Shown here one piece after another: positions 1 through 64,000 of a stretch of 64,000 bases of DNA (positions are counted from its first letter, which is position 1; every line of letters starts with the position of its first letter). The stretch is taken from the NCBI GenBank assembly GCA_027858615.1, contig JAQICJ010000286.1, positions 1,926-65,925 of the forward strand, written 5' to 3'. The position numbers were made by a program, and so were the translations under genes. This DNA is from Deltaproteobacteria bacterium (GTDB lineage: Bacteria; Myxococcota_A; Polyangia; HGW-17). The notes beneath the pieces were generated by a model that worked only from the letters and a program-made list of their open reading frames with translations, ran no database searches and was not told the origin of the DNA.

Positions 1-2379
1 ACCTGTCTTTACAGCGTTGAAATTGGAGCTGGGCGTAAAAGAAAATCTTTCCGTGAATGTAAATTGGCTCTGTCCAAACTTTATTCAAGTGAAAATGAAA
101 ATGGACAAATAAATCCTGTGGGTATTCTCTCTCTAGTAGCAGAAGGGGATCCAGCCAGACATCCCCTTGCTTATCAAGGCAAAGAAAAACGAAAAGTTGT
201 AGACAAATGGTATGTATATAAAGATGGGGACAATTATGTTCAATATGGTAAAGACAAAAACCAGTCCTCCAACCGTTCCAAAAGTCAAAAACTGTGCCTG
301 GAAAATTTCAAAAAATACAGAAATAGTGAATATTTCAAATTTGTTACCTATCGCCGTTACAAATATCTGAGAAAAATACAGGGTTCAGATAAAATTGGAT
401 CCTTTGCTGACCATCTCGAAAAAGCCAAGATCGAACATAAGAAAAGAGTTGGTAATTACGGAGACGGTGCCTGCAAGATCTTTGTACTCAATGAAAAGGG
501 CGGCTGGGACAAACAAGACTCGGCTGTTGTTGAAAGAACAGCTCTTGAAGCTTTGCGCGGAATGGGAGCTGGAGATGATATAAAAAGAATCTTCCTCGAA
601 AATTACAGTTCTTATGCCATGGAAGCCTATTGGGATTTCACAGCCGAACAGTCCTGGGAAGCAGCCAAAGTAAGCTGTGAAAAAGAAGGCATGATGAGGA
701 TGTACATCAAAAAATTCTGTGTTCCTAAATATAACGATAAAATTGATGGTATCAAATCCCAGTGGAACAAACTCAAAGATTACAACTGGTTAGTGGATGC
801 TTCCAAAGAAGCTATGTACGGTTCCGGTTGGTACACAACTTCCACAAATGATGATTTAAGCAGAAGAATCAGAGACGAACTGGAAAAAAGACTTAAATGG
901 CTGCACGATCCAAGATCAACTGTTTTTGCCGCCAAATCTCTGGCCATGGTTCCTTACAAGAAAGATAGCTTTAAAAATATTCTCGATGTAGTTGTCGATC
1001 TGGAACATGATCCCGAAAACAAAGACGAAAAGGCTGTGTCTTTGGAACCTTGGCACATTGCAACCGAACTGCTCTGGGAACAATACCGACAACAAACTAT
1101 TCAAAATCTGCAAAAGGGTAATTTCGAAAAGAGATGTGCCACTTTAGGTGGAGAATTAAAAGACAAATGTCAGAAGAAATTTGGCAAAGCCTTCCAGAAA
1201 GTAATGGAAGTTTTCCAGATGTGGAGTTTCAACAGAGACAGATGGTTGCGTTCAAGATACATGTGGCTATTACCACTGCAGGATTATTTCGGTTATTGGC
1301 CCATTGATCCAAAAACAAAAAAACCTGTTCAGATGGATGCCAAAACACTTTATAAAGAATATGTAAAGTGGACCAAAAAATGTGAAGAAAAACGAAAAGC
1401 TTTCAGTAAAACCACTGAAGCTAAAAAGAAACCTAAAAATGAACCCATCTGTGATGGTTATGATAAATCTAAAGATTGGGGTTGGAACATCAAGGCTTCT
1501 CAAGCAGCCAAGGGTATGAGCAAAGCCGGTATTTCAGCCAAAGAGGCAGAAAAACGACTTGTTCTCACTGGTTACGAAAGAGTTAGACTTGATATTCTCA
1601 AGTCAGCCTTTGATTATGCTTCTATTGAAGATTTCAAAACTCTCATGAGCATAAAACCAGAGCATATCATGATCGATCCAGGTCTCCATCCTCTAGACAA
1701 GGTTGATCGTGACAAATTGTCCGAAGCAGCAAAAGTTGATTACGAACTCATGGTGCAAAGGCCATGGGACAAAAAAATGGAAAAATATAGACAAATAGTT
1801 GCCAAAAAAGTTATCAAGTCAGAATTGGATAAATTGCTTGAACCAATCCATGACTTGAAATCTTTTTCCAAAGCTTATCTTGGCAGTGAAGCTCCCATTA
1901 ACAATATTTCAGCTCTGAGAACCATTATTCAGACCGTATCAATTCAAAAGCCATGTCCCGAAAAGGATAAAGATGGTAAAGTTCCCTCTTGTGCAGTTTT
2001 TGAAGATAAATACAACGAAAAAACTGAAGAATGGACGCAAATCCGCAAACCTTCAAGACAGACAATTGTTACTCCCTGGAGAGCCCGTCACAAGGCACTT
2101 ATGTTGATTAATGCCTGGGATAAAAACATCAACGAAGGTGACCGTAAAAATCTCGTTCAGACTTTGGCCACAACCTACGAAAAATCCGAAGTTCCTGTAA
2201 GAGAAGCAATTTTGCTGGTTCTCGACCGCTGGAGTAACTCCTCAGATTATAAAGACGTAGCTGAACCAATTAAAAAAGTTGTTAAATTTGAAACTGATAA
2301 CCATCGTAGAGGTGGTTATTTCTGGATGAATCAAAGAGCTCTCTCCTTCCTCGGAAGACTCAAAGGTAAACAAAAATAA
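1..2379 (+). CDS. large lysine-rich hypothetical protein, 5'-partial (reading frame open to window start; track start at 64 is only the first TTG)
   Basis: Frame 1 has no stop from nt 1 to 2379. No recognisable motif was found by eye. Composition is K/E/D-rich. Confidence 0.55.
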   Translation, partial: TCLYSVEIGAGRKRKSFRECKLALSKLYSSENENGQINPVGILSLVAEGDPARHPLAYQGKEKRKVVDKWYVYKDGDNYVQYGKDKNQSSNRSKSQKLCLENFKKYRNSEYFKFVTYRRYKYLRKIQGSDKIGSFADHLEKAKIEHKKRVGNYGDGACKIFVLNEKGGWDKQDSAVVERTALEALRGMGAGDDIKRIFLENYSSYAMEAYWDFTAEQSWEAAKVSCEKEGMMRMYIKKFCVPKYNDKIDGIKSQWNKLKDYNWLVDASKEAMYGSGWYTTSTNDDLSRRIRDELEKRLKWLHDPRSTVFAAKSLAMVPYKKDSFKNILDVVVDLEHDPENKDEKAVSLEPWHIATELLWEQYRQQTIQNLQKGNFEKRCATLGGELKDKCQKKFGKAFQKVMEVFQMWSFNRDRWLRSRYMWLLPLQDYFGYWPIDPKTKKPVQMDAKTLYKEYVKWTKKCEEKRKAFSKTTEAKKKPKNEPICDGYDKSKDWGWNIKASQAAKGMSKAGISAKEAEKRLVLTGYERVRLDILKSAFDYASIEDFKTLMSIKPEHIMIDPGLHPLDKVDRDKLSEAAKVDYELMVQRPWDKKMEKYRQIVAKKVIKSELDKLLEPIHDLKSFSKAYLGSEAPINNISALRTIIQTVSIQKPCPEKDKDGKVPSCAVFEDKYNEKTEEWTQIRKPSRQTIVTPWRARHKALMLINAWDKNINEGDRKNLVQTLATTYEKSEVPVREAILLVLDRWSNSSDYKDVAEPIKKVVKFETDNHRRGGYFWMNQRALSFLGRLKGKQK

Positions 2380-2613
2380 TTTAAATCCAGGAGTTTTACT
2401 GAAGTATCGACATTATTTGCCCTTAGATTCACTTGAGTCAAGTACTGTTCTAATTCAAAAATGGGTTAAGTTACAGTTCAGGCAGCAATATTGTCGTAAG
2501 GTGATGTAAATATTCTGGTCACAACCTCGGATGGCTTTTCAAGCAGTCTGTATTTGTAAAGAACACAAAATATCTATATTGAAAAGCACTCGAAGGGGAA
2601 TGTTCTGGATAAT

Positions 2614-4536
2614 ATGATCAAGTTCCAAATAATCGAGGGCGAACAAAGTGGTGAATGTTTTGAGAGCGATGAAGCTGTATTTACTATAGGTAGAATTGAC
2701 AATAATGATTTTTCATTAAGTGATTATCACATCAGTAGTGAACATGCTCAGGTATTTTGGGAAGACAATCAATACATCTTTAAAGATTTGAGATCCACAA
2801 ACGGTTCGGTGATAAAAAGGGGAGAGGATCTGTTTACTGTGAATGGAGCCCATCATTGGGAACTACCTTTGCAGCAAGGAGACAGACTGCTGTTGGGAGC
2901 ACCTCATTCTCCAGTAATTATAGAATGCAAAAAAGTTGCCAGCCCTTCTTTTGTTGATGAATCCGATAAAAAAACAAAAGTGGTTCTGGCACGAGATAAA
3001 AGCCAATTGGAGACCTTCCAGGAAAAAGCACTGGATGACCATAATCTTGCTAGAATCATGTACAGAATGGTACAGACAATTGGTAAAAGTGGACTCAGGT
3101 TGTCAGATGTTCTGGACAATGTTGCCAAAGCTGTTTTTGAATTGATCAAATTATCTACCAATGTTTCCATTTATTTAAAAAACAGATCAAATCGATTCAA
3201 ATTAAAATATTCCTGTTCCAGGCAGGGCAAAGAACAGTCCAATGGGTCAAGATCTGTTATCAGACTTGTATTAAAGCGTAAACAAGCCGTTGTTGTAGCT
3301 GATGCTCCAGAAGTTCTTTCCGATTCAGAATCAATTCTGGCGGCTGATATCAAGTCGGTTATCGCTGTTCCTTTCTGGCACAAAGGAAAAATCAGCGGGA
3401 TTTTGCAATGTGATAACCGGGGTAGTAATGGAATTTTTTCCGAAAAAGAGCTGGAGTATCTTACTCTGCTCAGTTATCAGGCGAATCTTGCAATTCAAAA
3501 TGCCCGTTATTTTGGACAGTTGGAACAAAAAGAAAAACAAGTAGAATCAGAGAATTACTACCTCAAAAAAAACCGGAATATTTTCACTTTCAACGATATC
3601 ATCGGTGAATCAGATGAAATGCATAAAATATTCGAACAATTGAAGAAAGTTCTGGACACCAGAGTTTCCATCCACATCTGGGGAGAAACAGGGACCGGAA
3701 AAGAATTGATTGCCTCTTCCATTCATTATCAGAGCAAGAGAAAAGACAAAATGTTCGTAGCTCAGAATTGTGCTGCTTTACCGGAAAATTTGCTGGAAAG
3801 CGAATTATTTGGTCATGAAAAAGGCTCTTTTACCGGAGCTGACCGTAAAAAGAAGGGATTGTTCGAAATTTCAGATGGAGGAACCCTGTTCCTTGATGAA
3901 ATAGCTGATATGTCACCCTCATTACAGGTTAAGCTTTTGAGAGTGCTTCAGGAGGGTGAAATAAGACCTGTTGGTTCCACTCAAGTAAAATATGTTGATG
4001 TTCGTATTATTTCAGCTACCCATAAAAATCTGGAAAAAGAAGTGGAAAATAATAATTTTAGAGAAGATCTTTTTTACAGGCTTCATGTTTTCCCCATTAA
4101 ATTACCGCCTTTAAGAGACAGGCAGGGAGATATAGAAATTCTGACCCGGCATTTTCTGGAAAAATTCAATCGAGAATTGAAAAAAGATGTTTCCATCTCA
4201 AAATGTGCTCTGGAAGAAATGAAGGGTTATAAATGGAAAGGAAATATCCGAGAGTTGGAAAATGAAGTCCAGCGTCTGGTTATATTGGCTGATTCCGAAG
4301 ATACTATCAAAACTGATAATCTCAGAGCTCATCAACGCAAGCAGACTTCGGTAATGGGTCGGAAGATGTATGATAAATCAAAAACCCTCAAGGAGTTGGT
4401 TGGGGAAGTTGAAAAAATAATTATCAGGCAAGCCATCAAAGACTCTGGTGGTAATAAAACAAACGCCGCCAAAAATCTGGGAATTACCAGAGAAGGATTA
4501 TACAAGAAGATCTCACGCTTCAACATGGAGTTATAG
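2614..4536 (+). CDS. sigma-54-dependent transcriptional activator with N-terminal FHA domain, central GAF-like domain, AAA+ sigma54-interaction domain and C-terminal Fis-type HTH
   Basis: FHA-like N-terminus (FTIGR..NDFSLSDYHISSEHAQVF...STNGS). Walker A GETGTGKE, ESELFGHEKGSFTGA (GAFTGA-type) motif, and C-terminal NAAKNLGITREGLYKKI helix-turn-helix. Confidence 0.85.
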   Translation: MIKFQIIEGEQSGECFESDEAVFTIGRIDNNDFSLSDYHISSEHAQVFWEDNQYIFKDLRSTNGSVIKRGEDLFTVNGAHHWELPLQQGDRLLLGAPHSPVIIECKKVASPSFVDESDKKTKVVLARDKSQLETFQEKALDDHNLARIMYRMVQTIGKSGLRLSDVLDNVAKAVFELIKLSTNVSIYLKNRSNRFKLKYSCSRQGKEQSNGSRSVIRLVLKRKQAVVVADAPEVLSDSESILAADIKSVIAVPFWHKGKISGILQCDNRGSNGIFSEKELEYLTLLSYQANLAIQNARYFGQLEQKEKQVESENYYLKKNRNIFTFNDIIGESDEMHKIFEQLKKVLDTRVSIHIWGETGTGKELIASSIHYQSKRKDKMFVAQNCAALPENLLESELFGHEKGSFTGADRKKKGLFEISDGGTLFLDEIADMSPSLQVKLLRVLQEGEIRPVGSTQVKYVDVRIISATHKNLEKEVENNNFREDLFYRLHVFPIKLPPLRDRQGDIEILTRHFLEKFNRELKKDVSISKCALEEMKGYKWKGNIRELENEVQRLVILADSEDTIKTDNLRAHQRKQTSVMGRKMYDKSKTLKELVGEVEKIIIRQAIKDSGGNKTNAAKNLGITREGLYKKISRFNMEL

Positions 4537-5553
4537 ATTTTTGAAAATTCCTGGGATTTTTGTCTGACAGAAGTTGCATCTGCCCTGATCGTCAATATTC
4601 AATTCGGGAACTGCATAACCGTTACGTTCAATTATAGTTTTATGACAGGAGGGACAAAGAGTGTTTTCGCTGTTTTCAAGCTTGATATTACCCGTATAGA
4701 CAAAGTTAAGACCTTGTTCTCTGGCAATATTGACTGCTTCAATCATTTTTTCAACAGGAGTGGCAGGGCGATGATATTTGTAAACAGGAAAATATCTGCT
4801 GAAATGGATGGGAATATTGGGAGAGAGAGAAGCAACAAAGGAACTAAGATCTTTTAATTGGGCAGAGTCATCGTTGATACCGGGAACAATGAGAGTGGTA
4901 ATTTCGACCCAGACTCCGTTATTATGCAGAAGCTCAATGGTTCTGGCTGCATGTTTATAACTCAAGCCGGTGTATTTAGAGGTTAATTTGCTGTCAAAAC
5001 CTTTGAGATCGATATTGGCTGCATCGAGAAAAGGAATAAGTTCCTGCAGTGGTTCAGGGTTGATAGCACCATTGCTCACCCAGATGTTCATTATCTCGTT
5101 TTTTTTGGCTAATTTTGCAATCGCAAGGCTATACTCGTAAAAAACAGTGGGTTCGGTATAGGTGGCTGCAATCATTGGCAGGGAGTTTTTACGAGCTTTT
5201 GCGACTATTGCAGCAGGTTCCGCGCTGGCACCCGGAAGAGGTCTGATTGAATGCTGTCGGGGCCATTGAGCGATATCTGAATTTTGACACCAGTGGCAGC
5301 TAAGATTGCAGCCGCTGGTGGCAAAAGAAAGAATGCTCTGTCCGGGCAGGACGTGGTAAAGGGGCTTTTTTTCTATGGGATCAGAGCCCATAGAAAGGAG
5401 GCGACCCCATGTTTGGGTGTATAATTTGCCCATAATGTTTTTGCGTACTTTGCACAGACCGTATTCATCTGGTTTGATAATACAATTGAAGGGACAAAGT
5501 TCGCATTTTACTATGTTTTTATTGAGTTCAGAAAAGTATTTTGCCAGTTTCAT
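4531..5553 (-). CDS. radical SAM enzyme, AmmeMemoRadiSam-system type (PflA-like activase superfamily), paralog 1
   Basis: N-terminal Cys cluster CELCPFNC...GLC, then DPIEKKPLYHVLPGQS and GCNLSCHWCQN (CxxxCxxC) radical SAM motif. The start overlaps the plsB stop by 26 nt. Confidence 0.75.
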   Translation of the reverse strand: MKLAKYFSELNKNIVKCELCPFNCIIKPDEYGLCKVRKNIMGKLYTQTWGRLLSMGSDPIEKKPLYHVLPGQSILSFATSGCNLSCHWCQNSDIAQWPRQHSIRPLPGASAEPAAIVAKARKNSLPMIAATYTEPTVFYEYSLAIAKLAKKNEIMNIWVSNGAINPEPLQELIPFLDAANIDLKGFDSKLTSKYTGLSYKHAARTIELLHNNGVWVEITTLIVPGINDDSAQLKDLSSFVASLSPNIPIHFSRYFPVYKYHRPATPVEKMIEAVNIAREQGLNFVYTGNIKLENSENTLCPSCHKTIIERNGYAVPELNIDDQGRCNFCQTKIPGIFKNL

Positions 5554-8047
5554 TTTTTTTGATCATTTTATGTTGTAGATGGTAGTTATGGAGAAATTTC
5601 TCCCTGTTCCTGATAAAATCATCAATTTCATCAGCAAAATTGAGGGTAGTTATTTTTTTAGCGGAAGATATTTTCAATAAATCGTTGTCGATCATGAGAT
5701 TAATGGTTTCGATAAAAATGGATTTATTAAAGGATTCAAAGCGGAAATGACGATTTTCAAGGATGTTGAAAGCATTTTTCTGGATGGCTTTAACCAGTTC
5801 CTTTTTTGCTGCTTCCTTGTTTTTATTGAAATACTTTCTGAGACAGAAAGCAGTAAGCAGTTGTCCTTCCAGAAATTCCAGGATCAAACTGGAAAGATTA
5901 GCCAACTCAAACTTGGAAAATTGGGTAAGAAAATTAAATTCTTCTGGAAAAGATGCATAATCTCCATCTGTCAGATAAGGAAATTCTCTTCTCAAGCATG
6001 TGCGCAGTAATTGATAATCGCTTTCCAGATTTTCATTTTCTGCGATAATTGCTGCTGCAGCTATTGCAGGTTTGATAACTGTTTGCAAAAAACCGTTCTT
6101 GTAATATGAAAGTTTAACCCTTTTATCTGACTCAACCTGGATTCTGTCTCCATCTTTTTTGATGATATTATTGAAACCCTTGAGGGAACGTCTGAATCTG
6201 CGCAGAAGTTGATTTTGATTTTTGATGGTTTTAGCCAAAATCAGGTTTCTGGCGGCAGCAATTTTATGAAAAGATTGGTAAATGGAAAAAATATCATAGG
6301 AATTGAAGGTATTTGAACTGGAAGACAAAAGAGCTGCACCGGTAAGCATACTGCTGGTGATGGTGGTATTTTGCACAATATTATGAGTAATTTTCAAAGA
6401 GAGTTGATGGATTTTTTCTTTGAATTCAGAGGAAGCTGGATCTATATTGCCGAGATAGTTTTTCATATCAAAGGGCTGTGCTACCCTGATGTGAACTCTG
6501 CCGTATCTGTTTAACAAAACACTGGCTGATTTCAATACCTGAAAAAAATCTTCACTCTTTTTTTCCTTGCCAAAATTTTCAATTTGATAACTGTCTTCTT
6601 CAATTACTTTTTCATAGCCTATGGTGATGGGAACAATCTGGGGAGAAGGCAGAGGCCTTTGCAGTAAAAGTTTGCCAATCATAGACAGAAGTCCGAATTT
6701 GGGATAAACAGCTTTTCCGGTTCTGGATCTGGTTCCTTCAATGAAAAATTCAATATTGACTCCCAATTTTAACAACTCGGTTATGTATTCAAGCAGAACT
6801 TGTTTGTAAAGTTTTTTGCCTTTGAAGGAACGTCTGATGAAAAAAGCTCCTCCCATCCTGAAGATTGCGCCCATAGGGAAGAAGGAAAGATTCTGTCCCG
6901 CAGCTATGTGGGGAATGGGCAGATGGTATTTATCCATCAACCAGGAAATCAACAGATAATCCACATGACTGCGGTGGCAGGGAATAAGAATAAGGGGACC
7001 TCTGGTGGAATATTCCCGCATTTTTTCAAAACCTTTATCATCAAGTTCAAAACCTTTGAAAATACGGTGCCAGATAAACGTAAGGGCGTATTTGTAAAAA
7101 GCCAGAGTAGTTTTGGTGGGAGCAGCCGGGATTTCACGGATGGCACTTTGTATCTCTTTGAGAGCTTTTTCGGGATCTGTACCTTCGTCAATGGTTTGGA
7201 AATATAATTTGGTTATATTTTCATTTTTATTGAGATTATGCTGAATTTTGCCTAGAGAAGGCAATTTGGGACCCAGGGTCAATTTCCATTCTTTTTCGAT
7301 AGCCTCAACCAGAAGATCGTAGAGATGATCAGCTTTGTCAGCAAAATTTTGATTGGTGTTTCCCAAAATGAAACTGCTGATATTTAAAGGAGGGGCAATT
7401 CTGATCATGGGTTGGAAAAGGGAAGAAAAAACCTGCAAGACTCCTCTGATATTTGTAGGTTTTTCCTGCTGACCAATATATTTATCCACGAATTCTTTGA
7501 AAGCATTGCTGTTTCGGGTTCCACTACGATCCCACACCGGAATGACCGGCAGGGCGACGATTTCTTTTTGTGGGGCATTTTTGTTGAGGCTGGAGATAAG
7601 GTTGAGTAAAACTTCATCTCCAGTTTTTTTCTGTTCGGGTTCAAAGATGTTTTTAATGGTGTAAAGACTTATCAGCGCAGGTTTTCCAGCAAGCAGATCA
7701 TCGCTGATCAATTTTAATTGATGTTCCTTATCGAATTTAAAAAGATGCTTGCCCAGGAACGCCCCCATTTTTTTTAAAGGATTAAGAAAGAACGGGTTTT
7801 CCGGGAAAATATGATCAGGCAGTGGTAGTTTTTCGTTCACCAGGATCTGTCTGAAAAGAGAATAATCCACCAGATTTTTAGTTCCAAAAACATAAAGAAC
7901 AGTGAAATTATCATTAATTTCTTTGAGTTTTTTAAGATCTTTATCTTTAAGATCAACTCGTTCATAGAGGGGAGAAAGAATAGTTTTTTGAATTTCTCTA
8001 TTGCTTTTTGCAAAATTTTTTAAAAATGAATTTAGTAATTTTTCCAT
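5528..8047 (-). CDS. plsB: glycerol-3-phosphate acyltransferase PlsB
   Basis: About 840 aa with the HxxxxD acyltransferase block CHRSHVDYLLISW, GGAFFIRRSFKG and FIEGTRSRTGK, as in E. coli PlsB. Confidence 0.85.
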   Translation of the reverse strand: MEKLLNSFLKNFAKSNREIQKTILSPLYERVDLKDKDLKKLKEINDNFTVLYVFGTKNLVDYSLFRQILVNEKLPLPDHIFPENPFFLNPLKKMGAFLGKHLFKFDKEHQLKLISDDLLAGKPALISLYTIKNIFEPEQKKTGDEVLLNLISSLNKNAPQKEIVALPVIPVWDRSGTRNSNAFKEFVDKYIGQQEKPTNIRGVLQVFSSLFQPMIRIAPPLNISSFILGNTNQNFADKADHLYDLLVEAIEKEWKLTLGPKLPSLGKIQHNLNKNENITKLYFQTIDEGTDPEKALKEIQSAIREIPAAPTKTTLAFYKYALTFIWHRIFKGFELDDKGFEKMREYSTRGPLILIPCHRSHVDYLLISWLMDKYHLPIPHIAAGQNLSFFPMGAIFRMGGAFFIRRSFKGKKLYKQVLLEYITELLKLGVNIEFFIEGTRSRTGKAVYPKFGLLSMIGKLLLQRPLPSPQIVPITIGYEKVIEEDSYQIENFGKEKKSEDFFQVLKSASVLLNRYGRVHIRVAQPFDMKNYLGNIDPASSEFKEKIHQLSLKITHNIVQNTTITSSMLTGAALLSSSSNTFNSYDIFSIYQSFHKIAAARNLILAKTIKNQNQLLRRFRRSLKGFNNIIKKDGDRIQVESDKRVKLSYYKNGFLQTVIKPAIAAAAIIAENENLESDYQLLRTCLRREFPYLTDGDYASFPEEFNFLTQFSKFELANLSSLILEFLEGQLLTAFCLRKYFNKNKEAAKKELVKAIQKNAFNILENRHFRFESFNKSIFIETINLMIDNDLLKISSAKKITTLNFADEIDDFIRNREKFLHNYHLQHKMIKKNETGKILF

Positions 8048-8291
8048 TTGAAATCAGTCTATTCATGCCGTAACGGTATTGGTTAGTGAGTAGGTTAAGG
8101 TAGAACCCTTGATAAAAACATAAAGTAAATACAATACACCTGCTATAAAATACTAAAAGTAGCAGATCTCAAATATTAGTCAAAAGAGTATTTTCTGACG
8201 ATTGCCAGTTCAAACAGATATTCAAGCTCTGAAATGGGGTTGAACCGGATTCCCTCTGATTAATCAATTCGTTTGTGGATAGAAAAGTGGG

Positions 8292-10400
8292 TTAAACAGC
8301 TCTGGTGATTTCGTCTTCACTTGCATCGAAAGCTTGTTTGCGGGAAAGTCGGATTCGACCTCTTTTGTCAATATCTACTACTTTAATGATGACTCGATCA
8401 TTGATATTGACAACATCGGTGATGTTGTCGATGTGACGGTCTTCAATTTCGCTGATATGAATAAGTCCGTCGGTGTTGGGAAGGAATTGGACAATAGCAC
8501 CAAAATTTTCGAGAATCTTTTTGACATAGCCTTCGTAATATTTGTCAATTTCAGGTTCCATGACAATGTTTTTAATCATTTGTCTGGCTCTGAGAGCTCC
8601 TTCATTGGTATCGGCAGCAATCAAAACTTTGCCGGAATCTTCAATATCAATTTTTGCTCCGGTTTCTTCCTGAATTCCTTTGATTGTTTTTCCTCCGGCT
8701 CCAATGATGGCACCGATTTTACTGGGCTTGATTGTGATTGATTTAACACTGGGAGCATGATCGGGAAGTTCTTCCCTGGGCTCTTCAATAGTTTCTTTCA
8801 TGATACCAAGAATGTGAAGACGACCTTCTCGAGCCTGATACAGAGCTTTTTTCATGGTTTCCTGATCGAGTCCTTCAATTTTGATATCCATCTGGATGGC
8901 TGTGATACCTTCTTCGGTTCCTGCTACTTTGAAGTCCATATCACCCATATGGTCTTCATCACCGAGAATGTCAGAAAGAATAGCCACATTGTCATCTTCT
9001 TTAATGAGTCCCATGGCGATTCCGGCTACTGGAGCCTTTGTGGGAACACCGCAGGCCATCAGGGAGAGAGAAGCTCCGCAGATAGTTGCCATGGAAGAAG
9101 AACCGTTGGATTCGGTTATTTCGGAAACTACTCTGATAACTGAGGGGAAATCATCTTCGGAAGGAAGTATTTTGCCTACTGCTCTATGAGCCAAGTGGCC
9201 GTGTCCAATTTCACGGCGAGATGGTCCTCGCAGAAATTTTGCTTCTCCAACTGAATAGGGTGGAAAATCATAATGAAGCATGAATTTGCGAAATTCTTCC
9301 CCGGTGATCAGATCCAGTTTTTGATTGTCCATACCGAAACCAAGGGTTGTAGTGACTATAGCCTGGGTTTCACCTCTGGTGAAAAGAGCACTTCCATGGG
9401 CTCTGGGAAGGATATCAATTTCGCAGGTGATGGGACGTATTTCATCACGTTCACGATTGTCAATGCGGTGATTGTCGTTGAGAATCCAGTTGCGAACGAT
9501 TTGGGATTTCAATTCTCCCATTGCTTCCATGACTTCGTTTTTACGTTCTTCGTAATCGGGACCGAGGTTTTCCATTGCCAGATCTTTTACTCGATCTATA
9601 GCTGCATAACGTTCAAGTTTGTCGGAAATATTGAGAGCGGCTTCAAGGGGTTCTCTGACAGCTTCAGATACCAGTTTAGCCAGCTCTTCATCTTTTTCTA
9701 CAACTGGAGCAGGGCGTTTTTTCTTACCTACGGTGTCAGCCAGTTTTTTTTGCATTTCCAAAATAGGTTGGACTTTCTGGAAACCGAAATCAAGAGCATC
9801 AAGCAGGATGTCTTCATCAAGGTTGTCAAGTTCGCCTTCAACCATAACGATGGCATTGTCTGAAGCTACAATATTGAGATCTAGATCAGATTCTTCGAGT
9901 TCCTGGAGGGTTGGGAATTGAATGAATTCGCCGTCAATGCGGGCAATCTGAATACCTGCTATTGGTCCGTTCCAGGGAATATCGCTGATGCAAAGTGCAA
10001 CGCTGGCTCCAATTTGTGCCAGAGGAGGTGTGGGATTGGTTTTGTCGTGGGAAAGCACTGTTGTGATAACCTGGGTGTTAAAACTCCAGCCTTCAGGGAA
10101 AAGGGGTCTTATAGGTCGATCAATCAAACGGGAAGCAAGGATTTCTTTTTCTCCAAGTCTTCCTTCGCGGCGAAAAAAGTTGCCGGGAATTTTGCCCGCT
10201 GCGTAATCTTTTTCTACATAATCCACAGTTAAAGGAAGGAAAGTTGCATTTTCCTTGGGTTTTTTTGAGGCCACAACTGTGCATAGAAGCAAAGAATCGC
10301 CGTATTTAATGGTAACAGAACCGTCAGCCTGTTTGGCAATTTTTCCAGTTTCGATAGTTAATTTTTTGTCGTTGATAATTATTGATTCTTTAATGTGCAT
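8292..10400 (-). CDS. pnp: polynucleotide phosphorylase/polyadenylase
   Basis: Two RNase PH-like domains with KH and S1 C-terminal domains. The 702 aa length and N-terminus are typical for PNPase. Confidence 0.95.
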   Translation of the reverse strand: MHIKESIIINDKKLTIETGKIAKQADGSVTIKYGDSLLLCTVVASKKPKENATFLPLTVDYVEKDYAAGKIPGNFFRREGRLGEKEILASRLIDRPIRPLFPEGWSFNTQVITTVLSHDKTNPTPPLAQIGASVALCISDIPWNGPIAGIQIARIDGEFIQFPTLQELEESDLDLNIVASDNAIVMVEGELDNLDEDILLDALDFGFQKVQPILEMQKKLADTVGKKKRPAPVVEKDEELAKLVSEAVREPLEAALNISDKLERYAAIDRVKDLAMENLGPDYEERKNEVMEAMGELKSQIVRNWILNDNHRIDNRERDEIRPITCEIDILPRAHGSALFTRGETQAIVTTTLGFGMDNQKLDLITGEEFRKFMLHYDFPPYSVGEAKFLRGPSRREIGHGHLAHRAVGKILPSEDDFPSVIRVVSEITESNGSSSMATICGASLSLMACGVPTKAPVAGIAMGLIKEDDNVAILSDILGDEDHMGDMDFKVAGTEEGITAIQMDIKIEGLDQETMKKALYQAREGRLHILGIMKETIEEPREELPDHAPSVKSITIKPSKIGAIIGAGGKTIKGIQEETGAKIDIEDSGKVLIAADTNEGALRARQMIKNIVMEPEIDKYYEGYVKKILENFGAIVQFLPNTDGLIHISEIEDRHIDNITDVVNINDRVIIKVVDIDKRGRIRLSRKQAFDASEDEITRAV

Positions 10401-10812
10401 TTTTTCTCCAATTGCGCAGGGGTTGTTTGATAACTGAATTGCTAAAAGGCTTCAGTGATCTCCCCCGGTGTTAGCAGTTAATTTAAAACATTTTCTTTTA
10501 AACATTTTCTGGATTGGTGTTTTTTGATTGCAAAGATAATAACATGTATTTCTATTGTATATTGCCAGGGTCGTTTATTCTCAAATTCGTCTGCGAAGGA
10601 ACCGGGACTAAATACTTGTTCTGTGAATACAAGCAGTTTAAAAAACCGATTCTTTGGAAAGGCAAAAAACCTCCTCAATGAAACAGCAAAATTTTAAAAT
10701 TATTCCTTAATATAATTTTGTATAGGTTTCAGTAAAATTATCAAGGATTTTCTTGGATGATAACAAAATTCTATTTCATAATGAAAATTTTCAACCTGAA
10801 GCAAAAAATTGA
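10401..10812 (-). promoter_or_regulatory. rpsO-pnp intergenic leader (probable pnp 5' UTR with autoregulatory/RNase III-type processing structure)
   Basis: A 410-bp noncoding gap lies between rpsO and pnp, the conserved location of the pnp leader. The structure was not folded by hand. Confidence 0.35.
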
Positions 10813-11082
10813 TTAACGACGTAGACCAAGGGATTTTCTGATCTTGAGATATCTTTCAAAATCTTTTTTCTTGAGATAGTCCAGCAATCTTCTTCTTTTA
10901 CCAACAAGAATCAGAAGACCTCTTCTGCTGTGGTAATCTTTTTTATGAGTTTTAAAATGTTCAGTAAGATGAAGGATGCGGTCAGTAAGCAGAGCAATCT
11001 GGACCTCTGGTGAACCGGTGTCTTTTTCGTGAATTTTGAATTTTTCGATAATTTCTTTTTTTCTGGAAGCTGACATTCCCAT
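10813..11082 (-). CDS. rpsO: 30S ribosomal protein S15
   Basis: 89 aa with ...[19 protein letters not shown]...LDYL..KD..RY..., typical of S15. Confidence 0.95.
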
Positions 11083-11102
11083 AGTTTGACTCCTGTCTTG
11101 GG

Positions 11103-12014
11103 CTAATTTTTGTTAATATAATTTTTAACGTTGGTAATAAAAAGTTTTTTTGGATAAAAAACTCCATCGGCGTAATTTGCAAAACCGAGGAGATTTTGAT
11201 TATAATCAATGAGGTAAACAAGTTGTTTAGATAAAAATAGATTTTTGTCAAGGCGAAATTTTCGACCGTGAAAAATTTCCAAGGCTTGTTTTCGATTGAC
11301 GGTAATTCCTTTGAGATCTTTGAGACCACTGACCGGATTGAGTAATTTTGACAAAAATGTTGTTTTATTCATTTCTTTTAGTTCTTCAATAGTTACTGCC
11401 TGTTCCAGGTTGAAATTGCCACAGGAAGTTCTGCGTAGAGCCTTTACATGGGCTCCTGTTTTGAGGATTCTGCCCAAATCAGAAGCCAATTGTCTGATGT
11501 AGGTTCCCTTGGAACAATGAACTTTCAATTTTAAAGCCGGGGCCTCATAATTGATTATTTCCAGGGAGTAAATATTAATCTGTCTTGGCTTCCTTTGGAT
11601 ATTTTTTCCTTCTCGTGCCAGCTTGTACAGTGGAACTCCCTTATGTTTGAGAGCGCTGTACATGGGTGGAGTCTGAGTGATCTCACCTCTGAGTTGCTCT
11701 AACTGCTGATCGAGTTGATTAATTTGGATATCAGGCACCGGATTACGGGTAATAATTTTACCTTCACTGTCCAGAGTATCGGTTTCAATACCCAGAATAA
11801 TCGTAGTTTCATATTTTTTATCTGCCAAGATCAGATGTTGACTGATTCGGGTGCTTTCTCCCGTAAGCAGAACCAGAAGACCGCTGGCAAGGGGATCAAG
11901 AGTTCCCGTGTGTCCAACTTTGCAGTCAATTCTTTTTTTTACCATGCTTACAACCTGATTGGAACTAGGTCCAATTGGTTTGTCCATCAGTAGAATGCCC
12001 GAAGAATTATTCAT
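11103..12014 (-). CDS. truB: tRNA pseudouridine(55) synthase TruB
   Basis: N-terminal [11 protein letters not shown], catalytic [15 protein letters not shown], and a PUA-like C-terminus. Confidence 0.9.
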
Positions 12015-12990
12015 TTTTCAGAAATTCAGTGATAGTTGAAAAAAGCATTTTTCGAGCTTCGGCAATTGGTTTTTCAATTTTGCAGCCGGCAGCGTTTTTA
12101 TGGCCTCCTCCTCCAAATTTGCGGGCAATGATATCAACTGGATATCTTCCACTGGAACGAAAGGAGACTTTGGAATGGAGTTTATTATCAAGATCTGGTT
12201 TTACAAAAAAAGCAATTTCAACCTTGAAAATACTCCTGGCAAAATTGACGAAACTTGATGCCATATGGATTGAAGCACCGGTTTCTTCAAGCATTTGGGT
12301 GGTGACGTGCATCCCGGCGGTAATGCCGTCATTTCTGATTTCAAGGTTATCCAGGGCTTTTCCCAGCAGCTTCATGCGCTGGAAAGGATTTGATTCAAAA
12401 AGGTTCTGAGTGGCTTCCCAGGGATCGGCTCCAGCTTCGAGCATGCGAGAACCACACTCCAAGGTGCGGGCGTCTGTGCTTGAATACTTAAACCCGCCGG
12501 TATCTGTATAGATTGCACACCATATGGCTTGGGCAATTTGAGCATCGGGTTTTATATTTGAAGTGTTCAACAATTCTTCAATCAACAATCCGGTAGCTGA
12601 GGCATTTTTATCAACAATTTCCAGATCTCCGAAAGGGTTTCGGGTCTTGTGATGGTCGATGACAATGATTTTACCAAAGCGCTTGGAGTTGAGATCTATA
12701 TCTTTGCCCAGAAGATTGGTTGTTCCCAAATCAAGAGCAAAAACGGCGTCATATTCTTTTTTGGGATCGATTGAATCAACAATGGAATCAATTCCATTGA
12801 GGTATTTGAATTCGTGTCCTAATTGATCCTGAAAATATACCGTGGGGTTGCCTCCTACAATTTTACAGATATGCATGAGGGCAAGGGATGAACCGATTGC
12901 ATCTCCATCTGGATTGCGATGGGAGGTGATAAGTATATTTTTTTGAAGATAATCCAGGCATTTTTTATATTCAGGAATTCTCATCTTCAT
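12007..12990 (-). CDS. nrnA: DHH/DHHA1 family phosphoesterase (NrnA-like oligoribonuclease/pAp phosphatase)
   Basis: HRNPDGDAIGSSLAL and VIDHHK DHH motifs, with a GGGH DHHA1 C-terminus. Sits in the conserved rbfA-DHH-truB position. Confidence 0.8.
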   Translation of the reverse strand: MKMRIPEYKKCLDYLQKNILITSHRNPDGDAIGSSLALMHICKIVGGNPTVYFQDQLGHEFKYLNGIDSIVDSIDPKKEYDAVFALDLGTTNLLGKDIDLNSKRFGKIIVIDHHKTRNPFGDLEIVDKNASATGLLIEELLNTSNIKPDAQIAQAIWCAIYTDTGGFKYSSTDARTLECGSRMLEAGADPWEATQNLFESNPFQRMKLLGKALDNLEIRNDGITAGMHVTTQMLEETGASIHMASSFVNFARSIFKVEIAFFVKPDLDNKLHSKVSFRSSGRYPVDIIARKFGGGGHKNAAGCKIEKPIAEARKMLFSTITEFLKNE

Positions 12991-13399
12991 TTTTATTATC
13001 CTTTTTTAATTCATCAAAGATTTTTTCCAGTTTGTAGGCTTTTTTCAGGGTTTTATCTTCATAAAAAGCAAGATCAGGTGTTTTGCGCATATCAAGACTG
13101 GAGGCAAGTTTTTTCTTAAGGAAACCACCAGCACTTTTGAGGCCTTTGAGACTTTTCTGGATTTCTCCTTCGCCGGCGGCCATTGAGATAAATACTTTTG
13201 CCAGGGAAAAATCGGCGGAAATTTCTACGTGGGTAATGGTAATGGGACCTATCCTCGGATCTTTGAGAGATTTAAGAATAAACATGCTGAGTATCTGCTG
13301 AATTTGGGAAGCCACCATCTTTTGTCTGCGAGACTGCTTGTGAGGAACGGCATCTCCGAAAGTATTCAATTGTTTTCCACGTTTCTTTGAATCAGTCAC
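12971..13399 (-). CDS. rbfA: ribosome-binding factor A
   Basis: RbfA-like core (RQKMVASQIQQILS..ILKSLKDPRIG.ITITHVEISADFSLAKVFIS) with an acidic C-terminal tail. Confidence 0.85.
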   Translation of the reverse strand: MTDSKKRGKQLNTFGDAVPHKQSRRQKMVASQIQQILSMFILKSLKDPRIGPITITHVEISADFSLAKVFISMAAGEGEIQKSLKGLKSAGGFLKKKLASSLDMRKTPDLAFYEDKTLKKAYKLEKIFDELKKDNKNEDENS

Positions 13400-13847
13400 G
13401 GTTGCCCTCCTTGTTGAGTTGAGAGATTAGTTGATTGCTTGTTTTCGAGGTGGAGTTTTTGACTTTTTCCCAGTCGATCATTTGTTCATCCTTTTCTATT
13501 GTCCAGAAAGGATCCTCAAGTTGTCCCAGATTGATTATTTCTCTTTCCCAGTATTCAAGGGGAGCCAGGTACAATTTTTCGATAAAGGAGATGATTTTGT
13601 CGATCATGCTCAGTGCGTGGCGTGCATCATTGCTTACCAGACTGATCCCCAGAACCATTATTGACAGGTTATCGTTTTGTTCAATTTCAGCTATGGAAAC
13701 CTGAAATCGGTTTGTAACTTTTTTGATGAGACTTTGTTTTACGGATCTTTTTTCTTTGAGTGAGGTTGCAAAAGAAGTGTCGAACCCCAGTCTGGCAACA
13801 GCGACGACAAACATAATACCTCTCGGAGGATTGTTTAGCAGAGCCAT
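13392..13847 (-). CDS. DUF503 (YlxP-like) protein
   Basis: Size and position immediately upstream of rbfA match the ylxP slot of infB-ylxP-rbfA operons. infB itself is not adjacent here. Confidence 0.6.
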   Translation of the reverse strand: MALLNNPPRGIMFVVAVARLGFDTSFATSLKEKRSVKQSLIKKVTNRFQVSIAEIEQNDNLSIMVLGISLVSNDARHALSMIDKIISFIEKLYLAPLEYWEREIINLGQLEDPFWTIEKDEQMIDWEKVKNSTSKTSNQLISQLNKEGNRD

Positions 13848-14100
13848 GTAACTTGGACTGGTCTCTGAAATTAGAGCAAAACAACCAGTGTCAGGAATTA
13901 TTCTGTCGCGAGATAACCCTCAAGGTTGTTTTTTGCGAAAATAAAGATAGGTATATCAATTATTTCGCGGTTGTTCCAGCAGGAGCAACCAGCTTGAGAC
14001 TTGCCACAAATTATTGACAATGCTCAAAGCCAAAGCCTGTATACCACTTTAATTGATAAGATCAACCTAAATTTGAAAGGTGGGGTTTAAAGAAATGGAA

Positions 14101-14916
14101 CTATTTATCTTTTTTCTTTTTTTTGAACTTTTCGGCTTTACTGCCGGAAGTAACAGTTTTGACGATTGGATTAACCTGCAAGGTTGTAGCGTTGGCCAAT
14201 TTAACACCGCGGTTTTTGCGGGATTTAACAACTTTATTTTTGAGAGTGGAATCGATGAGGATAAAAACAAAATTACCGTAAACATCGGTTTTATCCATGG
14301 CCCAAAGCTCGGCATTTTCCTTACCTTGCCAGAAGATATGATGAAGCATTGTGTCTCCAGCAATACCTTTTTTGAAAACTTCTTTGGCTTTTCCATAGGC
14401 TTGTTCCATGGTCATCTGGAATTTGGCAAAATTAAATCCTCGGAACTGGTTTCTGCTCAAAGAGATAAAAATTTTGTAAAGTTTGTTTTTATAGAAGAAA
14501 AAGAATTTCTGTGTATTTTTATCGATATAGGCAATAACTGATTCATAGTTTTTGTGGGCAAATTGATCATCAATAATGGATGTATTCCATGATTTATTTT
14601 TACCATCAAATTTGAGTACATTTTTCTTGAGCTTTTTGATTACATGGTTTCTTTTTCTTCTGATCTCATCTTTTTTGGTTGCTCTGTTGGCTTTGAGTAT
14701 CTTTTTGCGATATTTGGCGTTGATTTCCTTGATGATGAGTTTGAGCACTTTCTTTTTGGACATGCGGAATTTAAAGGGTTCCTGCAGTGCTTTTATAGCT
14801 TGGGAAGTTTTGGCCTTGCTGCTTTTTTTGGCTGAAACAAAGTTGCTGGACAAAACCAAAGCCAGGAAGATTGTGCTGGTTGCCAGATATTTGGTATAAT
14901 TCATTTTTTCCTCCAA
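14101..14916 (-). CDS. secreted lysine-rich hypothetical protein
   Basis: N-terminal signal peptide (TIFLALVLSSNFVSA) and a K-rich body. A GGAGG RBS lies upstream of the ATG. Confidence 0.5.
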   Translation of the reverse strand: MEEKMNYTKYLATSTIFLALVLSSNFVSAKKSSKAKTSQAIKALQEPFKFRMSKKKVLKLIIKEINAKYRKKILKANRATKKDEIRRKRNHVIKKLKKNVLKFDGKNKSWNTSIIDDQFAHKNYESVIAYIDKNTQKFFFFYKNKLYKIFISLSRNQFRGFNFAKFQMTMEQAYGKAKEVFKKGIAGDTMLHHIFWQGKENAELWAMDKTDVYGNFVFILIDSTLKNKVVKSRKNRGVKLANATTLQVNPIVKTVTSGSKAEKFKKKKKDK

Positions 14917-15607
14917 AAAACCATTTTGTTACAATGGTTTTGAACTAAAGTAAAATTGTTTATTAAGGTGGCTGCAAATTTGAAGACGTAAACCTGAATA
15001 GAATATTCAATTCAAATTCCAGTTTGAGATAGAAATGGTTCAAACTGTTCAGTTTTGATAATACGTTGGATTATAATTAACAGGTGATTAAGAGCAAGTC
15101 AAAGTTTTGTAAAAATGACTTGTGGATTCAAAAAGGTGATATATTTTGCAAAAGCCTGCAGTTTTTTAATTGATTTGGTTGTAAAAAGGATTCAATTTCG
15201 TTATATTTCATTTGTTATGTTTTCACCAGCGTTTTAGCCCTTGAAGTTTCTAATTCCATTATCTCGGCTTGAAGGTGCCCACAGCAATAAAGATCGATTA
15301 TCTCAAACAAATCTTTTATTGTCAGCATTCAACTTTTTGTTTTATTATAATTGAATCTGAGTTTATTCCCTTTATCCTGTTTGATCGGTGGGCATACTCA
15401 TTTTTGATTAATTTTCATGAACAAATTGGTTTATCAGGGTTGCAACCCTTTATTTCCAAGTATCATATCCATCGCATCGGCCAAAATAACAGGCGGCAGC
15501 AATTTTTCTAATTTCCCTTACACCAAAATCAGGTGTTGGCAAGTTTAACTTCAGATTGAAATAACTTCAGATGTAAAAAATCCGATCTTTCTGTTTACAA
15601 TTGCTTT

Positions 15608-18367
15608 TTGAGCAGTTTCAGTATTTATTCCTGTACAGGGTGCAAGCCCGAATATCCAGTATTGTTTGAGGTCAAAATAATGAGTACAATCCTTGAAAAC
15701 AAAAGGAAAATCCAGCTTGAGTCAAGAGAGGCCAAAGGCAATCTCTATGAATTTCCAATTGAAAATCTAAAGGACGAACATCCTTTTTTCTCTTTGTTTA
15801 AAATCAAGAGCAACACCTATCTTTCCTATTTTGTCGAAATTAATTCCCTGCTCAAAGACAATAATAATTTTTGTACCTGCAAGGATTATAAATACAATCA
15901 TCTCGGCACCTGCAAACATATAGAAGCTGTACTCAACCAACTTGAAACCAACTCTACTCAGGCTTTCAACTGGACCCGACAGAAACAGCCCCGGGTTAAG
16001 GACCGTTTGTATGTTGTCTGGATTGAAGGACAGGAAAAATTACGTCTTTCCCTTGAACCTGAAAAATCAACTCCCCTCATGGAAGATCTTTTTGTCGATG
16101 GTTGTCTTCGGGATTTAGAACTTCTTAATGATGAAAAGATGGAGTTGTTTCTGAAACAATGTGAGCAAAATAATATTACCATTTCTTGGGCAGCAAAACT
16201 TGCCATGGAAAGATGGAAGAGAAGGCGTCGTTCCAGAAGGATTCTGCAGCAATATATTTCCATCCATCTCAATCAGGGAATGTTGAAGAAAAAAATCAAA
16301 GAACATCAAGTAGCAGCAGTAAAACACCTGCTTTCTCATGATGTTTCTCTTTTAAGTGGAGATTACGGAACCGGAAAAAGAGTGTCTGTGATTGGTGCCA
16401 TCTATCTTTTGCAGAAATTAAACAAGAAAAATAAAACTGTTATAATTACTGATAAGGCGTTTTTCTCTCATTGGAAAAGATTGTTCAAATTGTTTTTTCC
16501 TCAATTGATCCATATATTTGGAGAAAAAAGAACTCGCAATTCTCTTGATCCTTTCAAGGTCAAGAGTGTTTTTCTGGCAGATTATGAAAATCTTCTCAGG
16601 GATGGACAAAATATTCAGAAACTCAATCCCGATCTGATAGTCTATGATGAAATCCAGGACATCAAGAATTGGACCGGAATGATGGGCAAGTTGATTAAAT
16701 CCCTTGAGTCTGATTTCCAATTTATCCTTTCTTCAATTTCAAGCCGGGATTTTCATCCGCAACTGCTGGTTAATCTGGCTCAATTCATCAACTCCGTGGG
16801 GTTTGGTCCCATGTGGCTATATCTTCAGAAAAAATGTAAAAGGGACAGATGGGGCAAGGTGGTTGAATATGGAGAGCTCGATAAATTGCAGCAGATGATC
16901 AAGCCCTTTAATATTGATGAATCTGGTTCAGATACTCTGCCGGGCAAGTCAAAAATCAGAGTTATTTTTCCCATGACCAAGGTTCAGCAGGATTATATGA
17001 ATGAAAAGCTCACAAAATTTGCAGCCCTGGTGGGAGGAAGATTCAATTGGAAGGAAAGCGATGTCGAGAAGACGCGTTCTGCCATCAGAAAAGTTCGTTT
17101 GGGGCTTGGGGATGTCAAGCAGATAGTTCCAGAGTCCGATTCAACTCCCAAGCAGGTTCAATTGAAAAAGATTCTCAAAAATCTTGGCAAAAACAACAAA
17201 AAAACCATTATTTTTACAGCCTGGGAGCAATTTGATGAACCTCTGGATCAGATTATCAATGATCTTGGTTTGAAAACCAAGGTTCTTATTACTGATCACC
17301 AGGCCAGACAATGGTCTGAGGAAGATTCCAATCTTGTGGGTATTATTCACGATAAGAATTTTGATTTCAGAATAAATAATGTTGATGCTGTAATCAATTA
17401 TGACATGCCCTGGAACAAAAAACTCATTCAGAATCGGAGAAAGCTGCTCACCAAAGGCAAAGATAGATTGATAGATTTTATCTTTGTTGTTGCTGATTCC
17501 ATTGAAGAAAGAGCCATGGTGGTATTGAGTACCCTGCCCAACTTGATTGATGAATGGTTTGACGAAGAACAGCCGCTGGAGGCTTTGCCGGAGCCTGAAA
17601 AGTTCAGAAATATGGTTCGCAAGCTCAGTGCCAGAAGGGACAGCAGGATTTCCTCAAGCAAAGTGATTTCAGGAAGCAGAAGAAAACGAAGAAGCTCAAA
17701 AATTGTTGGTCTCGCCAACAAGAAATCCAAGGTCAAGTTTCTTGATTCAAATATTCGTTCCAAGGTTTTCAAAACAAATTCAATTGTTTACAAACCCCAG
17801 TACGATTTTCCCGATGTCAAAAACAAAATTGTTTTTATCGATCTCAAGACAGTTATGATTTCCGATGAACGAATTCCTGTTTTTGCAGCTATCAACAACA
17901 CCGAAGATGAAAAGTTCTGGGGTTTCACTGCCGGCTATTTTGATCTGCTTGGTCAAGAACTCAGGGAAGCTGAATTGGTTGTCAGTCTCAACAGCAGAGG
18001 AAACGAACCGGATTTGTTTTTTCCGGGTTCCTCGGAGATAAAAATTCTCGATCTGGGAAAAATACTTAGAGAAAAAACATCAGAACCTGAAGTAAAAGTA
18101 AAATCGATCATCGATTCAACTCTTTCCACCAGATATGGTTGGGAACAAAAAGAGATCACCAGATTGTTCAAAGCCTCCAGATATAATGATCTTATCGAAC
18201 TGGCACAATCGGATCTAAAGACTTTGTGGCGATTTCTTTCCTATATGGTCAGAGAAGATCGTTTTTTCTATCGGCTCCGGGATGAACGTCAATCAAGTCG
18301 CTTTGATATCAAAAAAGTGCTGCCTGAAGAGGTAATCTCCCTTCTCCAGACTAGACGCGAACTCTAG
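15608..18367 (+). CDS. SNF2-family helicase with N-terminal SWIM zinc finger (true start probably the ATG near 15680)
   Basis: SWIM-like CTCKDYKYNHLGTCKHIEAVL. Helicase motif I LLSGDYGTGKR, DExx box YDEIQDIKNW and a C-terminal helicase domain. Confidence 0.8.
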   Translation: MSSFSIYSCTGCKPEYPVLFEVKIMSTILENKRKIQLESREAKGNLYEFPIENLKDEHPFFSLFKIKSNTYLSYFVEINSLLKDNNNFCTCKDYKYNHLGTCKHIEAVLNQLETNSTQAFNWTRQKQPRVKDRLYVVWIEGQEKLRLSLEPEKSTPLMEDLFVDGCLRDLELLNDEKMELFLKQCEQNNITISWAAKLAMERWKRRRRSRRILQQYISIHLNQGMLKKKIKEHQVAAVKHLLSHDVSLLSGDYGTGKRVSVIGAIYLLQKLNKKNKTVIITDKAFFSHWKRLFKLFFPQLIHIFGEKRTRNSLDPFKVKSVFLADYENLLRDGQNIQKLNPDLIVYDEIQDIKNWTGMMGKLIKSLESDFQFILSSISSRDFHPQLLVNLAQFINSVGFGPMWLYLQKKCKRDRWGKVVEYGELDKLQQMIKPFNIDESGSDTLPGKSKIRVIFPMTKVQQDYMNEKLTKFAALVGGRFNWKESDVEKTRSAIRKVRLGLGDVKQIVPESDSTPKQVQLKKILKNLGKNNKKTIIFTAWEQFDEPLDQIINDLGLKTKVLITDHQARQWSEEDSNLVGIIHDKNFDFRINNVDAVINYDMPWNKKLIQNRRKLLTKGKDRLIDFIFVVADSIEERAMVVLSTLPNLIDEWFDEEQPLEALPEPEKFRNMVRKLSARRDSRISSSKVISGSRRKRRSSKIVGLANKKSKVKFLDSNIRSKVFKTNSIVYKPQYDFPDVKNKIVFIDLKTVMISDERIPVFAAINNTEDEKFWGFTAGYFDLLGQELREAELVVSLNSRGNEPDLFFPGSSEIKILDLGKILREKTSEPEVKVKSIIDSTLSTRYGWEQKEITRLFKASRYNDLIELAQSDLKTLWRFLSYMVREDRFFYRLRDERQSSRFDIKKVLPEEVISLLQTRREL

Positions 18368-18450
18368 TTTTTTCCCTTCAATTAACTTTGAAAATAATTC
18401 CCCAATATAAAATTTGAAAATCCAGATATTTCTCTTGTAAAATGGTGAGA

Positions 18451-18525
18451 CTGAAAAGAGACGGAAACTAGTTAGTTCCCATACCAGAATGGGGGTTTTT
18501 GGCTGAAAAGAGACGGGAACTATTT
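18451..18525. repeat. short copy of the dispersed TIR element (TTAGTTCCC..CCAGAATGGG / GACGGGAACTAtTT), flanked by a 23-bp direct repeat CTGAAAAGAGACGG(G)AACTAgTT
   Basis: Read directly from the sequence. The TAG stop of the DsbA-like gene 18520..19584 lies inside the element. Confidence 0.7.
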
Positions 18526-19584
18526 AGCAGTTTTTTCTTTCATTATGGTTTCTACACAGTTGGTAAACTGATCACAGGTGATATCTTTTTTTGAACATTG
18601 CAACATAATATCAAAAACAAGGGGTTTTTGTTGAAGACTGCACTTTTTAATGAACACCTCCTTGATTTTTTTAATTTCCTTGTTCAGTATTCTTTTATCA
18701 AGGGGTTTTTCGTAAACCAATTTTCCGTGATCAACTAGCTTTTCATAAATATTTTCAGGTTTGATTCCTTTACTGGCCAATTTTTTGGATTCTGTCAGGC
18801 TCATTGCAATCAACTGAACAATATTTTGATTTCTTTCCAGTTTTTTTCCGTTGATAAATAGGGTTGGAGTGGCATTAACTTTGATCTGGTTGCCAAATTT
18901 TACCTCTTTTTCGATTATGGGATAATTTTTGTTGGCCTCAAGGTTTTTGCGATATTTCTTGATGTTGATACCCAGTTTTTTCAGGACAGGCTTCAAAGAT
19001 TTTACTTCCAGGCTTTTATTTGGATCAAATTTGTTTTTCCCTTTGGTTTTAGCCATCAGAAAATCCTCAGAAAATTGCTCTTGATTGTGAAAGAGAACAT
19101 CATGCATGGTCCAATATGCATCATTGCCTTTTTGGCGATTAACTTCGAGAGCAGCCTGAGCCGCCAGATTAGCAAAAACATGATAATTCAGGGGGAAATT
19201 CTTTAAAACAAGTTTGATTTTACCTTTGTATTTCTTAAGCAGTTTTGGAAGGATATTCAAACTCCAGTAACGGCAGGCGGGACATTGGTAATCGGTAAAT
19301 TCAACAATGGTGACCGGGGCGTTTTTATTGCCTTTCCAGGGGGAATTGCCAACTTTTACATTATAAATATCGGTAGTGGTTTTAATAAAGCAGTCATGAT
19401 GCCTTTTAAAAAGCTGTTTACAGGTTGTTTTATCTTTTTTGTTTTCGACCTGTTTTTTATTTTCTTTATTCAGTAAATTCTTTCCCAAATCTTTATCTTC
19501 TTTATCTTCTTTGTCTGGAATTGTTTTTTGACTGTTACAGGAACTTAGAATAAAAAATAAAAAAATCAAATACTTAAAACGCAT
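18520..19584 (-). CDS. DsbA/thioredoxin-fold thiol:disulfide oxidoreductase lipoprotein (paralog 1) with Cys-rich C-terminal extension
   Basis: Lipobox FILSSC, CxxC active site YQCPACRY in a DsbA-like context, and C-terminal C..C..C..C tail. Confidence 0.75.
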   Translation of the reverse strand: MRFKYLIFLFFILSSCNSQKTIPDKEDKEDKDLGKNLLNKENKKQVENKKDKTTCKQLFKRHHDCFIKTTTDIYNVKVGNSPWKGNKNAPVTIVEFTDYQCPACRYWSLNILPKLLKKYKGKIKLVLKNFPLNYHVFANLAAQAALEVNRQKGNDAYWTMHDVLFHNQEQFSEDFLMAKTKGKNKFDPNKSLEVKSLKPVLKKLGINIKKYRKNLEANKNYPIIEKEVKFGNQIKVNATPTLFINGKKLERNQNIVQLIAMSLTESKKLASKGIKPENIYEKLVDHGKLVYEKPLDKRILNKEIKKIKEVFIKKCSLQQKPLVFDIMLQCSKKDITCDQFTNCVETIMKEKTAK

Positions 19585-19630
19585 TATTGTCTCCGTAATT
19601 GGATTTGTTCCTGCTTTAATATGGAAGTAA

Positions 19631-19651
19631 ACGGGAACTAGTTAGTTAGGG
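19631..19651. repeat. solo terminal-repeat fragment of the TIR element (ACGGGAACTAGTT AGTTAGGG)
   Basis: Matches the right end of the long copies. It supplies the TAG stop of gene 19638..20603. Confidence 0.55.
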
Positions 19652-20603
19652 TGTCCTTGATACAATTTTTGATGTCTGTACATTTATTACTTTTTTGGGC
19701 GCATTGGTGCAGAATGTAATAATAGTTGCCTTGGCTCATATTTTCGGAATTCGCTTTGCAATTCTCCAAGAATTTACTTTTGAATTGAGCCAGCTCTTTC
19801 TCAACAGTTTCTTTATCAAGTTTGCGCTTGAAAAAAGTCTTTTTGTGGTTGGTTATATAGTTGTAAATTTTATTTCTTGGAGTTCCTGCTTTGACCAGAT
19901 TGCCTGCGTATTCAATTTGAGCTTCAATCAATTTTTCCAACCCCTGATTTTCGAGTTTTATTCCATTGACGAAAATCCAGGGAGTTCCTTCCACTTTTAC
20001 CTTTTTTCCAAGATTGATATCACTTTTGACTAATTTGTCAGGAAGGTTTTCATCCAGTTTATTTTTTAATAGTTTGGGATTGATTCCCTGTTGTATTGCT
20101 GTTTTCAAAATAAAATTTTCATCCAGTTTGGTGCCGTTGGCAAAGATGATGTCGTGGTATTTCCAGAAAGCACCATTGCCTTTTTCCTTTTTGAGCACCA
20201 TTCCTACTTTGGAAGCAAAGAGGGCTTCGGCATGGTAGGAAAGGGGATAATTTTTAAATACTACTCGCAAATCTCCTGAATATTTATTTTCCAATATATT
20301 GAATTTGATCGCCATTTTGGAACAATAGGGACATTGAAAATCGGTAAATTCAACAATAGTGACCAGAGCATTGTTGCTGCCTTTAACCGGTGAATGATCC
20401 ACCGGAAGATTATAAATTTTCTGGGTCTGGCTGACAAAACATTTGCCATGTTCTGCAAAAAGAGATTTGCAGTTCAATTTATCCAGAACCGGTTTTGGCT
20501 GCGATTTCGAATTTTGTTCAGATCCTAGTTTGACGACTTCTTCATCTTCTTTACACGAAAGGAACAGATTTGATATTAGCAGCACCAAAAGCAGTTTTTT
20601 CAT
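19638..20603 (-). CDS. DsbA/thioredoxin-fold lipoprotein (paralog 2) with Cys-rich C-terminal extension
   Basis: Lipobox LFLSC, CxxC FQCPYCSK, and a Cys-rich C-terminal tail similar to paralog 1. Confidence 0.75.
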   Translation of the reverse strand: MKKLLLVLLISNLFLSCKEDEEVVKLGSEQNSKSQPKPVLDKLNCKSLFAEHGKCFVSQTQKIYNLPVDHSPVKGSNNALVTIVEFTDFQCPYCSKMAIKFNILENKYSGDLRVVFKNYPLSYHAEALFASKVGMVLKKEKGNGAFWKYHDIIFANGTKLDENFILKTAIQQGINPKLLKNKLDENLPDKLVKSDINLGKKVKVEGTPWIFVNGIKLENQGLEKLIEAQIEYAGNLVKAGTPRNKIYNYITNHKKTFFKRKLDKETVEKELAQFKSKFLENCKANSENMSQGNYYYILHQCAQKSNKCTDIKNCIKDTLTN

Positions 20604-21442
20604 TTTGACTTATCCTTGTTTTTATTTAAGGAAAAATTTATCCAGTGCTTATACTGGGGATATTTGGCAGGTCCTTCGAGGATATGACCGGAAACTGAAA
20701 ACAATGGAAGTTCAGGAAAAAAATCAAGCTTCCGGATTAGGTTACTGACTTTGTTGAGTCTTTTTATATCTGAATTTTTCGCTGTTGGCAACCCGGGTTG
20801 TTTTTCCAATATATTTTTCCTGATTTTTTCGGCAAAAACACCTTGGACAAAATCATGGAAAGCCTTATTGCCGTTATTCCAGAAAACAAGCAAGCTTTTA
20901 CGGTTGATTTCCGGTCCGAGGGAAATCCAGGGAATGATTAAAATTTTTATTTGTTTGAATTGTTCTGACAACTTTTTCAGGTGCTGATAAAAAACCCTGG
21001 TTGCTGAAGAGGTGAAGTCGGCAAAAATGATGACAGTCAATTGGGGATCATCATTGTTGCCGAGCCAGGGCAATTTTACCCGGGGATTCAAGGTGATGAT
21101 TTTTGCTTCCTGATAGTTTTTTTTGTAGATTTCACTGGCAATACAGGAGCGAAGTTGAGGGCAATTCTGATTGGAATTTCTAAGGCAACCTCTGATGATT
21201 TGCATCCTTGTCTGCCAATCTTTTTTGGTGCTGCATAAATGGGTAAACTCTAGAATTTGTTGTTTTTTATGTTGAGGATCGGCATCAAGTCGAGGTTTGG
21301 TGCAATGAAGATAGCGCTGAGACAAAGTGATACAATCAATTTTTTCAGGGGACAAAGTATCGGTTTTAACAGATTTTTTTTCTTTTTTGCAGGAAATGTT
21401 CAAGGTCAGGGTCAGAATCTGAATCAGGAGGATTTTATACAT
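20600..21442 (-). CDS. DsbA-like lipoprotein paralog 3 with degenerate active site (CxxC replaced by SSAT), Cys-rich N-terminal region
   Basis: Lipobox LNISC. It aligns to paralogs 1 and 2 around IIFADFTSSATRVFYQ, where the CxxC is lost. Its stop/start overlaps paralog 2 by 4 nt. Confidence 0.55.
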   Translation of the reverse strand: MYKILLIQILTLTLNISCKKEKKSVKTDTLSPEKIDCITLSQRYLHCTKPRLDADPQHKKQQILEFTHLCSTKKDWQTRMQIIRGCLRNSNQNCPQLRSCIASEIYKKNYQEAKIITLNPRVKLPWLGNNDDPQLTVIIFADFTSSATRVFYQHLKKLSEQFKQIKILIIPWISLGPEINRKSLLVFWNNGNKAFHDFVQGVFAEKIRKNILEKQPGLPTAKNSDIKRLNKVSNLIRKLDFFPELPLFSVSGHILEGPAKYPQYKHWINFSLNKNKDKSK

Positions 21443-22253
21443 CTATGTTTATTCTCTTTAACTTGAGGCAATTTCCAGTTTCGGGATCAAGACAGGCAAA
21501 AATGCCTTGAAATTGAATATCTTTGCCTGAAGGGACAAATTTTGAAGGCAAATGGTGTATATTGTAATGCAAAATACCTTCGGGTTTCATGCCTAAAATG
21601 CTGGAAGAGCTTCCACATATTCCCAAGTCAGTGATTGTTCCTGTTCCTTTGGGTAGAATGCGAGCATCGGCTGTTTGGACATGGGTATGGGTGCCGACTG
21701 CCAGAGAAACTTGGCCGTCAAGGTGGTGGGCAAGGCTGATTTTTTCTCCTGTGGCTTCGGCATGGAAATCCACAAGATAATAGCGAGCGGGATTTTGCTG
21801 TAACAGAGTGTCAACTGTATTGAAGGGATTATCTGCGTTTTCCATATACACTTGACCAGCAAGATTGATAACACAAATATCCCCTTTGGGGTGGGGGATG
21901 GTGATCACTCCACTTCCGGGGGTTTTGGTGGAACCTAGATTATGGGGGCGTAAAATTTGTGGATTTTCATCGAGGGCTTTGTGGATGGAAAAAGCTTTCA
22001 GAGTATGATTGCCTCCGGTGACAACATCAACTTCGCTGTTGAGAAGAGTCTGAGCTGAATTGGCGTTCATTCCGAAGCCGTCTGCATTTTCTCCGTTGAC
22101 CACAATGAAGTCAATTTTCCACTCTTTTTTTATTTGAGGAAGATATTTTTTTATTCTCAAAACACTGGTGGGGCCTACTACATCGCCAAGAAAGAGGGTA
22201 CTCAAACAGTGAGCACATTCAAAAGGAGGAGGAGCAAACCGCTTATTTGGCAT
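21435..22253 (-). CDS. ymdB: YmdB-family metallophosphoesterase (2',3'-cyclic-nucleotide phosphodiesterase-like)
   Basis: LFLGDVVG, VVNGENADGFG and GGNHTL metallophosphatase motifs. The start overlaps the rny stop, in a conserved rny-ymdB pairing. Confidence 0.85.
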   Translation of the reverse strand: MPNKRFAPPPFECAHCLSTLFLGDVVGPTSVLRIKKYLPQIKKEWKIDFIVVNGENADGFGMNANSAQTLLNSEVDVVTGGNHTLKAFSIHKALDENPQILRPHNLGSTKTPGSGVITIPHPKGDICVINLAGQVYMENADNPFNTVDTLLQQNPARYYLVDFHAEATGEKISLAHHLDGQVSLAVGTHTHVQTADARILPKGTGTITDLGICGSSSSILGMKPEGILHYNIHHLPSKFVPSGKDIQFQGIFACLDPETGNCLKLKRINIDV

Positions 22254-23814
22254 AGTCTACAGCCCTTGTTTCTCTGATTACATTGACTTTGATCTGCCCG
22301 GGATAGGCCAGATGATTTTCGATTTTAGCGGCAATATCCTTGGCCAGAACCAAAACGCCCTTGTCATTGACATTGCGGTTTTCCACCATAACTCTGATCT
22401 CTCTGCCCGATTGAATGGCATAAGCTTTTTTGACCTGTTTGAAGGATTTGCAAAGATCTTCAAGATCTTCAAGTCGCTGAATATAGGAGGCGAAATCTTC
22501 TTTGCGAGCTCCGGGACGTTGTGCAGAAATCTGGTTGGCAATCTGGACAATATGATCGAGAAGAGATTGAGGTTCGACTTCGTTGTGATGGCTGCCAATT
22601 GCTTGAATAATCAGAGGAGATTCTCCGTATTTTTTTGCCAAAATAGCTCCCACGGCTGCATGGGAACCTTCTTTTTTGTGGTTTACTGTTTTGCCGATAT
22701 CGTGAAGAAGACCGGCTCTGCGGGCGTTTTTTGTGCCAATGTTTAATTCTGATGCAATTACACCTGCAATATATCCTGTTTCGATTGAGTGTTTCAACAG
22801 GTTTTGACCATAGGAAGAACGATATTTCAAGGTTCCTATGTGGTATAAAAGTCCCGGGTGGATTTTTTGCAATCCCATGTCGAAAACGATCTGTTCACCT
22901 TCTTTTTTACATTTGGCATTGAGATCATTTTCACATTTTTCCACAATGTTTTCGATGCGGGTGGGATGGATACGACCGTCGGCAATAAGTCTTTCCAGAG
23001 CCATTTTAGCGATTTCTCTTCTTACTGGATTGAATGAACTGAGAACAACCGCTTCAGGGGTATCATCTATGATGACATCAACTCCGGTTACAGCTTCGAA
23101 AACCCTGATGTTTCTGCCTTCACGTCCGATGATTCTGCCTTTCATGTCATCTTTGGGCAGGGGGATAACACTTACGGTTCGTTCGGAAATATAGTCACTG
23201 GCATATCTCTGGATTGAGGTGATAATAATGTTTTTAACCAGGCGATCAATCTTCTCGTTTGTTTCTTCTTCAATTTTTTCGATATCCTGAGCAGCACAGT
23301 TGCGAGCTTCAGAGATAACCTTGTCTTCAAGAGCTTTCAAAGCTTCCTGCTTGTTCATCCCTGTAATATTTTCAAGTTCGCTTTTGACCTTCTTCAATTT
23401 TTGTTCAGATTCATCGAGTTGCTGGTTTACCTGTTTTTCCTTGTCACTGATAGACTGTTCTTTTGATTTCAGTTTTCGTTTACGATTTTCCAGATTGTTT
23501 TCCAGCTTTTCCAGCTTTTTTTCTCTCCTGGTAATTCGTTTTTCTTTTTCTCTGAGTGTTTTTTGAGTCTTTTTATTATCTTTTTCAACTTTGGTTTTGG
23601 CTTTGAGAATAAGCTCATTTTTTTCAATAGCAGCTTTCTGCAAAGTTGATTCAGCTTCTTTTTTGGCATCTTCAACCAGTGATTTTGCATCCTCTCCAGC
23701 TTTTTGTATGTTTTTTCTGTTTTTTCTTCTGGACAGGAAGGTACCCAGAAAAATTCCTGCACCTGTGCCTGCCAGGCCTGCAATAATGATAATGATGATG
23801 CTTAATACATCCAC
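22243..23814 (-). CDS. rny: ribonuclease Y
   Basis: N-terminal TM helix, coiled coil, KH domain (GRIIGREGRNIR) and HD domain (LLHDIGK...GSHH). Confidence 0.95.
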   Translation of the reverse strand: MDVLSIIIIIIAGLAGTGAGIFLGTFLSRRKNRKNIQKAGEDAKSLVEDAKKEAESTLQKAAIEKNELILKAKTKVEKDNKKTQKTLREKEKRITRREKKLEKLENNLENRKRKLKSKEQSISDKEKQVNQQLDESEQKLKKVKSELENITGMNKQEALKALEDKVISEARNCAAQDIEKIEEETNEKIDRLVKNIIITSIQRYASDYISERTVSVIPLPKDDMKGRIIGREGRNIRVFEAVTGVDVIIDDTPEAVVLSSFNPVRREIAKMALERLIADGRIHPTRIENIVEKCENDLNAKCKKEGEQIVFDMGLQKIHPGLLYHIGTLKYRSSYGQNLLKHSIETGYIAGVIASELNIGTKNARRAGLLHDIGKTVNHKKEGSHAAVGAILAKKYGESPLIIQAIGSHHNEVEPQSLLDHIVQIANQISAQRPGARKEDFASYIQRLEDLEDLCKSFKQVKKAYAIQSGREIRVMVENRNVNDKGVLVLAKDIAAKIENHLAYPGQIKVNVIRETRAVDYAK

Positions 23815-24582
23815 AATTCACCTCCTTGGTTTGATCGTGAGATCTTCCAATTTGGTGAATAGATTCATTTATATGTATAATTTGATACCGGGACTGGAAC
23901 CGCAATATATCCTGGTTTACTGAATTTAATTCAACGGGTTCCCTGCAATACCGGTTATTGAAAAATTTACGGATTGCAGAAGGTTTCAAATTCAGGATCT
24001 CTATAATCCTTATAATCCTTGATAAAAACCGGATTTAAGCTGTTTCAACCAGTTGATTTATAAAGATGATCAGGTTCAACTGGTCAACAGTCAGTATGAT
24101 TTGATAACTGAGAAAAATTCTACTGGGATTAATCGTCAAAGAATACAAACTACAGGTAATTGCATTTGAAATTTTGTAGACAAAGGCAAAAGAATTGGTA
24201 CCCAGGAAAATTTGTATTCAAAAAAGATTGAACCAGGAATTATATACATAGCTCAAATCCAGGGAGTAAACCGGAATCTGTTCTGAAAGTGAAAACAGAT
24301 TGAAATCATGTTTCCAAAAACGGGATATTGCATTGTCCGGAGCAAAATCAATTGCCGGAGGATTGTTGCATATCTCGATAAAAGCTGACACAACAAGGTA
24401 AATTGCTATGGGTTGAATAAGTTGCTTGTAATTCAGGCAGATTCAGGATTATTTGAATCTATTCAACAAGTTTTTATTATAAACGCCTCACTAGCGGTAA
24501 AAAAGTTATGAAATTTAAGTTTAAATCTGTTTACAGCTCAGAACCAGACCGTTCAACCGATGAGGGAACGGTTTCAGAATTG

Positions 24583-24897
24583 TTATTCGTTTTGGTTATC
24601 TGAAATGGAAACCAGATAGTTTTGAATTTTTGAGTTTTTATGATCAATCTGAGAGAGTACTTCTTGGAAGATTTCTCTTTCCTGGGCAAGTTCTTCAGCC
24701 AGATTGATAATAACCAGAATTGCAGCTCTCAGATTGAAGTCTTTTGTCCCTTCGGTGACTTGCAGGATTTTTTCGTTGATTCCGGCTGCCAACTTGAGAA
24801 GTTTGTCTGAGTTTTCTGTTTTAAGATTAATACTTTGTCCACCGATATCAATTTTAACAGTTTCTAAACTCATTTTTACCTCATTAGTTCTCATCAA
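24583..24897 (-). CDS. zapA: ZapA-like cell division protein
   Basis: 104 aa with an N-terminal beta segment (VKIDIGGQSINLKT) followed by a long helix/coiled coil, as in ZapA. Sequence similarity is weak. Confidence 0.45.
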   Translation of the reverse strand: MMRTNEVKMSLETVKIDIGGQSINLKTENSDKLLKLAAGINEKILQVTEGTKDFNLRAAILVIINLAEELAQEREIFQEVLSQIDHKNSKIQNYLVSISDNQNE

Positions 24898-25193
24898 ACT
24901 GAAATCTTCTGGAAAATTACAGTTTTTGTAATAACTGCCCTCGGGAACCAGAGATGAAGGGGTTTGGCTTAATAACCATTTGATTATGAAGTCAAAAGAT
25001 CACGATTCTTGGAATTCTTTTATATAAACATAATCTTTATTGTCAAGCTGAACTGTTTGTAAAAACATCCATATTCTGGTATTGCCAGAAGGGTAAAGGA
25101 TATGGTTTTTTTTGTAAGTATTTTTTTTTGGAATCAGTCCTGTTTTTTCTTGCCATTGATTTAATCTTACTGCATAACATTGCCTGAATTCAG

Positions 25194-25231
25194 AATTGAA
25201 GTTGAAATCTGTCTTTTATTCAACTTCAATT
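25194..25231. promoter_or_regulatory. perfect 13-bp-stem hairpin (AATTGAAGTTGAA-12 nt-TTCAACTTCAATT) upstream of the tRNA pair
   Basis: Seen directly in the sequence. A second 6-bp hairpin GCGGTT-ATTTGCCA-AACCGC follows at about 25247-25266. Confidence 0.4.
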
Positions 25232-25324
25232 AACATCGGGGTTTTGCGGTTATTTGCCAAACCGCACCTAATATTGATGTTTGCAATATTCCTGAGTTAT
25301 ATTATATTCAGGTCTGTTGTATCT

Positions 25325-25401
25325 GGCTCTGTGGCCCAATTGGTAGAGGCGCTCGACTCAAAATCGAGAGGTTCTGGGTTCGACTCCCAGCAGAGCCACC
25401 A
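25325..25401 (+). tRNA. class-I tRNA with anticodon CAA (reads UUG); identity uncertain; encodes CCA
   Basis: Acceptor GGCTCTG/CAGAGCC, U8, D-loop with G18G19 and A21. Anticodon arm CTCGA-CTCAAAA-TCGAG, 5-nt variable loop AGGTT, T-arm CTGGG-TTCGACT-CCCAG, A73, CCA. Confidence 0.65.
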
Positions 25402-25409
25402 CATCTTTT

Positions 25410-25495
25410 GCCCGGATGGCGGAATAGGTAGACGCAGCGGACTTAAAATCCGCCGGGATTCATCTCCTGTACCGGTTCGATTCCGGTTCTGGGCA
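25410..25495 (+). tRNA. tRNA-Leu(UAA), class II with long variable arm
   Basis: GCCCGGA acceptor, GGTAGACGCA D region typical of Leu, anticodon arm GCGGA-CTTAAAA-TCCGC, long variable arm, T-arm CCGG-TTCGATT-CCGG. Confidence 0.9.
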
Positions 25496-25497
25496 CA

Positions 25498-26292
25498 ATG
25501 AAACTACAAAAACCCCCTGCACTTCTTCTTGATCTTGATGGAACTCTCTATGTTGGTTCTCGTATGCTGGATTCAACAGCCGAGTTTCTGGAATTTTTGA
25601 GAACTCAAAAAATTCCCCATCTTTTTCTGACCAATAATTCTTCACGCAGTGCCAGAGAATATTATGAAAAATTAAGAAACAAGGGTATTGTTCTTGAAGA
25701 ATCCCAAGTTCTTACCAGTGGTGATGCCACAATTTCCTATCTGCAGAAACATACGGATTACCAAAAAATCTATCTTATGGGTACTCCTTCTCTGGAGGAT
25801 GATTTTCAAAGAGCCGGGTTTAAACTCACAGCAGATGATCCCCAGTGTCTGGTTCTTGGTTATGATACCCAGATTACCTATCAAAAACTTGAGACAGCTT
25901 CTCGTTTTCTATATGCTGGTTTGCCATATATGGCAACTCATCCAGATCTAACCTGCATTACAGAAACTGGTCTTATTCCTGATACTGGTTTTTTCATAGC
26001 AGGATTCAGATTGATGACAGGCAGAACCCCGTTGATTCTGGGAAAACCATCCTCAAATATGCTTGAAGCTGCTTTGGAACGAATGCAGATAGAGTTTTCT
26101 TCCAAAATTCTCATGGTTGGAGATCAACTTGATACTGATATCAAATTGGGGGTGGACAATGGAATTACTTCAGCTCTGATGCTTTCAGGGGAAACCTCAC
26201 TAGCTCAGGTGGAAGAATATCCCCTCTCTCCCCATTTTATCCATGAACATAATGGCAAATTATTGGAAGATCTACAGAAGTTATATTCCTGA
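25498..26292 (+). CDS. HAD superfamily hydrolase, subfamily IIA (NagD/CECR5-like sugar-phosphatase family)
   Basis: LLLDLDGTLY nucleophile motif, LTNNSS, GDQLDTDI. Starts 3 nt after tRNA-Leu. Confidence 0.8.
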   Translation: MKLQKPPALLLDLDGTLYVGSRMLDSTAEFLEFLRTQKIPHLFLTNNSSRSAREYYEKLRNKGIVLEESQVLTSGDATISYLQKHTDYQKIYLMGTPSLEDDFQRAGFKLTADDPQCLVLGYDTQITYQKLETASRFLYAGLPYMATHPDLTCITETGLIPDTGFFIAGFRLMTGRTPLILGKPSSNMLEAALERMQIEFSSKILMVGDQLDTDIKLGVDNGITSALMLSGETSLAQVEEYPLSPHFIHEHNGKLLEDLQKLYS

Positions 26293-26572
26293 GGGAACTT
26301 TAAAACTACAAAACATCTCAGGTTGCAACAAAAGAGTGTTTCAAGATATCAGTCCAAGGGGAAATAATAATTTATTTTGCTATTTTTTCAAAACAATCTA
26401 TTATATCCTTTTGATATATCAAATAACGATATTAGCTCCGAAAATTATTGGCTGTATTAATAAATTTAATACTCAAGAAATCTCATAATCTTAAAAATTA
26501 TCTTTAAAAAATTATGATTCTTGCAGATATTTGTTATTTTTGTTAAAAATTTCCATATAAATGAGGAAATAA

Positions 26573-27862
26573 ATGAACAAAATTCTACTTGTAGCTGACG
26601 ACAGTAAGACAATAAAAAAAGCATTTGAGTTGAGTTTCACTGGCAAGGATATCGATCTAATTTTTGCAAATGATGGTCAATCGGCTCTGATGAAAGCAAA
26701 AAAACAAAAACCGGGAGTTGTCATTGCCGATCATAAATTACCGGGGTTGAATGGTTATGATCTTCTTTCAGAAATGAAAAGAGAAGCAGGGCTGGGTAAA
26801 ATTCCCTTCATAATAATGCACAGTCATTACCAGGAATTTGACGAAGTAAAAGGAGTCGGGGCTGAAGATCACATTGCCAAACCATTTTTGACCAAAGAGA
26901 TCCATGAAGTTGTGGACAAGGCTTTTGAAGTGGTGCAATCAGGAGTTTCAGAAGAAGTAGAGCAGGAAATTATCATAGATGCAGAATTTCCTGACGAAGA
27001 AGAAGCCCCTGATGAACTTGAACTTCAATTTGAAAATCTTGGTTTGAAAAAGAAATCAAATGGTATGTCTTCGGCATCCAAGCCAGCCCGTCCGGTAGTA
27101 CCTCGCTCGTCCAAGCCAGCAGCTCCGCAAAGGCCAGCCCGTCCGGCAGTACCTCGCTCGTCCAAGCCAGCAGCTCCGCAAAGGCCAGCCCGTCCGGCAG
27201 TACCTCGTTCGTCCAAGCCAGCGGTTCCACAAAAGCCAGCCCGTCCGGCAGTACCTCGTTCGTCCAAGCCAGTGGTTCCACAAAAGCCAGCTCGTCCTTC
27301 GGTACCTCGCTCGTCCAAGCCAGCAGCTCCGCAAAGGCCAGCCCGTCCGGCAGTACCAGGAGCAAACAAAGAAGAAAAGGCTCAATCCACTTTTGCACCG
27401 CCACCTTCCCGTCCTGTCAAACCAGAAGCTCCCAAGGCCACGAAACCGGGTGTTCCGGAGAAACAAAAACAGGAAAAATCAGGCAAGCCTTTTGTTTCTT
27501 CTGACAAATTTAAAAAATCAAGCAAAACTGCTACTGCAGGAACAAAAAAATCCGGTGGCGGACAGACAGTATTCATGTCCTCTTTTGCTCCAACTCCAGC
27601 TCAGGAGACTCCAACTTCCGAAAAAAGTTCCCAAACTGCAGAAAATGAACAGATTAAAGAAAAAGTCGTTCAGGATACCCAAAAGCAAGTCAAAGGAATT
27701 GTCGATAAGAAAGTCAGGGAAATATCGGCTCAAGGTGAAGAATTCAAAGCAATAGCCAATTTGAGCAGAGACATCATCGAAAAAATAGCTTGGGAAGTAG
27801 TACCCCAGTTAGCCGAGGTAATTATAAAAGAAATTGCAGTTAAGGACAAGCATCTCAAATAA
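26573..27862 (+). CDS. response regulator with N-terminal receiver domain, proline-rich repeat linker and conserved helical C-terminal domain (RomR-like architecture)
   Basis: Receiver domain (LLVADDSKTIKK...IADHKLPGLNGYDLL...KPF). About 5.7 tandem copies of a 17-aa P/A/R-rich unit, and an acidic/helical C-terminus. Confidence 0.7.
   Translation: MNKILLVADDSKTIKKAFELSFTGKDIDLIFANDGQSALMKAKKQKPGVVIADHKLPGLNGYDLLSEMKREAGLGKIPFIIMHSHYQEFDEVKGVGAEDHIAKPFLTKEIHEVVDKAFEVVQSGVSEEVEQEIIIDAEFPDEEEAPDELELQFENLGLKKKSNGMSSASKPARPVVPRSSKPAAPQRPARPAVPRSSKPAAPQRPARPAVPRSSKPAVPQKPARPAVPRSSKPVVPQKPARPSVPRSSKPAAPQRPARPAVPGANKEEKAQSTFAPPPSRPVKPEAPKATKPGVPEKQKQEKSGKPFVSSDKFKKSSKTATAGTKKSGGGQTVFMSSFAPTPAQETPTSEKSSQTAENEQIKEKVVQDTQKQVKGIVDKKVREISAQGEEFKAIANLSRDIIEKIAWEVVPQLAEVIIKEIAVKDKHLK
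27076..27366 (+). repeat. 51-bp tandem repeat (about 5.7 copies; unit CCAGCCCGTCCGGCAGTACCTCGCTCGTCCAAGCCAGCAGCTCCGCAAAGG) inside the response-regulator gene
   Basis: Near-identical units read directly. They encode PARPAVPRSSKPAAPQR repeats. Confidence 0.9.
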
Positions 27863-27975
27863 AACAGGATCTTATTCAGTGTCAGCAGAGATTTTGAATA
27901 ATCAATATCACAAAATATTGCCAAACAGATCTGAACCCGTAAAAATTGAAAACACAAATGTAAAAGGAGAAATTA

Positions 27976-28767
27976 ATGCCCATAGCACCAGGGAGTATTG
28001 AATGGAAACAGATGTTGGAATTTGCCAGAAAAATAGCAAGAGAAGGTGGAGAAATTGCCATGCAACACTATGGCCACTCCGATCCAAAACTTAAATATGA
28101 TATGTCTCTTGTTACTCAGGCAGATCTTGAAGTACAAGGTCATCTCAAAAAAAGAATTCTGGAAAGATATCCAGATCATAAATTTTTTGGTGAAGAACAG
28201 GATAGTCATCATTTCAGTGGCATGAACAACTTGTGGGTTGTAGATCCTGTGGATGGAACAGCTGCCTTCTCTTCTCAATTACCTATCTGGGGTATTTCTA
28301 TTTCTCATTATGATGATGGAGATCTTCAATTTGGCGTTTTTTACATGCCCGCCACCGATGAGATGTTCTCCGGAATGGGGAAAAAAGCATACAGAGACGG
28401 AGTCAGAATTCATGCCAGAATAGACGACAGGGTTGACAACGAAGCGGTTTTATTGACTTATTCTCGTTTTCACCAGGATTTTAATACTAGTTTTCCCGGC
28501 AAGGTGAGATCCCTTGGTTCTTCTGTGGCTCACATCGCTTATGTGGCTTCAGGTGCTGCCTGGGGTGCTCTGTTGGGTCGAGTACATATCTGGGATATTG
28601 CTCCCGGTCTTGCAATTTTAAGAGCAGCCGGAGGAGAAATAAGAGATCTCGAAGGCAATCTTTTTGATTCAGCCGCTTATCTTGACGGCAAGCAGGTAGA
28701 CAAAATCTATCTGGCTTCCGCCAAAGGACAACATGATCAACTGGCCAGTTTTCTAATCAGAAAATAG
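27976..28767 (+). CDS. inositol monophosphatase family protein (SuhB/CysQ-like)
   Basis: FFGEE, WVVDPVDGT and WDIAPG motifs of the IMPase/FIG superfamily. Confidence 0.85.
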   Translation: MPIAPGSIEWKQMLEFARKIAREGGEIAMQHYGHSDPKLKYDMSLVTQADLEVQGHLKKRILERYPDHKFFGEEQDSHHFSGMNNLWVVDPVDGTAAFSSQLPIWGISISHYDDGDLQFGVFYMPATDEMFSGMGKKAYRDGVRIHARIDDRVDNEAVLLTYSRFHQDFNTSFPGKVRSLGSSVAHIAYVASGAAWGALLGRVHIWDIAPGLAILRAAGGEIRDLEGNLFDSAAYLDGKQVDKIYLASAKGQHDQLASFLIRK

Positions 28768-28967
28768 GTCATTAGTCTTATTATTCACATATCATTACAA
28801 GTATTTGCAATGTCTAAAACAGAATATCGGGGAATAAATCATAAATCTATCTGTTAACTGCTTTGATTTTTTTGCCCAAGATCCGGTTGAGACTTGATAA
28901 ATTATTATTTATGATTAATACAGTAATACTGTTATCTTTTTAGAGATAACCCAGATTTAAACTAACT

Positions 28968-30086
28968 TTGCAGGAATTACAGATGAATTTTACCAAAATA
29001 CTTTTTGCCGGGATCGGTACATTTTTGACGCCCTGTGTTTATCCACTTATTCCAATCTATTTATCTTCTCTGCTGGGAGCCGATATTTCAAATATTTCCA
29101 TGCTCAAAAGGGGGCAGTTGTTTATCAGAGCAGTCTCTTTCAGCATTGGTTTTATAATGGTTTTCTCCCTGATGGGACTCGGAGCTGCAGGAATTGGCGG
29201 ATTACTGCAGGAATACAGGCAGGTTTTCCAACTGGCCGGGGGGATCCTGATTCTGCTTTTTGCATTAAAATTCCTGGGCCTTATTACCATTCCCTTTATG
29301 GACAAAACAGTGCGCAAAGACGATTCAACCCTTACCAGGAAGGTAAATCTGCTCACTGCATTTTTAATGGGGATATTTTTTGCTGCAGGCTGGTCTCCCT
29401 GTATTGGACCGATTTTAGGTTCTATTCTTACCTATACAGCCTCTGAGACTTCCGAACCGATGATGGGATTTTTGTATCTTACTGTTTACGGGCTTGGTTT
29501 TTCAATTCCTCTGCTAATCACCGCATTTTTTGCTGAATCAGCTGTTAAATTTATCGGAAAAACTTCAAAATATCTCCCCAAAATAGAAAAAGTAATTGGG
29601 GTGGTACTTTTGTTTACTTCCTTTTATTTTTTCAGTGGCATGTTTGGAGGAAGTGATATTTACCAGGAATGTGCCTATGATCCGGTGAGACCTGATGATA
29701 AACCACTGATGGTTGAATTTTACTCCAAAGGTTGTTCTGTCTGTAAAAAAATGGAACCTTTGATAAAGAAAATAGGAAAAACCTGCAGAGGAAAAAATAT
29801 TGAGGTAAGACAGATTGATATTTCCCAAAGTGAAAATAAGAAATTCGTTAAAAAATATAATTTGGTAGGTGTACCCACCTTTGTTTTTATCAACCAGGAG
29901 GGGAAAGAGGTTTCCAGATTAATCGGCAAGCAGAGCAAGCAGAATCTTCTGCAAGCGATCTCGGCTTTGATGGGAGAATTATGTCCTGGAGTTGGCTCAA
30001 TTGATAAACATAAATTACCCAAAACAGAAGAAAAAGGAGCAGGACCTGCTTGTGGCACTGGAGAAGAAGCACTTTGTACGGAGTAG
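28968..30086 (+). CDS. DsbD/CcdA-type transmembrane disulfide-transfer protein fused to a C-terminal thioredoxin domain
   Basis: Multi-TM region with paired Cys (CVYPLIP and GWSPCIGP) as in DsbD/CcdA. C-terminal thioredoxin-like YSKGCSVCKKM with the GVPTFVF motif. Confidence 0.8.
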   Translation: MQELQMNFTKILFAGIGTFLTPCVYPLIPIYLSSLLGADISNISMLKRGQLFIRAVSFSIGFIMVFSLMGLGAAGIGGLLQEYRQVFQLAGGILILLFALKFLGLITIPFMDKTVRKDDSTLTRKVNLLTAFLMGIFFAAGWSPCIGPILGSILTYTASETSEPMMGFLYLTVYGLGFSIPLLITAFFAESAVKFIGKTSKYLPKIEKVIGVVLLFTSFYFFSGMFGGSDIYQECAYDPVRPDDKPLMVEFYSKGCSVCKKMEPLIKKIGKTCRGKNIEVRQIDISQSENKKFVKKYNLVGVPTFVFINQEGKEVSRLIGKQSKQNLLQAISALMGELCPGVGSIDKHKLPKTEEKGAGPACGTGEEALCTE

Positions 30087-30335
30087 AGGATAGCAAGTTA
30101 CAAGTGTATGTAATGATTGTGTAATGATTGTTGTAAAACCAATGGTGACTTTTTGTGGACAGGCGGGCAATAACTGTCTCTTTTTGTGTACAGGGGTTGC
30201 GTCATTGGGTTTGACACCAGATTTAACAATATTAAATATGTAGATAAAACATGTAGTTAAAGTGTTTTTAAATTAAGTTTTCGAGGTGGGCACAGATATT
30301 GCTTTTAACGCAGTGTGTCATCAAAGGAGACTGCA

Positions 30336-31274
30336 ATGAAATACTTTATATTTGTAAACATCAAATCAGTACTATTAATTGTTCTTTTTTTCGGTGGATT
30401 GATTTCAGGTTGTGATCAAAATATTTCTGAAAACAATTTTCCCGAGGATTCCCTGCGCTTGCTCTATCAAACAAAAGTTCCCGCAGGTTATGAAAATCTT
30501 ACCATTATAAATGCTGGTTCTAATTCCGGAAGAGTTTATCTGGAAACCGGAAACAATAAAATTTCAGTAATAGAAAAAAATGGGGATTACCAGATTATGG
30601 ATCCAGATTGTAAACTGGTAAGAATCAATCAACAACTTGCTCTTTGTGAAAGTGGTATTCTCTCTCTTGATAGTTATGATTTTAAAAGCTTCCCGAGAGA
30701 TATGGAAAAGTTTAACTTTACCAACGGAGCCATCGGACCAATGGGTAGATTGGTTTATCTTTATGATAAAACAGGAAAATTAAGTTTGACAGATTCCGGT
30801 TGGACCCATGAAGCCAGTGACGACAGCAATCTATTGCTTTGGAAAAAAGGGCGTGAAACCCTGGAAATTATAGCGGGTCATGGCAAGATTCATCTTGGAA
30901 CTGTGAAATTGGCAGGAAAATTGATCGATCTTGAAATCTCAGGGGAAAATATCTTTGTTCTTTATTTGTCAGAAGAAAGAGAAACCTGGGGAATAGAAAC
31001 AATCTCAATAGATAATTACAAAAGATCGGGTGATTTGATTGAGGAAAAAATTACCGCAGGAGTAGCTCCGGTAGATTTTGCTGTTTCCCCCCAACAAAAA
31101 TCAATGGTTATCTTTACTCGAGACAACACAGTTTATTATCTGGATTTGATTACCATTGAATATGAAAAAATAACTCTGCCTTGGCAGGTTGACTATGTCA
31201 TCAATCTCCAAAATAAATTTTTTGCCTGGTCCAGTCAGAACTACGAACTCCACAAGTTGACTAATTGTAACTGA
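30336..31274 (+). CDS. hypothetical lipoprotein
   Basis: GGAG RBS 7 nt upstream of the ATG at 30336. Signal peptide plus lipobox LISGC. No recognisable domain. Confidence 0.5.
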   Translation: MKYFIFVNIKSVLLIVLFFGGLISGCDQNISENNFPEDSLRLLYQTKVPAGYENLTIINAGSNSGRVYLETGNNKISVIEKNGDYQIMDPDCKLVRINQQLALCESGILSLDSYDFKSFPRDMEKFNFTNGAIGPMGRLVYLYDKTGKLSLTDSGWTHEASDDSNLLLWKKGRETLEIIAGHGKIHLGTVKLAGKLIDLEISGENIFVLYLSEERETWGIETISIDNYKRSGDLIEEKITAGVAPVDFAVSPQQKSMVIFTRDNTVYYLDLITIEYEKITLPWQVDYVINLQNKFFAWSSQNYELHKLTNCN

Positions 31275-31380
31275 AATTTTCTGCAGGGCTTTTCCCATTG
31301 TTCAAAAGCTCTTTTTATTGTTTTTTCTTTTAAAACCATCCAATAAATTGTACAAACAGGGCTTAAAATAACTTTAGTAT

Positions 31381-31491
31381 TTAGTTCCCGTTTCAAAAAG
31401 CCAGGTATTCGTCTGAACACGAAAATTTACCTCATCTGCTTTGTCGTAGCTTTTTGAAATAGTGTCAACTATGTCTGAATCGGAAACTATT
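31381..31491. mobile_element. long-type copy A of dispersed TIR element (internally deleted, about 111 bp)
   Basis: Starts TTAGTTCCCG. Shares the conserved core ATTTTACCTCATCTGCTTTGTCGTA...GTGTCAACTATGTCTG with copies B and C. Right end is a degenerate CGGAAACTATTT. Confidence 0.7.
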
Positions 31492-31563
31492 TATCTGTTT
31501 TATCACTTGGATTCTGACCCTTAAATTTATTAATTCAGGATCAGTCAAAGAGAAATAGAGTAT

Positions 31564-33726
31564 ATGTATTCAAATTCAATAAAATATTCCTTTTTCATTC
31601 CTTTTTTTCTTTTCTCATTTTTTTCATGCAGTTCAAACAAGGTGGACAAAACTTCCGTCATCAAAATAAAAATGCCGGAGCAGCCTCTTTTTAAAAAGAA
31701 CAATGCCATTGAAAACCAAAAATTGCCGCTTATTATTGCCTCAGCTCGTTATCATGGCAATAAATGGGGAGTTGATAACTGGAAGCAACTGGAAAAATGG
31801 ATTGAACGCAAAGTTGATAATTATCTGAAATATGAACAGAACGGGAAAGCTTATGAGTTAATGATTCCTTACATGAACATGATGGGCCCGGCTTTTGATA
31901 TTGATCACCAGGTACCTGCTTCCATTGTAAAACAGGCGGAAAGTATCATGGTCAGATTGGAGGCGGCAGGGGACATCAGAAGAACCATGCATTTGTGTTT
32001 GTTTATTAACAAAATCGATGGTGAAAGATGCTCAGAAAAAATGGATCTTCTGGTCAAATGGCTGATTGAATTTGATCGCCTCAAATTTACCCACTGCCTT
32101 GAAGAACAGGACCTCAAAAAGCGTTGTTATGCTACCAGAATGGGTGATGATGTTCTTTTACCCTTAATTTCAAATTGGCCCGGTCGCAAAATGAACAAAA
32201 TCTACTGGCAGTATTATGCGGCTATTATCAATCACAAGGAACTGGTGGATGATATTTCGAATTGGTCCAGTATTATTGATAAATTACCCAAACATGAACA
32301 GGGCAGGTTTTTTGATCGGATTTTATGGCGCCAATTAATTGAAAATGAAGATTTGAGTTTTTTGAAACAAATTTTCAGTAATAGTAAAAACAGAGAAAGA
32401 AATTCTTATCTGGCCAAACTAACCGATCAGATCAAAGATAATAAAAATTCGGTTTTGGCTTTTCACAAATTAGTTGAATATTTTGCCGTCAAATTCAAAT
32501 CAGCTTATAAAATGCAGATATGTAACCTGGTTCCAGAAGAGATTGAAAAATCGGGAATAAAAGAAATGTGCAAGGCTCTGAACATTTTTTCAATTTATGA
32601 CAGCTTGCAGGCTCGTGCCTATCTGCTGGATATCATAAACATCAATCCTTCCTGGGAAGGAGCTTGGGATAAATTGTTCAAGCTCACTCTGATGAGATTC
32701 TACAAATTTATCGAAAATGAAGATTTGGATAATGCTCGCAAGGAGGTGGAATTTTTTCAAAAGATCTTTCAAAGGATGAATCAGATCTGGCCCGACGAAG
32801 ATAATCACAAATATCAGGCAGAGATAGCAATTTCATTGAGTAACCTGTATCAGACCAGGGGCAATCCTGATCGTGCCCGAAAAATTCTGAAAAAAGCTTT
32901 TGCCCGTTCCAAAAATTTCGGACTTTTGGATGAGTTGATAAAACTTGAATATTGGGATGGCAATTATCAAAAAGCCCTGGATTATTTTGAAGAATACAAC
33001 AAAATATCCGAAAATCGGAATTATGCGATGATCCGTTATATGCTTATGGGCAGTTATCTGGGCAGGATCCTGGATAGGATGGGCAAAGACCAGCGAGCTA
33101 AATATACAAGGATGAAAATAATTCGTTACCTCGGTAAGATAGTCAAAGCGGTCAAACACAATCAGGCCAAAAACAAAATCATGTATGTGGCAGGTAATCT
33201 CTACCTGGAATTGGGCAGACCCAAGATGGCGGTTCAAATATATCAATATATAATAGAACGGCAGGGCAGTTGCAGTAATTTGATGCCCATACTGCGCAAT
33301 TTAAGCCAGCGAGGTTATTTCAACGATTCCCTTGATATTTATTACTCTATTCTGGGTTCAAAAATGTGTTCGGAAAACAGAAAGGTTTATGCATCCTTTC
33401 TCATTTATCTTCAGGGATTGCAAAAGAAAGCAGAGAGTTCCAAATTGGAAATAGCGGTAAATTACATCAATAGTTACAGAGGAAGTAAATGGCTCGAAGA
33501 AATAGCTAATTATATCAGTGGAAAGACAAGTTTTGCCGCTTTGCTGAGTAATGCCGATTCTCCCGGTAGAAAGACTGAAGCCTGGTTTTATGGTGCCTTG
33601 AAGGTTTGGGGTGAAAAAGGCTGGAAAGAAGCAAAAAAAAGGCTGGCTAAAGCAACTTCCCAAAAAGTATATATCTTCATAGAGCATTTCTATGCAGATT
33701 TTTTACTTTCCCGGAAACAGGACTAG
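31564..33726 (+). CDS. hypothetical lipoprotein, 720 aa, helical-repeat (TPR-like) rich
   Basis: Signal peptide with lipobox FFSCSS, and W/Y-rich helical repeats. No catalytic motif recognised. Confidence 0.5.
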   Translation: MYSNSIKYSFFIPFFLFSFFSCSSNKVDKTSVIKIKMPEQPLFKKNNAIENQKLPLIIASARYHGNKWGVDNWKQLEKWIERKVDNYLKYEQNGKAYELMIPYMNMMGPAFDIDHQVPASIVKQAESIMVRLEAAGDIRRTMHLCLFINKIDGERCSEKMDLLVKWLIEFDRLKFTHCLEEQDLKKRCYATRMGDDVLLPLISNWPGRKMNKIYWQYYAAIINHKELVDDISNWSSIIDKLPKHEQGRFFDRILWRQLIENEDLSFLKQIFSNSKNRERNSYLAKLTDQIKDNKNSVLAFHKLVEYFAVKFKSAYKMQICNLVPEEIEKSGIKEMCKALNIFSIYDSLQARAYLLDIININPSWEGAWDKLFKLTLMRFYKFIENEDLDNARKEVEFFQKIFQRMNQIWPDEDNHKYQAEIAISLSNLYQTRGNPDRARKILKKAFARSKNFGLLDELIKLEYWDGNYQKALDYFEEYNKISENRNYAMIRYMLMGSYLGRILDRMGKDQRAKYTRMKIIRYLGKIVKAVKHNQAKNKIMYVAGNLYLELGRPKMAVQIYQYIIERQGSCSNLMPILRNLSQRGYFNDSLDIYYSILGSKMCSENRKVYASFLIYLQGLQKKAESSKLEIAVNYINSYRGSKWLEEIANYISGKTSFAALLSNADSPGRKTEAWFYGALKVWGEKGWKEAKKRLAKATSQKVYIFIEHFYADFLLSRKQD

Positions 33727-33829
33727 TACTAACGATTTTACGGATGAGATTGCAATACTGCTTGGTTGTAGAGGGTGTTTTCCTTAAAATCGATAGTTCC
33801 CCTTTACTTTTCTTTGTGGAAATAAAATT

Positions 33830-35167
33830 TTAGAAATAGGGTTTGAGCAGGGTGGTTCCAGGATATCTTGAGGAGCTTCCCAATTCTTCTTCAATTCTGA
33901 TCAATTGATTGTATTTGGCTGTGCGATCGGAACGTGAAGTTGAACCGGTTTTGATCATTCCGGTGCCCATGGCTACCACAAAGTCAGCTATGAAATAATC
34001 TTCAGTTTCGCCGCTGCGATGAGAAACTACAGAAGTATAGCCGTTTTCTTTGGCCTGACTGATTGTATTGATGGTTTCAGTTACAGTGCCGATTTGATTG
34101 AGTTTGATCAGTATGGAATTGGCAATATTTTCTGAGATGCCCTTTCCCAGTCTTTTAGTATTGGTTACAAAAAGATCATCGCCCACTATCTGAGTTTTGT
34201 GACCGATAAGCTCGGTAAGTTGTTTCCAGCCATCCCAGTCGTCTTCGGCCATGGGATCTTCAAGGTTGAAAATCATGGGATATTTATTGATAAGATCGTC
34301 CCAGAAATGAACCATTTCCTCAATAGTAAGAATTTCTCCCGAGGATTTCCAGAATTTGTATCCTTTTTTATTATCTTTTTCAGCCTGGATCCACATTTCT
34401 GAAGCAGCCGCGTCAATGGAAATAACTATCTGGGGATTATCTTTCAAGTTACCGGTGGTATATCCTGCCTGATTAATTGATTCAAGAATAAGATCAAGGG
34501 CTTCATTGGGTGATCTTAAAGAAGGAGCATAACCGCCTTCGTCTCCTACACTGGTGTTGTAGTTGTTTTTTTTCAGAACTTTTTTCAATTGGTGGAAGAT
34601 TTCGCTGACCCAACGAATTCCTTCGGTAAAATTGGAGGCTCCAACAGGCATTACCATAAATTCTTGAATATCAACTGTGCCATCAGCATGTCCGCCACCG
34701 TTCAGGATGTTAGCCATGGGTACAGGCAGGGTTCTGGCATCAATACCGCCAAGATATCTGTAAAGAGGGATCTTGAGAAAGTTAGCAGCTGCTCTGGCTA
34801 CGGCCATAGAAACTGCTAAAATGCCGTTGGCCCCAAGTCTTTCTTTATTTTCTGTTCCATCAGCTTCAATGAGAGCCTGGTCGATAGCAGCTTGATCGAG
34901 AGCATTTAAATCCTGGATTGCATCAAAAAGCTGTCTTTCTACATGATCAACTGCATTCTGGACACCTTTGCCGCCGTATCTGTCTTTATTTTTGTCTCTT
35001 AATTCGTGGGCTTCGTGAATTCCGGTTGAAGCACCGGAGGGAGTGGCTGCTCTTCCCATGGAACCGTTTTTAAGATAAACATCAACCTCAACAGTGGGGT
35101 TCCCACGAGAATCGAGAATTTCTCTGGCTTTTACTGTATCTATACTGCTTGGGCAAAAATTTAACAT
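33830..35167 (-). CDS. eno: enolase (phosphopyruvate hydratase)
   Basis: [25 protein letters not shown] and C-terminal SHRSGETED motifs. Confidence 0.95.
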
Positions 35168-35203
35168 ATGAATCTCCTTGTTGATTGGGATACAATCAAT
35201 TGA

Positions 35204-35374
35204 TAGTCAGTTCCCATTTCAAAATGGATGTCATCGTCTGGCGACGGAATTTTACCTCATCTGCTTTGTCGTAACTTCTTGATATAGTGTCAACTATGTC
35301 TGCGAAGTTACTCCTCGCATCTGAGGCAAACTTCTTCACCATCCAAAAACACCACTTCTGGGACGGGAACTAGT
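35204..35374. mobile_element. long-type copy B of dispersed TIR element (about 171 bp) in the divergent eno / uvrA-like promoter region
   Basis: Left end AGTTCCCATTTCAAAA, conserved core, right end CCACTTCTGGGACGGGAACTAGT. Confidence 0.75.
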
Positions 35375-35562
35375 AAGTCACTTTGGCCTTGATAATAACC
35401 GTAAAGTAGTAAAACACTAATTTGTGCCTGTTTCAGACAAATAATGTCTGAATTCAGACCTGCGGCTTATTGTTAATTAACTTATTTGTAAAAATATGTA
35501 AATATAATTGTAGAAAATTACTATTTTGCAACCAAAAAATCAAAAAACCAAGAAAGCAGATA

Positions 35563-37977
35563 ATGAAAGCAAAAGAGCTGGCCCTTTACAACGTTACCAC
35601 CCATAATCTCAAAGGAATAGATATTAAGATTCCCCATAACCAACTTGTTTTGATTACCGGAGTTTCCGGTTCGGGAAAATCGTCTCTGGTTTTTGATACT
35701 GTTCATGCCGAAGGGAGATTTCGCTATCTTGAAACTTTGAGTGATGATTTGGGAGCTTTTATCAAAAGAAGAGAAAGACCCAATCTCAATAATTGCACCG
35801 GGTTGACTCCTACAGTTATTTTAGAGCAAAAAAAACAAAGATATCGCTCCAGAACCACGGTGGGCGGAATAACCGAAATATTCAATTTCATAAAACTTCT
35901 CTATACAAATTTTTCCATTCCTTTTTGTCCCCAATGTAATCTTGAACTTACCCCCCATGATGTGGAAGATGTTGTTTCAAAAATCATCCAAAAACCAAAG
36001 GGTAGCAAAATCATTATCACAGCTCCCCTTTCCCGGAGTATTGATGAGAAGACTCTTGAGCTTCTGCGCAGAAAAGGCTTTGCCAGAATATACAGTGGGG
36101 GTGAATACCATGATATTTACGAAGATTTTGAATTGGCAGGGGAACAGGATCTGGAAGTTGTAATTGACAGGTTGATTCTCAAACCAAAATCTGCCCAGAG
36201 ACTATCAGGAAGCATTGAACAGGCCTATCGTCTTTCCGATGGTCGGGTTCGTTTGCGGCTGGAAGAAGAAGTGTTGGATTTTTTGGCCAGAAGGGAATGT
36301 CCCCATTGCGGAATAGTATTACCAGAAGCAGATCTTCGTCTTTTTTCACGATTTGTGGAACCGGGTCTTTGCTCCGTTTGCGAAGGAAGGGGACTGGTGG
36401 AAGCAGAAGTTTGTGAATCATGTCAGGGCAGTGGATATGATAAGAATGTACTGGCTTACAGGTTTGGAGGCATAGATATCTTTCAACTGGGACAACTTCC
36501 TTTGCATCAACTTGAAGATTTTCTCACCAAAAATTGTTCTGAGGATTCTCGTATTCCAGATTCCTTGCTGATGCCAATCTTTGACCGTCTTCAACTTCTG
36601 ACCAGACTGGATTTGGATTATCTCAAACTTGATCGCAGAGCCAATACTCTTTCTGATGGAGAATTGCAACTGCTCCAGATTGCCTCTTTCATGCATTCAT
36701 CCCTCACTTTTGTCACCTATATTCTGGATGAACCCACCCAGGGACTTACCCCCAAAGAATTGCCCAAACTTTTGTGGTTGCTGGAACAACTTAAAAACAA
36801 CGGCAATTCCGTTTTGATAGTTGAGCACAATCCGTTTTTTTTGAATTTTGTCGATTATATCATAGAGCTTGGTCCCGGTGCTGGAGAAAAAGGAGGGACA
36901 GTGATCCATTCCGGTTCCCTGGAAAAACTTCTCCAGAATCCAGATTCCACAACAGCTGTCTGGTTGCAGAAATTTCGGGATTTTAGTGCCCAGAGTTCAA
37001 ACTCAAGCGAGAATTCACCACCTGGAAAAAATCTGAACCAACTTGAATTTGGTTTTTCCAAGTTGAATTACAGAATTTTCAAAAATTTCCGATTGAAATT
37101 ACCCTTCAACCAATGGACAGTTGTAACAGGTCCGGTAGGCAGTGGTAAAACAACGTTACTTCAGGAAATTCTGGCTCCCCTGTTCAGCGGGGATTTCCAA
37201 GTTAAGGCTCCTGTTTGCCAACAGGTGTTTGGCAGGGAATATTTTCCCGGTGGTATGAGTTGTGTAGACTTCAAAAGCACTACTTCCCATCCCCATTCCC
37301 ATATTGCCAGTTATCTCGGAGTATGGAAATATTTGAGGGATCTCTTCGCTTCAGTTTCCCTTGCAAAAATCAGGGGTTATAAAAGCAGCAGGTTTTCAGT
37401 CAGCAAAAAGGGAGGCCGCTGCGAAAAATGCAAAGGGACCGGAGTCAATATTATTGAATTGGGTTTGCTGTCCGAGGTAGAATTGCCTTGCGAAAAATGC
37501 AAAGGGACCGGTTACAACAGCGAAACCAGAGAAATAATGTACCGGGGTTACAGCATTGACAGAGTTTTGAACTTCAGTGTGGACAGAGCCGCCGAATTTT
37601 TCAGTTTTTCCCGCAAGATCTCCCGCAAACTGGCGCTGCTTCAGCAAACAGGACTGGGGTATCTTCGGTTGGGACAGAAAATTAAAACCCTTTCAGGAGG
37701 AGAAGTACAACGACTTAAGCTTTGCCGGGATCTGGCCAAAGTCAGGAAGAACTCCAGCCTTTATCTGCTTGATGAACCGGCCCGCGGTCTTCATCTCAAA
37801 GATATTTTTCATCTGGCTCAATTGTTCAAACGCCTGGTCATGGAGGGTCATACGGTAATTACCACCGATCATAGCGAATTATTGCTTCCCTGGTGTGATC
37901 ATCGAGTTCAACTCAAGGGAACACCGGAGGAAAGATACAAAAAGAAAGAAGAAACTGCTTCTTTATCCTGTCGGTAA
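35563..37977 (+). CDS. UvrA-family ABC ATPase, short form (about 805 aa; class-II-like UvrA paralog apparently lacking the UvrB-binding domain)
   Basis: UvrA signature N-terminus (HNLKGIDIKIPHNQLVLITGVSGSGKSSLVFDTVHAEGRFRYLETLS). Second Walker A GPVGSGKTT, Zn-finger Cys pairs (CEKCKGTG x2), LSGGE signatures. About 135 aa shorter than canonical UvrA. Confidence 0.8.
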   Translation: MKAKELALYNVTTHNLKGIDIKIPHNQLVLITGVSGSGKSSLVFDTVHAEGRFRYLETLSDDLGAFIKRRERPNLNNCTGLTPTVILEQKKQRYRSRTTVGGITEIFNFIKLLYTNFSIPFCPQCNLELTPHDVEDVVSKIIQKPKGSKIIITAPLSRSIDEKTLELLRRKGFARIYSGGEYHDIYEDFELAGEQDLEVVIDRLILKPKSAQRLSGSIEQAYRLSDGRVRLRLEEEVLDFLARRECPHCGIVLPEADLRLFSRFVEPGLCSVCEGRGLVEAEVCESCQGSGYDKNVLAYRFGGIDIFQLGQLPLHQLEDFLTKNCSEDSRIPDSLLMPIFDRLQLLTRLDLDYLKLDRRANTLSDGELQLLQIASFMHSSLTFVTYILDEPTQGLTPKELPKLLWLLEQLKNNGNSVLIVEHNPFFLNFVDYIIELGPGAGEKGGTVIHSGSLEKLLQNPDSTTAVWLQKFRDFSAQSSNSSENSPPGKNLNQLEFGFSKLNYRIFKNFRLKLPFNQWTVVTGPVGSGKTTLLQEILAPLFSGDFQVKAPVCQQVFGREYFPGGMSCVDFKSTTSHPHSHIASYLGVWKYLRDLFASVSLAKIRGYKSSRFSVSKKGGRCEKCKGTGVNIIELGLLSEVELPCEKCKGTGYNSETREIMYRGYSIDRVLNFSVDRAAEFFSFSRKISRKLALLQQTGLGYLRLGQKIKTLSGGEVQRLKLCRDLAKVRKNSSLYLLDEPARGLHLKDIFHLAQLFKRLVMEGHTVITTDHSELLLPWCDHRVQLKGTPEERYKKKEETASLSCR

Positions 37978-38010
37978 TTTGCAGTTATTTTCTGTTTTAG
38001 AATTGAAAAA

Positions 38011-38550
38011 GTGAGAGAAAAAGATATGGACAAGCTACAGATTATATTTTTGATAGCAGCCTTTGGGTTGGGGATTCTTATCTACCGGGTTTTAGCTGTA
38101 TATTTTAAAAAACTCAGGGGTAAAAAATATTATAAACGGGGACAAAAGGGCGAGGTCAAAGCGGAAAAGCTACTGAAAAAAGCAGGTTGGCATATTATTA
38201 AAAGACAGCCAAAAAAAAAGGGAAAACTGGTTTTAGACGGCCAAGAGTTAGAATATAAGGTTCAAGCGGATTTTTTAGTGGAGAAAGGCAAGATCAGAGC
38301 CATAGTGGAAGTGAAAACAGGAAAATCAGCCCTGAAGCCTGCCACCGGAAAAGTTCGTCGCCAGCTTTTTGAATATTACCATCTTTACCAGGAGGACAAG
38401 CTTATTTTTGTGGATGCACCGGCCGGCAAGCTGGTGGAAGTTGCTTTTCCTGAAGCCGGTACAATCAATAAATTCCATCGGATCTTCTGGTTTATTGCAG
38501 GTAATCTTACGGCTCTGGCGAGTATTTATCTTCTGATTGAAGTTCTTTAA
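38011..38550 (+). CDS. membrane-anchored NERD/PD-(D/E)xK nuclease-fold protein (hypothetical)
   Basis: N- and C-terminal hydrophobic helices. Core GEVKAEKLLKKAGWHII...ADFLVEKGKIRAIVEVKTGK resembles the D...E-x-K restriction-endonuclease-like fold. Confidence 0.45.
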   Translation: MREKDMDKLQIIFLIAAFGLGILIYRVLAVYFKKLRGKKYYKRGQKGEVKAEKLLKKAGWHIIKRQPKKKGKLVLDGQELEYKVQADFLVEKGKIRAIVEVKTGKSALKPATGKVRRQLFEYYHLYQEDKLIFVDAPAGKLVEVAFPEAGTINKFHRIFWFIAGNLTALASIYLLIEVL

Positions 38551-38660
38551 AATCAAAAAAAGAAGTCAGCTTTTCAGAAGAAGGACTTTTTGCTATGGTT
38601 CATTTATTAGTTTTGACAATTTTTTTACCTGTCGCAAGTTAGAATTCAATCAACTTGTGG

Positions 38661-38714
38661 TTAGTTAGTTCCCGTCACCAGTCAAAAACCCCCATTCTGG
38701 GAAGGGAACTAGTT
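38661..38714. repeat. short-type (about 54 bp) copy of TIR element: TTAGTTCCCGTCACCAG-TCAAAAA-CCCCCATTCTGGGAAGGGAACTAGTT
   Basis: Both terminal repeats are present with the internal core deleted. Predicted hairpin. Confidence 0.7.
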
Positions 38715-38728
38715 ACAAAGGAGACAAA

Positions 38729-40567
38729 ATGCAGACAAAATATTTATTTAACCTGTTGTTGGCTGGTTTTCTTCTGATAATGGGATGCAAATCCGGACAA
38801 GACAAAGAAGCAACGGGCAATAAGCCTGAAAAAGCGGACAAAAAAACAGTCGGTGCTAAAACCAAAATAAATAACAAACAGATTGAGAAAAAAGCAATGA
38901 TCAAAGAAGTCCAAAAATTCATGGCTGCATACAACCAGGAATTTGCTAACTTTGAACTGGTTGAAACCACAACTTATTGGGCAGCTGCAAACTCAGGCAA
39001 AAAAGAAGATTGGGATAAAAATGCCCAGGCTAAAATCAAACTTAAGCAGTTTCACAGTGATAAGAAAAAATACGAACAAATTCAGAAGTATCTCCAGCAG
39101 AAAAAGATCTTTCCCCCTCTTTTGCAAAGATCCCTGAAAATTGCTAAGTTGGCTTTCAGTGAAAATCAACTGCCTGAAAAAGAACTGAAGCAAATGGTCA
39201 AGGCCGAAAAGGAAATTGAAAGGGCTTTTTCTGCTTTCAGGGGCAAGATTGGGGAAAAGGAATTTTCCAACAATGAGCTTTTGCAAATGCTCAAAAAAGA
39301 AAAAGACAGTAAAAAACGCAAAGAAATCTGGAATGCCCTCAAGAGTACCGGCGAAAAAGTTGGTGACATGTTGATCCAACTGGCCAAAAAAAGAAATAAA
39401 GCAGCCAAAACCCTTGGTTTTAAAAACTATTGGGAGATGAAGATCAAACTGCAGGAACACGACCCGGATCAAGTTCTCAAATTGTTTACAGAACTTGACA
39501 AACTGACTGTTGCACCATTCAAACAGGTAAAGGCTGAAATTGACAAAGAGATAGCGAAAAAACTCAATCTCAAAGGGGCTGAACAGGTTCAGGCCTGGCA
39601 TTACAATAATCCCTTTTTCCAGGAAGCCCCCCCTTCAAAAGAAGTAGATCCCGACATTTTTTACAAGGACAAGAAGAAAGAAGAAATCGTCCAGATAGCC
39701 AGCAAATTCTTCGAAGATATTGCTCTTCCCATCGATGATATTGTTTCAAGAAGCGATCTTTATGAAAGAAAGGGCAAGGACCAGCACGCTTTTTGTATTA
39801 CCATCAATCGCTCAGAAGATGTCAGAACCCTGCTCAATATCAAAGCTTCAGCCAAGTGGATGGACACTATGCTGCACGAAGCCGGGCATGCGGTTTACTA
39901 TAAATTTATCAAAAGGGAATTGCCCCACAATTTAAAAGAAGCTGCCCATATTTTAACCACCGAAGGAATAGCTATGATGTTCGGGGCTTTGGCCAAAAAC
40001 CAGCATTTTCTCAAGAAGTATGTTGAGGCTAAAGATGTAGACAAATACAAAGATGCACTGCTTGAACAAAGACGGCGGGAACAGCTCATTTTCACCAGAT
40101 GGGTTCTGGTGATGTTTAATTTTGAAAGGCAATTTTATCTGAATCCTGATCAGAATTTGAATTCTCTGTGGTGGAAACTGGTAAACAAATATCAACTCAT
40201 TCCCGTTCCCGAAAACAGAAACAAAGCTGATTGGGCTTCAAAACCCCATTTTACAATAGCTCCGGTTTATTATCACAATTATCTCATGGGTGAGCTTTTT
40301 GCCGCTCAATTGCGGAAAAAACTATCAGCACTCGACGGTTACAAAGGTAATCCCGCAGCTCTTAATTTTAATGGCAAGAAAAAATTCGGTGCATTTTTGA
40401 AGAAGGAACTTTTTGCCCCCGGTGCCAGTAAAGAGTGGAATCAACTGGTTAAAGAGGTAACTGGTTCAGAACTTTCAGCTCGAGCTTTTGCCAACGAAGT
40501 AAATTGGAAAAAAGAAGCGACTCCGGCCAAGAAAACCAAAAAAGTCAAAAAAACCAAAAATCCCTGA
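38729..40567 (+). CDS. zinc metallopeptidase lipoprotein (HExxH; M2/M3-like oligopeptidase or dipeptidyl carboxypeptidase family)
   Basis: Lipobox IMGC. A single HEAGH zinc-binding motif in MDTMLHEAGHAVYYKF, and a long helical body typical of M2/M3 peptidases. Confidence 0.65.
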   Translation: MQTKYLFNLLLAGFLLIMGCKSGQDKEATGNKPEKADKKTVGAKTKINNKQIEKKAMIKEVQKFMAAYNQEFANFELVETTTYWAAANSGKKEDWDKNAQAKIKLKQFHSDKKKYEQIQKYLQQKKIFPPLLQRSLKIAKLAFSENQLPEKELKQMVKAEKEIERAFSAFRGKIGEKEFSNNELLQMLKKEKDSKKRKEIWNALKSTGEKVGDMLIQLAKKRNKAAKTLGFKNYWEMKIKLQEHDPDQVLKLFTELDKLTVAPFKQVKAEIDKEIAKKLNLKGAEQVQAWHYNNPFFQEAPPSKEVDPDIFYKDKKKEEIVQIASKFFEDIALPIDDIVSRSDLYERKGKDQHAFCITINRSEDVRTLLNIKASAKWMDTMLHEAGHAVYYKFIKRELPHNLKEAAHILTTEGIAMMFGALAKNQHFLKKYVEAKDVDKYKDALLEQRRREQLIFTRWVLVMFNFERQFYLNPDQNLNSLWWKLVNKYQLIPVPENRNKADWASKPHFTIAPVYYHNYLMGELFAAQLRKKLSALDGYKGNPAALNFNGKKKFGAFLKKELFAPGASKEWNQLVKEVTGSELSARAFANEVNWKKEATPAKKTKKVKKTKNP

Positions 40568-40603
40568 ATCCAAAATTCAATATTAAAAAACAAAGATCAG
40601 GGG

Positions 40604-42037
40604 TCATAAAGCGAATTCTTTAATTTTGTTCTGCAAACCTTTGCGGCTGATTTTGAGTAGTTTGGCGGCTTTACTGACATTGCCCCCGGTTTTTTTGAGT
40701 GTTTTGGCAATTATTTCTTTTTCAATTCTGTTTTTTTCCTGCTTTACAACTTCTTTCAGACCACCCTTGTCCAGAGAATTTTTAGCAGGCAGGTTGGTTT
40801 TGCTGGTATTGTGACTGGAGACGATGATTTCCCCGGGTAAATCCTCGACGGTTATCTGGTTGCCCTCTGAGAGAAGAAGAATTCTCTGGGTCAGATTTTC
40901 CAACTCCCGGATATTACCGGGCCAGGAATAATTTTCCATCATGGTAACAGCCCCTTGGGTGAAATGAGGCAACTGGGGATTGAGATCTGCATATTTGTGA
41001 CAGAAAAAATCGATGAGTGGTTTGATATCTTCTTTACGTTCTCTCAAGGGAGCTAGATTCACAGGAACTACATTGAGGCGGTAGTAAAGATCTTCTCTGA
41101 ACTTTTTTTGTTCCACAAGTTGTTTGAGATTGTGGTTGGTGCAGGCGATAATACGGACATCGATTCTGATGGTTTCTATTCCTCCCACCCTTTCAAATTC
41201 GTTTTCCTGGAGAACTCGCAATAATTTTGCCTGCATGAATAGAGGAATTTCGCTGATTTCGTCGAGGAGGAGGGTTCCTTTGTGAGCCAGTTCGAATTTG
41301 CCGGGTTTTGCACTGACTGCTCCGGTAAAAGCTCCTTTCTCATAACCGAAAAACTCACTTTCCGTGAGATTTTCAGGGATGGCGGCACAATTGACTCTGA
41401 CAAAAGGTTTGTTTTTACGGGGAGACAGATTGTGAATGGCTTGGGCGACGAGTTCTTTGCCGGTTCCGCTTTCCCCGGTAATCAAAACGGTAGAAGCCGA
41501 GGGACTGATCTTTTCGATGAGGGTGAAAACCTGGTTTATTTTGCTGCTGACTCCCACCATGTTGAATTTAGAAGGAATACTATGATCAGAAGGTACGGTT
41601 TGTTTGCGGTATATTTGCTTGTGACTTTTTACAGCTTTGTTGACAGTAGCCAGGAGATGATCCTTTTCAAAGGGTTTTTCGATATAATCGAAAGCTCCGG
41701 CTTTAACTGCAGCAACGGCATTATTGATGGAACCATGGGCAGTAAGAATAATTACAGGTAGATTTTCAGAAATTTCCTTGATTTTGCCCAGAAGTTCCAC
41801 CCCGTCCATTCGAGGCATTTTGAGATCGGTAAGGACTACATCTATTTCAGGATTCTCCTGAAAAATTTTCATTGCTTCTTTGCCGTCAGAAGCTCTGAGG
41901 CAGGAAAATCCATCCCGGGAAAGATGGGTGGAAATTACTTTGCGCAGATTTTTTTCATCATCAACACTTAAAATTGCCGGTTTGGTTTTCAATATTGCCA
42001 TGATCTGAATTTTTATTTCTATTGGGTAAAATGGCAA
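40604..42037 (-). CDS. sigma-54-dependent response regulator (NtrC family): receiver + AAA+ + HTH (probable start at internal Met, 42001)
   Basis: Receiver domain (ILSVDDE...LTDLKMPRMDG), Walker A GESGTGKE, ESEFFGYEKGAFTGA, and C-terminal AAKLLKISRKGL HTH. Confidence 0.85.
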   Translation of the reverse strand: MPFYPIEIKIQIMAILKTKPAILSVDDEKNLRKVISTHLSRDGFSCLRASDGKEAMKIFQENPEIDVVLTDLKMPRMDGVELLGKIKEISENLPVIILTAHGSINNAVAAVKAGAFDYIEKPFEKDHLLATVNKAVKSHKQIYRKQTVPSDHSIPSKFNMVGVSSKINQVFTLIEKISPSASTVLITGESGTGKELVAQAIHNLSPRKNKPFVRVNCAAIPENLTESEFFGYEKGAFTGAVSAKPGKFELAHKGTLLLDEISEIPLFMQAKLLRVLQENEFERVGGIETIRIDVRIIACTNHNLKQLVEQKKFREDLYYRLNVVPVNLAPLRERKEDIKPLIDFFCHKYADLNPQLPHFTQGAVTMMENYSWPGNIRELENLTQRILLLSEGNQITVEDLPGEIIVSSHNTSKTNLPAKNSLDKGGLKEVVKQEKNRIEKEIIAKTLKKTGGNVSKAAKLLKISRKGLQNKIKEFAL

Positions 42038-42144
42038 CAGAAAAATAAAAAAAGAAGATTTTTTTTAAAAAAATTCGATAATAAAGACAGGGTTTCAAAA
42101 AAAATAGAAAAATTTTAGTAGATTTATAAATTCAAAGATGGAGT

Positions 42145-42549
42145 TTGAAGATGGAAACTGAAAATACCAGAATTAGAGGAAAAAAAGCCGAAGAATTTGT
42201 CAAAAAGTATCTGTTGCGTCGAGGATATGAAATTATCGAAGAAAATTTTGAAGTTCATAATTTAGGAGAGATAGATCTTATTGCCAGAAAAAAGGGAATG
42301 GTAGTAATAGTGGAAGTGCGTTCCAGAAAAAAGGTAGTTTTACAGATAAACCCCCTCGAAACGGTAAAAAGACCCAAAAGAAGCAGAATCATCAAGACTA
42401 CAGCGGTATTCTTAAGTAAAAACAAAGAAGTAGTGAAAACAATGAGAGAGTTGAGATTTGACATCGCTTCAATAATTGTTACAGATAAAGGAAAATACAG
42501 ATTAAGGTATCTTGAAGAAGCCTTCCAGGCCAAAGACAGTTGGCTTTAA
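42145..42549 (+). CDS. YraN-family (UPF0102) putative endonuclease
   Basis: GKKAEEFVKKYLLRRGYEIIEENF...GEIDLIARKKGMVVIVEVRSR, the hallmark YraN motif. Confidence 0.8.
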   Translation: MKMETENTRIRGKKAEEFVKKYLLRRGYEIIEENFEVHNLGEIDLIARKKGMVVIVEVRSRKKVVLQINPLETVKRPKRSRIIKTTAVFLSKNKEVVKTMRELRFDIASIIVTDKGKYRLRYLEEAFQAKDSWL

Positions 42550-42802
42550 TGCAATTGATTGTTTTATCTGTTTAATTGTGAACAAAATAACCATTAAAAA
42601 TATTGACAAAATTTTTGAACTGTTGCATTTATGTGCCATAGTAATTAAATGTTAACTGGTTTATACCATTAATTAATTAATTCTGTTTTATTAACCCTTG
42701 CTTTTATTAACTTACTTTAATCTAAATCCGGTTTATTCACCTTAAACCATTTTGCTGGTTTTTGGAAAATAACGGATTTCTACAAATTTTCAGGAGATTA
42801 TC

Positions 42803-43591
42803 ATGAAAACCAAATTACTTTCTATTCTCGCAATTTCAATATTTTTTGTTTTTGCTGGCTGCGATGACGATGAAGACAGCAACAACACCAACAACGTCAA
42901 TAATACCAACAACGTCAATAACACCAATAATGTCAATTGTGGCAATGATATAGTTGAAACCGATGAAGTATGTGACGGCACTGCTCTTGACGGTGAAGAT
43001 TGCACAACAATCGGCGATTATACCGGTGGTGAGCTTAATTGTGCAGCCGATTGCCTTTCCTTTGACGAATCAGCCTGTACTGCCAACACCAATAATGTTA
43101 ATTGTGGCAATGGTATAGTTGAAAGCGGTGAAGTATGTGACGGCACTGCTCTTGACGGTGAAGATTGCACAACAGTCGGCGATTATATCGGTGGCGAGCT
43201 TGACTGTGCAGACGATTGCCTTTCTTTTGACGAAGCAGCTTGTACTGCTGATGCTACTCCGACTCCCGACGGATTTGTCGGATCAAGTTGTACCGATGTG
43301 GCTGATTGTACAGAAGTTGCAGATGCTACAGGTCTTACTGCTGAATGTGTTGAACAATTATCCATGATCACTTTGCCGGACGGTTATTGCTCTTCAACAT
43401 GTGATGTAGCTGCCGATCCCGATCCATGCGGTGATGCTGGTGGTGAATGCGTAGATATCATGGGTATGTTCATCTATTGTTTGCAGCCATGTGTTGAGGG
43501 AAATGGCGAATGTCGTACAGGTTATCAGTGCGCTGCTTTATCCGAAGAAGCTGGTGCTCCCACCTATTGTCTCCCTCCCTTAGGTGTGTAA
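42803..43591 (+). CDS. secreted cysteine-rich repeat lipoprotein (Myxococcus-type CGNG..E.CDG Cys-rich repeats)
   Basis: Lipobox FAGC, NTNNVN x3 low-complexity spacer, two near-identical repeats CGNGIVE.GEVCDGTALDGEDCTT.GDY.GGEL.CA.DCLSFDE..C, and a Cys-rich C-terminus. Locally more G+C-rich than its neighbours. Confidence 0.7.
   Translation: MKTKLLSILAISIFFVFAGCDDDEDSNNTNNVNNTNNVNNTNNVNCGNDIVETDEVCDGTALDGEDCTTIGDYTGGELNCAADCLSFDESACTANTNNVNCGNGIVESGEVCDGTALDGEDCTTVGDYIGGELDCADDCLSFDEAACTADATPTPDGFVGSSCTDVADCTEVADATGLTAECVEQLSMITLPDGYCSSTCDVAADPDPCGDAGGECVDIMGMFIYCLQPCVEGNGECRTGYQCAALSEEAGAPTYCLPPLGV
42935..43250 (+). repeat. two tandem direct repeats of about 165 bp (over 90% identical) inside the Cys-rich lipoprotein gene, preceded by three copies of an 18-bp unit (42893-42946)
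   Basis: Direct sequence comparison of 42935-43099 with 43100-43250. Confidence 0.85.
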
Positions 43592-43735
43592 TAATTTCGG
43601 TTTTCAGTTTATCCCCAGCGGGATAAACCAAATCTGAACTACTTCCATCTTTTTTACTTTTCAATTTACTGCTTATCAGTTCAAATCTCAGGGGTTTTTC
43701 AGCCAATCAGGCTTAATGCGGTTCCAGACCCAGGA

Positions 43736-44743
43736 TCAACTTCCGTCTGTTTCAGCCCAGATTCCGGGAATTTTGTGGTTGCAACCCGGGCATCTGCCTT
43801 TGGCAATCCGGTTGCTTTGTACCTTGTAGCCGTATCTTTCAATCAATATAGTTTGACATTGGGGACAGATGGTATTTTGATAACCTTGTCCCCGCAAATT
43901 TCCCAAATATACAAATTGAATCCCGTTGGATTTAGCGATGGTTCGGGCTTTAAGCAGAGTAGACACCGGAGTGGCGGGTAGATTGCGCAATTTATGGTGG
44001 GGAAAAAATCGGGATATATGCAAAGGTACTTCGGGACCTAATTCTTTGGTTATCCAACGGGTAAGCTGGTTAATTTTCTCTTCGCTGTCATTTTTACCGG
44101 GAATTATCAGAAAGGTGAGTTCGAGCCAAATACCCCTTTGTTTAAAAAGTTTTGCGGTTTCCAAAACCGGTTTTAACGTAGCCGAACAGATGTCCCGGTA
44201 GAATTTATCGCTGAAAGCTTTTAGATCAAGGTTGACAGCATCTATTGAAGGAATCGCTTTGAGCAGGGGCTGGCGATTGATGTAACCTGCTGTAATCCAG
44301 TAGTTCAACAGTCCGCGGCTTTTGGCCTTTTGGCCGATATCAAGGGCGTATTCGTAAAAAACCACGGGATCGGTATAGGTGAGAGCGATTCCCTGGCAGG
44401 ATTTTTTGAGAGCGGTGGTAACAACTTTCTCAGGGGAGATTTTATAAGCTTTTCTTTGCAGGGGAGAAACCTGGGAAAGACCGGCATTTTGGCAGTTGAG
44501 ACAATGAAGGTTGCAGCCGGTGGTGGCAATGGAGAAAGCTTTGGAGCCGGGCAGGACATGAAAAAGAGGCTTTTTTTCCACGGGATCGATGTGAACAGCG
44601 GCGGGTCGGCCATAGGTGAGAGCCAGCAATTTGCCGTTGTGGTTGTAACGGATACGGCAATCACCGGTTTCTCCCGGGGAAATTTTGCATAATTTGGGAC
44701 AAAGGTTGCAGGTAAGTTGTTTATTCATTGACATTTTTTTCAT
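43736..44743 (-). CDS. radical SAM enzyme, AmmeMemoRadiSam-system type, paralog 2 (ORF open to 44773; start probably one of the Met at 44743/44734/44728)
   Basis: CNLCPKLC...GDC N-terminal cluster, DPVEKKPLFHVLPGSK, GCNLHCLNCQN. It aligns along its length with paralog 1. Confidence 0.75.
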   Translation of the reverse strand: MKKMSMNKQLTCNLCPKLCKISPGETGDCRIRYNHNGKLLALTYGRPAAVHIDPVEKKPLFHVLPGSKAFSIATTGCNLHCLNCQNAGLSQVSPLQRKAYKISPEKVVTTALKKSCQGIALTYTDPVVFYEYALDIGQKAKSRGLLNYWITAGYINRQPLLKAIPSIDAVNLDLKAFSDKFYRDICSATLKPVLETAKLFKQRGIWLELTFLIIPGKNDSEEKINQLTRWITKELGPEVPLHISRFFPHHKLRNLPATPVSTLLKARTIAKSNGIQFVYLGNLRGQGYQNTICPQCQTILIERYGYKVQSNRIAKGRCPGCNHKIPGIWAETDGS

Positions 44744-44840
44744 AAAAAAGAGCTTCGTGTCCTGAAAGAACACCGCTTTTGACTGCTTTAATCAATTTGT
44801 TATCCTGTTTGGGGGTATTTTTATCGGTTGCTTTATTCAT
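44721..44840 (-). CDS. small ORF (about 39 aa, MNKATDKNTPKQDNKLIKAVKSGVLSGHEALFYEKNVNE) overlapping the rSAM start; possible coupled small protein. A longer 109-aa frame with a hydrophobic helix extends to 45050
   Basis: Its reading frame ends with TAA 8 nt inside the rSAM ATG region (ATGAATAA overlap). No homology recognised. Confidence 0.25.
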   Translation of the reverse strand: MNKATDKNTPKQDNKLIKAVKSGVLSGHEALFYEKNVNE

Positions 44841-45190
44841 GTTTGCTTTAACAGACCCGGTGCCATTGCGAGAAAAGATAGTCAGATTGGAATAATTGCA
44901 AAAAATGAGAATGAGATAGAGAACAACAAAAACCACCGAGATGCCAATTTGAAATTTATGCAAAGAAAAGGATTTTTGTGAATACATGCCAAAAATATAG
45001 CAAAAAAAAAAACAATTGAAAGTTCTTTGCTTTTTAGTTGTACTAATCAACTAATGTGAAAAAATTAGCAAAAAACTTTGCAAGTTTTGGTTCAGCTTGT
45101 TTTAGATCAATATTTATGGCAAGTTCAAGAATATTAGTTTGAAAGAGAACCAACTGCCAAAAATTAATCGAGTACAAGGAGAAAATAATC

Positions 45191-46606
45191 ATGATGAAAT
45201 TTCAATCCATGGATCAGGTAACCAATTTTGTGGAACAGGAAAAAATTGCATGGCTCGATATCAAATTCTGCGATTTTACCGGAAGATTAAGACATATCAC
45301 CTTGCCAGCCAGTGCTCATTCCCTTGATGTTCTGCGAAACAACGGCCTTGGTTTTGATGCGTCCAGTCTCAATCTCCAGACTCTGGAAAATGCTGATATG
45401 GTATTGAAACCCTGTTTGGATGCTGCTTTTATTGATCCTTTTTTCCCGGAAAAAACTCTTTCTTTTCTGGCATCAGCGGTTGATGCCGTGTCCGGTGTCT
45501 ATTCAGAGCTCGATCCAAGAAATATAGCGAAAAAAGCTCGTGATTATGCCCTGAAAGAGAAAATTTGCACCGAAGCATTGTTTGCCCCTGAATATGAATT
45601 CTATCTGTTTAAAAAACTCGAATACAATCAAGGTGTACTTGCCGATGGTTACCGGATTGAGCCCTTAGGACACAATGAAGTTTCTGCAGAACTCAATTTT
45701 GGTATCCATGAAGGTTATCACAGTGCTCCTCCCGAAGATAAATCTCTTGAATTCAGATTGGAAACTGCCAGAATCCTGGGAGAACTGGGAGTTGAAATTC
45801 ATTATCACCATCATGAAGTAGGTGGTTTTGGCCAGGGAGAATTTGAAGTTGGTCTTACACCCATGGTAAGAGCAGCGGATGAAGCTGTTCTGATCAAGTA
45901 TGTAGCCCGTCAGTTGGCGGCAAAGATGGGGTTTTCCATTACCTTCATGCCTAAACCCCTGGCCGGACACCCCGGCAACGGTATGCACTGTCACCAGACT
46001 CTGATGAACAAAGATGAAAATCTTTTTTACGATCAAGATGGTTATTGCGGTCTCAGTCAGATGGCAACAGATTATATCTGCGGTATTCTCTATAATGGAC
46101 CGGCTTTGTTGGCGTTGACCAACCCTTCAACCAACAGTTACCGTCGTTTGATTCCGGGGTTTGAAGCTCCTACCAGGCTCTTTTTCAGCGGAGGTAACCG
46201 CAGTGCGGCCATCAGAATTCCCATGTACGCCAAAAATACAGGAGAACAACGCATTGAATTCCGCTCCCCCGATGCCACAGCTAATCCTTACTTTTTACTC
46301 GCAGGCCAACTTATGGCAGGAATTGACGGAATAAAAAACAAATACGATCCCCAAACAAACAACTTCGGTCCTGTTGAAGATAATATTTTCAACTGGCCTC
46401 TCGAAAAGCGACAGACTCTTAAAGCATTACCTGAAACTTTGGACCAGGCTCTCTCAGCTTTACAGGAAAACAGCAGTTTTCTGGAAAAAGGCTCGACTTT
46501 TACCCCTCAATTTATTAATAAGTGGATTAAAGTAAAGAAAACTGAATTAAAAGAATTCAGAGGTGTTCCCCATCCTCTTGAATTAAAAAAATATTACGGA
46601 GTATAG
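45191..46606 (+). CDS. glnA: glutamine synthetase, type I family
   Basis: 471 aa. N-terminal beta-grasp (WLDIKFCDFTGRLRHITLP), GNGMHCHQ and SYRRLIPGFEAPTRL motifs. AGGAG RBS upstream. Confidence 0.8.
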   Translation: MMKFQSMDQVTNFVEQEKIAWLDIKFCDFTGRLRHITLPASAHSLDVLRNNGLGFDASSLNLQTLENADMVLKPCLDAAFIDPFFPEKTLSFLASAVDAVSGVYSELDPRNIAKKARDYALKEKICTEALFAPEYEFYLFKKLEYNQGVLADGYRIEPLGHNEVSAELNFGIHEGYHSAPPEDKSLEFRLETARILGELGVEIHYHHHEVGGFGQGEFEVGLTPMVRAADEAVLIKYVARQLAAKMGFSITFMPKPLAGHPGNGMHCHQTLMNKDENLFYDQDGYCGLSQMATDYICGILYNGPALLALTNPSTNSYRRLIPGFEAPTRLFFSGGNRSAAIRIPMYAKNTGEQRIEFRSPDATANPYFLLAGQLMAGIDGIKNKYDPQTNNFGPVEDNIFNWPLEKRQTLKALPETLDQALSALQENSSFLEKGSTFTPQFINKWIKVKKTELKEFRGVPHPLELKKYYGV

Positions 46607-46608
46607 TA

Positions 46609-49600
46609 ATGACCGCAAAGACAACAAGTTCCAAAAAGGATAACTTTTTTTCCGATACGATCGATAGTACCAAATCAATTCTGATTGATTTCAAAAATTT
46701 TGCCTTTTCCGGTTTCAGTCCCACCCAAATTGTTCGCAACTTAATGGGGTTGACAATTTTGATCGTTTTTTTCAGCATAGTGCTGGGATATTCTTTCGAT
46801 CACAAAAGTGAACTCACCTCTTTTTTCTATTCTTTTTTTAAAACAATTTATTATTTTTCCGGTTTTATAGTTGTGTTCAAAATTATCCAATTGGCTTTCG
46901 GGAGAAAATTGAATTTTTCCAAAGAAAGTGTAGCGATACTTAACCTGCTGACTCTGGTGCTGGTTTTTCTGAGTTTCCTGGGAATAGGACTCTCTTTTTA
47001 CCAGACGGTACGATATTACCGCCTCTTTGTTGTTCCCAAGATTATTCTTCTCTACCCCGGTGCTTCTATTTTATTGGGGCTGACAGCAATAACCCTGATT
47101 TTTGAAAAAAAGATCAGAAAAAGTGTTTATAAAACTCCGTTGTTCATAATAATTGGTCTTTATGCCCTCTGGCTGCTGGTCAACATTTTTGTTTCCACCA
47201 TGCCTCTGGTTACTTTATTCGGTTCGGTGGTTCGTCAGATGGGAGTTATTTCCATCTGGTCAATGCTGATCATGGCTGTGGCCACTGCTCTTTGGTTGCG
47301 TGGTGATAAAAAGCGCTTCAAAATTATCTTCCACTTTGTCCTTTTTGTCGGCTTGCTCCTGTCTTTGCGTGCGTTTTACGAAATGACCAGAGTGGATGTC
47401 AGATCTTATCGTCCTTCAGGTTTTGCCGGTAATCCCGATTATTATGCCAATAACCTTGTTTTTACGGTTATTTTTTCCCTTTTTGCTTTTCTTCAGTCCC
47501 GTCGTAATAAACTGGAATCAATTTTCACCGGCCTGGTTTTCATGGCCGGTTTTTATGCTCTGGTTCTCAGCAGAACCAGAGGAGCCTGGCTGGGGCTCGG
47601 ATTTGCCAGTACTATCGGCATGTTTGCTTTCAATCCTGCAAAATTTCTCACCCTCAGGGAAATTCGCTGGAAACTTGCTGCTATTTTGGCAATGATTGTT
47701 GCCGGTTTTCTTTTGTATTACTTTTATATTGGCTCGGTTCTACCTCCCGACGGAGCTAAAGCTTCTTTGATAAAACAAGCTCAGCAGGTCATGGCCAGAC
47801 GGGTCAGCAATTCTATTTTCGTTTTTCTAACCATAGTTCCCATTTTGGCTCGACTGCTCTGGAACTCCTTTGCCAAAATCAAGTTGCGTCTTTCGATTTT
47901 CGGTAGTCTGATGCTGGTTTTTTCCCTTTTCCTGGTAATTCCCCAAACCAGAAAACCAATTTTCGGTCTGGTGGACAAGGCTTTGAGTGTTCGCCGCATT
48001 CTCGATCCCAAACATGGTGAACCTAGATTGAAGTTATGGGAAGATACCCTGCCCATGATAGCTGATCACTGGTTTTTGGGAGTAGGTCGCGAAACGTACA
48101 GAGTCAATTTTCTCCAGTACAAAACCTTCGATCTGGCCTACAGGGATCCGGGAGTAAATTACCGATCCTCCCATAATATGTTCGTCGATCAGGTTGTTAT
48201 GGAGGGTTTCCCCGGAATTATCTTCTTTCTTTTAATTATGGGAATGGGAATCTGGCTCATTTTTGTGCGCAATCGCAAGGACAAAGAAGATTCTCAGACA
48301 GGACTGCTTCTCACGGGAGTAGGGTTGGCCGTCTTTGGTTATCTTGGTCATTCCCTTACCATTTATGATGTTTTGCCTTCTTCAGCCTATATTTATCTAA
48401 GTCTGGGCATGGCTCTGGGTATGGCAGCTCCACGGCTGGTCAAGGCCGGCAGAAAAAACCGTAAAAAATCCCAAATTCCCAAAAGGTGGAATCTTAAATA
48501 TCTGTACAAGGCAGTGGCGATTGGAACGGTCATTGCAATTATAACAATTCCCGCTGTTTATTATGTAAGCCGGCATCACTATGCAGATAAATATCTTTCT
48601 CAATTATCCTATGCATCCGGTGCCCTCAAGCAATTTCGCAGTTCACTGGGAAATAAATACAAAGTGGATAAAAATATGAAAAGTGCCAGGGCTTCCAGCA
48701 CTATTCTGCTCAAATCCAATCCCTCCGAACGCCATCTCAACCAGATTGCCAAAAATTACAAAATTCCCCGTAAAAATCTTAACAACCCCAAATTGCGTCG
48801 CCGCTACGCCATCTCCATCAGCAACAGAATCAAAAAACAACAACATCTTGTGGACAATGTAATTATCCCCAATATCAAAAAAGTTTTGAAATATGCAAAG
48901 AAGGTCAAAGAGTACGATCCCGGTCTTGGTTATCATCCATATATGATCGGGCATTTGGGACAGGTGCTCATGCAGTACCAGAGTTACGGAATAGGAATGA
49001 CCGGAGATAAACTCCATGAATTTCTTCTGAATTCTTCTCGCAGGGGAGTGCACAACAACACCAATCCTGAAAGTGCTTATTCCCGACTGGCCAGTGGTTA
49101 TTATGCTGTTGCCACTTATCATTTCAATAAGCGAAATTACCAAAAGGCTTGGGAAAATTATCAAAAAGCGCTGGAGGCGGTACAAGGCTCCATCAATCAT
49201 GATCGCCTTTATTACGACACCCATCGTATCAAATCCATTTTTCTTTTGCGTAAATTCTGTGAAATTGAAAAGGCCGAGGAAGAACTGAACAAAGCCAAGA
49301 ATGTTCTGATTAACTCCATTATGGGTCGTTATCATAAGGTTCTGCAAACCTATTCTCCCATGTATTTCAAAATAGCTCTTGCCTATTTTGAGCGAGCCCA
49401 ATCCGGCCCAAACCAAAAAAAGGTAGCTGATTTTATAAATGTAGTTCGAGTTCTGGGCACAATTTCTCAGGTTGAACAATTTCTCAATCAGAAAAAAATT
49501 GATAAAAACCGGAAAAAAATTGAAAAAATACAAAAACCTCTCAACAGGATAGAAACCAGATTGAAAGCTTTAAAAACCAGAGTTGATGGTAAAAATCTCG

Positions 49601-49914
49601 CTAATTATCTTAGCCAGATCAACCGGTTGGAAAGCAAAGGAAAAGATCTGCAAAAGGAATTAGTCGAAAAGTCCAAAAAAGATGAAGCTTTGTTAAGAAG
49701 AATGGGAGTAATTAAAAAAACTGCTACCGGAACAGATAAAATAAAAACAGAGCTCAAAGCACTTGCCAAAGACCAGAATCCGGATAACCGGGTTTTGGCC
49801 ACCTATAAAAAGAAGATAGAAAAACTTTTTCGAGTTTTCCCGGGCCAGAGATCTTCCAAACTATATTCCACCTGCCGGAGAAACCTTGAACTTATGAAAG
49901 GAGCAGCCAAGTGA
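46609..49914 (+). CDS. O-antigen ligase (Wzy_C/WaaL-like) multi-pass membrane domain fused to a roughly 500-aa C-terminal TPR-like domain
   Basis: About 10 TM helices with SRTRGAWLG and HNMFVDQVVMEGFPG motifs (WaaL/PglL-like H-N-x-x motif). C-terminal helical-repeat region. Start is 2 nt after the glnA stop, and the stop overlaps the purA start. Confidence 0.6.
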   Translation: MTAKTTSSKKDNFFSDTIDSTKSILIDFKNFAFSGFSPTQIVRNLMGLTILIVFFSIVLGYSFDHKSELTSFFYSFFKTIYYFSGFIVVFKIIQLAFGRKLNFSKESVAILNLLTLVLVFLSFLGIGLSFYQTVRYYRLFVVPKIILLYPGASILLGLTAITLIFEKKIRKSVYKTPLFIIIGLYALWLLVNIFVSTMPLVTLFGSVVRQMGVISIWSMLIMAVATALWLRGDKKRFKIIFHFVLFVGLLLSLRAFYEMTRVDVRSYRPSGFAGNPDYYANNLVFTVIFSLFAFLQSRRNKLESIFTGLVFMAGFYALVLSRTRGAWLGLGFASTIGMFAFNPAKFLTLREIRWKLAAILAMIVAGFLLYYFYIGSVLPPDGAKASLIKQAQQVMARRVSNSIFVFLTIVPILARLLWNSFAKIKLRLSIFGSLMLVFSLFLVIPQTRKPIFGLVDKALSVRRILDPKHGEPRLKLWEDTLPMIADHWFLGVGRETYRVNFLQYKTFDLAYRDPGVNYRSSHNMFVDQVVMEGFPGIIFFLLIMGMGIWLIFVRNRKDKEDSQTGLLLTGVGLAVFGYLGHSLTIYDVLPSSAYIYLSLGMALGMAAPRLVKAGRKNRKKSQIPKRWNLKYLYKAVAIGTVIAIITIPAVYYVSRHHYADKYLSQLSYASGALKQFRSSLGNKYKVDKNMKSARASSTILLKSNPSERHLNQIAKNYKIPRKNLNNPKLRRRYAISISNRIKKQQHLVDNVIIPNIKKVLKYAKKVKEYDPGLGYHPYMIGHLGQVLMQYQSYGIGMTGDKLHEFLLNSSRRGVHNNTNPESAYSRLASGYYAVATYHFNKRNYQKAWENYQKALEAVQGSINHDRLYYDTHRIKSIFLLRKFCEIEKAEEELNKAKNVLINSIMGRYHKVLQTYSPMYFKIALAYFERAQSGPNQKKVADFINVVRVLGTISQVEQFLNQKKIDKNRKKIEKIQKPLNRIETRLKALKTRVDGKNLANYLSQINRLESKGKDLQKELVEKSKKDEALLRRMGVIKKTATGTDKIKTELKALAKDQNPDNRVLATYKKKIEKLFRVFPGQRSSKLYSTCRRNLELMKGAAK

Positions 49915-51182
49915 CGGTAACTATTGCGTTGGGCTTACAGTGGGGCGACGAAGGCAAGGGAAAAATGGTCGATTATCTTTCTGAAACAGCTGATTTGGTT
50001 ATAAGGGCAGCTGGGGGAGCTAATGCCGGCCATACTATTGTTAATAATGATAAAAAATATATTCTCCATCATCTTCCTTCGGGGCTTATTCATGCTCACG
50101 CCCGAGCTTATCTTGCCTCCGGCATGGTTATCGATCCTTTCTCTCTGCTCAAAGAAATTAAAGGCATAGAACAACAGGGTCTGAGCGATCTGCGCAACCG
50201 AATTCAGATTTCGCCGGCTGCTCATCTGATTTTACCCTGGCACCGGGACCTGGAAAAGATCAGGGAAAAAAGCCCCGGCGCCATTGGAACAACTCTCAAG
50301 GGAATCGGACCCGCCTACGAAAGCAGAGCTTCCCGCAAGGGATTGCCCCTGGCTCTGCTGAAATACCCCGATCTCCTCAAGCAAAAGCTCAGTTCAATAT
50401 TTCAAGAATTTGCTCCATTTTTCGAAAAATTCGAAGTTTCAGTGGATTCGGTGGATGAAGTCCATGCTCAACTTCTACAGGTAGCCCGGGAAATTGTCCC
50501 TCTCCTTGGAGATTTGCAACCCCTGCTGGATAAATATATCCAACCAGACGACAACAATGAAATTATCCTGGAAGGTGCTCAGGGTGCTTTGCTTGACATT
50601 AATCACGGCACCTATCCCTATGTTACCTCTTCCTCCACTATTTCCGGGGGTTTGCTCTCCGGAACCGGAATAGGCCCTTTAAAGATAGATAAAGCTGTGG
50701 GGATAATGAAAGCTTATACCACTAGAGTCGGCAATGGACCTTTCCCTACTGAAATTCAAGGAAAAGCCGGTGAAAAAATGGGAAAAATCGGGGGTGAATT
50801 TGGTGCCACCACCGGAAGACCTCGTCGCTGTGGTTGGCTTGATCTTGTTGCATTAAAGTATGCAGTTAATTTGACAGGAGTGAAGGATCTGGTCATAACC
50901 AAAATTGATGTACTTTCAGATTTCGAGAAGGTAAAAGTTTGTACTGCCTATAAACTTCCTGATGGAACAAGCAGCAGTTTTTTTCCCGAGGATCCCTGGA
51001 TTCTGGAGAAATGCAGACCAGTATATAAAACTTTTCCTTCATGGAATATTTCAGGAAGTCTCACCGTTGATAATATAGATCCGGCTCTACAAGCTTTTAT
51101 TGACATGATAGAAAAATACACTGGAGCCCGAGTTTCCTTTTTATCCTGGGGACCCCAGCGCCATAAAACACTCAGGGTTTAA
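49911..51182 (+). CDS. purA: adenylosuccinate synthetase
   Basis: GTG start. QWGDEGKGK P-loop, GHT, GTTGRGIGP-like TLKGIGPAYE, and ATTGRPRRCGWLD motifs. Confidence 0.95.
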   Translation: MTVTIALGLQWGDEGKGKMVDYLSETADLVIRAAGGANAGHTIVNNDKKYILHHLPSGLIHAHARAYLASGMVIDPFSLLKEIKGIEQQGLSDLRNRIQISPAAHLILPWHRDLEKIREKSPGAIGTTLKGIGPAYESRASRKGLPLALLKYPDLLKQKLSSIFQEFAPFFEKFEVSVDSVDEVHAQLLQVAREIVPLLGDLQPLLDKYIQPDDNNEIILEGAQGALLDINHGTYPYVTSSSTISGGLLSGTGIGPLKIDKAVGIMKAYTTRVGNGPFPTEIQGKAGEKMGKIGGEFGATTGRPRRCGWLDLVALKYAVNLTGVKDLVITKIDVLSDFEKVKVCTAYKLPDGTSSSFFPEDPWILEKCRPVYKTFPSWNISGSLTVDNIDPALQAFIDMIEKYTGARVSFLSWGPQRHKTLRV

Positions 51183-51199
51183 AGGTGGGAGGATTTGTC

Positions 51200-51397
51200 A
51201 TGACCAGAAAAAGAAGTGACCAAAAAGACCGTAAAAAAAAATCCGGTGGTGCCATGAGAAGTTTAAGAGGTGGTTTCAAAAATACTGCCAGGAGTTTGAC
51301 AGGTAAATCAAAAAAGAGTAGATCTGTTGACTGGTTGATCAACCTGCTGATTCTGGCCATGGTTATTTATCTGGTTTACAGGTATTTTATTCAATAA
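51200..51397 (+). CDS. small basic protein with C-terminal transmembrane helix (hypothetical)
   Basis: GGAGG RBS 8 nt upstream of the ATG at 51200. K/R-rich N-terminus and a single hydrophobic helix LINLLILAMVIYLVY. Confidence 0.35.
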   Translation: MTRKRSDQKDRKKKSGGAMRSLRGGFKNTARSLTGKSKKSRSVDWLINLLILAMVIYLVYRYFIQ

Positions 51398-51520
51398 ATT
51401 CTTAAATTTATAGTACTCAAGTACAGGCCTGGCAGCTGTTTTAATTCTTCAAATCCATTTTATCCCCTGTTATCTTTTCAGTATTTTATCCTAAAATCAA
51501 AAGCTGCTGGTTGATTATAT

Positions 51521-52411
51521 TTGTCATGGCAACCACAGGGTTACAATCAGAAATATCTTTTTATGTTCAAAATTTTTTGCGGAAATTTGACAATTTTTTT
51601 GCTTCTTAGTTTTTTCATGATCAGGGATGTTCAGAGCAGGAAAAAAAAGAAGGCCAAAAAGAATGTCTGGAATAAAACTCCTCAGATGATGAAATTTATC
51701 AAGAAAATCAAGGTTCCCCAAAAGGGAATGGATAGTCAATGTGTGGCCCGTTTGCGGGCTAAAGGTATTCGCTTTCAATTGTTATCCAAGGTAAAACATG
51801 TTAATACCCCTATCAGAATAAAACAAAAATCTCTGGGTGGTGTTTTGTATCGAAGAGCTTGGAATAACAAGACAGCTCCCTTCATTTTGAATTGCAAAAT
51901 GGTTGAAAATCTTATTCTTGCTGGCCCCTATCTCAGACGTTACGGAATTGCCAGTGCATATTGGACTTCCGCCTGGAGATATTCTTTTATTCACGGGAAA
52001 AAAAAATTAAGTAATCATGTTTACGGGAATGCAATTGATATTACGGCTATTGATGGCGGTTTCGGATATGCTTCTTTGTCAGGACACTGGGAGAGGGGCT
52101 GCGGAGGTTGCGGTCGCAATTGCAAAACAAAAAAAGGAAGAGTTCTGCGAGCCTTTTCATGTGCCACCCGGGGTCGAAAATTGTTTAAAGCGGTTTTAAA
52201 TCCTGATTATGATGCTTTGCACTCTGATCATTTCCATCTGGGTAATCCTGCAGCCAATAAAAAGCTCAAGGTCAAGATTAAGGCAAAACATCTGGCAGAG
52301 ACAAAATCATCTCCAAAATCAAATGGGAGTGTTGTATCCAGAAATCACTGGGTAAAAGGTGAAGTGAAAAGAGATTGGGAACCACCCCGATCCAGACCAC
52401 CTCATTATTAG
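51521..52411 (+). CDS. extensin-like C-terminal domain protein (PF06904-like), secreted/membrane-anchored; start uncertain (alternative Met at 51563)
   Basis: GNAIDI and HSDHFHLG motifs characteristic of the extensin-like family. N-terminal hydrophobic segment. Confidence 0.6.
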   Translation: MSWQPQGYNQKYLFMFKIFCGNLTIFLLLSFFMIRDVQSRKKKKAKKNVWNKTPQMMKFIKKIKVPQKGMDSQCVARLRAKGIRFQLLSKVKHVNTPIRIKQKSLGGVLYRRAWNNKTAPFILNCKMVENLILAGPYLRRYGIASAYWTSAWRYSFIHGKKKLSNHVYGNAIDITAIDGGFGYASLSGHWERGCGGCGRNCKTKKGRVLRAFSCATRGRKLFKAVLNPDYDALHSDHFHLGNPAANKKLKVKIKAKHLAETKSSPKSNGSVVSRNHWVKGEVKRDWEPPRSRPPHY

Positions 52412-52419
52412 TAAATATC

Positions 52420-52443
52420 CCCCATTCTGGGACGGGAACTAGT
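52420..52443. repeat. solo terminal repeat of the TIR element (CCCATTCTGGGACGGGAACTAGTT), 8 nt after the stop of the extensin-like gene
   Basis: Exact match to the right terminus of the long copies. Confidence 0.7.
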
Positions 52444-52663
52444 TCAAAACATGATTTTATTGTCTGAGAAATAAACATAAAATTTGTTTTGGAAAAATTT
52501 CCTGGTTCCAGGCAAAGATTGACACAGATGAATATTCTCAGATTTTTATTTCTTGTTTTGAAATTCTATAAAGAAGAAGAGTATAATATTTTTTAAATTT
52601 TAATTTGGAATTTTTCTCAGTTTATTTTCTGAGTTTAATTCCTGAGATTAGGGAGTTTATTCT

Positions 52664-53500
52664 ATGAACATAAACAAAATAAAGCTCAGACAAATAAAGT
52701 TTTTTCCTCTTTTTTTCCTCTTTTCTACTTTGCTGGCATTGCAGTGGGGCTGTGAAAAGAAAAAAACCTGTCCTTATGGACAGAAAAAAGTTGGAGAGGA
52801 ATGCCGGTGTAAATTTAATTCCAATTGCCCTAAGGACCAGGTTTGCAAAAATGGCAAGTGTGTGGTCAAAGTCAAAAAAGACACCTGTCCCGAGGTGCCC
52901 TGCACCCAGGGAAAAGTTTGCAAAAACAGCAAGTGTGTCAATTGTGAGAATGATCAGGAATGTGGTGATGGAAAACATTGCAGTGACGGTCTTTGCAAGA
53001 AAAATGGCAATGAATGCAGTCCCGATAAAGATTGTCCTCTGGGGCAAAAGTGTGAACATGGGTATTGTGTTGAGCACAAGGGGGTTGGACCAACTTGTAC
53101 AGGAGCTAATTGTATTAAGGCACCATGCAATTTGAAGCCGGTGTTTTTCAATTATAATGAAGCCAGTATTCCCACCTTTTCCCAACAAGCTCTCAAACAC
53201 AATATCGCTTGTCTCAAAAAGGCCTATGCCAAGGATATCAAAAAAATTCACCTGATTGGTATGTGTGATCCCCGCGGACCCACAACTTTCAATGATGACC
53301 TGGCCAGTTTGAGAATTAAGTCAGTAATTGACAGAATGACTCTGCAGGCACCTTCTTTAATGAAAAAATTTGAGACTTCCACTGAGCCCCTCGGTGAAAC
53401 CTGCGCCAAAGGTACAGGCCCCTCAGGTTGGAGGAAAGACAGAAGAGTTCAGATTGTCTGGTATCGCAGTGATAAGGTTTGCCCAGTTATTAAAGAATAA
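52664..53500 (+). CDS. OmpA-family (peptidoglycan-binding) protein with N-terminal Cys-rich repeats
   Basis: Signal peptide, about 8 C-x-x-x-C-type Cys repeats. C-terminal OmpA-like block (IHLIGMCDPRGPTTFNDDLASLRIKSVIDRM). GGGAG RBS. Confidence 0.7.
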   Translation: MNINKIKLRQIKFFPLFFLFSTLLALQWGCEKKKTCPYGQKKVGEECRCKFNSNCPKDQVCKNGKCVVKVKKDTCPEVPCTQGKVCKNSKCVNCENDQECGDGKHCSDGLCKKNGNECSPDKDCPLGQKCEHGYCVEHKGVGPTCTGANCIKAPCNLKPVFFNYNEASIPTFSQQALKHNIACLKKAYAKDIKKIHLIGMCDPRGPTTFNDDLASLRIKSVIDRMTLQAPSLMKKFETSTEPLGETCAKGTGPSGWRKDRRVQIVWYRSDKVCPVIKE

Positions 53501-53511
53501 TCAGGTTTCCA

Positions 53512-54009
53512 ATGAAAACATCAATCTTTGTTTGCAACAAAAAATTTGACTTGGTCAAAAAACTTTTTGTTTTTGCCCTTTTGTTTTTATCACTGGTGGC
53601 TGTGGCAGGTTGTACCAAATATTTTGCTTCCCGCAGCCAATTTGACAAAATTGACAGAGAAGCTGCTTTGGTGGAAGAGGAACTGGCGGATGCCGATCTG
53701 TCCGCACAGAAAAGGTACAAAGTTCTCAGTTCCCAATTAAAGGAAATCAAATCCATAAAAGACGAACGCCAATTGTTTCAAGGAGCCATGAACCGAATGT
53801 CAACAGCTCTTTTTCAGGATATTAAAGAACTGACTCGAGCTGTGGCTGATCTGACCACCAGGATGGACAAACTGGAAAAAAAAGCCGAAGCTTTATTGGA
53901 GAAGAGATCTCGGCAAAAACAAATCGTAGAAAAAAAATGGGATGAAAAGATTAAGAATCTGGAACAGAAAGCCTGCAAAAAATGGCCAGGTCTTGAAGGG
54001 TGCAGATAA
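53512..54009 (+). CDS. coiled-coil lipoprotein (hypothetical)
   Basis: Lipobox VAVAGC, then heptad-rich helical sequence. Confidence 0.45.
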   Translation: MKTSIFVCNKKFDLVKKLFVFALLFLSLVAVAGCTKYFASRSQFDKIDREAALVEEELADADLSAQKRYKVLSSQLKEIKSIKDERQLFQGAMNRMSTALFQDIKELTRAVADLTTRMDKLEKKAEALLEKRSRQKQIVEKKWDEKIKNLEQKACKKWPGLEGCR

Positions 54010-54029
54010 TAATTGGAAAATGAGGAATT

Positions 54030-54884
54030 ATGGTGAAAATTAAAATCTGGTTTTTTACAGGATTGGTGTTTTCTTTTCTCTTGTCGGGTTGCAGTTGGTT
54101 TGTAACCAGGAAAGAAGCCGATCAGATGAAAATTAGAGTTGAAAAAATTTCCGAAGAATTGAAACAAAGAAGAAAAGAAGAAAAAGTTTTTGGTGAGGCC
54201 ATAGTTAATGCAAAAAAAGAATTGAGCAAGGTATCTGAAGCCAGAGAACGCTATCGCAAGGAACAAACGGCTTTTATCAGGAAGGTTCATCTCCTGCTTT
54301 CAAAACTCAATGTAAACATCAGAACTTTTGAAGTAAATCTGGCATCTTTAAAAAAGAAGGTGGACAAAACCCTCAAAAAAGAAGTGGAAGAAATTGAAAC
54401 TATCTTCAAGGAAAGGGCTGCTGAGCTTCAGGAACTGGGAAAAAAATTCAATTTGCTCATTGCCAATTATATCAAGGATTCTCCCCAAAAATTTCTCAAG
54501 TATTACAAGGCTTTTGCTGTAGCTAAAGAGTGGAAATCCCTCAATCGGCATCTGGCCCTGATGAAGTTGAAATATCCTTCTTCAAATGAAATGGAAGAAG
54601 GGTTGATTTTTGCCCTGAAAAAACTGAATGAAGCCAAAGAATACGGTAAAGTAATCATTTATTGCGGGCTCTATCGCCGACTTTTTTCCCAAGGGCCACA
54701 TTATCCCCTTAGCTTGCTGATGGAAGCCGAGGCAAAATATGCCATTATGAATTGCAGTGATGCCATTAAACTGCTTGAAGAATTCAGCAAAAAATTTCCC
54801 AACCACAAACAGTTTTCCAAAGTCAAAAAATTGCAGCAGGATATTTCATCCAAACTTCACTCCAAGATGTATTGTGCCAAGTAA
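54030..54884 (+). CDS. coiled-coil plus TPR-like lipoprotein (CpoB/YbgF-like architecture, hypothetical)
   Basis: Lipobox LLSGC, N-terminal coiled coil, C-terminal helical repeats. Confidence 0.4.
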   Translation: MVKIKIWFFTGLVFSFLLSGCSWFVTRKEADQMKIRVEKISEELKQRRKEEKVFGEAIVNAKKELSKVSEARERYRKEQTAFIRKVHLLLSKLNVNIRTFEVNLASLKKKVDKTLKKEVEEIETIFKERAAELQELGKKFNLLIANYIKDSPQKFLKYYKAFAVAKEWKSLNRHLALMKLKYPSSNEMEEGLIFALKKLNEAKEYGKVIIYCGLYRRLFSQGPHYPLSLLMEAEAKYAIMNCSDAIKLLEEFSKKFPNHKQFSKVKKLQQDISSKLHSKMYCAK

Positions 54885-54953
54885 GGGAATAGTTCCAACC
54901 AATCCAATTCGGTCTAAACATTGATTTTTAGATAAAATTTGCAAAGAATAGCA

Positions 54954-56936
54954 ATGAGTATATTTAAACTTGCCGGTGATCTTGTTCCAGCTGGCGATCA
55001 GAAAAATGCAATCAAAACTATCGTCAAGGGAATAGAAGAAGGAGAGAGGGATCAGATTCTGCTTGGAATAACCGGAAGTGGTAAAACTTTTACCATGGCA
55101 AAAGTTATTGAAGCCACCAGCAAGCCCACTTTAATTCTTGCTCATAACAAGACTCTGGCCGGTCAGTTGTATTCAGAATTCAAGAATTTATTTCCCCATA
55201 ACAGCATAAATTACTTTGTTTCTTACTATGATTATTATCAGCCAGAAGCTTATATTCCAGTAACTGATGCTTATATTGAAAAGGATGCCCAGATCAATGA
55301 AGAAATTGACAGATTGAGGCATGCTGCCACCAATGCTCTATTGTCCCGCCGGGATGTAATTATAATCGCCAGTGTTTCCTGCATTTACGGGATAGGTTCT
55401 CCTGAATTTTATCAGGAATTAGCGATTGAGGTGAAGGTGGGAGACTATATAGACCGCGATGAATTTTTGAGAAAACTGGTTGATATTCAATATACTCGGA
55501 ATGATTACGATTTTTTCAGGGGAAATTTCAGAGTCAGGGGAGATGTGGTGGAAGTTTTTCCGGCTGATGAAGATCGCTGGGCCATCAGAATTGAATGGTT
55601 CGATGATGAGATTGAAAATATCATGGCAGTTGATCCTTTTTTAGGTGAAGTTGGACGCAGATTTCAGCAGTTCAGTATTTTTCCTGGAAGTCATTATGTA
55701 GTTCCCAAAAGGGATTTGAGTCGGGCGATTGACAAGATCAGAGTAGAACTTCAGAAAAGGATTGCCTGGTACAATCGTAATGGCAGAATGCTCGAAGCCC
55801 AGAGGATAGAATTCAGGACAAGTTCAGACTTGGAAATGCTGGAAGTAACAAATTATTGCAAGGGAATTGAGAATTATTCCCGTCATCTGTCAGATCGGAA
55901 AGAAGGTGAACCGCCGGCTACTCTGCTTGATTATTTCCCTGATGATTTTTTGCTTTTTGTGGATGAAAGTCATCAGACCCTCCCTCAGGTCAAAGCTATG
56001 TACAAAGGAGACAAAAGTAGAAAATCCAATCTGATTGAATTTGGTTTCAGACTCCCCAGTGCTTTTGACAACCGTCCCCTCAAATATGATGAATTTCAGG
56101 AAAGGATCAATCAGGCGGTATATGTAAGTGCAACTCCCGCCGATACGGAGTTTGCCTTGACCCAAGGGGTTTTTGTGGAACAGATTATCAGACCCACCGG
56201 TCTCTTGGATCCGGAGATTGAGGTGAGGGGAGTTGATAATCAACTGGATAATCTGCTTGAAGAAATTAAAATCAGAACAGAAAAAAATGAAAAGATTCTG
56301 GCTTTGACTCTTACCAAGCGCATGGCTGAGCAGTTGACCCAGTATTATCTTGATCTTGATGTCAAGGTTCAATATCTTCACAGTGAAATTGACACTCTGG
56401 AGAGGATGCAGATTCTGAAAAGTTTGCGTCTGGGAGAGTTTGATGTGCTGGTAGGAATTAATCTGTTGCGGGAAGGGCTAGATTTGCCCGAGGTCTCTCT
56501 GGTTGCTATTTTGGATGCCGATGTTCAGGGGTTTTTACGATCCGAAACTTCTCTTTTTCAGATTTGTGGTAGAGCAGCGCGTCATGTAGAGGGTAAGGTC
56601 ATTATGTATGCTGATAAGATTACTCCTGCCATGCAAAGTGTAATCCAGGAGACCGAAAGAAGAAAAATAATCCAGCATGAATACAATCAAAAGCATGGAA
56701 TAACTCCTCAGACTATCAGAAAGAAGGTAGATGATCTTTTTGGAATGATAGGAAAAAAACCGGTTCAGGAAGAATATGATCAGGATGTGGATCTCCAAAA
56801 TGAAGTTGAACTGGAAAAAGTTCTGAAAAAGCTGCGCAAGCAGATGCACAAGTATTCAAGAAATCTTGAATTTGAAAAAGCCGCCGCTGCCAGAGACAGG
56901 ATCAAGGAATTGGAAAGCAGATATCTTCTGCAGTAA
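54954..56936 (+). CDS. uvrB: excinuclease ABC subunit B
   Basis: FKL..D..PAGDQ N-terminus, GITGSGKTF Walker A, DESH box, and C-terminal UvrB/UvrC interaction helix ([15 protein letters not shown]). ORF open from 54939; UvrB-like start at MSIFKL. Confidence 0.95.
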
Positions 56937-57110
56937 TTAGTTCCCACCTCAAAAAGGAAGGTCATCGCCTGAACAGTTCATTTTGCCTCATTTGCTTTGT
57001 CATAACTTCTTGATATAGTATCAACTATGTCGGCGAGGTTATTGGGCGCATCTGAGGCAAACTTCTTATTCAGTCAAAAAATCCCATTCTGGGTTGGAAA
57101 CAAATTAGTT
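56937..57110. mobile_element. long-type copy C of dispersed TIR element (about 174 bp), starting immediately after the uvrB TAA
   Basis: Left end TTAGTTCCCACC, conserved core CCTCATTTGCTTTGTCATAACTTCTTGATATAGTATCAACTATGTC..GCATCTGAGGCAAACTTCTT, right end CCCATTCTGGGTTGGAAACAAATTAGTT. Confidence 0.75.
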
Positions 57111-57342
57111 CTGACTACAGAAATCGGGTAATTTTTTTGTAAAAATTCCAGGCTTATTTCTCCTTTTGGTTGATCATGAATTCTTTTTCTTGTAAATGTC
57201 ACTTGTTATATTTTTTTTTTTACTTCTTCTAGCTGAAGTTCAGCCCGGATCTGTTGCCAGTCAGAATTGATTTTCAGATGGCCAAGGCATCTGAAACGGG
57301 AAACTTGCTGATTGCCGTTTTGTAATGGCATACAGACAATTA

Positions 57343-57416
57343 AGGGCCTATAGCTCAGTTGGTCAGAGCCACCGGCTCATAACCGGTCGGTCCCTGGTTC
57401 GAGTCCAGGTAGGCCC
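57343..57416 (+). tRNA. tRNA with anticodon CAT (elongator tRNA-Met or tRNA-Ile2/lysidine type); CCA not encoded
   Basis: GGGCCTA/TAGGCCC acceptor, D-arm GCTC-AGTTGGTCA-GAGC, anticodon arm ACCGG-CTCATAA-CCGGT, T-arm CCTGG-TTCGAGT-CCAGG, A73. Paired 1:72 and no GGG/CCC anticodon stem, so not an initiator. Confidence 0.85.
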
Positions 57417-57522
57417 ACCCTTACTGTATGGAAAATACTATATTTTCAATTACTTCAATAAAAGCAAATTCATATCCAATATTATTTCTCAAAAAATTCA
57501 CTCAGGGGTTCGGAGGTAGACA

Positions 57523-58236
57523 TTGAAAGAAAATCTGCATAAATTGCTGGTATTGCAAGAACACGATGTTGAAATAAATAAACTTGATCAAGAAAAACAA
57601 GATATGCCTCAGGAACTGGAATCTCTTAAAAGTGATGTTTCTGAACTGGAGGCAATTCTTAAAAAGGAGATGGACAGTCTGGAGGAGGTTCAAACCTGGA
57701 AAAAAAACAGGGAGGAGAGTCTTACCGGAACCGAAGAGAGAATAAAAAAACGAATCAAGGATCTAGATAAGGTCACCACCGGGAAAGATTATTTTGGTCT
57801 CCAGAAAGAATTGGAAATTCATCGAAAAAAAGCCAGAGAACATGAAGATGAAATTCTCAAGTTGATGGAAGTTGTGGAAGAGAGGCAGAAGGTTGTTAAA
57901 GATAGAAAAAAACAACTGGATCGCTTTTGGAAAGCAGTTGAGAAAAAAGAAAAAGGCTTTACCGAAAGAATGGCCAAAATTGATAAACAGTTGGAACAAC
58001 TAAATAAGGAAAGAAAAGAACTTTCCAGTGGTATTCCCAAGAATCTGATGCGTAAATATAATTTTCTCACCAGCAAAAGGTTTCCGGCAATGGTGGAAGC
58101 CAAAGAAGAAAGATGTCTTGGTTGCAATATGGGAATACCTGCTCAGAAATTCAATTCACTCTATGAAGTTTCAGATATAGTTGAATGTCCTTTTTGTTCA
58201 AGGATACTTTATATCAAGGAAGCTCTTGAAGGTTAA
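57523..58236 (+). CDS. coiled-coil protein with C-terminal C4 zinc ribbon (COG1579/zf-RING_7-like)
   Basis: TTG start with GGAGG RBS. Long heptad coiled coil, and C-terminal C-x-x-C ... C-x-x-C (CLGCN...CPFCS). Confidence 0.65.
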   Translation: MKENLHKLLVLQEHDVEINKLDQEKQDMPQELESLKSDVSELEAILKKEMDSLEEVQTWKKNREESLTGTEERIKKRIKDLDKVTTGKDYFGLQKELEIHRKKAREHEDEILKLMEVVEERQKVVKDRKKQLDRFWKAVEKKEKGFTERMAKIDKQLEQLNKERKELSSGIPKNLMRKYNFLTSKRFPAMVEAKEERCLGCNMGIPAQKFNSLYEVSDIVECPFCSRILYIKEALEG

Positions 58237-58291
58237 ATTTATAAATATCCTTGCAAAACTGTTCCCCCACCAATAAGTTTTATTTTTTAGA

Positions 58292-59020
58292 TCAACGGCA
58301 TAATTGTCTTTTTTTCCAGGGGAGGGTTCCCTTCCAGCAACTGTAAACTTTTTTTATTTTGTCCTGCTTATCTTCATCATCTTTATCATCTTTGTTTTCC
58401 CCGTTATCAGTTTTATTTTGCTCACCTTCGGGTGATTCAGGAAGAAGAGCAGTTTCTTCAGTTATGTCTGTTTTTTGCCCGGAAGCATCTTTGGTGGGTT
58501 TGGGTTCAGGTTCGATTATTTCTGAACGACATTCATTCCAGGCCCATTTTTCAGGCTGACCGCAGGACGGTATTTTTTGAGAGGCTGAAATATCCCAGCC
58601 CGAAGCCAGTTTGCAGCCTTTATTATCTTCTTGTAAGTGGCAATAAGCTCTGGTGGAAAGACGGATTGTTTCTTTGTCATCACAGTCAAAATCAAAACTG
58701 CCATTTTTTCTGGGTATCGAAAAATAACTCTTTTGCTGGGGATGAACTCTAGAATCGTTGTCGTCACAATCTCCACTTTTTTTAATGTAGTTTTCAGTTT
58801 GCCCACAGGACATTTTTGAAATTTTGGAATTTCCCCAACCATCACCATCTTTGTCCAGATAAAATTTTTCCTTGTGTTTACATCGATGGGAATCTTCGGG
58901 TTTTCTGTTTTTGAATTTTGTTAGTAGGTGTTTGTCTTTTCTTTGAAGGCTTGAAGGAGAGCTTTCACAACTTGACCAGATTGCTATTGTAAAAAAGACA
59001 AATAAAGTGGAACGCGGCAT
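58292..59020 (-). CDS. secreted protein with MopE-like putative metal-binding motif (DKDGDGWG...C...DCDDND..VHP)
   Basis: Signal peptide, DGDGWG and DCDDND motif pair, acidic C-terminus. Confidence 0.5.
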   Translation of the reverse strand: MPRSTLFVFFTIAIWSSCESSPSSLQRKDKHLLTKFKNRKPEDSHRCKHKEKFYLDKDGDGWGNSKISKMSCGQTENYIKKSGDCDDNDSRVHPQQKSYFSIPRKNGSFDFDCDDKETIRLSTRAYCHLQEDNKGCKLASGWDISASQKIPSCGQPEKWAWNECRSEIIEPEPKPTKDASGQKTDITEETALLPESPEGEQNKTDNGENKDDKDDEDKQDKIKKVYSCWKGTLPWKKRQLCR

Positions 59021-59021
59021 G

Positions 59022-60149
59022 TCAGGTTATTTTGAACAGATAGATACTGCCGTTGTTGAGCAGAGCGGCAATTAAATTATTGAAAATAGCAAAATTGGAA
59101 GAGATTCCATCTCCGGGATCAAAGCGTTGATAGAAAAAGCCGTTGTCCGGGTTCAGGGCAATGATTCCACCCTGGTCAAAGGGAATGATCATTCTTTTGC
59201 CCTTGACAACAATTTTACCAGGGGTGCCCAGATCGATATTTTGTCTCCAGATAAGTTTTCCTGAAGTATTAAGGCAGTGAATCCCCTTGCTGGGAGAAAC
59301 AAAATATATTTTATCCTTATGGAGGGTAATGGAGGTAATTCCATAAGCTCGATAATTCCAGATCAATTCTCCGGTATTTTTATCGAGAACACAAAGACCC
59401 TTGTTGTAGGAAGCGGTATATAATTTGTCACCCTTGATCACAGCATCAGCATCAGCATCAATATAGTTTTCTTCGTTGGGATCCTCGAGAGCTTTCTTCC
59501 AGAGGGTCTGTCCCCTTTTTTGCAGATCAACAGCCAGAATTTGTCCGTCTGAAAGCCCCATAAAAAGATGATTGCCATCGATCACAGGGGAAGAATGCCC
59601 CCTTACTGTGTAACCATCTACCGTTTCATTGCGTTTGCTCCAGTGCAGGGAACCATCGTCAACTGCTATGGCATAGAGCATATTTCTGGTTGTGGTTATA
59701 TAGACAACTCCATTTTTATAGACGGGTTTACCGAGAAAGGAACCATATCCCTGGAATTTCCATTTCTTTTTCCCACTGTCTGCATCAACTCCATATAATT
59801 TTCCGCCAATGGTTCCCGCAATAATCAGATTGAATTGTTTGAGATGCAAAGGGGCAGAATTAATGGAAGTTTTCAGATTGGTCGTCCAGAGAGTCTGGCC
59901 TTTGAGATTGAAACAGATTAATTTTCCTTCAGAAGTACCCACAATAATCCGTTTCCCTGTTTTATCAAAAACAGGAGTGGAGAATTCTTCATTTTTTTGA
60001 CTGAAACGCTGATGTTTGACCAGTTTTTTACTCCAGAGAGGAACAATGACCTTTCTGGGACTTACTTCGCCGTTTCTCACCTGGTGCATGGTGGGCGAAA
60101 CACAGGAGTTTAATATAATCAGAGTTAGGAAGGCAATTAGATATTTCAT
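59022..60149 (-). CDS. bamB: PQQ-like beta-propeller lipoprotein (BamB-like)
   Basis: Lipobox LNSC. Repeated G.L(Y/I).(V/L)D...G...W units (KLYGVDADSGKKKWKF, QILAVDLQKRGQTLWK, LCVLDKNTGELIWNY). Confidence 0.65.
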   Translation of the reverse strand: MKYLIAFLTLIILNSCVSPTMHQVRNGEVSPRKVIVPLWSKKLVKHQRFSQKNEEFSTPVFDKTGKRIIVGTSEGKLICFNLKGQTLWTTNLKTSINSAPLHLKQFNLIIAGTIGGKLYGVDADSGKKKWKFQGYGSFLGKPVYKNGVVYITTTRNMLYAIAVDDGSLHWSKRNETVDGYTVRGHSSPVIDGNHLFMGLSDGQILAVDLQKRGQTLWKKALEDPNEENYIDADADAVIKGDKLYTASYNKGLCVLDKNTGELIWNYRAYGITSITLHKDKIYFVSPSKGIHCLNTSGKLIWRQNIDLGTPGKIVVKGKRMIIPFDQGGIIALNPDNGFFYQRFDPGDGISSNFAIFNNLIAALLNNGSIYLFKIT

Positions 60150-60181
60150 GAAAGAACAGTTTACCTTTTTTGGATGTGAAA

Positions 60182-61216
60182 TTATTTGTTTTTATCCTGT
60201 GGTTCAGGAATGGGTTGCTTATTTCCTGAATCTATTTCAGCCATATTGGCCTGGGATTTGTAATCAAGACCCAGTTCAAGAAACTGGAGTCGTTTTGAAG
60301 CATAATGACCGGGATCGGTGATAGCTGCACTGCTTTTCAGAGCTCTCAACTGGCTTTGATATCTATACAGATTCATTTGCAGTGATTGAATAAGTTTGGG
60401 ATTCTTTTTGAATTCAGGGCTGAGGGTCAAGGACTGCATCTGGTTGATCATGGTTTGAAGTTCAGCTTCTTTGGCCGCCAGTCTGCCGGTAGATTTTTGT
60501 TTGACTACATGTTTATACATCTCAATAGCTTCTTTGGTTTTTCCCTGTAATTCAAGAACTCTGGCCTTATGCAACATAGATTGTCCGAAATAAAGATCGT
60601 TGTAACTGGTTCCGAATTTATGGAAGGCTGCTTTGGCCTGTTCGTATTTTCCTGATTCTTCATAGGCAATACCCAGGTTTTCATAGGCTACAGCCTTGAC
60701 AAAACCTTTCACGTTATTGCTGGCAACCTGGAAATCACCAATGGCAGCCTGAAGATAGATGTCGGCCTTTTCCTTTTCGAGGTTGGAAAGTTTTAAACTT
60801 GTTTTTCCCCTGAGCAAATAAATAAGATTGCAGACGCTGCTGGAAGAACATTTATCCAGAGCTTTGGAAAAAGCCTGAAATGATTTTTTATATAATTCAA
60901 GGCTGCTTTTGACAGGTTTTCTTTTGCCCTTTTCAATTTTTTCGGATTTATCTTCCTTGTTTTCGGAAGGATCGCGAACGGGGCGAAGCAGGGTGTCAAT
61001 TCCTTTGGTAAAAGCTCTGGATGCTTTTTCGTCTTTCGTATGCTTCAGATAGATGTAGACACTTATTGAAATAGCGATAATTGCAATTATACCAGCGCCA
61101 ATAGTAAGCACTTTCCAGTATTTTTTAACAAATTCCCAGATGTTCATAAAAAATCTGGTGATAGCATCTGGTTTACGCAGTTCTTCTTTTGACATTACAT
61201 GTTTTTTTTGAGCCAC
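60182..61216 (-). CDS. YfgM-like membrane-anchored TPR protein
   Basis: Cytoplasmic N-terminus, single TM (VLTIGAGIIAIIAISISVYIYL) and TPR-like periplasmic domain. Lies directly upstream of the bamB-like gene, as yfgM-bamB does in other bacteria. Confidence 0.55.
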   Translation of the reverse strand: MAQKKHVMSKEELRKPDAITRFFMNIWEFVKKYWKVLTIGAGIIAIIAISISVYIYLKHTKDEKASRAFTKGIDTLLRPVRDPSENKEDKSEKIEKGKRKPVKSSLELYKKSFQAFSKALDKCSSSSVCNLIYLLRGKTSLKLSNLEKEKADIYLQAAIGDFQVASNNVKGFVKAVAYENLGIAYEESGKYEQAKAAFHKFGTSYNDLYFGQSMLHKARVLELQGKTKEAIEMYKHVVKQKSTGRLAAKEAELQTMINQMQSLTLSPEFKKNPKLIQSLQMNLYRYQSQLRALKSSAAITDPGHYASKRLQFLELGLDYKSQANMAEIDSGNKQPIPEPQDKNK

Positions 61217-61351
61217 TTTTATAACTCCGGTTGGTATTCAGGATTAATCTGGAAAACAAACAGTCCCTGGTTTGGATGCTAAATCGCAACCTTATAAGGA
61301 CAAGAACTCTATTTATAATTGATTCAGAGAAAATAACAAGATTTTCATCAG

Positions 61352-61395
61352 CCTGTTTACAACATCCATTAAGATTGTGGATGTAAACAGGCTTC
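61352..61395. promoter_or_regulatory. near-perfect 18-bp-stem hairpin (GCCTGTTTACAACATCCA-TTAAGAT-TGTGGATGTAAACAGGC) in the divergent intergenic region
   Basis: Read directly from the sequence. Confidence 0.4.
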
Positions 61396-61757
61396 GTCAC
61401 TGACTCCCACTCTGAAAAGGGTAAAGCACAGGATAAAATTGAACTATCTGCTTCTAACAGAAAATAAACAAAATTCAACATAAATAGCTTCCGTTTTTAC
61501 AACAGGATAAACCTTTCCGGATATTTGCCGAAGGCAGGATATGTCAAAATTTGATTCAGAGAGTAATTATTTCCACTTTCAGATAAAGCTTATGATTTCC
61601 AAACCAGGTATTTAAAAATTATTTACTGTAATCTTTCGAATTATTTACTTGAATAATTTAAGGTAAGATCTTGATATTGATGTTTTGTAAGGTTGCTTGA
61701 AACCTCGGCTCAAAGGTAGTTGTTTTTTCTGAGGATAAGGGGTAAACTGGACGAGTA

Positions 61758-64000
61758 ATGGCTAAACGAAATCTCCTCAAACTGGTTTCTCGAAAACCCG
61801 AGAATTCAGTTGAACGAAAATTTGTCAAAACCCCTAAAAAGAGAAAATTTGAATATAATAAATTTTATATTTTTTTCTTTATTTTGTTTTCGGGGGCTGC
61901 AACTTTCATAGTTGTTGGTCACGGAGACCTTTTCAAAAAAAAACTCCAACGGGAAGATCTCGGCAAAACCATCCAGCAAAATGTCAAAGCAACCAGGAGC
62001 TACAGTTTTTATCCCGACCAGGAAATTATCCAACTTGAAACTGAAAGAGCGGCCAAAAATGTTTTATCCGTATACAGTACTACCCGCAATGCCTGGTTGG
62101 ATCTCTGGCGAAAACAAATAAAATACGGTTTTCGAGCCCTCGAAGATCCCATTTATAAAAACAAGACTGCAGCATCCCGCAAAAGATTCAATTCCCTTAC
62201 TGGAATTGAATTGAAAAAAGATGAATTCTGGACAATTACCAATTCTATAGGCCTCAGAAGAACTCGTAACATTCTGAGACATCTCTTTTCCAAAATTCTG
62301 AAAGACAAAATTCTGACAGAAGATATCGGTAAATTGCAGCAACAGCATCCCCGAGGCATAAAAATACTGGTCTATCCCAGATCAGGAAACAAATTATCCA
62401 AACCCACTTCCATCAAAACAGGTCCCAATTACGAAAAAATCTACGATTTTCGTAAAATCAGAACCCAAATAAGTTCGGAAATTGAATCTCGTTACGGTCT
62501 TGGGGGTAAAAATTCTCTTGAAAGTAATGAACGCAATGCAATTCAAGCTCTGATCATGGGTCTCATCAAAAGCTATCTGGGTAACAGCAAAAAAGAATTC
62601 ACCCTGGGGTTGATTCCCCGCCCTGCCATTACCAGTAAAGACAAAAGAATGATCAGGGAAAAGGTCAGGATTGAAGAGAAAAAAATTGAAAGGGGAGATG
62701 TAATCCTCAAAAAGGGAGAAACCCTTACTCTTTACAAAATCAAACTTTACAACAGTATGATTCCCAGTTTCTGGATCAGGTTGCTGTGGCTCTTTGGATA
62801 TTTTGCTTTGATCTCCTCTTTCTTTTTGATCATTGGCTGGTTTTCCACTTTAAAATTTGGTGGTCGCCGAGGCACCGACAAAGACTTTTTTGTTTCGGGA
62901 CTTCTATTTCTCCTTTTACTGGCTCTTATCCGAGGCTCTCTTTTTATCATCAACGGATTGATTGAAAATCCATCCCCTGAAATTTATCCGGCCATCTTCC
63001 CTGCTGCCGGCTCCGCCCTTTTGATCAAAATTCTCATGGGCACCAGACTTTCAGTGTTTTATTCAATAGGTTTGAGTTTTCTTGGAACCTGGGCTCTAAA
63101 ATTACCGGTTCAATTTTCCCTCTTTTATTTTATCACAGGTTTGGCTGCAGCCGGTACCCTGGATAGGATCGAACATCGGTATGCTATCTGGAAAAGTGGT
63201 TTGATGCTCACGGTGGCCAGTATTTTTCTGGTGGCGGTATTCAGATTGGCCAATGGTGAATTATTGATGATGGAAACCCTCTGGTATTGTTTGTCCGGAG
63301 CAGCGGGAGGAATTATTCTCAGCATTATTATTTCGGCTTTGTTGCCAGTGGTAGAATTTATCGGAGATTATATCACCGATATTAAATTACTGGAACTTAC
63401 CAATACTGATAATCCTCTTTTGCAAAAATTATCGGAAAATGCTCCTGGAACTTATCAGCATTCTCAACAAGTTGCCCAGATTGCTTATGCTGGCGCTAAA
63501 AAAGTTGGAGCCAATGCCATGCTGGTTAAAGTGGCTGCTTTATATCACGATGTTGGCAAAATGAGACAACCTAAATATTTCATTGAAAATCAGGCTGGCG
63601 AAAATCCCCACGATAAATTAAAACCATCCATGAGTGCTCTGGTTATAAGGAATCACATAACCGGAACCAGAGAAATTCTTGATGAATTCGGAATCCCCAA
63701 CGCTGTCATAAATGTTGCTTCATCCCATCATGGCAAAACTTTATTGCAATATTTTTATGCCAAAGCTATAGAAACCACCGGTCCCGAGGAGTCTGTCAGT
63801 GAAGAGGATTATCGTTATCCTGGTCCTTCTCCCCAAACCAGGGAAGCGGGCATTCTGATGTTAGCTGATAGTGTTGAGGCTGCGGTAAGAAGCAAAATAA
63901 AAGGTTCTATTAAAAGCAAACAGCTCAAAATAAAACAATTTGATGTCAATACAATTATTGAAACTGTACAGTTTATCATCAATCAAAAATTTACAGACGG
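61758..64000 (+). CDS. 7TM receptor with intracellular HD/HDIG phosphohydrolase domain (PgpH-like cyclic-di-AMP phosphodiesterase family), 3'-partial; absent from the supplied ORF track
   Basis: Manual translation of the frame from ATG 61758 is open to the window end (over 740 codons). N-terminal extracellular region, about 7 hydrophobic helices, then LYHDVGKMRQP HDIG motif and SSHHGKT. Confidence 0.8.
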   Translation, partial: MAKRNLLKLVSRKPENSVERKFVKTPKKRKFEYNKFYIFFFILFSGAATFIVVGHGDLFKKKLQREDLGKTIQQNVKATRSYSFYPDQEIIQLETERAAKNVLSVYSTTRNAWLDLWRKQIKYGFRALEDPIYKNKTAASRKRFNSLTGIELKKDEFWTITNSIGLRRTRNILRHLFSKILKDKILTEDIGKLQQQHPRGIKILVYPRSGNKLSKPTSIKTGPNYEKIYDFRKIRTQISSEIESRYGLGGKNSLESNERNAIQALIMGLIKSYLGNSKKEFTLGLIPRPAITSKDKRMIREKVRIEEKKIERGDVILKKGETLTLYKIKLYNSMIPSFWIRLLWLFGYFALISSFFLIIGWFSTLKFGGRRGTDKDFFVSGLLFLLLLALIRGSLFIINGLIENPSPEIYPAIFPAAGSALLIKILMGTRLSVFYSIGLSFLGTWALKLPVQFSLFYFITGLAAAGTLDRIEHRYAIWKSGLMLTVASIFLVAVFRLANGELLMMETLWYCLSGAAGGIILSIIISALLPVVEFIGDYITDIKLLELTNTDNPLLQKLSENAPGTYQHSQQVAQIAYAGAKKVGANAMLVKVAALYHDVGKMRQPKYFIENQAGENPHDKLKPSMSALVIRNHITGTREILDEFGIPNAVINVASSHHGKTLLQYFYAKAIETTGPEESVSEEDYRYPGPSPQTREAGILMLADSVEAAVRSKIKGSIKSKQLKIKQFDVNTIIETVQFIINQKFTD

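Follow-up and report, generated by a model that had tools for sequence, protein, structure and literature searches.

In a 64,000-nt stretch of Polyangia DNA (hereafter, the window), a radical SAM gene is preceded by an overlapping gene for an 88-aa membrane-anchored protein, and the two may constitute a translationally coupled module (44987..44721 and 44728/44743..43736, both on the minus strand). The enzyme, AmrS of the AmmeMemoRadiSam system, is of a short form that begins without the N-terminal helix of long-form AmrS proteins, and the last helix of the small protein carries the same EA.FY.K motif as that N-terminus. In the reading that we favor, and to which we give about an even chance, the small protein would supply the missing helix in trans, dock on AmrS and tether it to the membrane.

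Two AmrS Paralogs of Different Kinds

43736..44743, minus strand: paralog 2, short-form AmmeMemoRadiSam radical SAM enzyme (AmrS); TIGR04337, Pfam, AF2 fold, dN/dS
4531..5553, minus strand: paralog 1, long-form AmrS with its own N-terminal helix (MKLAKYFSELN); TIGR04337, identity to paralog 2, AF2

Paralog 2 is a PflA-activase-like radical SAM enzyme of the AmmeMemoRadiSam family. Membership was defined by a score above the curated whole-protein cutoff of TIGR04337 (220 bits), and both paralogs are well above it, with 371.1 bits for paralog 2 and 326 bits for paralog 1. The Pfam scan of paralog 2 yields Radical_SAM and Fer4_12 and nothing else, and its dN/dS against the related Polyangia MAG L003 is 0.08. 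The reading frame extends at most over 43736..44773(–), with a GTG start, and translation likely begins at one of two conserved ATG codons, 44743 (MKKMSMNKQ, 335 aa, the JGI call) or 44728 (MNKQLTC, 330 aa). The protein has an N-terminal four-Cys motif (C12/C15/C19/C29), the CX3CX2C cluster motif CNLHCLNC at 44492–44515 (C77/C81/C84) and a C-terminal CPQC...CPGC motif of the CxxC...CxxC type (C293/C296/C318/C321), with the Cys columns of all three invariant across 67 homologs.

The core of the AF2 model of paralog 2 has pLDDT >90, and its closest solved fold, found with Foldseek, is that of PflA activases (TIGR02493; PDB 3c8f, 3cb8, 8fo0; TM-score 0.82 normalised to the target, E 2e-14); no solved AmrS structure was found in the searched copy of PDB. 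By sequence, however, paralog 2 matches glycyl-radical activases only weakly (56.2 versus 231.75 bits for PflA/TIGR02493, and 41.8 versus 174.35 for TIGR02494), and AmrS differs from them by the extra N-terminal four-Cys motif and the zinc-ribbon-like C-terminal CxxC...CxxC. No glycyl-radical enzyme gene is seen among the scanned window ORFs.

The initial annotation had noted a duplicated radical SAM gene with the full motif set, and the described features are present in the sequence: paralog 1 is 42.5% identical to paralog 2 over 332 aa (E 8e-93). It lies outside the two-gene module and serves here as context; its start overlaps a PlsB-like acyltransferase gene. The two paralogs nevertheless differ in kind. 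Long-form AmrS has a short helix, K-E-A-M/L-F-Y-E-K, directly ahead of the N-terminal Cys motif, and more distant AmrS proteins mostly start with MKEAMFYEK...; in paralog 1, AF2 places this helix at residues 2–11 with pLDDT 79. Short-form AmrS begins 4–9 residues ahead of the first Cys, without an N-terminal helix. Among the 120 nearest AmrS homologs of paralog 2, none has the in-frame helix motif, and in 116 the first Cys is at residue 4–9. Thus, one large branch of the AmmeMemoRadiSam radical SAM component has lost the helix.

The Overlapping Small Gene

44721..44987, minus strand: gene of the small protein, 88 aa, single-pass membrane protein; JGI and NCBI calls, dN/dS, family HMM
44721..44728, minus strand: 8-nt gene overlap ATGAATAA between the small-gene stop and amrS ATG 44728; read from the sequence

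The small ORF is a real gene under purifying selection and not a chance reading frame. Its presence had been recognized in the initial annotation, where it was represented by the last 39 aa; the gene starts with ATG 44987, ends with TAA at 44721–44723, and its 88-aa product is called by both JGI and NCBI gene callers, while the methionine of MNKATDK, the start chosen earlier, is Leu in L003. The L003 gene is syntenic, of the same length (88 aa), without indels and with 74% amino-acid identity; indels are observed in the flanking intergenic DNA and none across the 88 codons. The dN/dS ratio is 0.29 in the gene frame, compared to 1.1 and 1.5 in the two other frames, which contain 3–11 stops. Hence the conservation in relatives that had been proposed as a check of the small ORF is observed, positional equivalents being also present in L004, L036, L040, and L041.

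The small ORF had been described as ending 8 nt inside the radical SAM start, which holds for ATG 44728; with the alternative ATG 44743 the overlap is 23 nt, so that the coordinates given previously mix two start codons. At the corresponding junctions the two genes share 8 nt in L004, 4 nt in L036 and L041, and 11 nt in L040. The 8-nt geometry fits translational coupling of the small gene and amrS. Promoter and terminator scans produced 5 promoter-like sites, versus 3.6 expected, and no terminators.

A Family of Small Membrane Proteins

44898..44948, minus strand: transmembrane helix IGISVVFVVLYLILIFC, residues 14–30; Kyte–Doolittle maximum 3.05, AF2 helix at residues 13–32
44778–44810, minus strand: helix KQDNKLIKAVK ahead of the tail motif; AF2 helix at residues 60–70
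44736..44774, minus strand: C-terminal tail motif GVLSGHEALFYEK; conservation, match to L057, AF2

In the small protein, a single transmembrane (TM) helix is joined by a variable linker to a conserved tail, G.LS.HEALFY.K; the entire conserved C-terminus has the form of a helix-turn-helix, ...I..I..G.LS.HEALFY.K. Twelve aligned family members all have G72, S75, A79, and Y82. In the concatenated chain of the small protein and AmrS paralog 2, AF2 predicts helices at residues 60–70 and 77–89 with pLDDT 73–82 (approximately 82 for 77–89). A beta-strand was considered as the structure of the tail motif and rejected given this prediction.

Single-sequence homology searches and an exhaustive HMMER search with a two-sequence profile retrieved only the small ORF itself and its L003 ortholog. 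A pattern derived from the small-ORF alignment had 218 matches, none of them confirmed by tblastn, and a degenerate DNA pattern for G.LS.HEALFY retrieved 19 stretches, of which five are true family members and the others chance matches. Relatives surfaced only via gene position and motif, and then with a 12-member profile, which detects about 60 small hypothetical proteins of 57–149 aa with no Pfam domain at the database-wide E<=1e-3.

We define this unnamed family by an N-terminal TM helix, a variable linker, a C-terminal G.LS.[HK]EA.[FY]Y.K motif located 4–18 residues from the stop, and location in an amrS cluster. The window protein fits the definition as a divergent member (22 bits), with the PRDVD element of most members missing or degenerate. 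With the family HMM built without the window and L003 sequences, the small ORF ranks first among 1111 window ORFs (E 7.6e-6). By profile and motif, it thus belongs to a family of tiny membrane proteins accompanying short-form AmrS.

Gene Neighborhoods

In the window, L003, L004 (Elusimicrobiota), L036/37 (Myxococcota), L040, and L041/42, the small gene immediately precedes short-form amrS and the two overlap. In the operons of L005, L047, L054, L055, L062, L063, and L065 it follows a gene for a giant membrane protein, in the order amrS-amrBA-giant-small, and in L031, L057, L066, and L067 the giant protein itself ends in the tail as a C-terminal fusion. Between the tail of the window protein and the end of the L057 giant protein, the match is 69% over 16 aa.

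These neighborhoods bear on the possibility that a frameshift has split amrS and left its 5′ end as the small ORF, which would be either decaying or rejoined to the enzyme at the A-run GAAAAAAA, through transcriptional slippage or programmed +1 frameshifting. The AmrS N-terminal motif is indeed encoded a short way ahead of amrS in the frame shifted by +1, beside an A7 run, and TM-anchored single-chain AmrS proteins exist in WOR-3/Stahlbacteria. However, the small ORF evolves under purifying selection; the A7 run is A6C in L003 with the frame arrangement unchanged; the two frames are offset by +1 in four lineages (window, L003, L004, L040) and by +2 in two others (L036, L041); and other lineages have 4- or 11-nt overlaps without a slippery run. 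Moreover, in most full operons the family is encoded several kb from amrS. Because of the differing frame offsets and distal copies we reject this explanation as very improbable; neither the conserved slippery site nor the constant frame relation expected for programmed frameshifting or slippage is observed across relatives.

42803..43591, plus strand: Cys-rich repeat lipoprotein gene; lipobox FAGC, two Cys-rich repeats of approximately 55 aa

The initial annotation had also linked the radical SAM enzyme to this convergent gene. The lipoprotein is present as described, with a gap of 144 nt to the radical SAM stop instead of 145, and the convergent arrangement is kept in L003, as might be expected for a substrate or partner of the enzyme. 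Still, every gene of the region is syntenic in L003, the two genes belong to separate transcription units, and the lipoprotein is exported. In a tblastn search of more than 60 AmrS-holding loci, it is found beside amrS only in L001–L003, that is, in near-identical strains and one close relative, with no homolog beside AmrS in any other locus; it matches no family in Pfam or NCBIfam. We give hardly any credence to its role as substrate or partner. Out of the three genes whose co-occurrence had been proposed for comparison, it is the small gene and short-form amrS that occur together across lineages.

Extended short-form operons comprise amrS, a Tat-signal ORF, amrBA, the giant membrane protein gene, and the tail; parts beyond those of the window (giant protein, AmrBA with a signal peptide, Tat-signal ORF) are found in L004, L005, L031, L047, L062, L063, L065, L066, and L067. 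The giant protein, of about 1200–1300 aa, has a spermidine-synthase-like part, an FMN_bind domain (RnfG-like FMN), a NapH/NosR-like Fe-S domain (Fer4_5), and an MFS-like part, and in fuller systems it is encoded beside a Memo–AMMECR1 (AmrB–AmrA) fusion. The AmrBA fusions of these clusters bear signal peptides or lipoboxes, and an ApbE gene adjoins the giant-protein gene. Apart from AmrS and AmrBA, the parts of these operons (small membrane protein, giant protein, Tat-signal ORF) are covered by no Pfam or NCBIfam model.

The second small ORF, with a Tat signal, follows and abuts short-form amrS in full systems, so that small peptides cluster around AmrS. In L004 this 50-aa ORF carries a KEADFYKK motif, and the same motif is found in cis in Bacteroidales AmrS, behind a Tat-like signal; in some AmrS proteins of Bacteroidales and Omnitrophota, the KEALFY helix comes after a Tat-like signal on the enzyme itself.

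None of the giant protein, signal-peptide AmrBA, and Tat-signal ORF is present in the window and L003 loci. Neither AmrA (AMMECR1) nor AmrB (Memo), whose presence in the genome together with AmrS, usually close by, makes up the three-gene AmmeMemoRadiSam criterion, is found within the window (none among scanned ORFs, none by tblastn over 64 kb). With amrBA and the giant-protein gene both missing from these 64 kb, a membrane partner is hypothetical in this lineage.

Possible Roles of the Small Protein

The presence and absence of the helix are complementary, the EA.FY.K motif being located at the N-terminus of long-form AmrS, paralog 1 included, and in the last helix of the small protein accompanying short-form AmrS. 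Searches with the tail by tblastn and HMM yield matches falling exactly on AmrS N-termini in 11–12 long-form loci, the common motif being 8–9 residues long and individual matches not significant. The helices that AF2 predicts for paralog 1 (residues 2–11) and for the concatenated chain (residues 77–89) occupy equivalent positions. No tail gene was detectable near some N-terminally short AmrS proteins (Desulfovibrionaceae type, L026, L028, L035). According to the trans-supply reading, the tail helix would take the place of the lost N-terminal helix, and the small protein would dock on AmrS and hold the enzyme at the membrane, the structural prediction for the pair covering pLDDT and secondary structure of the concatenated chain. 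In fuller systems, the giant membrane protein, with its RnfG-like FMN and NapH/NosR-like Fe-S domains, might serve as an electron donor of AmrS. Docking, tethering, and electron supply are what we infer from these observations.

Alternatively, the small protein may be a substrate of AmrS, which would modify a residue of the tail (the invariant G, S, A, or Y), the product being a modified peptide anchored in the membrane or a cofactor derived from the protein. The adjacency and predicted translational coupling of the two genes, the strong conservation of the C-terminal motif, the nearest solved fold being that of PflA activase, an enzyme whose substrate is a protein, and the Tat-signal ORF also abutting amrS in full systems all agree with this. 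It is difficult to reconcile, though, with the tail motif being the enzyme's own N-terminus in long-form AmrS and with the tail fused to a membrane protein of approximately 1300 aa in several lineages, and we consider it rather unlikely.

The initial suggestion of a RiPP-like or maturase-like arrangement with a precursor peptide is not supported. The window shares with RiPP radical SAM maturases (SPASM/twitch: SkfB, MftC, PqqE) the small ORF overlapping the radical SAM start. Paralog 2, however, is an AmmeMemoRadiSam enzyme in which neither a SPASM/twitch nor an RRE domain is found; it matches no NCBIfam RiPP maturase family, SkfB (6efn) is a distant fold match at rank 21, and no protease or ABC exporter gene is adjacent or nearby. 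The small protein also differs from RiPP precursors, as it has a TM anchor and a conserved C-terminal helix, as opposed to a conserved leader and a variable core, and what is conserved in it matches the start of long-form AmrS proteins. Of the two proposed roles, precursor or partner, the second is supported, and similar small genes overlap homologous radical SAM starts in other phyla.

A different partner is conceivable as well. The Fe-S domain of NapH and NosR is cytoplasmic, and in the fused giant proteins the tail comes one TM helix past it; hence the tail is predicted to be periplasmic in fused versions. As AmrS has no signal peptide, this may partly conflict with docking; the free small proteins show a weak positive-inside bias. 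The tail might therefore dock another protein, e.g., exported AmrB–AmrA on the periplasmic face. In that case AmrS would contact AmrA/B through the long-form helix, and the pairing with amrS in the window would reflect co-expression only. Consistent with this are the topology placing the tail outside the cytoplasm in fused versions, signal peptides or lipoboxes on the AmrBA fusions, and the FMN_bind domain with the adjoining ApbE gene, suggesting a periplasmic module. On the other hand, amrS and the small gene are direct neighbors in five lineages (window/L003, L036/37, L040, L041/42, L004), four of them without amrBA within the available flanks, and helix complementarity concerns the N-terminus of AmrS, not AmrBA. 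We regard this possibility as unlikely.

Finally, with a low probability, short-form AmrS systems as a whole could be extracytoplasmic, AmrS being exported by Tat and then docked by the tail beside its electron source, in which case the two genes of the window would be what is left of a reduced system of this kind. Pointers in this direction are Tat-like signals on some AmrS proteins, the Tat-signal ORF following short-form amrS, the KEADFY helix in the L004 ORF, the signal peptide or lipobox on Memo–AMMECR1, and the HEALFY tail predicted to face outward; to these may be added the NosR-like transmembrane electron path of the giant protein (from cytoplasmic Fe-S to periplasmic FMN) and its MFS-like part.

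Relation to Known Systems and Implications

The closest known system is AmmeMemoRadiSam (TIGR04335, AmrA/AMMECR1; TIGR04336, AmrB/Memo; TIGR04337, AmrS), and the Memo–AMMECR1 fusions at related short-form loci match TIGR04336 and TIGR04335. The differences are the lack of AmrA and AmrB in the window, the short-form branch having no N-terminal helix, the unnamed small membrane protein, and, at short-form loci elsewhere, the giant membrane protein and the Tat-signal ORF. The neighborhood of AMMECR1, radical SAM, and ring-opening dioxygenase genes was noted previously (Balaji and Aravind, 2007; PMC2034487). PMC7159879 cites it under the name “Memo-Ammecr1 systems” (Burroughs et al., 2019), and some of the parts listed here may be described by Burroughs et al. 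Our literature search for a functional study or biochemical function of the AmmeMemoRadiSam system found none.

By analogy only, the module also resembles split or trans-complemented enzymes, where a segment is contained in one polypeptide in some lineages and encoded separately in others, and small Tat-signal “carrier” proteins (TIGR02811, formate dehydrogenase region TAT target), from which the window differs in having no Tat-signal ORF.

For annotation, these results imply that overlap with a radical SAM gene should not by itself lead to a small ORF being labeled a RiPP precursor. Conservation of AMMECR1 and MEMO1 extends to humans. Our findings add parts to AmmeMemoRadiSam, namely, an unannotated small membrane protein, or the tail of a giant flavin/Fe-S membrane protein, bearing the same helix and regularly found with the short-form branch. 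They predict an interaction of the tail with AmrS or with AmrB/A, and provide hints on the site of AmrS action, at the membrane and possibly outside the cytoplasm, and on its electron source.

Radical SAM paralogs and the convergent lipoprotein

Two overlapping ORFs are read on the minus strand at 43736-45050, and a lipoprotein gene converges on them:

4531-5553, minus strand: radical SAM gene, paralog 1
42803-43591, plus strand: Cys-rich lipoprotein gene, convergent with paralog 2 across a gap of 144 nt
43736 to GTG 44773 (longest reading), minus strand: radical SAM gene, paralog 2, product of 330-335 aa
44492-44515, minus strand: radical SAM motif CNLHCLNC of paralog 2
ATG 44987 to TAA 44721-44723, minus strand: small ORF, 88 aa

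The overlap, the second radical SAM gene and the convergent lipoprotein had been described correctly in the initial annotation. Paralog 2 has two ATG candidates, 44743 (MKKMSMNKQLTC...) and 44728 (MNKQLTC...), both kept in the nearest relative; its product carries a C-x2-C-x3-C-x9-C motif at the N-terminus and a CPQC...CPGC motif at the C-terminus. The paralogs are 42.5% identical (E 8e-93), and both match the NCBIfam model TIGR04337, "AmmeMemoRadiSam system radical SAM enzyme" (AmrS), with 371 bits for paralog 2 and 326 bits for paralog 1 at a cutoff of 220 bits; all their scores against other NCBIfam radical SAM families, glycyl-radical activases and MoaA included, are far under the cutoffs. 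Pfam domains in the enzyme are limited to Radical_SAM and Fer4_12; neither SPASM nor RRE is among them. No solved AmrS structure was found in PDB; the AlphaFold model has core pLDDT above 90, and its closest solved fold is the activase of pyruvate formate-lyase (TM-score 0.82 normalized to the target, Foldseek E 2e-14).

The three-gene neighborhood of AMMECR1, a Memo-type dioxygenase-fold protein and a radical SAM enzyme has been on record since 2007 (PMC2034487), and PMC7159879 cites it as the "Memo-Ammecr1 system"; our literature search found no paper establishing the chemistry of the system. The enzyme belongs to a known family, and its neighborhood here is reduced, with no AMMECR1 or Memo gene in the 64-kb window. 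A PlsB-like glycerol-3-phosphate acyltransferase gene (5528-8047, minus strand; 339 bits, under the equivalog cutoff) shares its last 26 nt with the start of paralog 1, whose stop faces a convergent gene for a GAF/FHA sigma-54 activator. Elsewhere in the window lie two adjacent DsbA/thioredoxin-like genes (18520-19584 and 19638-20603, minus strand) and a plus-strand gene at 46609-49914, whose product is a membrane protein of 1101 aa that has a Wzy_C (O-antigen ligase-like) domain and is rich in Lys over a long C-terminal region. This gene begins 3 nt past the glnA stop and overlaps the start of the next ORF (49911-51182) by its final 4 nt.

At the N-terminus of the Cys-rich lipoprotein is an NNTNNV repeat tract. 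The protein also contains two repeats of about 55 aa, 92% identical in DNA, and matches no Pfam or NCBIfam model. It has 262 aa in the window and 271 aa in a 98%-identical strain (L001:1280-2095), so the repeat number varies between strains. Of the co-occurrence proposed for the small ORF, the radical SAM gene and the lipoprotein, the first two do recur together in other lineages; the lipoprotein is found beside amrS only in near-identical strains and in L003, all syntenic, and in no other locus, and is an unrelated neighbor.

The small ORF as a separate gene

The small ORF, initially given 39 aa, has 88 codons, and its product is called by both the JGI and NCBI gene callers. It overlaps paralog 2 by 8 nt at ATG 44728 (ATGAATAA) or by 23 nt at ATG 44743. 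The organism, a "Deltaproteobacteria bacterium" MAG at NCBI, recurs in two JGI metagenomes at 98-99% identity, too close to be informative on conservation. L003, the locus of a Polyangia MAG of a different species (JAWLEA010000001), is fully syntenic over this region, with AmrS 91% identical. Its small ORF has exactly 88 codons without indels relative to the window and 74% amino-acid identity, and the intergenic DNA just upstream does contain indels. Synonymous differences number 20 over 56 sites and nonsynonymous ones 27 over 208 (dN/dS 0.29), with 1.1 and 1.5 in the alternative frames, which have stops throughout. The small ORF is a genuine gene, though not in the 39-aa version, whose "MNKATDK" methionine is Leu in L003.

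In a permissive tblastn search of 33 AmrS loci in other genomes, the small ORF had weak matches that fell repeatedly, and in frame, at the first amrS codons. Most AmrS proteins begin with "MKEAMFYEKLE..v.C.LC", and the small ORF ends with "...GHEALFYEKNVNE*" immediately before the "C.LCP" of paralog 2, in a different frame. Our first reading, a frameshifted amrS with an A7 run at the junction, was ruled out by three results: in L003 the run is A6C and the frame arrangement is unchanged; among the nearest relatives of this AmrS, other lineages have analogous small ORFs overlapping amrS starts with different geometry, the offset being +1 in some and +2 in others; and in other operons the family proteins are encoded kilobases away from amrS.

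L004 (Elusimicrobiota): small ORF of 96 aa, 8-nt overlap with amrS start
L036/L037 (Myxococcota): 96 aa, 4-nt overlap
L040: 67 aa, 11-nt overlap
L041/L042: 88 aa, 4-nt overlap

Because of the A6C run, the varied overlaps and offsets, and the copies distant from amrS, the small ORF is a separate, presumably translationally coupled cistron. The proposal that it is a partner of the radical SAM enzyme was right.

A family of small membrane proteins

With the window sequence as the sole query, no homologs of the small protein were found beyond L003. Further members were obtained from metagenomes by a degenerate DNA pattern for the conserved C-terminus (tail), and a 12-member profile then retrieved, at database-wide E<=1e-3, about 60 distinct small "hypothetical proteins" of 57-149 aa without Pfam domains. 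In all of them a short N-terminal stretch leads into a single TM helix, and a low-complexity linker that varies between members joins the helix to the tail, with the motif "G.LS.[HK]EA.[FY]Y.[KR]" a few residues before the stop (consensus "...AGQPRDVDL..IR.LI..G.LSDHEALFY.K"); no Pfam or NCBIfam model matches the family. A family HMM built without the window and L003 ranks the window ORF first out of 1111 window ORFs (E 7.6e-6, runner-up 0.27). It is a divergent member, with a degenerate PRDVD element, of an accessory family that is widely distributed and had no earlier annotation.

Nine loci share an operon of short-form amrS (without the N-terminal helix; product of about 323 aa), a Memo-AMMECR1 fusion (AmrBA, matching TIGR04336 and TIGR04335) and a giant membrane protein, with the tail family last. 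The giant protein (about 1180-1320 aa; L004:2233-5730, L047, L057:913-4821, L062:5355-9008, L065:5445-9011, L066:12691-16656, L067:15372-19316) has a spermidine-synthase-like domain, MFS-like helices, an RnfG-type FMN_bind domain and a NapH/NosR-type Fer4_5 region, and is a constant neighbor of short-form amrS and amrBA. In L005, L047, L054, L055, L062, L063 and L065 the tail has a gene of its own, which overlaps the end of the giant gene; in L031, L057, L066 and L067, the last two of which were selected without regard to the tail, it is an in-frame C-terminal extension of the giant protein. The tail is absent from L038 and L033, where contig ends cut the flanks. The small gene and amrS stand alone in the available flanks of the window, L003, L036, L040 and L041, and L004, with the order amrBA-giant-small-amrS, links both arrangements.

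In L036 (4988-6157) and L041 (2038-2232) a lipoprotein gene ("...TDWTYQLD.S...LTLWTTP.THR") lies 3' of amrS on the same strand, overlapping it in L041, and a PEGA-domain protein gene is divergently upstream. A weaker family member in Omnitrophota (L064:9001-9264, E 4e-6) lies directly 3' of a gene for a B12-binding radical SAM protein, not AmrS; the tail may therefore serve other radical SAM enzymes as well.

The tail and the N-terminal helix of AmrS

The paralogs represent the long-form (with the N-terminal helix) and short-form branches of AmrS, not a recent duplication. The in-frame "KEAMFY" motif is missing from all 120 of the closest homologs of paralog 2, and in 116 of them the first Cys is at residue 4-9; wherever the giant protein is encoded, AmrS is short-form. 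When all ORFs of long-form loci were searched with an HMM of the tail alone, matches fell on 11-12 extreme N-termini of AmrS at HMM positions 26-34; singly these matches are insignificant (E 3-26), and their concentration is far beyond chance, because AmrS N-termini constitute under 0.1% of the residues searched.

In the AlphaFold model of paralog 1, the Cys hairpin comes after a helix at residues 2-11 (KLAKYFSELN; pLDDT 79). When the small protein and paralog 2 are modeled as one joined chain, a helix at residues 77-89 (HEALFYEKNVNEM; pLDDT about 82) takes the corresponding position, preceded by another at residues 60-70, with the linker disordered; the model indicates equivalent position and secondary structure, not docking. 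AmrS of WOR-3/Stahlbacteria (380 aa; L006:5824-6966, L010:5824-6966, L013:3388-4530) has a hydrophobic helix and a linker before KEAMFYE, being a single-chain counterpart of the two window genes, although without the PRDVD/G.LS part of the tail.

The initial suggestion of a precursor peptide in a RiPP-like arrangement is unsupported: the radical SAM enzyme is not of the right class, and the small protein is TM-anchored, with a conserved element that in other lineages is a piece of AmrS itself. That the small protein is a substrate of AmrS seems improbable. The simplest reading, which we hold at even odds, is that the N-terminal helix which short-form AmrS lacks would be supplied in trans by a membrane-anchored polypeptide. 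AmrS would thereby be fixed at the membrane and, in full systems, beside the NosR/NapH-like redox protein, which could reduce its cluster.

Topology and components pointing outward

Topology is the weak point of the trans-helix reading. In fused proteins a single TM helix lies between the Fe-S domain and the tail, and the segment before this helix is strongly basic. The Fe-S domain of NapH and NosR is cytoplasmic, and the tail of the fused proteins should therefore lie outside the cytoplasm; in free small proteins the positive-inside bias is weak. Other components also point outward: signal peptides or lipoboxes occur on the AmrBA fusions of these operons, a gene for the flavin transferase ApbE adjoins one operon (L065), and some AmrS have Tat-like signals (SKRDFLK, SKREFIK, SRKAFLK and a hydrophobic region) ahead of the KEALFY helix (L007:4786, L008:4780 and L012:3342 in Bacteroidales; L020:5878 in Omnitrophota), which suggests export of the radical SAM enzyme. 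In the Bacteroidales loci amrS occurs as a tandem pair of paralogs, only one of which encodes the Tat-like signal.

Moreover, eight full operons have at the amrS stop, either overlapping it or shortly after it, a second small ORF of about 50-67 aa with a twin-arginine signal (RRxF[LI]K; L005:6963, L031:6990, L062:3551, L065:3699-3902, L066:10974-11162, L067:10956-11159, L063 at about 3650, L004 at about 6975). Three exceed the TIGR01409 cutoff, and no family model covers them. Their C-terminus is conserved ("..YPG.V.PLD....G.W.G*"), except that the L004 ORF carries "LKEADFYKK" and ends with "LKEADFYKKHDLSG*" instead.

Two less probable alternatives arise from these observations: the tail may dock exported AmrBA rather than AmrS, or short-form systems may operate entirely outside the cytoplasm, with AmrS there too. 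None of these additional parts is present in the window, and the Tat-signal ORF is absent from L003 as well.

Under the trans-helix reading, the small-protein family exposes a split or trans-supplied N-terminal helix of AmrS, whose docking we infer, and the operons of the tail family expose an extended membrane-associated variant of the AmmeMemoRadiSam system.
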